Source: a virus. From it: a stretch of 35,332 nt of DNA. This document shows, in pieces, positions 1-35,332 of the stretch; the stretch's first letter is position 1, and each line of letters starts with the position of its first letter. The DNA lies in IMG/VR virus record IMGVR_UViG_3300045988_168292, positions 1 through 35,332 of that record; one strand, written 5' to 3'. The notes below the pieces were generated by a model that was given only the letters and a program-made list of their open reading frames with translations, was not told the origin of the DNA and ran no database searches. Both the position numbers and the translations under genes were made by a program.

Positions 1-9278: not shown

Positions 9279-9437
9279 CTACTTCACTAACTCTGTATGT
9301 GCGTGTTCCTCGCTCTTTTCTTTTTGTATTCGTATTCTATTTTTGCATCTTGTGCATTTAATTTCTCCATCAATGTATTTTATAAAAATCAGAGTTTGTC
9401 CACATTGAGGACATTTTACTTTTTCTATCTTATTCAT
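9279..9437 (-). CDS. Com-family-like zinc-ribbon protein (52 aa from the ATG at 9437; track ORF extends to 9473)
   Basis: Sequence is MNKIEKVKCPQCGQTLIFIKYIDGEIKCTRCKNRIRIQ, with CxxC..CxRCK spacing like Mu Com. AAGGAG lies upstream of 9437. Its ATG overlaps the GT stop (GATGAATAA). Confidence 0.55.
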   Translation of the reverse strand: MNKIEKVKCPQCGQTLIFIKYIDGEIKCTRCKNRIRIQKEKSEEHAHTELVK

Positions 9438-10007
9438 CACTAAACATTTCTCCTTGATGATTAATCTTTTCATCTAATTCTGCATATGTTATTTTATTTA
9501 ATTTAAAATCATAATTAATTTTATAATGTTTATATAGTTTTAGAAATTTGGATAAAGTCATTCTGCCTACTTCTTTTTCTCTAAATCCTAATAAACAATG
9601 TCCAACAAATAATATCCACGAGAAATCAATAATAAATTCTTCATCCTCGTGGATTACACGTTTTTTTCTTCTTCTTCATTTTTTGTTGATTCTATTACTG
9701 TTTCTTGTACTTTATCTGTTAAATTCTTCATTCCTAATTCTGTTATCAATCTTCCTACTTGTTTTGAAGTTACAAATTCTCTTTTAACCTCATTATTTTC
9801 GTTTTCAATATCTATTCCTTCATTAATCATTTCTAAAATTCCGAATTTTAATGCTCCTATATTTATTTCTCGTTCTTTTCCATCTGTCATTTCTCCCCAT
9901 TTCTCATAAGAACCATATTTATCTTGTATTTTTTCTATTACATTTAGATTAAATACTAAAGGATATTTTATGTTTTTGCATTCAATATATTTAATAGTAT
10001 CAATCAT
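9430..10007 (-). CDS. Tail assembly chaperone GT fusion made by -1 programmed frameshift
   Basis: After the slippery A-AAA-AAC, the -1 frame stays open for 76 codons (RVIHEDEEFIIDFSW...TLSKFLKLYKHYKINYDF...MFSDE*), ending at 9430. Confidence 0.7.
9654..10007 (-). CDS. Tail assembly chaperone G
   Basis: 117 aa acidic protein between the major tail and tape measure genes. It ends in a GAA-AAA-AAC slippery run. Confidence 0.8.
   Translation of the reverse strand: MIDTIKYIECKNIKYPLVFNLNVIEKIQDKYGSYEKWGEMTDGKEREINIGALKFGILEMINEGIDIENENNEVKREFVTSKQVGRLITELGMKNLTDKVQETVIESTKNEEEEKNV
9660..9668 (-). promoter_or_regulatory. -1 ribosomal frameshift slippery site (G AAA AAA C; heptamer A-AAA-AAC)
   Basis: Seven consecutive A on the coding strand lie 2 codons before the G stop. 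The downstream -1 frame is open. Confidence 0.7.
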
Positions 10008-10026
10008 CTTTTACCTCCTAAAAATT

Positions 10027-10074
10027 AAAAGTAGACTAGATTGAACGTTTTGTGGTTCAGTATAGTCTACTTTT
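10027..10074 (-). terminator. Leaky intrinsic terminator/stabiliser hairpin after the major tail gene
   Basis: 12-bp stem (aaaagtagacta / tagtctactttt), followed on the minus strand by a T-run and then the chaperone RBS. Confidence 0.6.
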
Positions 10075-10082
10075 TATTTAAA

Positions 10083-10667
10083 TTATTTAGATGGTGTTAA
10101 AAGACCATCTAAATATGCTTGTGCTTCAGCTAATGTTTCAAAAGTTTCAGATTTCTTCCAATCTCCAACTTTCATTCCATTTATTTCTTCTTCTAACTCT
10201 AATACAGTTGCTTCAATAGAAACTGTATTATATTCTATTGATTCACCTTTTGTTTTTCTATCAGCAGTAATTTTTGTTATTTGTATACGTGGTAAAAACT
10301 CTACTTTATAGCTTTTTACACTTTTATATATTTTGGTAACAATATGTCCATAGCCGATTTCTGGTGCTATATCTTCTGAATTGTCTGTAACTTCTTTTTC
10401 AGTTATTGTACAACCTTTTACATCAGCATATACTTCATCTGTAACATCATCAACAGTTATGTTTACAGTTCCACCTTTGAAAGAATAATCTTTTTCTGCA
10501 ATTATATCGTCTGCTCTTAATGTTGTATTGTTTTTATCTTCTGTTATTTTTGCATCAATTAATCTTCCTAAAACTGGTACTATTGATTCTTTTACTAACG
10601 CTGCATATTTTTTTGTAGTATAATCTATTTTATTATATTTTGCTGTTCTTAGTCCTATACTAGCCAT
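10083..10667 (-). CDS. Major tail protein
   Basis: 194 aa in the position after the neck genes. Has an LRADDIIAEKDYSFKGGTVNITVDD pattern typical of phi13-type major tail proteins. A hairpin follows it. Confidence 0.75.
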   Translation of the reverse strand: MASIGLRTAKYNKIDYTTKKYAALVKESIVPVLGRLIDAKITEDKNNTTLRADDIIAEKDYSFKGGTVNITVDDVTDEVYADVKGCTITEKEVTDNSEDIAPEIGYGHIVTKIYKSVKSYKVEFLPRIQITKITADRKTKGESIEYNTVSIEATVLELEEEINGMKVGDWKKSETFETLAEAQAYLDGLLTPSK

Positions 10668-10989
10668 TTATATACCTACCTTTCTTAAAAGAACATGTTC
10701 TATGATATAAGCCTGTTTCTTCTTCAAAAAATTCTTGACTATCTCCATCCCATGTCCAGTCATTTTCTTTCATTTTATTTTTTATTGAACTCATTATTTT
10801 TAAATAATTGCTATCACTATAAATATCTATATCAACAGTTACTTCGCTGTCTGTTATTTCATCATCACTTGAAGAAAGTGGTTCTTCATCTATTATTGTC
10901 CATACAACATAAGTTTTTTTATTCCCTTTATACTTTAAATGTGCTACTGGAACATCTAATTTTAAAATCTTTTTTATTTCACTTTCCAT
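10660..10989 (-). CDS. Tail terminator / tail-completion protein
   Basis: 109 aa directly upstream of the major tail gene, which it overlaps. Confidence 0.55.
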   Translation of the reverse strand: MESEIKKILKLDVPVAHLKYKGNKKTYVVWTIIDEEPLSSSDDEITDSEVTVDIDIYSDSNYLKIMSSIKNKMKENDWTWDGDSQEFFEEETGLYHRTCSFKKGRYING

Positions 10990-10991
10990 AA

Positions 10992-11405
10992 TTACTCCTT
11001 TGACAAATATTTTTCTTGAACTTTTTTCATTTCTGACTCTATTTCTGCTTTTCTAAAAGATTTACGCATAAACGTTTGTTTTTTTACTGTTGATGTGCCA
11101 TGTTCAAAAATATTTGCAACAAGCGGTGCTGGTGTTATTACTCCTCTTTTATTCTTGAAATATCCGTAAAAGCCAACTTTAGTGTTTATTCCTTTATCGC
11201 TTGGCGTTTTATATACTTTAGTTATTTTCAAACATTTCATTATATTTGAGGCTCTAAAAGATTTTGGAACATTTTTCAGTACATTTTTATATACTTTTTC
11301 TGCTCCCGCTTTTGTCATCTCACCAATTATTTTTTCACTATCTTGTTCTAATTCTTGAAACACTTTTATTAAATCATTTGGTAATTCTTCTTTAAATTTC
11401 GCCAT
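10992..11405 (-). CDS. HK97 gp10-like neck/tail-component protein
   Basis: 137 aa. The N-terminus (KFKEELPNDLIKVFQELEQDSEKIIGEMTKAGAEKV) resembles the HK97 gp10 family. Confidence 0.6.
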   Translation of the reverse strand: MAKFKEELPNDLIKVFQELEQDSEKIIGEMTKAGAEKVYKNVLKNVPKSFRASNIMKCLKITKVYKTPSDKGINTKVGFYGYFKNKRGVITPAPLVANIFEHGTSTVKKQTFMRKSFRKAEIESEMKKVQEKYLSKE

Positions 11406-11749
11406 TATTTAGTCACTCTTTTACATTGCATTTCAAGTTCAATATTTGCCTCATTTACATTATTTAAATATTCAATAGTATAGATTTTGTCTTTATATTT
11501 TACATATACATCTCTATTAGAACTGTAGTATGCGTCTTCTACTTTTTTTGAATATCTAATAGTAAAATTAGTATACGCCTTTTCAAAATCAGAACCATTT
11601 GCAATTAAAGTATATCCTTTTGTTGTTTTTACTTTAGAAAAAGGTTTAAGGATAATAATTTCATTTTTTGTAACAAATCCATCACTATCCTCTATTTCCT
11701 CAATTTGATATATAGATATTTTTTTATTATAATCGCCTGCGTTTATCAT
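11405..11749 (-). CDS. Head closure / head-tail adaptor protein
   Basis: 114 aa, with overlapping start and stop to its neighbours in the connector block. Confidence 0.6.
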   Translation of the reverse strand: MINAGDYNKKISIYQIEEIEDSDGFVTKNEIIILKPFSKVKTTKGYTLIANGSDFEKAYTNFTIRYSKKVEDAYYSSNRDVYVKYKDKIYTIEYLNNVNEANIELEMQCKRVTK

Positions 11750-12057
11750 AAGTTATTCCTCGTATGCATATCAAGAATAGTTTTTACAGTATTATTTATA
11801 TTTTTACCATCAACATACATAACTCTATTGTCGTACATATCTTGGCATAATACATAAACAACAATGACAAAGTCCGAATATGTATCAAGTGTTTCCGCTT
11901 CTTCATTTTCGGACTTTTGTGGTATTCCTGTATAATTTTCAATATAATTTTTAGCAATATTTAAAAATAGTTCAATATTTTTATTATCATCATCATTAAC
12001 TTCTGATAATCTCAAATAATTAGTTATATCCTTTACAGTAATTTCACTTACTTTCAT
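11746..12057 (-). CDS. Head-tail connector (gp6-like) protein
   Basis: 103 aa, the first gene after the capsid gene. N-terminus is ITVKDITNYLRL. Confidence 0.6.
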   Translation of the reverse strand: MKVSEITVKDITNYLRLSEVNDDDNKNIELFLNIAKNYIENYTGIPQKSENEEAETLDTYSDFVIVVYVLCQDMYDNRVMYVDGKNINNTVKTILDMHTRNNL

Positions 12058-12081
12058 TGCTTGTCCTCCTTTTTAGGAAGT

Positions 12082-13254
12082 CTATTTAGTTGTTGGGTCT
12101 GTTGCACCAGATACTGCAACTGCTATTTTTTGTGTATTTTCAACTTTAGCATCTAATTCAGAGTATCCAACAACACCTATTGCGTGTTGTGTAGCAAATT
12201 TTTCTAACAATATTTGTATTTCCATAGACTCTGTTTCTTTTATAGCAAGTCCTGAAAAGTCTCCATAGAATATAACAGCTTTTGATGCTGTTCCTAATTT
12301 TTCAGCTTTTTCTGAACAATAAACAGGTTTTCCTAATAATTCATAATCCCATTTTTCGTTAAATGCTCTGTTTAAAATGTAGTTTCCATCGCTATCTTTT
12401 AATTTTCTTATTTTCTTTCTTGTGTCCCTATTCATAATCCAATAAGCATTAGCTTGAAAAGCATCTGGTACAGTTTCTTGAATATCTATTAATTCATCTG
12501 CAGTTATAGAAGATTTTGCAGCTAATGTTACTTTCATATTTGTTGAATCATAAGATTTAGTAATACCTGAAATTTTACTGTCTGTCCCATTTAACATTTC
12601 GCCTTCATAGAATAGTTTGAATTTTTCAGCCATTTTATTTACAACATAATCTGTTAAATTAAAATCATTGTTATTTAGTAATGATTTTGATATTTTTGTT
12701 AATGCTCCAATTAAAAATCCTGTTAATTCAACTGTAGCAAATTTCCCAGAATGAGAAACTAATTCGTCAAATTCTGTAGCATAAGCAACTGTTACATCAT
12801 CTGTTGTATCATCATATTTTGGTACAGCTAATGTTCCTTTTGCATCATATCTTGTTGCACTTGCATATAATGGTGATATTTCAATAACTTTATCAATAAC
12901 TTTTTGAGCTATTGTTTTTGGTATTATCACTCCATTATCACCTTTTGTTAATTGTGTTTCAGAATTTTGTGGTACACCACTTACATAATTTCTTATGAAT
13001 GTTGCAAATGCTTTAACATCTTCTTCTTCTTGTGTTAATTCTTTTTCGCCTTCTGTTTTGTTACATTCCATTTTGTTTACTTTTTTACTTCTTTCTAATG
13101 TTGCATCAATATTTTTGATTTCTTTTTCTACATCATCAAAGCTTTTTATTTCTTCATCATTCATAGCTCTGTTTTCAACTTTTGCCTTGTTTAATATTTC
13201 CTCCATTTTCGCTTGTAAATCGTTTCTTTTTTCCATTAATTCCTTTTCATTCAT
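12082..13254 (-). CDS. Major capsid protein, HK97 family, with coiled-coil delta domain
   Basis: 390 aa. It has an N-terminal ~100 aa charged coiled coil and follows the ClpP-type prohead protease. Confidence 0.85.
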   Translation of the reverse strand: MNEKELMEKRNDLQAKMEEILNKAKVENRAMNDEEIKSFDDVEKEIKNIDATLERSKKVNKMECNKTEGEKELTQEEEDVKAFATFIRNYVSGVPQNSETQLTKGDNGVIIPKTIAQKVIDKVIEISPLYASATRYDAKGTLAVPKYDDTTDDVTVAYATEFDELVSHSGKFATVELTGFLIGALTKISKSLLNNNDFNLTDYVVNKMAEKFKLFYEGEMLNGTDSKISGITKSYDSTNMKVTLAAKSSITADELIDIQETVPDAFQANAYWIMNRDTRKKIRKLKDSDGNYILNRAFNEKWDYELLGKPVYCSEKAEKLGTASKAVIFYGDFSGLAIKETESMEIQILLEKFATQHAIGVVGYSELDAKVENTQKIAVAVSGATDPTTK

Positions 13255-13321
13255 GTTTTTTACCTTCCTTCTTTTAAATTTTTATAAAATAAAAAAACAA
13301 CTAACTTAATAGCTGTTTTCA

Positions 13322-14074
13322 TTATTTTTTTATATTAAATAATCTTTTTTCAAAATCAGAATAATCTAATTTTGGCTCATCTGCTTTTTTAAGCATATTT
13401 TTTAATGATTTTGGTACATTCTTGTAATTTTTAAACAGATTAGATGTGCATGCGGCGACTTGCTTTTGTTCTTTTATTAAATTTACATCAAATGTATCAT
13501 CTACTTCTTTTGCACCTAACCAACTTTCGGCATTTATCAACTCTTTTATTTCTTCTTCATCAACTTTTGCCTTTTTCATATAAAGTGGTATCATGGTACT
13601 GTTTTCAATAGTATTTAAAACATCTATGCATTTTTGAAAATCTAATGCATTACCATAACAGATATTTATTGGTTTGTGTATCATTATCACTGAATTTTCA
13701 TAAATATTTACATCGTCACCCATCATTAAGATAAATGTACCTGCACTAGCACACAATCCATCTACGTATGTATGAATTTTAGTTCCAGAATCTTTTAATC
13801 TTTGCAACATACTGCATATTGTAGTTGCAACAAAGACCTCTCCACCTGGTGTGTTCATAAAAATGTTTAAATCTGATATATTTCCTAAGTTGTCTAATTC
13901 TTCTTTAAAACTTTGTAAGCCTATCAAATTATTGTCCTTTTCGCCTGTCCACCAATCTGTATCATCTGTAACTATTTCACCATAAAAATAAAGGTCAGCA
14001 CTCGTGTTTGGTATTATGTTTTTTATTTCATAAAACTTATTCTTCAATTTGCTCACCTCCCTCCGCTTCTTCAC
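13322..14074 (-). CDS. Prohead serine protease, ClpP (S14) family
   Basis: Contains NTPGGEVFVATTICSML...VDGLCASAGTFILMMGD motifs. A TTG at 14047 behind GGAGGGAGGTGA is an alternative start. Confidence 0.85.
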   Translation of the reverse strand: MKKRREVSKLKNKFYEIKNIIPNTSADLYFYGEIVTDDTDWWTGEKDNNLIGLQSFKEELDNLGNISDLNIFMNTPGGEVFVATTICSMLQRLKDSGTKIHTYVDGLCASAGTFILMMGDDVNIYENSVIMIHKPINICYGNALDFQKCIDVLNTIENSTMIPLYMKKAKVDEEEIKELINAESWLGAKEVDDTFDVNLIKEQKQVAACTSNLFKNYKNVPKSLKNMLKKADEPKLDYSDFEKRLFNIKK

Positions 14075-15332
14075 TACTTTTTTGTATGTTTTCCTTGTTG
14101 TTTTCTTCTATTTGCTTGTTATCTTTATTTACATCATCCATTTTTACCATTTTATTGGTATTTGGGGTATAAATCTGTTTTGTTTTTGGGTCAAACAATA
14201 CACTTCCCAAACTTAAATTTACTAAATCTAGACCTTCAAGTGCATCATCGCCTTCCAAATATCGAACTTCATTTATTGTTTTAAATCCAGATTCTATTGC
14301 AGTTTTATATGCTTCATATCTTTCTTTTATAGTACATCTTATTAGTTCTGTATAATCTGGTGCAAAATAATAAGACTTCTTTTCTTTTTCAAGTAAAAAG
14401 TCTCTATTTAAAGCTGTACAAAATGCTGTCGCAATTGGCATAATTGCATTTTTTAGAAAATCTTCATTTGTTTTTCCTATATGAAATATTTCTTTTACTT
14501 CTTCACTAAATGTTTTGTTTTTTTCATTTAACTGATTTTCAACAGATGTATTTGATGCTTCTTGAAATTCCATTCCATCATTTAAAATTACACAACTAGA
14601 ATTTCCATTATAATAATCATTCCATGCTTTTTTTAGCGAGTCCATACCTATTTTGTCTAATTTGTTTTTTGATTTTAAAAATCCTTTTTTATTTCCGCCT
14701 GTTCTCATCAAATCCAAGTCATATATTATTCTTTTATATGCTGTTTCTAAGCTTTTGCTTATTTCTTTTGTGTATCCTGTTCCATATGCACCATTTTTTG
14801 TATTTCTTAACAATTTTATGAAATCATATGGTTTATAGCTTTTTCCATCAATCAATATGTAATACTTTTTATATATTGCATCGGTATTTCTTTCAAATAA
14901 GACCTTCTTTTCTTCTACATAATTTAATCCAACAAAATTATTACCTTTTTTATTAATGTATGCATACCCACCTTTTCCCAAAAGATAATCTTCTACAATT
15001 GCTTTTTTAAATTGAAACCCATCTAAAGTATCTTTTGTATCTAAATTTATAATATTTACTCTGTCATCTTCTACTTCTGATGTTTGTTTTTTTCCATCTT
15101 TTGTTGTTTTTTTGTATAACTTAAATGGTATCATTGCAAAAGAATCACAAATTAATCCTACTGCACTTGAAACTGCAGGTATCATTAATACTTTTTCTCT
15201 GTCAATTTCTTCTCCAGATATCAAAGCTTTTAGTATTACATCATTTACTGTATTTTCATCAATAATTGTTTCTTCATTTGTTTCATTTTTAATATTTTTT
15301 TTAAAAATATCTCTTATTTTCACTTTTCTCAC
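14037..15332 (-). CDS. Portal protein (HK97 family)
   Basis: 431 aa between TerL and the protease, with an acidic C-terminus. Confidence 0.85.
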   Translation of the reverse strand: MRKVKIRDIFKKNIKNETNEETIIDENTVNDVILKALISGEEIDREKVLMIPAVSSAVGLICDSFAMIPFKLYKKTTKDGKKQTSEVEDDRVNIINLDTKDTLDGFQFKKAIVEDYLLGKGGYAYINKKGNNFVGLNYVEEKKVLFERNTDAIYKKYYILIDGKSYKPYDFIKLLRNTKNGAYGTGYTKEISKSLETAYKRIIYDLDLMRTGGNKKGFLKSKNKLDKIGMDSLKKAWNDYYNGNSSCVILNDGMEFQEASNTSVENQLNEKNKTFSEEVKEIFHIGKTNEDFLKNAIMPIATAFCTALNRDFLLEKEKKSYYFAPDYTELIRCTIKERYEAYKTAIESGFKTINEVRYLEGDDALEGLDLVNLSLGSVLFDPKTKQIYTPNTNKMVKMDDVNKDNKQIEENNKENIQKSSEEAEGGEQIEE

Positions 15333-15335
15333 CTC

Positions 15336-17015
15336 CTAAAAACTTTGACATACAAAATTATCTTCATTTAATATCTTTTGTTGCAATAAATAAGTCGCTA
15401 TAATTGTACTTACAACCATATCGACTTTCCCAGTAGATTTTTTCTTATTAACATATTTATTTAAATTAGTATCTTCTGTACATTTTGCATTTTGGAAATT
15501 TATTTCATATAATCTGTCACCGTCGTAGCTAAATTTTCTTTGTAATATATTTTCTTGCAAGAATTTTGTTGGTTGATGTAAAACACTTGAGTGTTGTTTT
15601 ACTTCAACTGTCTCATATCCTGCTTCTTGAAGTTTATTAGCTGTAGAAATGCAGTTATATCTATCATAGCCTATTTGAACAATATGAACTCCATATTCTT
15701 TTTCTAAGTTCATAATAAATTTCTCAACAAAACTATATGATATAATTTCCTCTCCGCAAGCAAAACAACTTCCATCTTCTATAAATCTTCTATAGTCAGT
15801 TCTTTCTCTACGGTTCTTTTCTTCTATTCTTCCTGCAGGAATAAAAGCCCATGATTTTGCAAATATCATATCATCTTCTATTGTTACCATTGAAACTGAT
15901 GTATTATCATTTGTCATTGCTAAGTCTAATCCTACATATACATCTTTTCCGTCCCAATTAAATACTCCTCTTGTGTTTTTACATAATCTTAATTTATCTA
16001 AAGTTATAAATTCTTCACCAGAATTTGATGGCATGAAATAATTCATGTGTTTTGTTAAAAACTCAACTCTTTCATCTGGCTTTGCTAATGCTTTTTTTCT
16101 GTTATCTCGGATTTCGTTATAATTTTCTTCAACTCTTAACGGATTTGCCATCTGTAATCCAATATCATCCCACAAATGCTCTTCTGTTGCATAATATACT
16201 AGTGCAAATAATCTTTCATCTGTTTCAAGGCCTTTGTATATCTTTTTTAAGTAGTCAAGTTCTCCTAACATTATTGATTTATCTTCTGCATATGCAGATG
16301 TTAATCTAAACATCAAGGGATTTCTTATATTTAATTGACCAGATTTCATTGCTTCAACATTCGAATTATCTTTCATTGCTCCAAATTCATCTGCAATAAA
16401 TGCACTTGGTTTTATCGAATTGTTTCTATTTGCTTCTGCCGTTCTTGGTTGATAAAAACTATGTGTCAATGTGCATTCTAATCTTCCACTTAATGTTTTT
16501 GGAATATTAAAGTATTGACCAACTAATGGACTTACATTTAAAATTTGTGCTATTGCTTTTTTTACTTCTCCTGCTAAGTCTCTGTCTAAACATATTGAAT
16601 AAAATTCTGAATAATTATCTTCAGTCAGCATTAATATTATAAATATTAGTGCTGCTAAAAATGTTTTTGTATTTTTTCTAGGTATAAATAAATCAACTTC
16701 TCTATACCTATACTTTTTAGCATCTGTTTTGTATCTCCATCCAAAAATATTAGCAATAAAAAAAGCTTGGAAATTTTCCAAACCTTCGTATAAACTTTTG
16801 CCAACAATATGTAATCCAGTTGCAAAATTCAATAATTTTAAAATGCCCTCAATTATTCCAATTTTTTTTGTATCAAAATAATATGGATAATAGTCATTGT
16901 TTTGTTTTTCTAAATCTTCTAAAAACCATTCGCATTGTTTTTTTACTTCAAATGTTGTTATTTCTTTTCCACTTATACAATCTTGAGCATATTCTTTTGC
17001 TTTTTCTAATAACAT
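15336..17015 (-). CDS. terL: Terminase large subunit
   Basis: 559 aa with a Walker-A-like IPRKNTKT motif and a C-terminal nuclease region. ATGA overlap with terS. Confidence 0.9.
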   Translation of the reverse strand: MLLEKAKEYAQDCISGKEITTFEVKKQCEWFLEDLEKQNNDYYPYYFDTKKIGIIEGILKLLNFATGLHIVGKSLYEGLENFQAFFIANIFGWRYKTDAKKYRYREVDLFIPRKNTKTFLAALIFIILMLTEDNYSEFYSICLDRDLAGEVKKAIAQILNVSPLVGQYFNIPKTLSGRLECTLTHSFYQPRTAEANRNNSIKPSAFIADEFGAMKDNSNVEAMKSGQLNIRNPLMFRLTSAYAEDKSIMLGELDYLKKIYKGLETDERLFALVYYATEEHLWDDIGLQMANPLRVEENYNEIRDNRKKALAKPDERVEFLTKHMNYFMPSNSGEEFITLDKLRLCKNTRGVFNWDGKDVYVGLDLAMTNDNTSVSMVTIEDDMIFAKSWAFIPAGRIEEKNRRERTDYRRFIEDGSCFACGEEIISYSFVEKFIMNLEKEYGVHIVQIGYDRYNCISTANKLQEAGYETVEVKQHSSVLHQPTKFLQENILQRKFSYDGDRLYEINFQNAKCTEDTNLNKYVNKKKSTGKVDMVVSTIIATYLLQQKILNEDNFVCQSF

Positions 17016-17608
17016 TATGCTTCACCTCGTAATACTTTTAAAAGTGGATTATCTGCTTCTTTATCCTCTTTTTTAGGTATACTTCTTAATGCCGATGCTA
17101 TTGTCATGACATTTTCTTTTTCAATGTCTAATAACATTTTTCTTTTTACTTGTACTTGTTTGTCTATTGACAACATAGACTTTATCATTTTTGCAAGAGT
17201 TTTAGCATATTCTAATTTGTAATCTAATAATCCTTCTGTGTCGTCTCTCTCTTTTAATTCCTCTATTAGTTCATTTTCTTCTTCTCTTAATTTAGATATT
17301 AAATTGTAGCATTCTTCTCTTCGTTCTTCTAAATCTGAACACTCAGCTTGGAGCAAACAATATCTATTTATAACTGCTTCATAAATTGCATCATTTTTAT
17401 CTATATTTTTTAGTATTTTTTGTATTCTTTTAAATTCTTTATGTGCTACTTTGTTTTGTTTTACTTCTTTTCTTTCTTTTAGTTCCATATCTGTGCTTAA
17501 AGATTTCTCTCCTTCTTCTCTCATCTTTAATTCAGCTTTTGTTCTATGTGACTTTTTTTCTGTCGTTAATACCTTGTATGGTTTTGTTGGTGTTGGCATA
17601 TTGTTCAT
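17015..17608 (-). CDS. terS: Terminase small subunit (P27-like)
   Basis: 197 aa. N-terminus is PTPTKPYKVLTTEKKSHRTKAELKMRE, followed by a coiled coil. Directly upstream of terL. Confidence 0.75.
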   Translation of the reverse strand: MNNMPTPTKPYKVLTTEKKSHRTKAELKMREEGEKSLSTDMELKERKEVKQNKVAHKEFKRIQKILKNIDKNDAIYEAVINRYCLLQAECSDLEERREECYNLISKLREEENELIEELKERDDTEGLLDYKLEYAKTLAKMIKSMLSIDKQVQVKRKMLLDIEKENVMTIASALRSIPKKEDKEADNPLLKVLRGEA

Positions 17609-17718
17609 CTCCTTTCTTACATTATTAATTTGTGCTGATGTGGGATTTTTTTTTAAGCAGAGGTATGCAGTCGGTGTAAAAATTTATTTTTATTTTTTGT
17701 CTTTCGTGGTAGGGGGGA
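17609..17718. other. Candidate cos / terminase recognition region
   Basis: 110-bp gap between HNH and terS. It holds G/C islands (ggtagggggg, gcagaggtatgcagtcggtg, gtgctgatgtggg) in otherwise AT-rich DNA. Confidence 0.3.
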
Positions 17719-18105
17719 TTAGATATTCTTTTTTTCTTGCTCATCTATTATTTTTTGTACTATTTCTCGTGGTATCTCTCTGTTCTCGCACATCTCATGA
17801 TGATAACTGCATACTGTTATTAGGTTGTCATTATCTAATCTTCTATTATAGTCTTCGTTTATTGGTATGTTGTGATGTACACTTAGTTCATTCATGTTAT
17901 ACTTTGTTACTGTATTGTATAATTCTCTAATGCATATCTGACATAAATACAAGTCTCTCTTCTTTATTTCTTCTCTCTTTCTATGCCATAAACTTGTCCA
18001 CCTAAACCTATCCGCTTCTGTTACTTCTTTCTTTCTGTTTGGCTTTTCTTTACATATATATTTACTATCATGTATCTTCCCACAATATTGACAACTCTTT
18101 AACAT
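17719..18105 (-). CDS. HNH endonuclease (terminase-associated)
   Basis: Motifs are CQYCGK...CQIC...SVHHNIPI..DNDNLITVCSYHHEMC. Located upstream of terS, as in HK97-like cos phages. Confidence 0.85.
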   Translation of the reverse strand: MLKSCQYCGKIHDSKYICKEKPNRKKEVTEADRFRWTSLWHRKREEIKKRDLYLCQICIRELYNTVTKYNMNELSVHHNIPINEDYNRRLDNDNLITVCSYHHEMCENREIPREIVQKIIDEQEKKNI

Positions 18106-18266
18106 TATTTATCATCTCTATTATTCTTTAAATTATTTACTGTGTTTCCATGTTCCATTTTTATTTCTATAGTTTTGTTTAATATTGCATATATGATTAC
18201 TACACTAAGTATTCCACATAACAAAACACATGGACTTAATATAATTAATAGCATAATCTTTAACAT
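18105..18266 (-). CDS. Small membrane protein (53 aa, below track cutoff)
   Basis: Sequence is MLKIMLLIILSPCVLLCGILSVVIIYAIL... Its stop overlaps the HNH start (TAATG). Weak RBS AAAGGAA. Confidence 0.45.
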   Translation of the reverse strand: MLKIMLLIILSPCVLLCGILSVVIIYAILNKTIEIKMEHGNTVNNLKNNRDDK

Positions 18267-18287
18267 TTAAATTCATTCCTTTCGTAC

Positions 18288-18326
18288 AAAAGAAAGAAGC
18301 ACCTTTATTAAAGTGCTTCTTTTATA
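18288..18326. terminator. Bidirectional intrinsic terminator after the TM2 gene
   Basis: Stem is agaagcac / gtgcttct (18295-18302 / 18313-18320), with T-runs on both strands. Confidence 0.7.
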
Positions 18327-18335
18327 ATATTTTTA

Positions 18336-18572
18336 TTATTGTCTTATTGGTGCTCCTGCATTATCTTTATAGCTGCCTACTGCTATCTGAATTAAATCTT
18401 TAATCCATCCTAAACAAAAGAAATTCGCTGTGCAGGTCTTTACTAATCCGCTTCCTATTTTTCCTAAATAATAATCATGTATTCCTATAAACCCTCCACA
18501 AGCACATAAAATTAATGCTGTACGCTTAGATTTATCACTTGTTATAGTTGTATAATTTGCCATATAAATCAT
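18336..18572 (-). CDS. TM2-domain membrane protein
   Basis: Contains a GGFIGIHDYYLGK signature and two hydrophobic segments. The likely start is MANYTT. Confidence 0.7.
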   Translation of the reverse strand: MIYMANYTTITSDKSKRTALILCACGGFIGIHDYYLGKIGSGLVKTCTANFFCLGWIKDLIQIAVGSYKDNAGAPIRQ

Positions 18573-18654
18573 CTCCTTTTTTATTTGATATAATATATGT
18601 TAGCATATTATAATTAATTTTTTTGTCGTTTTGTGTCGAAAATATTTTTATTTT

Positions 18655-18849
18655 TTATATTCTTGTAATATTCTCAATTGTATTAGAATTATTATTTTCA
18701 CAAACTTCTTTATACTTGCAAATGTTACATTGCTTTTTAGAGTCTAATATACATTTATTTTGTTTTATTCTTTTTTTAAAGTATTCTTCTCTTCTCCATT
18801 CAGCAACTATTTCTGCTGCTATAGAACTTCCTTTTCTTTTCATATGCAT
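18655..18849 (-). CDS. Hypothetical Cys-containing small protein
   Basis: 64 aa. AAGAGGAA precedes the third-codon ATG (MKRKGSS..). C-terminal part contains a CNICKYKEVC motif. Confidence 0.5.
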   Translation of the reverse strand: MHMKRKGSSIAAEIVAEWRREEYFKKRIKQNKCILDSKKQCNICKYKEVCENNNSNTIENITRI

Positions 18850-19131
18850 TCCTCTTTTATTAATAAACTCTATTCAATAATATTTATTTAAACTATCTAT
18901 CATTGCATACAATTTATTAAAGAACTTGCTAGGTTAGTTCTTATACTACATTCTATATTTTAAGGAGCTAATTATGAAAAACACAACATATATTAACATT
19001 ACCTAGCATTGTTAATATCATAAAAATAGAGCTAGCTTATAAAACTAACTCTAACATTTAAGGAACCTTCTTAAAATTCTGCAATAATAAATACTTCTTA
19101 TCTACTATTGCTATTATATATATAACATAAT

Positions 19132-19566
19132 TTATATGTGCTTTTCAGTAACTTTTTGTTCCTTATTACATAATTTATCAAATTTATTTAATGCTATTCC
19201 ATTCATCTTTCTCATATATTCATAATTATAACCTATCTCACTAGCTGTTTTTACTAATGATTTACCTTTAATATACACACTGTCTAATATTAATTTATAT
19301 GGTTGTCCAAGTTTATCTAATTGTTCTAATATCATCTTTTGTTTTTTGCTTTCTTCTACGACTTTTTCTAATAATTCATTTATTGTATCAATTAATATAC
19401 TTAATTTTTCTGCCATATTATCTTGCACTTGTTTACTGCCATTTGGCATATCTGACAATGCTGCTGTTATGTTTGTTATATTTGTTTTATACTCTTCTAT
19501 GTATTCTAATCTACCTTTTATCCATTGTTGATTATGTTTATATTCTTTTAGATTTTCTCTATTCAT
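19132..19566 (-). CDS. Late-gene transcriptional activator (sigma-70 region-4-like; ArpU/RinA/DUF1492 type)
   Basis: 144 aa, the last early gene before a 280-bp gap and the packaging genes. It has a C-terminal HTH-like region (SLVKTASEIGYNYEYMRKMNGIAL) and an N-terminal LKEYKHNQQWIKGRLEYI. Confidence 0.6.
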   Translation of the reverse strand: MNRENLKEYKHNQQWIKGRLEYIEEYKTNITNITAALSDMPNGSKQVQDNMAEKLSILIDTINELLEKVVEESKKQKMILEQLDKLGQPYKLILDSVYIKGKSLVKTASEIGYNYEYMRKMNGIALNKFDKLCNKEQKVTEKHI

Positions 19567-19714
19567 TTGTTCTCCTTTCCCAACTTTTACAAGTATCTCT
19601 TTTTAATACACAATCTTTATTATGCTTTTTTGAATTATCTGAAATACATAATCCTGTTCCGTATTTTCCTTGTCCAATTCTAAAATATTTACAAGTTTCA
19701 CATATCTTTGTCAT
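19559..19714 (-). CDS. Small Cys-rich protein (51 aa, below track cutoff)
   Basis: Sequence is MTKICETCKYFRIGQGKYGTGLCISDNSKKHNKDCVLKRDTCKSW. RBS is ACGGAGTG. It overlaps the next start. Confidence 0.5.
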   Translation of the reverse strand: MTKICETCKYFRIGQGKYGTGLCISDNSKKHNKDCVLKRDTCKSWERRTNE

Positions 19715-19733
19715 TTGTATCACTCCGTTTCCT

Positions 19734-20606
19734 TTACTTATTTTCTACATACTCTTTGATATTGGGAACAGTTTGTTTTTTTATTATTCTTACTATATCT
19801 TTTAATATTTGTTCTTTTTCCTCTTCTAAAATATCATTAGCAATTATATCTAATTTCTTAAATATTTCCCTATAATCTTCTGACTTTGGGTTTTCTATTC
19901 CTATTTGTGTCAAAAACTTACATATTCTCATAGGTGTAATATATTTATCTAAAAATGCATATGGACTTTTTGTTTCCGAATTCTTTATATGTTTTACTTC
20001 TTGAAATTTGTCTCCAACTATTTTTATTCTTTTTTCTCCATCTAATGTTTTTACTACTATTCCTTCTCTTATGCAATCAGTACCTTCCAATTCAGATTTT
20101 TGATTGTCCACATATTTTTTCTTTAATTCATCATAACTCGTTAAATTTTCAATTGCTATTTCTGGTACTGTTTTAAAACCTATTTTACTTGCTATCTCTT
20201 TCATTTCTTCTATGCTTGCAAATATTCTTGTAAAATCCTCATCTTCTGTTGGTCTTTTTATTATTTCTTTTACTAAATCAAAAGCATAGTATGGCTCTAT
20301 CTTTCCTTGTTTGGCTAATGAATTATAGTTTATTTTGCCTTGATTTAACCATTCACCATATAATACATACCCTTTTGGTAAATATTCTAATATTTTGTTT
20401 TCTCTTTTTCTTACATATTCAACAAATCCATTTAGCCCATCTTCTCCCGTTAATTCATTTGTCCTGCTATATAATCTTATTTTTCCATTATCATTATATA
20501 TTGCTGTGTTACTTCCATCTATCTTTTCTTGGACTACTATTCTTGTTCCTTCTTCTATTTGATATTTAGCATTGTCTGGTCTTTTTATTTTACAATACAT
20601 TTTCAT
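19734..20606 (-). CDS. ATP-dependent RNA ligase (Rnl2-like nucleotidyltransferase)
   Basis: Motif I EKIDGSN, Ia YSRTNE, III VLYGEWL, IIIa YYAFDL, IV EGIVVK, V RIKIVGDKF. All are in the canonical order and spacing. Confidence 0.75.
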   Translation of the reverse strand: MKMYCKIKRPDNAKYQIEEGTRIVVQEKIDGSNTAIYNDNGKIRLYSRTNELTGEDGLNGFVEYVRKRENKILEYLPKGYVLYGEWLNQGKINYNSLAKQGKIEPYYAFDLVKEIIKRPTEDEDFTRIFASIEEMKEIASKIGFKTVPEIAIENLTSYDELKKKYVDNQKSELEGTDCIREGIVVKTLDGEKRIKIVGDKFQEVKHIKNSETKSPYAFLDKYITPMRICKFLTQIGIENPKSEDYREIFKKLDIIANDILEEEKEQILKDIVRIIKKQTVPNIKEYVENK

Positions 20607-20607
20607 C

Positions 20608-20910
20608 TTATCTTTCCTCCTTTATAGGTTCAAATGTAAATCCTTTTTTATTAAAATCAGTTAATTTTGTTTCCCAACTTTCAATAGGTTTCTTTACTTT
20701 TAAACTTTCTTTAAAACTGTTTTTATGCTTTTCTTCATATTTTGCTATTAGTTCTTCTATGTAATCTGCTTCTATTAGCATCCTGTTATTTCCATATGTA
20801 CCTTCTAAGCCTTCTACTAACTCTTTTATATCTGCTAATCTTATATATACTTCTGTTCTACCATTTCTAGTTTGATGTTCAATTTCTTTTTTTAATCTTT
20901 CAATATTCAT
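20608..20910 (-). CDS. Hypothetical early protein
   Basis: 100 aa, tightly packed in the minus-strand operon. Confidence 0.6.
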   Translation of the reverse strand: MNIERLKKEIEHQTRNGRTEVYIRLADIKELVEGLEGTYGNNRMLIEADYIEELIAKYEEKHKNSFKESLKVKKPIESWETKLTDFNKKGFTFEPIKEER

Positions 20911-20912
20911 AA

Positions 20913-21323
20913 TTAATTCTCACTTTCTCCTAGTAATTCTTGTAAAATATCTATCTTACTTTCATAAATTAATAATTCTTCTCCTTGCATATTTACTAGA
21001 TTAATTTTTAATTCTTCTATCTTGTCTTTTATTTTTTTGGCTGATATATAATCATTTGATAAGGTTTTATTTATCACATCGTGAATTTCAGTATCTCCAT
21101 ATTTTCCAATTATTCTCCTTCTTTCTTTAAATTTTAATTCTTCATTTTCTTTTTGTAGTTTTTCTATTATATTTAATAATGTTTTATTCGCTCTTATTTC
21201 TTGCATTAAATAAGCTATTCGAGGTTCATCTAACATATCTTCTTTTTCTATTTCTAACTCATCAAGCAATCTTTTCGTTCTTGCATTTATTACTTTTAAA
21301 GCTTTCTTTTTTTCTTCGTTCAT
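20913..21323 (-). CDS. Hypothetical coiled-coil protein
   Basis: 136 aa, heptad-rich, abutting its neighbours. Confidence 0.6.
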   Translation of the reverse strand: MNEEKKKALKVINARTKRLLDELEIEKEDMLDEPRIAYLMQEIRANKTLLNIIEKLQKENEELKFKERRRIIGKYGDTEIHDVINKTLSNDYISAKKIKDKIEELKINLVNMQGEELLIYESKIDILQELLGESEN

Positions 21324-22037
21324 TTATTCCTCACTTTCTTTTAAATAATCTTTTGCCATTTTATTTGCTATTTCAATTTCTGTTTCTATATAACTTTCGT
21401 ATTTAATTACTTTAGCTCCACAATGTGGACAATATTTTAAGTTATTTTCCTCTGGTGTTCCTTCATAAAATAGCCACTCATCATGACAATTACTACAGTG
21501 CCATAAGCATTCTTCTGTTCCGTCTTCTCTAAAAGTACATTCTTTTTTTTCTTTATTTTCACTTTTTAACAAACATCTATGCTCACATATATTATTTTTA
21601 AATTCTTCTGCACTTTTTAAATTCATTTCAGCTAATCTTTTATATTTCTCATTCTCTTGATATATCTGCTTTAAATCCACAAATTTTCCATCTTCTATTT
21701 CTATCATATATTTGTTTATATCTATTTGTACTAAATCACTTTTAGTTATTAAATATATATTTTCTGTTCCGTATTCTCTGCTATATCTTATTACTTTTAA
21801 TCTACTGTTTTCACTTTCCAAATTTTCATTCTCTTTTAATAGAACTTCGTTCATTTTCAATACTCTTTTATAATCTGATAAAAACATATCTGTTAAATTA
21901 AAGAAAAAGTCTGGGTCTATGCTTTTTATAAAGCCTTTATCTTTAAATCTTCTAAATTTTTCATATACTTTTATTGCCTCATCTATATTTCTAAAGTATT
22001 TTTTATTTTGTAAATTTTCTATACTATTTTCTTTCAC
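21324..22037 (-). CDS. Hypothetical protein with C-terminal zinc ribbon
   Basis: 237 aa. C-terminal motifs are CLWHCSNCHDEW...YCPHCGAKV. Confidence 0.6.
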   Translation of the reverse strand: MKENSIENLQNKKYFRNIDEAIKVYEKFRRFKDKGFIKSIDPDFFFNLTDMFLSDYKRVLKMNEVLLKENENLESENSRLKVIRYSREYGTENIYLITKSDLVQIDINKYMIEIEDGKFVDLKQIYQENEKYKRLAEMNLKSAEEFKNNICEHRCLLKSENKEKKECTFREDGTEECLWHCSNCHDEWLFYEGTPEENNLKYCPHCGAKVIKYESYIETEIEIANKMAKDYLKESEE

Positions 22038-22049
22038 TTAAAACACCTC

Positions 22050-22274
22050 CTAATATATGATTTTCTCTTTTTCTAATTCTTTATATTCTTCGTCTGTTAA
22101 TCCAAATATTTCAATGTATCCATAATAATAACAATAATCAACTGTTATTCCATCCTCATTATATATTGTTTCCATACTATCTCCTTCTGTATTTCTCGTG
22201 TCAAACGCTTGTATTCTCTTTTTGAATTTTTCTTTTAGAAACTTTTTTAACTTGTTTAATCTATTTTCTTTCAC
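22050..22274 (-). CDS. Hypothetical protein
   Basis: 74 aa ORF within the operon. Confidence 0.55.
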   Translation of the reverse strand: MKENRLNKLKKFLKEKFKKRIQAFDTRNTEGDSMETIYNEDGITVDYCYYYGYIEIFGLTDEEYKELEKEKIIY

Positions 22275-22280
22275 TATGTA

Positions 22281-22526
22281 TCACTCCTCTTTTTTCTTTT
22301 GCATATCTACTATAATTTCTTTCTTGTATATAATTTTAAATGTTGTATATACGATATCTGCTCTAAAATAACACATTTTATTGCATAACCATTCTAGAAA
22401 ATCTGATAAATAATCTAATATTACAAATGGAAATAACAATATGTAAGTAATAATATACAAAGCATTCATTGTTTTTTTATGTTTATCAGCCATTTTTGAA
22501 GTTATTTTTAAATTTCTTATTTTCAT
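22281..22526 (-). CDS. Hypothetical membrane protein
   Basis: 81 aa with one hydrophobic segment (NALYIITYILLFPFVILDYL). Confidence 0.55.
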   Translation of the reverse strand: MKIRNLKITSKMADKHKKTMNALYIITYILLFPFVILDYLSDFLEWLCNKMCYFRADIVYTTFKIIYKKEIIVDMQKKKEE

Positions 22527-22529
22527 ATC

Positions 22530-22697
22530 TTATTTACTCCTTGTATACTTATCCAATATTTTTTTGTTTTTTACTGCTAAATCAATAACAGGTTTAAACC
22601 ATTTTGCTAAATCTAAACAAATTTTCTCGACGTCTTCTAAGTCTATTCCTTGTTTTGCTAAATCTATTGCTATTTTCATTTTTTCTTCTTCGCTCAT
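22530..22697 (-). CDS. Small hypothetical protein (55 aa, below track cutoff)
   Basis: Sequence is MSEEEKMKIAIDLAKQGIDLEDVEKICLDLAKWF... AAAGGAG RBS. It fills the gap exactly. Confidence 0.55.
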   Translation of the reverse strand: MSEEEKMKIAIDLAKQGIDLEDVEKICLDLAKWFKPVIDLAVKNKKILDKYTRSK

Positions 22698-22699
22698 AT

Positions 22700-22972
22700 T
22701 TACTCCTTTACAACTAAATTAGCTTTGTCTAACCTATACATTATTTCACTTAATTTTTGGTATGGCTTTTTAGATGTAAAAATAGCTTTTATTCTACTTG
22801 TTATTACTGGTAATTCTGGTCTTATTATTTTTCTGTCATGAATACATACATAAACACATTTGTTTTTTGCTATAAAATACTTATATGTATTACCATCTAA
22901 CTCAAATCCATACTTTTCAAGTTCTTTTAAATCTACATCATCTCTTATTTTTGACATATCCAATCTACCCAC
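22700..22972 (-). CDS. Hypothetical protein
   Basis: 90 aa. An internal ATG (MSKIRDD) is an alternative start. Confidence 0.55.
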   Translation of the reverse strand: MGRLDMSKIRDDVDLKELEKYGFELDGNTYKYFIAKNKCVYVCIHDRKIIRPELPVITSRIKAIFTSKKPYQKLSEIMYRLDKANLVVKE

Positions 22973-23148
22973 CTTATCACATAATAATTTCTAAATAAAT
23001 TTGGTTCATATACAAAATAACCATTTCCCTCTAATCTTTTTTTATTTATTGGGTATATTGAAAGAACTTGGATTCCTTCATATCCTTTCATTTTTGATTT
23101 TCTAATTTTATTTAATAAATATATATATTGAAAAAATATTCTTATCAT
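22945..23148 (-). CDS. Hypothetical protein
   Basis: 67 aa. GGAGGAG lies 7 nt upstream of the ATG at 23148. Confidence 0.5.
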   Translation of the reverse strand: MIRIFFQYIYLLNKIRKSKMKGYEGIQVLSIYPINKKRLEGNGYFVYEPNLFRNYYVIRWVDWICQK

Positions 23149-23150
23149 AT

Positions 23151-23684
23151 CTATTCTCCTCCTAATAACTCTGGATTATTGGCTTTCTGTATTAAATTAC
23201 ATACTTTGTCTTTGCTTATATTTCCTTTTGTATTTTTTATTAGGTCTATTATTGTTTCTTTAAAATTAATTATTGAAAGATCTATATTATTTTGAATTAA
23301 TTTATCTGTGTTTCTTAATTGCTCATCTACTTCTAATTGTTTGATTTTATAAGTGTTTAATAAATCATTAAGTTTAAATAATTCCTCTTGTTTTTCATTC
23401 AGTTTTGTTTGTAATTTATTTATTTTATCTTTATTTTCTTCTTCTCTTGTTTTAAATTCTTCTAATGTTACTAATGCTCCATCATATAATAATTTGTATT
23501 TGGATTCTTTTTCTAACTTTAATTGTAATTGTTCATTTTCTTGCTTAACTTCTCTTATTTCTTTATATCCATTTAACAAATATTGTTTTAAATCTGGAAC
23601 TTTTATTTGTTGCACATCTGGTAATGTTTCTTCTATAATCATTTCCGTTTTTTCTTTTTTATTAAATAATTTAATTAGTTTCAT
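23151..23684 (-). CDS. Hypothetical coiled-coil protein
   Basis: 177 aa, strongly heptad-rich (EQLQLKLEKESKYK..). Confidence 0.6.
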   Translation of the reverse strand: MKLIKLFNKKEKTEMIIEETLPDVQQIKVPDLKQYLLNGYKEIREVKQENEQLQLKLEKESKYKLLYDGALVTLEEFKTREEENKDKINKLQTKLNEKQEELFKLNDLLNTYKIKQLEVDEQLRNTDKLIQNNIDLSIINFKETIIDLIKNTKGNISKDKVCNLIQKANNPELLGGE

Positions 23685-24222
23685 CTTCTCCTCCTACTTT
23701 ATAGCAATTAGCCATATATTGATTATAAGATAATATTGTTAAAATTCTTGTTATAATTCCGTTATCAATATCTCTTTGTAATGTTTCTTTTGTATAAACA
23801 TCTCCTATTTGTATAAGTTTCTTCTTATCTTTTCTTTCTACAAATTCTTCTGATAATTCTATTTCAACTATATCTTTATCTTTTATTAGGTCCATTATAT
23901 TGTCTGAAAAATTTTCTACTGCACTGTTATCAAACCAATCTTGTTCATATATACTATAATATATAGCTTTTTTATTTACTTTATTTTCTCTTATCCCTAC
24001 AACTTTAACTATATCTCCTGTAATAAGTCTCACATAATCATTCTTTTTTATTTTATCTAAAACATATAAAGCATAACCTACAATACTATCTTCTACTTTT
24101 TCTAAATAATCTTTTTTACTTATACATCTTTTAATATCTTCCATATGTCCTCCCTTCTTTTTACTTGCACCATTTGCAATTCTTGTAGCTTCGTTTTCTT
24201 CATCATCTAAATCAAATGCCAT
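23671..24222 (-). CDS. Hypothetical protein
   Basis: 183 aa ORF within the operon. Confidence 0.6.
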   Translation of the reverse strand: MAFDLDDEENEATRIANGASKKKGGHMEDIKRCISKKDYLEKVEDSIVGYALYVLDKIKKNDYVRLITGDIVKVVGIRENKVNKKAIYYSIYEQDWFDNSAVENFSDNIMDLIKDKDIVEIELSEEFVERKDKKKLIQIGDVYTKETLQRDIDNGIITRILTILSYNQYMANCYKVGGEDETN

Positions 24223-24225
24223 TTT

Positions 24226-24579
24226 TTATTCCTCCTCAATCTCTAAAATAACTTTTGATTCTTTGCCATATTCAAATGTATCTGTAAATCCCTTTACATA
24301 GTTTCTGTTGTCATCTTTAAGTTTTCCTGCTTTTACCATTGAATCTAATATAAACTTTTTAGCAAAACATACGTTGTCTAAGTCTCTTCTTTTATTCTCT
24401 TCTATCCAATGAAAATGGATTCTAATAGGTCTTTTATACTGAGGTAATAAATTTATATAGTATCCTATATCGCTTTCAATATTCTTCTTCATATTTGCAC
24501 CTGCAAATCTATTTTTTCTACACTCATTTATGTATTGATTTAAGCTTGGTAATCTAAATGGTATTTCAATTCTATTCAC
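24226..24579 (-). CDS. rusA: RusA-family Holliday junction resolvase
   Basis: 117 aa with LPSLNQY...RRDLDNVCFAKKFILDSMVKAGKLKDDN motifs. GTG start overlaps the upstream stop. Confidence 0.75.
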   Translation of the reverse strand: MNRIEIPFRLPSLNQYINECRKNRFAGANMKKNIESDIGYYINLLPQYKRPIRIHFHWIEENKRRDLDNVCFAKKFILDSMVKAGKLKDDNRNYVKGFTDTFEYGKESKVILEIEEE

Positions 24580-24734
24580 TTTTTCTTTAATTCCTCTCTC
24601 ATTAAATCTTGCCAGTTTATTTGATTAGCTTCAAAGTCTTTGCATCTGTATCTACTTTTGAAATTTTCATCTTCTAGTCTTAAACAGCCTGTGCAGTATT
24701 TGCATATTCCTGGCATATCTACTAACTGCTTCAT
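24576..24734 (-). CDS. Small Cys-rich protein (52 aa, below track cutoff)
   Basis: Sequence is MKQLVDMPGICKYCTGCLRLEDENFKSRYRCKDF... ATGA and GTGA overlaps at both ends suggest translational coupling. Confidence 0.45.
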   Translation of the reverse strand: MKQLVDMPGICKYCTGCLRLEDENFKSRYRCKDFEANQINWQDLMREELKKK

Positions 24735-24970
24735 ACTCTTTTCACTCTTACCCATTTTTTATTTAGCATTTGTGCTATTATGTAGCTTGTATATCCATCT
24801 ACTAAAACATTGTCTTTGTTTATTACTATTGGCTGTTCAAATTTGTTATTTCTTAAGTAATATTCCATTTTACTTATTAGCTTTAATGTTCTGGGATATT
24901 TCATCTTAAACTCTTTTGATATTTTTATATTTTTTAACCTCTTAATCATAACGAACTCCTTTCTAATCAA
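24731..24970 (-). CDS. Hypothetical protein (possible ParB-N-like fold)
   Basis: 79 aa. The segment PIVINKDNVLVDGYTSYIIAQML is reminiscent of the ParB/Srx core. Weak call. Confidence 0.4.
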   Translation of the reverse strand: MIRKEFVMIKRLKNIKISKEFKMKYPRTLKLISKMEYYLRNNKFEQPIVINKDNVLVDGYTSYIIAQMLNKKWVRVKRV

Positions 24971-25274
24971 TTCTTGGTATATGTCTTGAATATTCTAAAT
25001 AATATTCTTGCTCTTTTTCTCGTCTTGCTTTTTCCGCTTTGTCTATTTTTAACTCTGGACTATCTTCAAAAAACTTTCTTCTCGCTCTTGTTATACTTTC
25101 AATGCTTATTCCTGAAAATTGAAGATTGTCCATAATCGTTTTAAAACTGTTTTTATACAAAGTTGGTTCTAATTCTTCTATAACTCGTCTTATTAGATAG
25201 CCATCGTTTTCTCTAGCATAAGGTTCTGTTCTCAATATCTCTCTTGTTTTATTTTGTACATCTTTTCTTCTCAT
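24963..25274 (-). CDS. Hypothetical protein
   Basis: 103 aa ORF within the operon. Confidence 0.55.
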   Translation of the reverse strand: MRRKDVQNKTREILRTEPYARENDGYLIRRVIEELEPTLYKNSFKTIMDNLQFSGISIESITRARRKFFEDSPELKIDKAEKARREKEQEYYLEYSRHIPRID

Positions 25275-25287
25275 TTGTTTTCTCCTT

Positions 25288-25821
25288 TCAGTAATCTTTA
25301 AAACTTATTAATTCATTAAATATCGACTCTTTTTCTTTTTGAGATAAATTTATGTAATCATTTTCTCGTTTCATTTCTCCAATAAAAATAATTTTTCTAT
25401 TTGGCTCTCGCTCGATTTTTTCTTTGTATTTTTTTAATAAATTAATATATATATAATTATCATCTAAATTAACATTCTCATCTTCATTTACATCTACATT
25501 ATCATCTTCATTATCATTAAGGTTTTTGTTTGCTTCTTCTTGGGTTTTGTTTAGGTTTTTCTCGGGTTTTTCTTGGGTTTCCTTTTTAGGTCTTCCACCT
25601 TTTTTTCCATTTTCTACACTTGCCTTGTATCTAGCATTTGCGCTATCTATATTAGGTTTTATTAATATAAACATTGCCTTTGCAATTCCATCTTCAATTT
25701 TTGGTTCTTTTTCTGTAAATGAATAATCAAATATTGCATTATATAATTTTAATTGTTCTTCTTGAGGTATATTTTTTATTGCCTCATAGAAACTTTTATA
25801 AAAAACTATACTTTCTTTCAT
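25288..25821 (-). CDS. Hypothetical DNA-binding/replication-associated protein (DUF6291-like N-terminus)
   Basis: N-terminus is FYKSFYEAIKNIPQEEQLKLYNAIFDY..NARYKASVENGKKGGRPKK. It also has an acidic N/D/E-rich spacer. Confidence 0.4.
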   Translation of the reverse strand: MKESIVFYKSFYEAIKNIPQEEQLKLYNAIFDYSFTEKEPKIEDGIAKAMFILIKPNIDSANARYKASVENGKKGGRPKKETQEKPEKNLNKTQEEANKNLNDNEDDNVDVNEDENVNLDDNYIYINLLKKYKEKIEREPNRKIIFIGEMKRENDYINLSQKEKESIFNELISFKDY

Positions 25822-25848
25822 GTCGTTTTTCTCCTTTTGTATAATTGA

Positions 25849-25877
25849 AGGGTAATGATTTATTTTGTCATTACCCT
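25849..25877 (-). promoter_or_regulatory. Perfect 10-bp stem-loop between early genes
   Basis: Stem is agggtaatga / tcattaccct with a 9-nt loop. No clear U-tract follows. Confidence 0.35.
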
Positions 25878-25883
25878 AGTTGT

Positions 25884-26312
25884 CTAATATTCTTTTGATT
25901 TTTCATATTCAATACTTATATTAGTTCTCCAATCATTATCTAAATTAGATAAATTGCTGCTAATAAATGCATCAACAAATTTGTCTAGTGTTGCTTTTTT
26001 ATTTAACTCTTTTCTAATAATTTCTTGCATTTTAGGTCTTTTTTCTTCTACTAACTTTTTAATTTCTTCTTTCACAACGTCTTTAATCATTTTGTTTACA
26101 TATACTTCTAAGAGAGTATATTCGTTGTCACGGCTATAACTACTTATACAACCATTTTTATCTACTTTTGTTTCTAAAACTGTATTTACTAAGCCGCTTA
26201 CAACCTTGTCTTTATCTATTGATTCAACAATCCCAGTCATTACAGTATTTTTAATTGCCTCTGCTAAATAATTATCGTCTATATCTAAGTTCAATCCTAC
26301 AATATTACTCAT
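25884..26312 (-). CDS. Hypothetical protein
   Basis: 142 aa ORF preceded by a GGAGG-type RBS. Confidence 0.6.
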   Translation of the reverse strand: MSNIVGLNLDIDDNYLAEAIKNTVMTGIVESIDKDKVVSGLVNTVLETKVDKNGCISSYSRDNEYTLLEVYVNKMIKDVVKEEIKKLVEEKRPKMQEIIRKELNKKATLDKFVDAFISSNLSNLDNDWRTNISIEYEKSKEY

Positions 26313-26331
26313 TAAAATTTCCTCCTATTTT

Positions 26332-26706
26332 TTATAAATAACTTTTTCCTATTAATTTTATAAACTCTTCTCGAGTATGATTTTTTTCATATTCTTTTTG
26401 AGTATCTATTCTTAATTGATTTATTATTGCTTCATTAGAATGACATTCAGGACATATTAATTTTACAAATTTATGTTGTATACTTCTTTTTCTGTTGCTT
26501 CCACCATAAACTTCGTGCGGATCTAATCGTTTTGAATATATATTGCAAAATTCACATATACCTTCTTTGACTATATCTTTGTCTCTTTGTCGTTCTAATT
26601 TTGCTAATTTATTGCTTTTCTTTTTAATTTTTGTAACTTCTTTTTTCTTTTCTTTTTTTGTCTTTGGATAAGGGTTAAAGCTTTTACTTAAATCTTTTAT
26701 TACCAC
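26332..26706 (-). CDS. NinG-like / HNH-like zinc-binding protein
   Basis: Basic N-terminus, then CEFC...LDPHEVYGGSNRKRSIQHKFVKLICPECH. Confidence 0.45.
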   Translation of the reverse strand: MVIKDLSKSFNPYPKTKKEKKKEVTKIKKKSNKLAKLERQRDKDIVKEGICEFCNIYSKRLDPHEVYGGSNRKRSIQHKFVKLICPECHSNEAIINQLRIDTQKEYEKNHTREEFIKLIGKSYL

Positions 26707-27178
26707 TTTTATCCCAACTCCTTAATAACGAATTTATTTCATTTTCTGATTTAGTTTCTATATTCAAACTTTCTGCTAATTCAACTAATAAATTTATTAA
26801 TAAGCTCATTTCTTTTGTGTTATATGTTGAACTTCCATAATAGCAATTTACTCTTATACATTTATCTTTTCTGCTAACCTCTTGAACTATAAAACCTAGG
26901 CCTTGTCTGCTCCAGATTCTTTCAAAATTTTCAAATGCTTTTTCTTCTATTATCATTGGTTCAAAAGAACCTATTTGCGTTATTGCATCTTTGTAAACTA
27001 TTTCTTTTGTTGTGACAGTTCCATCTTTTGATAATTCTTTTGCTATCTTGTCACATAATACCCAGCAATAAGCATTAGCATTTAAACTTCTTTTTTCTTT
27101 AAATTCTTTCAATTCAAATTGTTTGTCTTTTGTTTGTTCTATTAAGTAAGTTATTAATTTGTTTGCAGTTCCTACCAT
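26684..27178 (-). CDS. NinB/Orf-family-like recombination mediator (start taken at the ATG at 27178; track ORF extends to 27220)
   Basis: EKRSLNANAYCWVLCDKIAKEL resembles the lambda NinB RSLDQNRKLWACLGDVS motif. AGGAGG lies 4 nt upstream of 27178. Confidence 0.5.
   Translation of the reverse strand: MVGTANKLITYLIEQTKDKQFELKEFKEKRSLNANAYCWVLCDKIAKELSKDGTVTTKEIVYKDAITQIGSFEPMIIEEKAFENFERIWSRQGLGFIVQEVSRKDKCIRVNCYYGSSTYNTKEMSLLINLLVELAESLNIETKSENEINSLLRSWDKSGNKRFK
27157..27178. repeat. 22-bp direct repeat, copy A (atttgtttgcagttcctaccat)
   Basis: Identical to 27358-27379. It covers the start codon of the NinB-like gene. Confidence 0.9.
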
Positions 27179-27186
27179 ATTGCCTC

Positions 27187-27342
27187 CTAAAATAAAAAGT
27201 TGATACTGTTTTCGTAACATTTTTCTGATTCTTCTATTTTTTTCATTCTTTCTAATAATTTGTTAATACTTATTTCAATAGATAATTCTTCTTGTTGTTC
27301 TATATCTTGTTTTAGATGTTCCCACATTTTTTTATAATTCAT
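27187..27342 (-). CDS. Small hypothetical protein (51 aa) enclosed by the 22-bp repeats
   Basis: Sequence is MNYKKMWEHLKQDIEQQEELSIEISINKLLERMKKIEESEKCYENSINFLF. RBS is AGAGGGG. Confidence 0.5.
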   Translation of the reverse strand: MNYKKMWEHLKQDIEQQEELSIEISINKLLERMKKIEESEKCYENSINFLF

Positions 27343-27357
27343 AATTAACCCCTCTTT

Positions 27358-27379
27358 ATTTGTTTGCAGTTCCTACCAT
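27358..27379. repeat. 22-bp direct repeat, copy B
   Basis: Identical to 27157-27178. It covers the stop codon of the exonuclease gene. Confidence 0.9.
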
Positions 27380-27942
27380 GGAAATACCCCATTTTTTAAG
27401 CAATTTGTTAGTATTTCTAATTTAGGTAAATATTCTTCTTTTATAAAATCTTCATCATATGTAATTGGTATCATTTCAATTCTTGTTTTATCAATTTCAT
27501 TAAAATAATTAATATAATCTTTTGGTCCTAAACTATAAGCAACTATATATAAATTATGAATATTGCTTGCATACATTTCTACTTGTGCTTGTCTCCAGTA
27601 TTGTTTTGATACTTTAAAAATCTTTTCTAGCTTGTGTGTTTTTACTTCATAAATACAAGTATTTGTATTTCCATCTAAATTAACTCTTAATCTCTCTATT
27701 ATTATTTGCTTGTCCTTTTCTAAATCTTCAATATTTAATGCATCTAATATTTTATGTTCATAGTTATTCCCTGCTTTTGTTGCTTCTGTAGAAAAATTGT
27801 TTTTATTTAGTCCTAACTTCTCTAACCACCATTTTTCGAATGTTTTTGTTTTCCAGTTTCCTACAACCATACTTGTATCTGAAGCTCCTATGTAATAACT
27901 CCTATCTTGACTTTGTATCAATGTTTGATAAGTCTCTTTCAA
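27373..27942 (-). CDS. YqaJ-like (PD-(D/E)XK) recombination exonuclease
   Basis: YYIGASDTSMVVGNW..KTFEKWWLEKLG N-terminal motif plus a D..EVKT core. It follows the annealase gene. Confidence 0.65.
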   Translation of the reverse strand: MKETYQTLIQSQDRSYYIGASDTSMVVGNWKTKTFEKWWLEKLGLNKNNFSTEATKAGNNYEHKILDALNIEDLEKDKQIIIERLRVNLDGNTNTCIYEVKTHKLEKIFKVSKQYWRQAQVEMYASNIHNLYIVAYSLGPKDYINYFNEIDKTRIEMIPITYDEDFIKEEYLPKLEILTNCLKNGVFPW

Positions 27943-28549
27943 AATTACTTAAAGTATCAAAATAACTAAATAGTGCTTTTATTTCATCTTCTGTTTTGTG
28001 AAGTCTTTCTGCTATTTCTTTTACTGATAAACCTTGCTTTAATTTTTGTGTATATATTTGTTGACATCTTTCTTTAATTTTAAATATATCGTGTTTTGAT
28101 AAATCATCTTCCCAATTATCTTTATCACTTTTTAATTCATCTTTTAGCCATAAATCAAATCCTAGTCCTGTTCTTATTGCAACACCTTTAACAAATAATC
28201 TAGTTTGACAATTCCATAATCTTTGTTGAGACATTGAGTTGTCTTTAACTGGATTTGAACCATTTGTAACAGGTCCTCTTTGAATAAACTCTAAATCATC
28301 TATTACAATTCTTACTGCTGTTTCATATACTTGATTTATATTTCCTTTACTGTCTTTAAATTCTTTTTCGGTCATATACAGACTACTTCCAGTCAATTCA
28401 TTTACAACTGGTTCAAAATATACTCTTTCTGCTCCGTTTTCATGTAATAAATCAACAACTTTTGCCCAATTCAAATAATCTGCTTTATCTCTTTTTTCTG
28501 TCCATTTGCTAACATCTATTTCCCTCAATTCTTCATAACTTTTTAACAT
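27902..28549 (-). CDS. Single-strand annealing protein, Sak3/DUF1071 type
   Basis: IDVSKWTEKRDKADYLNWAKVV resembles the Sak3 N-terminal signature (DVSKH.EKK..LSYLSWAWA). It is paired with the exonuclease. Confidence 0.6.
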   Translation of the reverse strand: MLKSYEELREIDVSKWTEKRDKADYLNWAKVVDLLHENGAERVYFEPVVNELTGSSLYMTEKEFKDSKGNINQVYETAVRIVIDDLEFIQRGPVTNGSNPVKDNSMSQQRLWNCQTRLFVKGVAIRTGLGFDLWLKDELKSDKDNWEDDLSKHDIFKIKERCQQIYTQKLKQGLSVKEIAERLHKTEDEIKALFSYFDTLSNFERDLSNIDTKSR

Positions 28550-28568
28550 TATTTTTACCTCCCACTAA

Positions 28569-28778
28569 CTAAAATTGGCTTGCCCAATATTCATTTTCTA
28601 AATCTCTTTGTTCTTTTGCTTCCATTTCAGAAACTCTTTTTTCTAGCTCGTCTCTTTCGTCTATGTATTGAAATTTAAGTGCTTGTATATCTTCTAATAT
28701 GTCTTTTTCTGTTGTTTCACTCTCTAATGTATCTAAACTTAAAATTAAATTATCTAATTGATAATATCTTTCTTTCAT
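28569..28778 (-). CDS. Hypothetical acidic protein (start at 28778; track ORF extends to 28793)
   Basis: AAGGAGG lies 5 nt upstream of the ATG at 28778. Confidence 0.55.
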   Translation of the reverse strand: MKERYYQLDNLILSLDTLESETTEKDILEDIQALKFQYIDERDELEKRVSEMEAKEQRDLENEYWASQF

Positions 28779-28792
28779 TTTTCCTCCTTGCA

Positions 28793-28829
28793 ATTCTCAT
28801 TAAATTATGTTAATATAATTAATGAGAAT
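28793..28829. repeat. Perfect 11-bp inverted repeat (attctcattaa / ttaatgagaat), 15-nt spacer
   Basis: Read directly from the intergenic region of the early operon. Confidence 0.8.
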
Positions 28830-28855
28830 ATTTATATATGTATTTTTTGTTTGAA

Positions 28856-29116
28856 TTAGTTGTTTGATTGGTAGTCCTCAACTAATTCTTTCATTTTGTC
28901 TAAAATTACTTTTTCATTGTTGTATTTATTACAACTAACTAGACTTTTAATTCTGTCTATTAATTCTTTTTGTTCTTCATTTTCAAATCTTAAATCTTTG
29001 TTTTCATTATGTACTGCTAAATTTTCTTTGTTTAAGTCTCTAACTTGTCTTGCAAGTTCTACATTTCTTTTGTTTAACTTGTCTATTTTTTCAATATTTC
29101 TAATTGTTTTAAACAT
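28856..29116 (-). CDS. Hypothetical coiled-coil protein
   Basis: 86 aa with an AAAGGAGTG RBS. Confidence 0.6.
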   Translation of the reverse strand: MFKTIRNIEKIDKLNKRNVELARQVRDLNKENLAVHNENKDLRFENEEQKELIDRIKSLVSCNKYNNEKVILDKMKELVEDYQSNN

Positions 29117-29201
29117 TTTTTACACTCCTTTAATCTTAATTTTAATTCTGCTAATGTTATAATGTGATATATGTAGCATTTATCTAGCTTGTCCATTTGT
29201 T

Positions 29202-29230
29202 TTCACTTTCTTTCTCTTTTGTGTTATAAT
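29202..29230 (+). promoter_or_regulatory. Promoter with extended -10 (TGtTATAAT) for the plus-strand small gene
   Basis: TG at 29222-29223 and TATAAT at 29225-29230. A weak -35 (TTCACT) lies 17 nt upstream. Confidence 0.5.
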
Positions 29231-29254
29231 TGCCTCGAAAGTGAGGTGATTAAT

Positions 29255-29401
29255 ATGTCTAATGCTGAAATCGCTAAAGATATTATTGTAGCTTTAATTG
29301 GCAATAATAATGACAAGTTTTTTGCAGACCCTCAATCTGCCGAATTAGCTGCCCAAAGCTATGAAATTATCTTTAACAAAGTTAAAGAATTAAATAAATA
29401 A
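29255..29401 (+). CDS. Small counter-oriented protein (48 aa)
   Basis: Sequence is MSNAEIAKDIIVALIGNNNDKFFADPQSAELAAQSYEIIFNKVKELNK. RBS is GTGAGGTGA. A hairpin follows it. Confidence 0.6.
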   Translation: MSNAEIAKDIIVALIGNNNDKFFADPQSAELAAQSYEIIFNKVKELNK

Positions 29402-29417
29402 TTTTTTATAGTCCGCT

Positions 29418-29540
29418 TTACTCGCAATTTAGCGGATTATTTATTACTTTTATTAATCCCATTGCCATTGACGTTGCTTCTCCATCTTGTATTAATTCTC
29501 TTATTTTTTCATTAATTAATTTTAATGTTTCTTCTTCCAT
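29418..29540 (-). CDS. Small hypothetical protein (40 aa)
   Basis: Sequence is MEEETLKLINEKIRELIQDGEATSMAMGLIKVINNPLNCE. AAGGAGGAAGT RBS. Confidence 0.5.
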   Translation of the reverse strand: MEEETLKLINEKIRELIQDGEATSMAMGLIKVINNPLNCE

Positions 29541-29549
29541 ACTTCCTCC

Positions 29550-29672
29550 TTATCTCATTAAAAATCCTATAAAAATAGCTGTAAAATATCCTACAACTCC
29601 TATAAATGCTATTACATCTCTAATGCCATTTTTATATGCTCTCTTGTATATTGCTTTTTCTCTTTTACTCAT
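29550..29672 (-). CDS. Small membrane protein (40 aa)
   Basis: Sequence is MSKREKAIYKRAYKNGIRDVIAFIGVVGYFTAIFIGFLMR. AAAGGAGGAA RBS. Confidence 0.55.
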   Translation of the reverse strand: MSKREKAIYKRAYKNGIRDVIAFIGVVGYFTAIFIGFLMR

Positions 29673-29688
29673 CTTTTGTTCCTCCTTT

Positions 29689-29892
29689 CTATCTAAAATA
29701 CTGTTGCATTATTTCAAATGCTTTGTCTAAATTTACTGCTTTTCCTTTTTCTCCTGTTTTTATTACTGCTTCTTTAAACTCTGGTTTGTCTAAAATTCTA
29801 TATGCTTGTGCTTTGCTTATTGCAAATTGCTCTGCAAAATCTTTTACTTTTACATATTTAGCCCTACTTCTACTGCATAAGTTTGTCGCCAT
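29689..29892 (-). CDS. Small HTH DNA-binding protein (excisionase/MerR-like HTH_17 type)
   Basis: VKVKDFAEQFAISKAQAYRILDKPEF helix-turn-helix. It has its own consensus promoter upstream. The track ORF starts at the GTG at 29901. Confidence 0.55.
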   Translation of the reverse strand: MATNLCSRSRAKYVKVKDFAEQFAISKAQAYRILDKPEFKEAVIKTGEKGKAVNLDKAFEIMQQYFR

Positions 29893-29918
29893 ATTCTTCA
29901 CTTCCTTTCTTTTTCTAT

Positions 29919-29947
29919 ATTTTACATATTTTCTTTTTAGTTGTCAA
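29919..29947 (-). promoter_or_regulatory. Sigma-A-type promoter TTGACA-17-TAAAAT (minus strand)
   Basis: Plus-strand tgtcaa at 29942-29947 and atttta at 29919-29924, separated by a 17-nt spacer. Confidence 0.6.
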
Positions 29948-29976
29948 GAGTTTTTGTCTTCCTTTTTTATTAAATT

Positions 29977-30204
29977 TTAATTGTTATTGTTCGTTCTACT
30001 GACATTAGAATTTAAAAAAATATCATCCTTTTTATAGTTTAATATTTTTTTTATATTTAAAGCTACTTCTAAGGATGGAGCAACATTCCCTTTTTCATAC
30101 CCTGTATATGTTGTTCTTGCTACTTTTAATTCATTTGCCATTTGCTCTTGTGTATATCCTTTTTTTGTTCTAATTTCTATAAGTTTTTCTCTCACTTTTT
30201 TCAC
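29977..30204 (-). CDS. Cro-like XRE-family HTH regulator
   Basis: KGYTQEQMANELKVARTTYTGYEKGNVAPSLEVALNIKKIL. It is divergent from the repressor gene. GTG start at 30204 or 30195. Confidence 0.8.
   Translation of the reverse strand: MKKVREKLIEIRTKKGYTQEQMANELKVARTTYTGYEKGNVAPSLEVALNIKKILNYKKDDIFLNSNVSRTNNNN
29993..30007. promoter_or_regulatory. Operator-like repeat GTTCTaCTGACATTA (copy 1)
   Basis: 14 of 15 positions identical to 30217-30231. It lies inside the 3' end of the cro-like gene. Confidence 0.45.
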
Positions 30205-30216
30205 CTCTCTTTGTTT

Positions 30217-30231
30217 GTTCTGCTGACATTA
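30217..30231. promoter_or_regulatory. Operator-like repeat GTTCTgCTGACATTA (copy 2), overlapping the -10 of the lytic promoter
   Basis: Shares the CTGACA(T/G)TA core with 29993-30007 and 30303-30311. An inverted TGACAGT copy lies within 30246-30258. Confidence 0.5.
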
Positions 30232-30256
30232 TATTCTATGTTTGTTTGACTGTCAA
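30228..30256 (-). promoter_or_regulatory. Early lytic promoter, perfect TTGACA-17-TATAAT (minus strand)
   Basis: Plus-strand tgtcaa at 30251-30256 and attata at 30228-30233. Confidence 0.75.
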
Positions 30257-30295
30257 TACTTTTTTTAAAATTTTTTGATTTTCTTTTGTAATTGT

Positions 30296-30324
30296 TTGCA
30301 AAACTGACAGTACAATGCTATAAT
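30296..30324 (+). promoter_or_regulatory. Repressor promoter TTGCAA-17-TATAAT with palindrome ACTGACAGT in the spacer
   Basis: ttgcaa at 30296-30301, tataat at 30319-30324, actgacagt at 30303-30311. Confidence 0.7.
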
Positions 30325-30345
30325 TTACTTGAAAGGAGTGCTTTT

Positions 30346-30699
30346 ATGAGTTTCGGAAATAATTTAAAAAAAATTAGGCAAGATAACCAAATAACACAAG
30401 AAGAACTTGCTAAAAAGATTAATACATCTCGTTCTAATATTGCTAATTATGAAAATGATAAGAATATGCCATCTATCGAAATTTTAAATAAATTATCTGA
30501 AATCTTTAATTGTTCTACTGATTATTTATTAGGTAAAACCGACGTTAGAAACCCAGGTCAAAAAATAGACGATGTGTTAAATGAAGCAATGATAGGTATG
30601 TCAAAAAAAGATTATGACGGATTAACAGATACTCAAAAAAAACAAATTAGAGATTTTGCCATATTTGTAAAAGAACAAAAATCAAAAGGAGAAAATTAA
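30346..30699 (+). CDS. CI/ImmR-like XRE-family repressor (start at 30346; track ORF starts at 30292)
   Basis: NQITQEELAKKINTSRSNIANYENDKNMPSIEILNKLSEIFNCSTDYLLGKTD. RBS is GAAAGGAGTG. TAATG overlap with the immA-like gene. Confidence 0.85.
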   Translation: MSFGNNLKKIRQDNQITQEELAKKINTSRSNIANYENDKNMPSIEILNKLSEIFNCSTDYLLGKTDVRNPGQKIDDVLNEAMIGMSKKDYDGLTDTQKKQIRDFAIFVKEQKSKGEN

Positions 30700-31052
30700 T
30701 GAATTTAGATTCTTTATATGATATTGCCAATAAAGAAAAAATTAAAATCTACGATTGGTATATAGAAGATTGTCATGGTATTTATTTGAATTATGATAAA
30801 ATAAATGCTATCGCACTTAATTATGATAAGTTAGGAACCTATATCGAAGAAAAATGCACTTTGGCAGAAGAATTAGGCCACTTTTATATGGATGCTACTT
30901 ACCCCGCTTCTTGTACTGATAAAGCTCTCATCGACAAACAAGAATATCGTGCAAAGAAATGGTCTTATTATGTGCTTATTCCATTCGAGAATTTACACAG
31001 AGCAATTTTAAGTCGGAATCAATACAATTTATGCTTTAGCAGATTATTTTGA
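30699..31052 (+). CDS. ImmA/IrrE-family (M78) metallopeptidase-like protein, apparently frameshifted near 31011-31016
   Basis: Its position directly after the XRE repressor and before int matches the immR-immA-int order. The motif is AEELGHFYMD where HEXXH is expected. The ORF ends in out-of-family sequence. Confidence 0.6.
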   Translation: MNLDSLYDIANKEKIKIYDWYIEDCHGIYLNYDKINAIALNYDKLGTYIEEKCTLAEELGHFYMDATYPASCTDKALIDKQEYRAKKWSYYVLIPFENLHRAILSRNQYNLCFSRLF

Positions 31053-31119
31053 GGTTACAGTTGAATATATGCAAAATGCAATTAATTTTTATAAAGATAA
31101 ATATGGTTTTATATACTAA
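31012..31119 (+). pseudogene. Out-of-frame C-terminal remainder of the immA-like gene
   Basis: The +1 frame reads GINTIYALADYFEVTVEYMQNAINFYKDKYGFIY*, a typical ImmA-like C-terminal helix pair. Confidence 0.55.
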
Positions 31120-31120
31120 G

Positions 31121-31151
31121 GATAAGTTGAAATACACTTATCTTATTTTTT
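31121..31151 (+). terminator. Hairpin plus T-run between immA-like gene and int
   Basis: Stem is gataagt / acttatc, followed by ttatttttt. Confidence 0.5.
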
Positions 31152-31163
31152 AAGGAGGAAATT

Positions 31164-32282
31164 ATGCCTAAATATAAAGATATGAATTATACCGTTAGAA
31201 AAGATGGAAGATTAATGAAAAAAGTAACAATAAATAGTAAGCCTATATACATCTATTCTAATGAACCATCTGATTTATACAATCAGTATATCGATTTGAA
31301 ATATAAAGGTAATAATGGAATACTAATTGATAACAATAATATTACTTTTAAGCAATATGCAGAAAAATGGTTTGAAATAAATTGTTCTCTTAGAGAAATT
31401 GCTACACAAGATTCCATTAAAAATAGAATTAATCATTTGAATGAGTATATAGGAAATATAAAATTAAAAAACTTGAAAAATCATCATATTAAAGAAATTG
31501 TTACTGATTTATCTAAAAAAGGATACACGGATTTAACTAAACGTTCTTTAGCAGAATGTAAAAGAATTTTAAATGATGCAGTTATAAATGATGTCATATC
31601 TAAAAATGTTGCTTTAGGAATAAATTCTCCAAAATTTCCTAAAACAGAAAGAAAGCCTCTAACTCAATCTGAGGACTTAAAAGTTTTTAATTTAGCCTTA
31701 ACTCATAAATATGGTTTGTTTATTTTATTACTTAGATATTGTGGCTTGAGACCAGAAGAAGCTGTAGCTTTAACTATAAGAGATATTGATTTAAGTAATA
31801 AACGTTTAAATATTAACAAAGCTGTATCTCTTGCAAGAAATCAACCTGTAAAAAAGCCTACTAAAAATTTAAAGAACAGAAAAGTTCCTATTCCAGATTT
31901 TTTAATACAGTTATTATCTGAACGATTAGCTTATTGTTCTGAGAATAAAATTGAATATGTTTTTACTAAAGAAACTAATAAGTATGCTATGTTGACAAAA
32001 CAAGCTTTAAAAACTCATTTAGATTCTTTTCTAACTGCTCTAAATAAAAATATAGAAAATGAAGATGATAAAATAAAATTTTCTTATTATCAATTAAGAC
32101 ATTCTTATTGTACAATGTTATACTATGCAGGAGTTAAAATAAAAAAAGCCCAAGAATTAATGGGGCATTCTTCTGCAGATATGGTTTATGATGTATATAC
32201 TCATCTGGATGAAGAAAGAGAAAATGCAGATAAATTAATAAATGATTACATCTCCAAAAGTATAGCAAAAAGTTGTCAATAA
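31164..32282 (+). CDS. int: Tyrosine recombinase / phage integrase
   Basis: 372 aa with an N-terminal SAM-like domain. Catalytic region is GLRPEEAVAL...YQLRHSYCTMLYYAG...MGHSSADMVYDVYTHL (R..HxxR..Y). AAGGAGG RBS. Confidence 0.9.
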   Translation: MPKYKDMNYTVRKDGRLMKKVTINSKPIYIYSNEPSDLYNQYIDLKYKGNNGILIDNNNITFKQYAEKWFEINCSLREIATQDSIKNRINHLNEYIGNIKLKNLKNHHIKEIVTDLSKKGYTDLTKRSLAECKRILNDAVINDVISKNVALGINSPKFPKTERKPLTQSEDLKVFNLALTHKYGLFILLLRYCGLRPEEAVALTIRDIDLSNKRLNINKAVSLARNQPVKKPTKNLKNRKVPIPDFLIQLLSERLAYCSENKIEYVFTKETNKYAMLTKQALKTHLDSFLTALNKNIENEDDKIKFSYYQLRHSYCTMLYYAGVKIKKAQELMGHSSADMVYDVYTHLDEERENADKLINDYISKSIAKSCQ

Positions 32283-32291
32283 AGTTGTCAA
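32269..32291 (+). repeat. Two direct arm-type repeats AAAGTTGTCAA (P arm of attP)
   Basis: Copies at 32269-32279 and 32281-32291, overlapping the int stop codon. Confidence 0.7.
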
Positions 32292-32302
32292 TTCAAAAAT
32301 TA

Positions 32303-32340
32303 ATCCCTTGTATTCTTACATACAAGGGATTTTTAAGTTT
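32303..32340 (+). terminator. Intrinsic terminator of int
   Basis: 10-bp stem atcccttgta / tacaagggat, followed by ttttaagttttt. Confidence 0.8.
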
Positions 32341-32351
32341 TTCGATTTTTT

Positions 32352-32391
32352 CCTTACCAAGGCTGCACTCTACCAACTGAGCTATGCAGGC
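32352..32391 (-). other. attP core candidate: 40-nt 5' half of a tRNA-Thr(GGU) gene (not a complete tRNA)
   Basis: The minus strand parses as GCCTGCA TA GCTC AGTTGGTA GAGT G CAGCC TTGGTAA GG. That is acceptor, D arm and anticodon stem-loop. The match to tRNA stops 2 nt into the 3' anticodon stem. Confidence 0.65.
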
Positions 32392-32422
32392 ATATTAGTG
32401 TTTTTCAGCTTGTTTCATATAT

Positions 32423-32433
32423 TTGACAACTTT
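32423..32433 (-). repeat. Arm-type repeat, inverted copy (TTGACAACTTT)
   Basis: Exact reverse complement of AAAGTTGTCAA, 32 bp from the core. A degenerate direct copy lies at 32448-32457. Confidence 0.65.
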
Positions 32434-32489
32434 TGTATTGTTCAATTTAGTTGTCTATTTTTTCTCATTTGACTATATTTTTTCATTAA

Positions 32490-32511
32490 AAAGTTGTCAA
32501 AAAGTTGTCAA
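32490..32511 (+). repeat. Two tandem arm-type repeats AAAGTTGTCAA (P' arm)
   Basis: Exact copies at 32490-32500 and 32501-32511. Confidence 0.7.
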
Positions 32512-32568
32512 AAATTATGTTTTAATATTATATCATTCCGTTATTTTTGTCAATTATTATAATAAATT

Positions 32569-32579
32569 TTAACAACTTT
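32569..32579 (-). repeat. Arm-type repeat, inverted copy with one mismatch (TTAACAACTTT)
   Basis: 10 of 11 positions match the reverse complement of the arm motif. Confidence 0.5.
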
Positions 32580-32590
32580 TACACTTATTG

Positions 32591-32710
32591 TTAATTAAGT
32601 ACAAATAATTTAATATAACCTATATTTGCATTATAATATTTACATATGCAATAATAGCTTTCTAAAACTTTTTCATCTAATTCTTTTACTACTTCTTCTA
32701 ATTCTTCCAT
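32591..32710 (-). CDS. Small hypothetical protein (39 aa from the ATG at 32710; track ORF extends to 32785)
   Basis: GGAGG lies 5 nt upstream of the ATG at 32710. The upstream part of the track ORF contains a TATAAT flanked by a 9-bp inverted repeat (32745-32753 / 32780-32788). Confidence 0.4.
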   Translation of the reverse strand: MEELEEVVKELDEKVLESYYCICKYYNANIGYIKLFVLN

Positions 32711-32791
32711 ACATTCCTCCATAAAATTTGACAAATTTAATTTTAGATTGTATATTATATGTAGTTGATTATGTATAACATACAATCTTCC

Positions 32792-32829
32792 GAGATAGTT
32801 TCGAGTTGCAGTCGAGCTATCTCTTTTTT
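32792..32829 (+). terminator. Plus-strand intrinsic terminator-like hairpin plus T6
   Basis: gagatag..tcga / tcga..ctatctc stem with small bulges and a 7-nt loop, then tttttt. Confidence 0.55.

Positions 32830-35332: not shown

Follow-up and report, generated by a model that had tools for sequence, protein, structure and literature searches.

The window (the whole stretch of DNA analyzed, 35,332 nucleotides) is the closed circular, complete 35-kb genome of a temperate phage of uncultured gut Clostridia and carries a 77-bp exact terminal repeat. An integrase, a cI/Cro-like pair, ImmA, a tape measure, a major tail protein, and no sheath were found, as expected for the temperate siphovirus of the original prediction. 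When 23 kb of the window was compared with isolated phages by megablast, no match was found. The gene of interest encodes an Rnl2-type ATP-dependent RNA ligase and lies on the minus strand (no strand had been given previously). It follows an upstream gene whose stop codon (20608-20610) is only 1 nt from the ligase ATG, a spacing that implies co-transcription and tight coupling of the two genes. A promoter scan around the ligase found 32 candidates versus 37 expected from shuffled sequences, and no promoter is claimed. Features of the locus, together with ligase neighborhoods in distant relatives, are listed in Table 1.

Table 1. Ligase locus of the window and ligase neighborhoods of distant relatives
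Feature	Coordinates	Strand	Evidence or description
Rnl2-type ATP-dependent RNA ligase gene	19734..20606	minus	290 aa plus stop, ATG start; PF09414, PHROG 548, T4 Rnl2 profile, dN/dS
Nucleotidyltransferase (adenylyltransferase) domain, residues 1-203	19998..20606	minus	Conserved columns, mapping to T4 Rnl2, AF2, Foldseek
Flexible interdomain linker, residues 204-213	19968..19997	minus	Sole AF2 segment with pLDDT < 50
All-helical C-terminal domain, residues 214-290	19737..19967	minus	AF2, residue map, shuffle control, dN/dS 0.107
GGAGG ribosome-binding site of ligase	20616..20620	minus	8 nt before ATG, within 3′ end of upstream gene
Conserved 3′ flank of cassette	19712..19733	minus	Next gene's GGAG (19726-19723) and ATG (19714-19712); conserved block ends here
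L043			Ligase-RlaP-CCA-adding enzyme
L045			Thg1 two genes upstream of ligase
L048			Ligase-Thg1-x-RlaP-metallophosphoesterase
L049			Ligase-PTH2
L051			RtcB 2 kb downstream of ligase; Pol III alpha and RecD2-like helicase upstream
L033, L042 (Bacillus prophages)			Ligase between family-A DNA polymerase and DnaQ/RNase T-like exonuclease, near RuvC

The protein was assigned to its family by profile and fold comparisons. PF09414 (RNA_ligase) matched it with an E value of 6.4e-24 (85.4 bits versus a cutoff of 27) across profile positions 2-171 of 171, and PHROG 548, "RNA ligase," matched over the full length (E = 5e-34). The ligase family profile matched T4 Rnl2 (2HVQ) over its full length (E = 2.8e-24), and a Foldseek search with the AF2 model returned T4 Rnl2 as the top match, along with Rnl5 and REL1. 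The family profile was needed for this result; with the single protein as query, phmmer retrieved nothing from PDB sequences beyond spurious matches to designed helices. None of the NCBIfam or PADLOC models matched the ligase. Chance was far exceeded, and the open reading frame is confirmed as a real Rnl2-type RNA ligase. As had been predicted, the protein contains all six motifs in order (EKIDGSN, SRTNE, YGEW, YYAFDL, EGIVVK, and KIVGDKF) and is neither a DNA ligase nor a capping enzyme: PF09414, the family profile, the fold, and the C-domain control agree, the best matches among profiles and Rnl2 structures are Rnl2-type, and DNA ligase models remain under threshold.

Several other identities were considered and rejected. 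For an ATP-dependent DNA ligase, PF01068 (DNA_ligase_A_M) reached 17.2 of the 26.2 bits required by its cutoff and covered only 35 residues around motif I; E values were at least 0.01 for profiles and at least 7e-5 for folds, compared with a fold E value of 8e-10 for Rnl2, and the AF2 model has no C-terminal OB fold. One related locus, L035, carries a genuine ATP-dependent DNA ligase alongside the Rnl2-like gene. Because a true DNA ligase coexists with it there, the Rnl2-like gene is not the phage's DNA ligase. Membership of the capping enzymes, Rnl1, Rnl3, or Rnl5 was likewise rejected by Pfam, family-profile, and fold comparisons.

Intact catalytic residues were found throughout the adenylyltransferase domain. 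K28 in motif I is the predicted AMP-accepting lysine. Together with R48 (motif Ia), E85 (III), F109/D110 (IIIa), E181/K186 (IV), and K195 (V), it is invariant or nearly so in 60- and 62-sequence alignments of diverse homologues, and these residues correspond to K35, R55, E99, F119/D120, E204/K209, and K225 of T4 Rnl2. The Asn following the DG of motif I, originally noted as a mark of RNA ligases, is N33, the counterpart of N40 in T4 Rnl2, with 98% conservation across the family. All mapped essential catalytic residues of T4 Rnl2 are invariant in the family except H37 and K227. The Rnl2/REL-specific motif I His (KxHGxN) is replaced by D30, which is Asp in 100% of the family, and the second motif V lysine is replaced by V197, which is Val in 97% and falls in the same register in HMMER. 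Since the family resembles Rnl5 at these two positions, it is a distinct Rnl2-like subfamily rather than a set of T4 Rnl2 orthologues. Kinetics or substrate could differ from those of T4 Rnl2 with these replacements, an observation that stands against reading the enzyme as an RNA repair ligase.

The AF2 model has an overall pLDDT of 86.8, with the adenylyltransferase domain mostly above 85. Residues 217 to 288 form an all-helical C-terminal domain, in line with the prediction that no OB fold would be present there, and R227, D258, and E262 within it align with T4 Rnl2 R266, D292, and E296. Addition of the real T4 C-domain raised the family-profile score by ~22 bits, a gain reached by 0 of 1,000 shuffled C-domains (z = 16), and hhalign gave a P value of 0.0045. 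An HMM of the C-domain only scored no better against the T4 C-domain than against shuffles. Foldseek with the isolated C-domain model against PDB and BFVD, a search that is underpowered even for annotated viral RNA ligases, yielded nothing significant. By the anchored shuffle control, similarity of the ligase C-terminal domain to that of T4 Rnl2 is significant.

At 29 loci in Clostridia phages and prophages, the ligase protein is 76 to 91% identical; the other genes at these loci are for the most part unrelated. In close relatives the gene keeps the same place, immediately ahead of the late regulator, and the upstream neighbors vary. Nucleotide identity drops from ~0.88 to ~0.4 within ~25 nt past the ligase stop codon, and the three unrelated families of open reading frames found downstream have in common only the residues MIQM, which are read through from the 3′ flank. 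Among mosaic gut Clostridia phages, the gene behaves as a portable one-gene cassette with sharp borders. It is also under strong purifying selection, with a median dN/dS of ~0.12 at a dS of 0.65 that applies to both domains (28 sequences). These observations bear on an explanation that we consider improbable, in which the enzyme joins or circularizes regulatory RNA or processes transcripts, or is a passenger without an important role. Some RNA ligases do act in processing or circularization, as with Rnl3 and protein-only RNase P (PMC12153264). The strength of purifying selection and the presence of the gene in unrelated phages count against a passenger gene. As to a non-repair role, a scan limited to tRNA found no tRNA gene in the window, and the unconserved ligase flanks imply that the gene does not move together with any fixed cis-acting RNA partner.

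The ligase had been described as an orphan, and no Pnkp or other end-healing partner was recognizable in the complete genome. No kinase, phosphatase, or phosphoesterase was found in a PHROGs scan of every open reading frame, including one that wraps the contig ends, or in a Pfam scan of all nonstructural ones, and a motif scan of the listed open reading frames (P-loop, HAD DxDxT, 2H, and calcineurin type) matched only the terminase (TerL) P-loop. These scans support the apparent orphan status and leave ~30 small open reading frames unannotated, among which a novel healing enzyme is possible. "Serglycin" matches in the Pfam output were an artifact of the GS linkers joining concatenated open reading frames. 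Compared with a T4-type RNA repair system (RNA ligase plus Pnkp), the genome lacks both the kinase and the 3′-phosphatase/2′,3′-cyclic phosphodiesterase. PHROGs and Pfam also found no RlaP, Thg1, CCA-adding enzyme, or metallophosphoesterase in the window, so that no nucleotide-adding repair enzyme lies next to the ligase. None was recognized either among the genes bordering the ligase in the 29 close relatives, where a minority of the gene clusters were scanned against family libraries. The lack of RlaP, Thg1, and CCA-adding partners, like that of tRNA genes, is an observation against an RNA repair reading. The original view of a lone ligase thus holds for this genome but made it out to be rarer than it is: >300 isolated phages, among them the 43.8-kb Listeria siphovirus LP-101, have a family member annotated as "RNA ligase." Absence of Pnkp is the norm for this ligase subfamily, and the window ligase is a further member of an already annotated phage family with precedents in Staphylococcus phage K-like phages and Listeria phage LP-101.

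We give an even chance to the explanation that the stand-alone ligase directly reseals 3′-OH/5′-P nicks in tRNA or other structured RNA. The proposed sealing mechanism rests on the biochemistry of T4 Rnl2 and on residue conservation. K28 would react with ATP to form ligase-AMP; the helical C-terminal domain would aid in engaging a nick in duplex or structured RNA, with transfer of AMP to the 5′-phosphate; and attack of the 3′-OH on the adenylylated end would reseal the strand. The gene is probably the last in an early, lytic-cycle transcription unit, directly before the late-gene activator, and we infer substrate, timing, and a counter-defense role as follows. During infection, the ligase would reverse 3′-OH/5′-phosphate breaks in tRNA or other structured RNA made by metal-dependent defense or competitor nucleases, such as PARIS/OLD-type Toprim tRNases. 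Such breaks can be sealed without prior healing by a kinase or phosphatase, and this would account for a ligase that spreads by itself as a single-gene cassette. The Toprim tRNase AriB nicks the anticodon stem and leaves 3′-OH/5′-P ends (PMC12409363), making Toprim tRNases a better-documented source of such nicks than PIN nucleases.

PIN-type nucleases had been the source originally proposed, on the premise that they leave ligatable ends, together with the suggestion that the ligase buffers the phage's own PIN toxin. The PIN gene (33489-33947) is real (PF13470, E = 2e-12; TIGR00305 above cutoff) and, with a 76-aa open reading frame upstream of it, lies between the lysis genes and the integrase. 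Its relatives occur on 6 IMG/VR viral contigs and on none of the 19 ligase-bearing contigs, nine of which are near full length. It also had no match in 32 ligase loci, although these extend no more than 10 kb from the ligase in either direction, and in the window the two genes are ~13 kb apart. Because PIN and ligase do not co-occur, self-protection against the phage's own toxin is largely refuted, and we regard it as very improbable. Further, the ligase belongs to the early lytic module and the PIN gene to a moron/lysogeny region, and a toxin of the TA type normally has its own antitoxin. The chemistry also failed to fit: for VapC toxins of M. tuberculosis, cleavage with 5′-OH ends is reported (PMC6459853), so a kinase-less Rnl2 could not seal VapC breaks.

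Neighborhoods of distant relatives provided further evidence on function. Genes for tRNA or RNA repair (RlaP, Thg1, CCA-adding enzyme, PTH2, or RtcB) lie beside the ligase in 5 of 11 such relatives, and their repair cassettes are built around nucleotide-adding enzymes. Direct resealing of ligatable RNA breaks, as originally suggested, gains support from these cassettes, while the accompanying premise on PIN chemistry is not supported. DNA polymerases lie beside the ligase in 3 of the 11, and location of some relatives in DNA replication modules is an observation against RNA repair.

The main rival to RNA resealing, which we judge unlikely, is that the ligase seals phage DNA nicks with a ribonucleotide-bearing 3′-OH end ("ribo-nicks"). 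These could arise at RNA-primed or rNMP-patched junctions in recombination-dependent replication or repair. The Bacillus prophage relatives (L033 and L042), whose ligase stop and start codons overlap those of the neighbors, place the gene between a polymerase and an exonuclease; in L051, Pol III alpha and a RecD2-like helicase lie upstream of the ligase; the phage G1 ligase is near RNase H; and that of LP-101 adjoins Gam, Sak4, helicase, SSB, and primase. In the window, the ligase closes an early region with Sak, a RecE-like exonuclease, NinB, and RusA, but >3 kb of unrelated open reading frames separate it from these recombination genes, and upstream neighbors vary between loci. The KxDG motif I and single-lysine motif V resemble those of Rnl5. 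PHROGs and Pfam found no recognizable polymerase or primase in the window phage with which to generate ribo-nicks, and the sampled distant contexts favor RNA repair over replication, 5 versus 3. A host NAD-dependent ligase would already be at hand for ordinary DNA nicks, which also counts against a DNA-side role. Sealing of ribo-nicks has been proposed for Deinococcus Rnl5 (DraRnl), whose knockout is radiation sensitive, and the DraRnl authors consider the DNA-side question open for Rnl2 (PMC5397189).

Resealing of RNA nicks can be put in a more specific form, in which a lone Rnl2-type ligase is a portable anti-defense cassette that reseals tRNA stems nicked by Toprim PARIS/OLD or HNH/RuvC-type tRNases. 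We advance it tentatively, as somewhat on the improbable side. The literature searched yielded no demonstrated counter-defense role for an Rnl2-type phage ligase; in papers on OLD, Schlafen, and Cas12a3, "RNA ligase" occurred only in methods or references. Kinase-less tRNA repair cassettes of distant relatives, together with Toprim 3′-OH/5′-P nicks in tRNA stems, nevertheless make this a concrete, testable hypothesis.

It is an open question if the substrates repaired by nick-sealing RNA ligases are RNA, DNA, or both (PMC5397189). The window phage offers a stripped-down natural case, with the ligase as the sole recognized repair-type enzyme in a complete genome. Selection, together with exchange of the cassette among unrelated gut Clostridia phages, is the pattern expected of a gene that is useful alone. 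If true, the anti-defense function would give Rnl2-class phage ligases their first biological role and establish a form of RNA repair that uses only a ligase, in contrast to the Rnl1-Pnkp pathway of T4. If the enzyme is ordinary, the outcome is a well-annotated accessory gene only. T4 Rnl2 itself has served laboratories as a standard reagent for two decades.

T4 Rnl2 (gp24.1; PDB 2HVQ, 2HVR, and 1S68) is both the best sequence-profile match and the best fold match of the window ligase. The two share an N-terminal adenylyltransferase domain followed by a helical C-terminal domain of ~85 to 86 aa, and equivalents of T4 Rnl2 E34, K35, N40, R55, E99, F119, D120, E204, K209, K225, R266, D292, and E296 are retained. 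Identity is ~20%, and the window ligase is ~40 aa shorter, with KxDG rather than KxHG in motif I and Val in place of K227. The carriers differ as well: T4 is a large, virulent myovirus with additional genes for Rnl1 and Pnkp, and the window phage is a 35-kb temperate Clostridia siphovirus. In T4 as well, the Rnl2 gene is presumably not adjacent to pnk. The biological role of T4 Rnl2 is unknown (PMC3884662). T4 Rnl1 with Pnkp, directed against the PrrC anticodon nuclease, is the case of a phage ligase undoing RNA damage from a host defense, a function that is only proposed for the window ligase. That pathway differs in that 2′,3′-cyclic-P/5′-OH ends must be healed, for which the window phage has no recognized enzyme, and in that the ligase is specific for single-stranded anticodon loops; Rnl1 is a weak structural match (E ~1e-5).

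RNA repair cassettes with RlaP, Thg1, or CCA-adding enzymes, of the Burroughs and Aravind type, have been described (PMC7824862, PMC12776372), and the ligase components in L043, L045, and L048 are distant relatives of the window ligase. These cassettes are multigene, whereas the window phage and its 29 close relatives carry the ligase alone, with no partner recognized.

Further counterparts are the "RNA ligases" of Herelleviridae (Staphylococcus phage K/G1 ORF032, Listeria A511/P100-like phages, and Bacillus SPO1-like phages), which belong to PHROG 548 and to the same subfamily. They align over the full length with 24 to 32% identity, are equal in length, and have the same motif variants. GenBank labels for the same Herelleviridae open reading frame vary among RNA ligase, DNA ligase, and hypothetical protein, and the literature searched held no biochemical characterization of these enzymes. 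No Pnkp was seen in the ligase neighborhood of Staphylococcus phage G1, the one Herelleviridae neighborhood examined. Unlike the window phage, the carriers are virulent, have genomes of 113 to 165 kb, and encode the ligase among nucleotide metabolism genes. Listeria phage LP-101, also a small siphovirus, has a lone PF09414 ligase (LP101_058; E = 5e-25) in its early region. No polynucleotide kinase was recognizable in the parts of its genome examined, and a gene annotated there as "kinase" was rejected as Pnk and encodes a DUF3310 protein. The LP-101 ligase differs in its identity (24%) and its location, upstream of the recombination and replication genes rather than immediately before a late regulator.

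Rnl5 (Naegleria NgrRnl, 5COT; Deinococcus DraRnl) matches in the adenylyltransferase domain (E = 2e-20, TM ~0.52). In Rnl5 an OB-like domain is present at the N terminus and a C-terminal domain is missing, whereas the window ligase has ~20 residues before motif I and a C-terminal helical domain, and the profile aligns only with NgrRnl residues 160 to 338. Both have KxDG in motif I and a single lysine in motif V, and equal nick-sealing chemistry would be expected of them.

The window carries an exact 77-bp direct repeat at its ends and is therefore circularly closed, a complete genome of ~35,255 bp with a G+C content of ~26%. Annotation with PHROGs and Pfam gave a standard layout, in agreement with the original prediction of a temperate siphovirus. 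A 455-aa lysin-like ORF spans the circle junction; it has an SH3_3 domain only, with no enzymatic domain identified. A tRNA scan found no tRNA genes in the window. Because minus-strand terminator-like hairpins occur only past the late-regulator gene and at one further site, the early transcription unit probably has the ligase as its last enzyme gene or the one before it. The HNH endonuclease gene lies directly upstream of the small terminase gene, an order typical of HNH-assisted cos-type packaging, and a membrane protein is encoded between the late regulator and these genes. None of the three ORFs that immediately precede the ligase matched a protein family or had a counterpart in the related loci; the 237-aa protein has a Cys-rich, zinc-ribbon-like C-terminal segment (phrog_10312), and the other two (136 and 100 aa) are coiled-coil-like.

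Features of the window and of distant-relative contexts (L numbers), with positions in the respective sequence
Sequence	Feature	Position	Strand	Details
Window	Terminal direct repeat	1-77, 35256-35332		
Window	Small terminase subunit	17015-17608		followed by large subunit
Window	HNH endonuclease	17719-18105		beyond late activator
Window	Terminator-like hairpin	18322-18293	minus	
Window	TM2-domain protein	18336-18572		78 aa; PF05154, E 1.5e-9
Window	Terminator-like hairpin	19053-19027	minus	after late-regulator gene
Window	ArpU/RinA-type late activator	19132-19566		preceded by 51-54-aa Cys-rich ORF, next to ligase
Window	Shared ribosome-binding region	19712-19733		GGAG, 8 nt, ATG
Window	Ligase	19734..20606	minus	290 aa, ATG start; after early operon
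Window	Ligase ribosome-binding site	8 nt upstream of ATG	minus	GGAGG, inside end of preceding gene
Window	Ligase-upstream ORFs	20608-20910, 20913-21323, 21324-22037		100, 136, and 237 aa, respectively
Window	Early operon (leftward)			Sak-like annealase, RecE/YqaJ-like exonuclease, NinB, RusA
Window	Structural genes			portal, ClpP-type protease, major capsid protein, connectors, major tail protein, tape measure protein, tail fibres
Window	Lysis genes			holin, lysin-like ORF
Window	Lysogeny module	30292-32282	plus	Cro-like and cI-like pair, ImmA-like metalloprotease, tyrosine integrase
Window	76-aa ORF and PIN_3 gene	33489-34180	minus	moron position between lysis genes and integrase; 76-aa ORF upstream
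L033, L042	PolA-ligase-DnaQ/RNase T-like exonuclease	7764-11630, 3170-7616		overlapping stop and start codons
L035	Rnl2-like gene, dUTPase, DNA ligase	10001-13139		
L043	Ligase-RlaP-CCA-adding enzyme			
L045	Thg1, ligase			Thg1 two genes upstream
L048	Ligase, Thg1-like enzyme, 177-aa unknown, RlaP, metallophosphoesterase	5001-8795		
L049	Ligase-PTH2			
L051	Ligase, RtcB			RtcB 2 kb downstream; Pol III alpha and RecD2-like helicase neighbours

The stop codon of the gene preceding the ligase lies one base before the ligase ATG. Pfam RNA_ligase (PF09414) matched over the whole profile (E 6.4e-24; 85 bits; cutoff, 27 bits), PHROG 548, "RNA ligase," matched over the full length (E 5e-34), and all six motifs quoted in the original prediction were found in the same order. 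The predicted ligase is genuine and no chance match. A DNA ligase identity was rejected, as DNA_ligase_A_M reached just 17 bits (cutoff, 26 bits) in a match confined to the surroundings of motif I. A family profile of 60 diverse homologues matched T4 RNA ligase 2 (T4 Rnl2; PDB 2HVQ) at E 2.8e-24, with residues 1-286 against 2-326. For Naegleria Rnl5 (2e-20) and Rnl3 (5e-14), the match was limited to the adenylyltransferase domain; DNA ligases had E values of at least 0.01.

The AlphaFold2 model of the ligase (pLDDT 86.8) has a beta-rich N-terminal domain and, beyond a disordered linker at residues 204-213, a C-terminal domain made up entirely of helices, consistent with the earlier remark that the C terminus is not of OB-fold size. 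Foldseek with this model ranked T4 Rnl2 first (E 8e-10; 315 aligned columns), followed by Rnl5 and REL1; DNA ligases reached E values of at least 7e-5. With T4 Rnl2 leading both profile and fold rankings and DNA ligases far behind, the call of an RNA rather than a DNA ligase was upheld. A C-domain-only HMM search scored no better than shuffles. The isolated C-domain model was confident (pLDDT 88.7) and had no match in PDB or BFVD, a search of low power in which annotated viral RNA ligases appeared only at E ~2-8. In the decisive control, the T4 catalytic domain was left intact and the T4 C-domain alone was shuffled 1,000 times. The family profile gave the real T4 sequence 88.3 bits versus 66.6 for the catalytic domain alone; the shuffled versions scored 66.9 +/- 1.3 bits (maximum, 77.4), and none of the 1,000 reached the real score. 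hhalign of the C-domain gave P=0.0045, with TxxRV and DILEE in register.

Since the genome is complete, the absence of an end-healing enzyme was testable. PHROGs (every ORF) and Pfam (all nonstructural ORFs) recognized no polynucleotide kinase, HAD, 2H, HD, or metallophosphoesterase. The ORFs closest to the ligase were scanned one by one; the motif scan found a P-loop in the large terminase only and no DxDxT, paired HxT/S, or calcineurin-type signature. The predicted lack of a Pnkp (end-healing kinase/phosphatase) partner thus held, although ~30 small ORFs have no annotation and could in principle encode a novel healing enzyme. For a phage with neither kinase nor phosphatase, such a ligase is of use only at breaks whose ends can be joined without healing. 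According to a comparative review (PMC7824862), ligases of this kind in jumbo phages generally come with healing enzymes.

One proposed source of such ends was the phage's own PIN toxin, which the ligase would buffer. The PIN gene (33489-33947) matched PF13470 (E 2e-12) and TIGR00305 (above cutoff) and, weakly, PADLOC candidate system PDC-M11A (E 4e-5). Relatives 55 to 80% identical lie on six other IMG/VR contigs, all without the ligase, and the 6 PIN-bearing and 19 ligase-bearing viral contigs show zero overlap, a distribution on which the buffering idea fails. The original premise that PIN nucleases leave ligatable ends is also undercut by the 5'-OH ends described for the VapC (PIN) toxins of M. 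tuberculosis (PMC6459853). We consider PIN buffering very improbable.

A search of ~5.8 billion proteins returned 447 ligase homologues, the best 120 at 80 to 99% identity. Among 1.84 billion cluster representatives, searched exhaustively, 409 clusters matched at E <= 1e-3 and were mostly 280 to 330 aa long. Close homologues occur on 20- to 41-kb IMG/VR viral contigs and in MAGs labeled uncultured Clostridium sp. or Clostridia bacterium, where some lie on 98- to 173-kb contigs and so in integrated prophages. When each window protein was compared with 32 related loci, the ligase was 76 to 91% identical in 29, while nearly all other window genes were absent or <50% identical. Nucleotide identity to the window was ~0.88 in the ligase gene and ~0.35 to 0.48 in the flanks, switching at the ligase ATG and within ~25 nt past the stop. 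Upstream neighbors differ between loci. The position is conserved, with the ligase closing the early region ahead of first a small ORF and then a late regulator of ArpU- or sigma-like type. The small ORFs belong to three unrelated families with only an apparent N terminus, "MIQMT/K," in common. This "MIQM" is read-through, from an upstream GTG, of the ribosome-binding region that the families share ahead of their true ATG; the ligase cassette has its 3' recombination boundary there. The median dN/dS of 0.12 at dS 0.65, equally low in both domains, indicates that ligase conservation reflects long-term purifying selection and not only recent transfer.

The family has been annotated before, and copies that stand alone are common. 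Homologues in 334 isolated-phage records, all <33% identical to the window ligase, come almost entirely from Herelleviridae-type phages of 113 to 165 kb and are labeled "RNA ligase," sometimes "DNA ligase" or hypothetical protein. One Kayvirus ORF is variously "DNA ligase," "putative DNA ligase," "RNA ligase," "Lig," and "hypothetical protein" in GenBank (records H4, H10, H57, H58, H75, and H77 against H1, H27, and H55); profile evidence favors RNA ligase.

Among 11 distant contexts sampled, RNA/tRNA-repair neighbors were found in 5 (L043, L045, L048, L049, and L051), DNA-replication neighbors in 3 (L033, L042, and L051), and nucleotide-metabolism or other neighbors in 4 (L034, L035, L044, and L050). 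The L048 ligase heads an apparent complete RNA-repair operon. The operon, on a 35-kb contig, has an HTH regulator upstream of it and a resolvase in the vicinity; its ligase belongs to a cluster of 503 member sequences. The main rival to an RNA role is a DNA-side one, the sealing of ribo-nicks, as proposed for Deinococcus Rnl5 by authors who call the question open for Rnl2 (PMC5397189). It draws on the Bacillus prophage contexts L033 and L042, where the ligase has a family-A DNA polymerase on one side and a DnaQ/RNase T-like exonuclease on the other, which suggests a replication-linked role in that clade. These are B. velezensis and B. licheniformis prophage-like elements; an AimR arbitrium receptor was seen in L033. 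The large-phage contig L035 encodes a genuine ATP-dependent DNA ligase (A_M plus OB_2) ~1 kb away from its Rnl2-like gene, so family members are not just the DNA ligases of their phages. We regard the DNA-side role as unlikely for the window ligase.

RNA repair or counter-defense is our preferred role, at about an even chance, and other roles take up the remainder. The preferred substrates would be AriB-like tRNA nicks with a 3'-OH and an expected 5'-phosphate. At the anticodon-stem nick made by AriB, the Toprim tRNase of PARIS, polyadenylation revealed a 3'-OH; the 5'-phosphate is expected from two-metal chemistry (PMC12409363). The literature searched contained no report of counter-defense by a stand-alone Rnl2-type phage ligase. 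The interest of the window ligase lies in its cassette behavior, strong selection, and testable link to tRNases generating 3'-OH/5'-P ends.

The one small isolated carrier, Listeria siphovirus LP-101 (43.8 kb), likewise has a single, unaccompanied RNA ligase among its early genes; its annotated "kinase," rejected as an end-healing enzyme, is a DUF3310 protein. With respect to T4 Rnl2, whose essential residues were reportedly defined by mutagenesis in the Shuman laboratory, the family conserves equivalents of E34, K35, G38, N40, R55, E99, F119, D120, E204, K209, and K225 and, in the C-domain, R266, D292, and E296. Two differences are family-wide: H37 is replaced by Asp (KxDG), and K227 is replaced by Val. 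Because both are Rnl5-like, the window ligase family is best classified, by its residues, as an Rnl2-like subfamily and not as an orthologue of T4 Rnl2.
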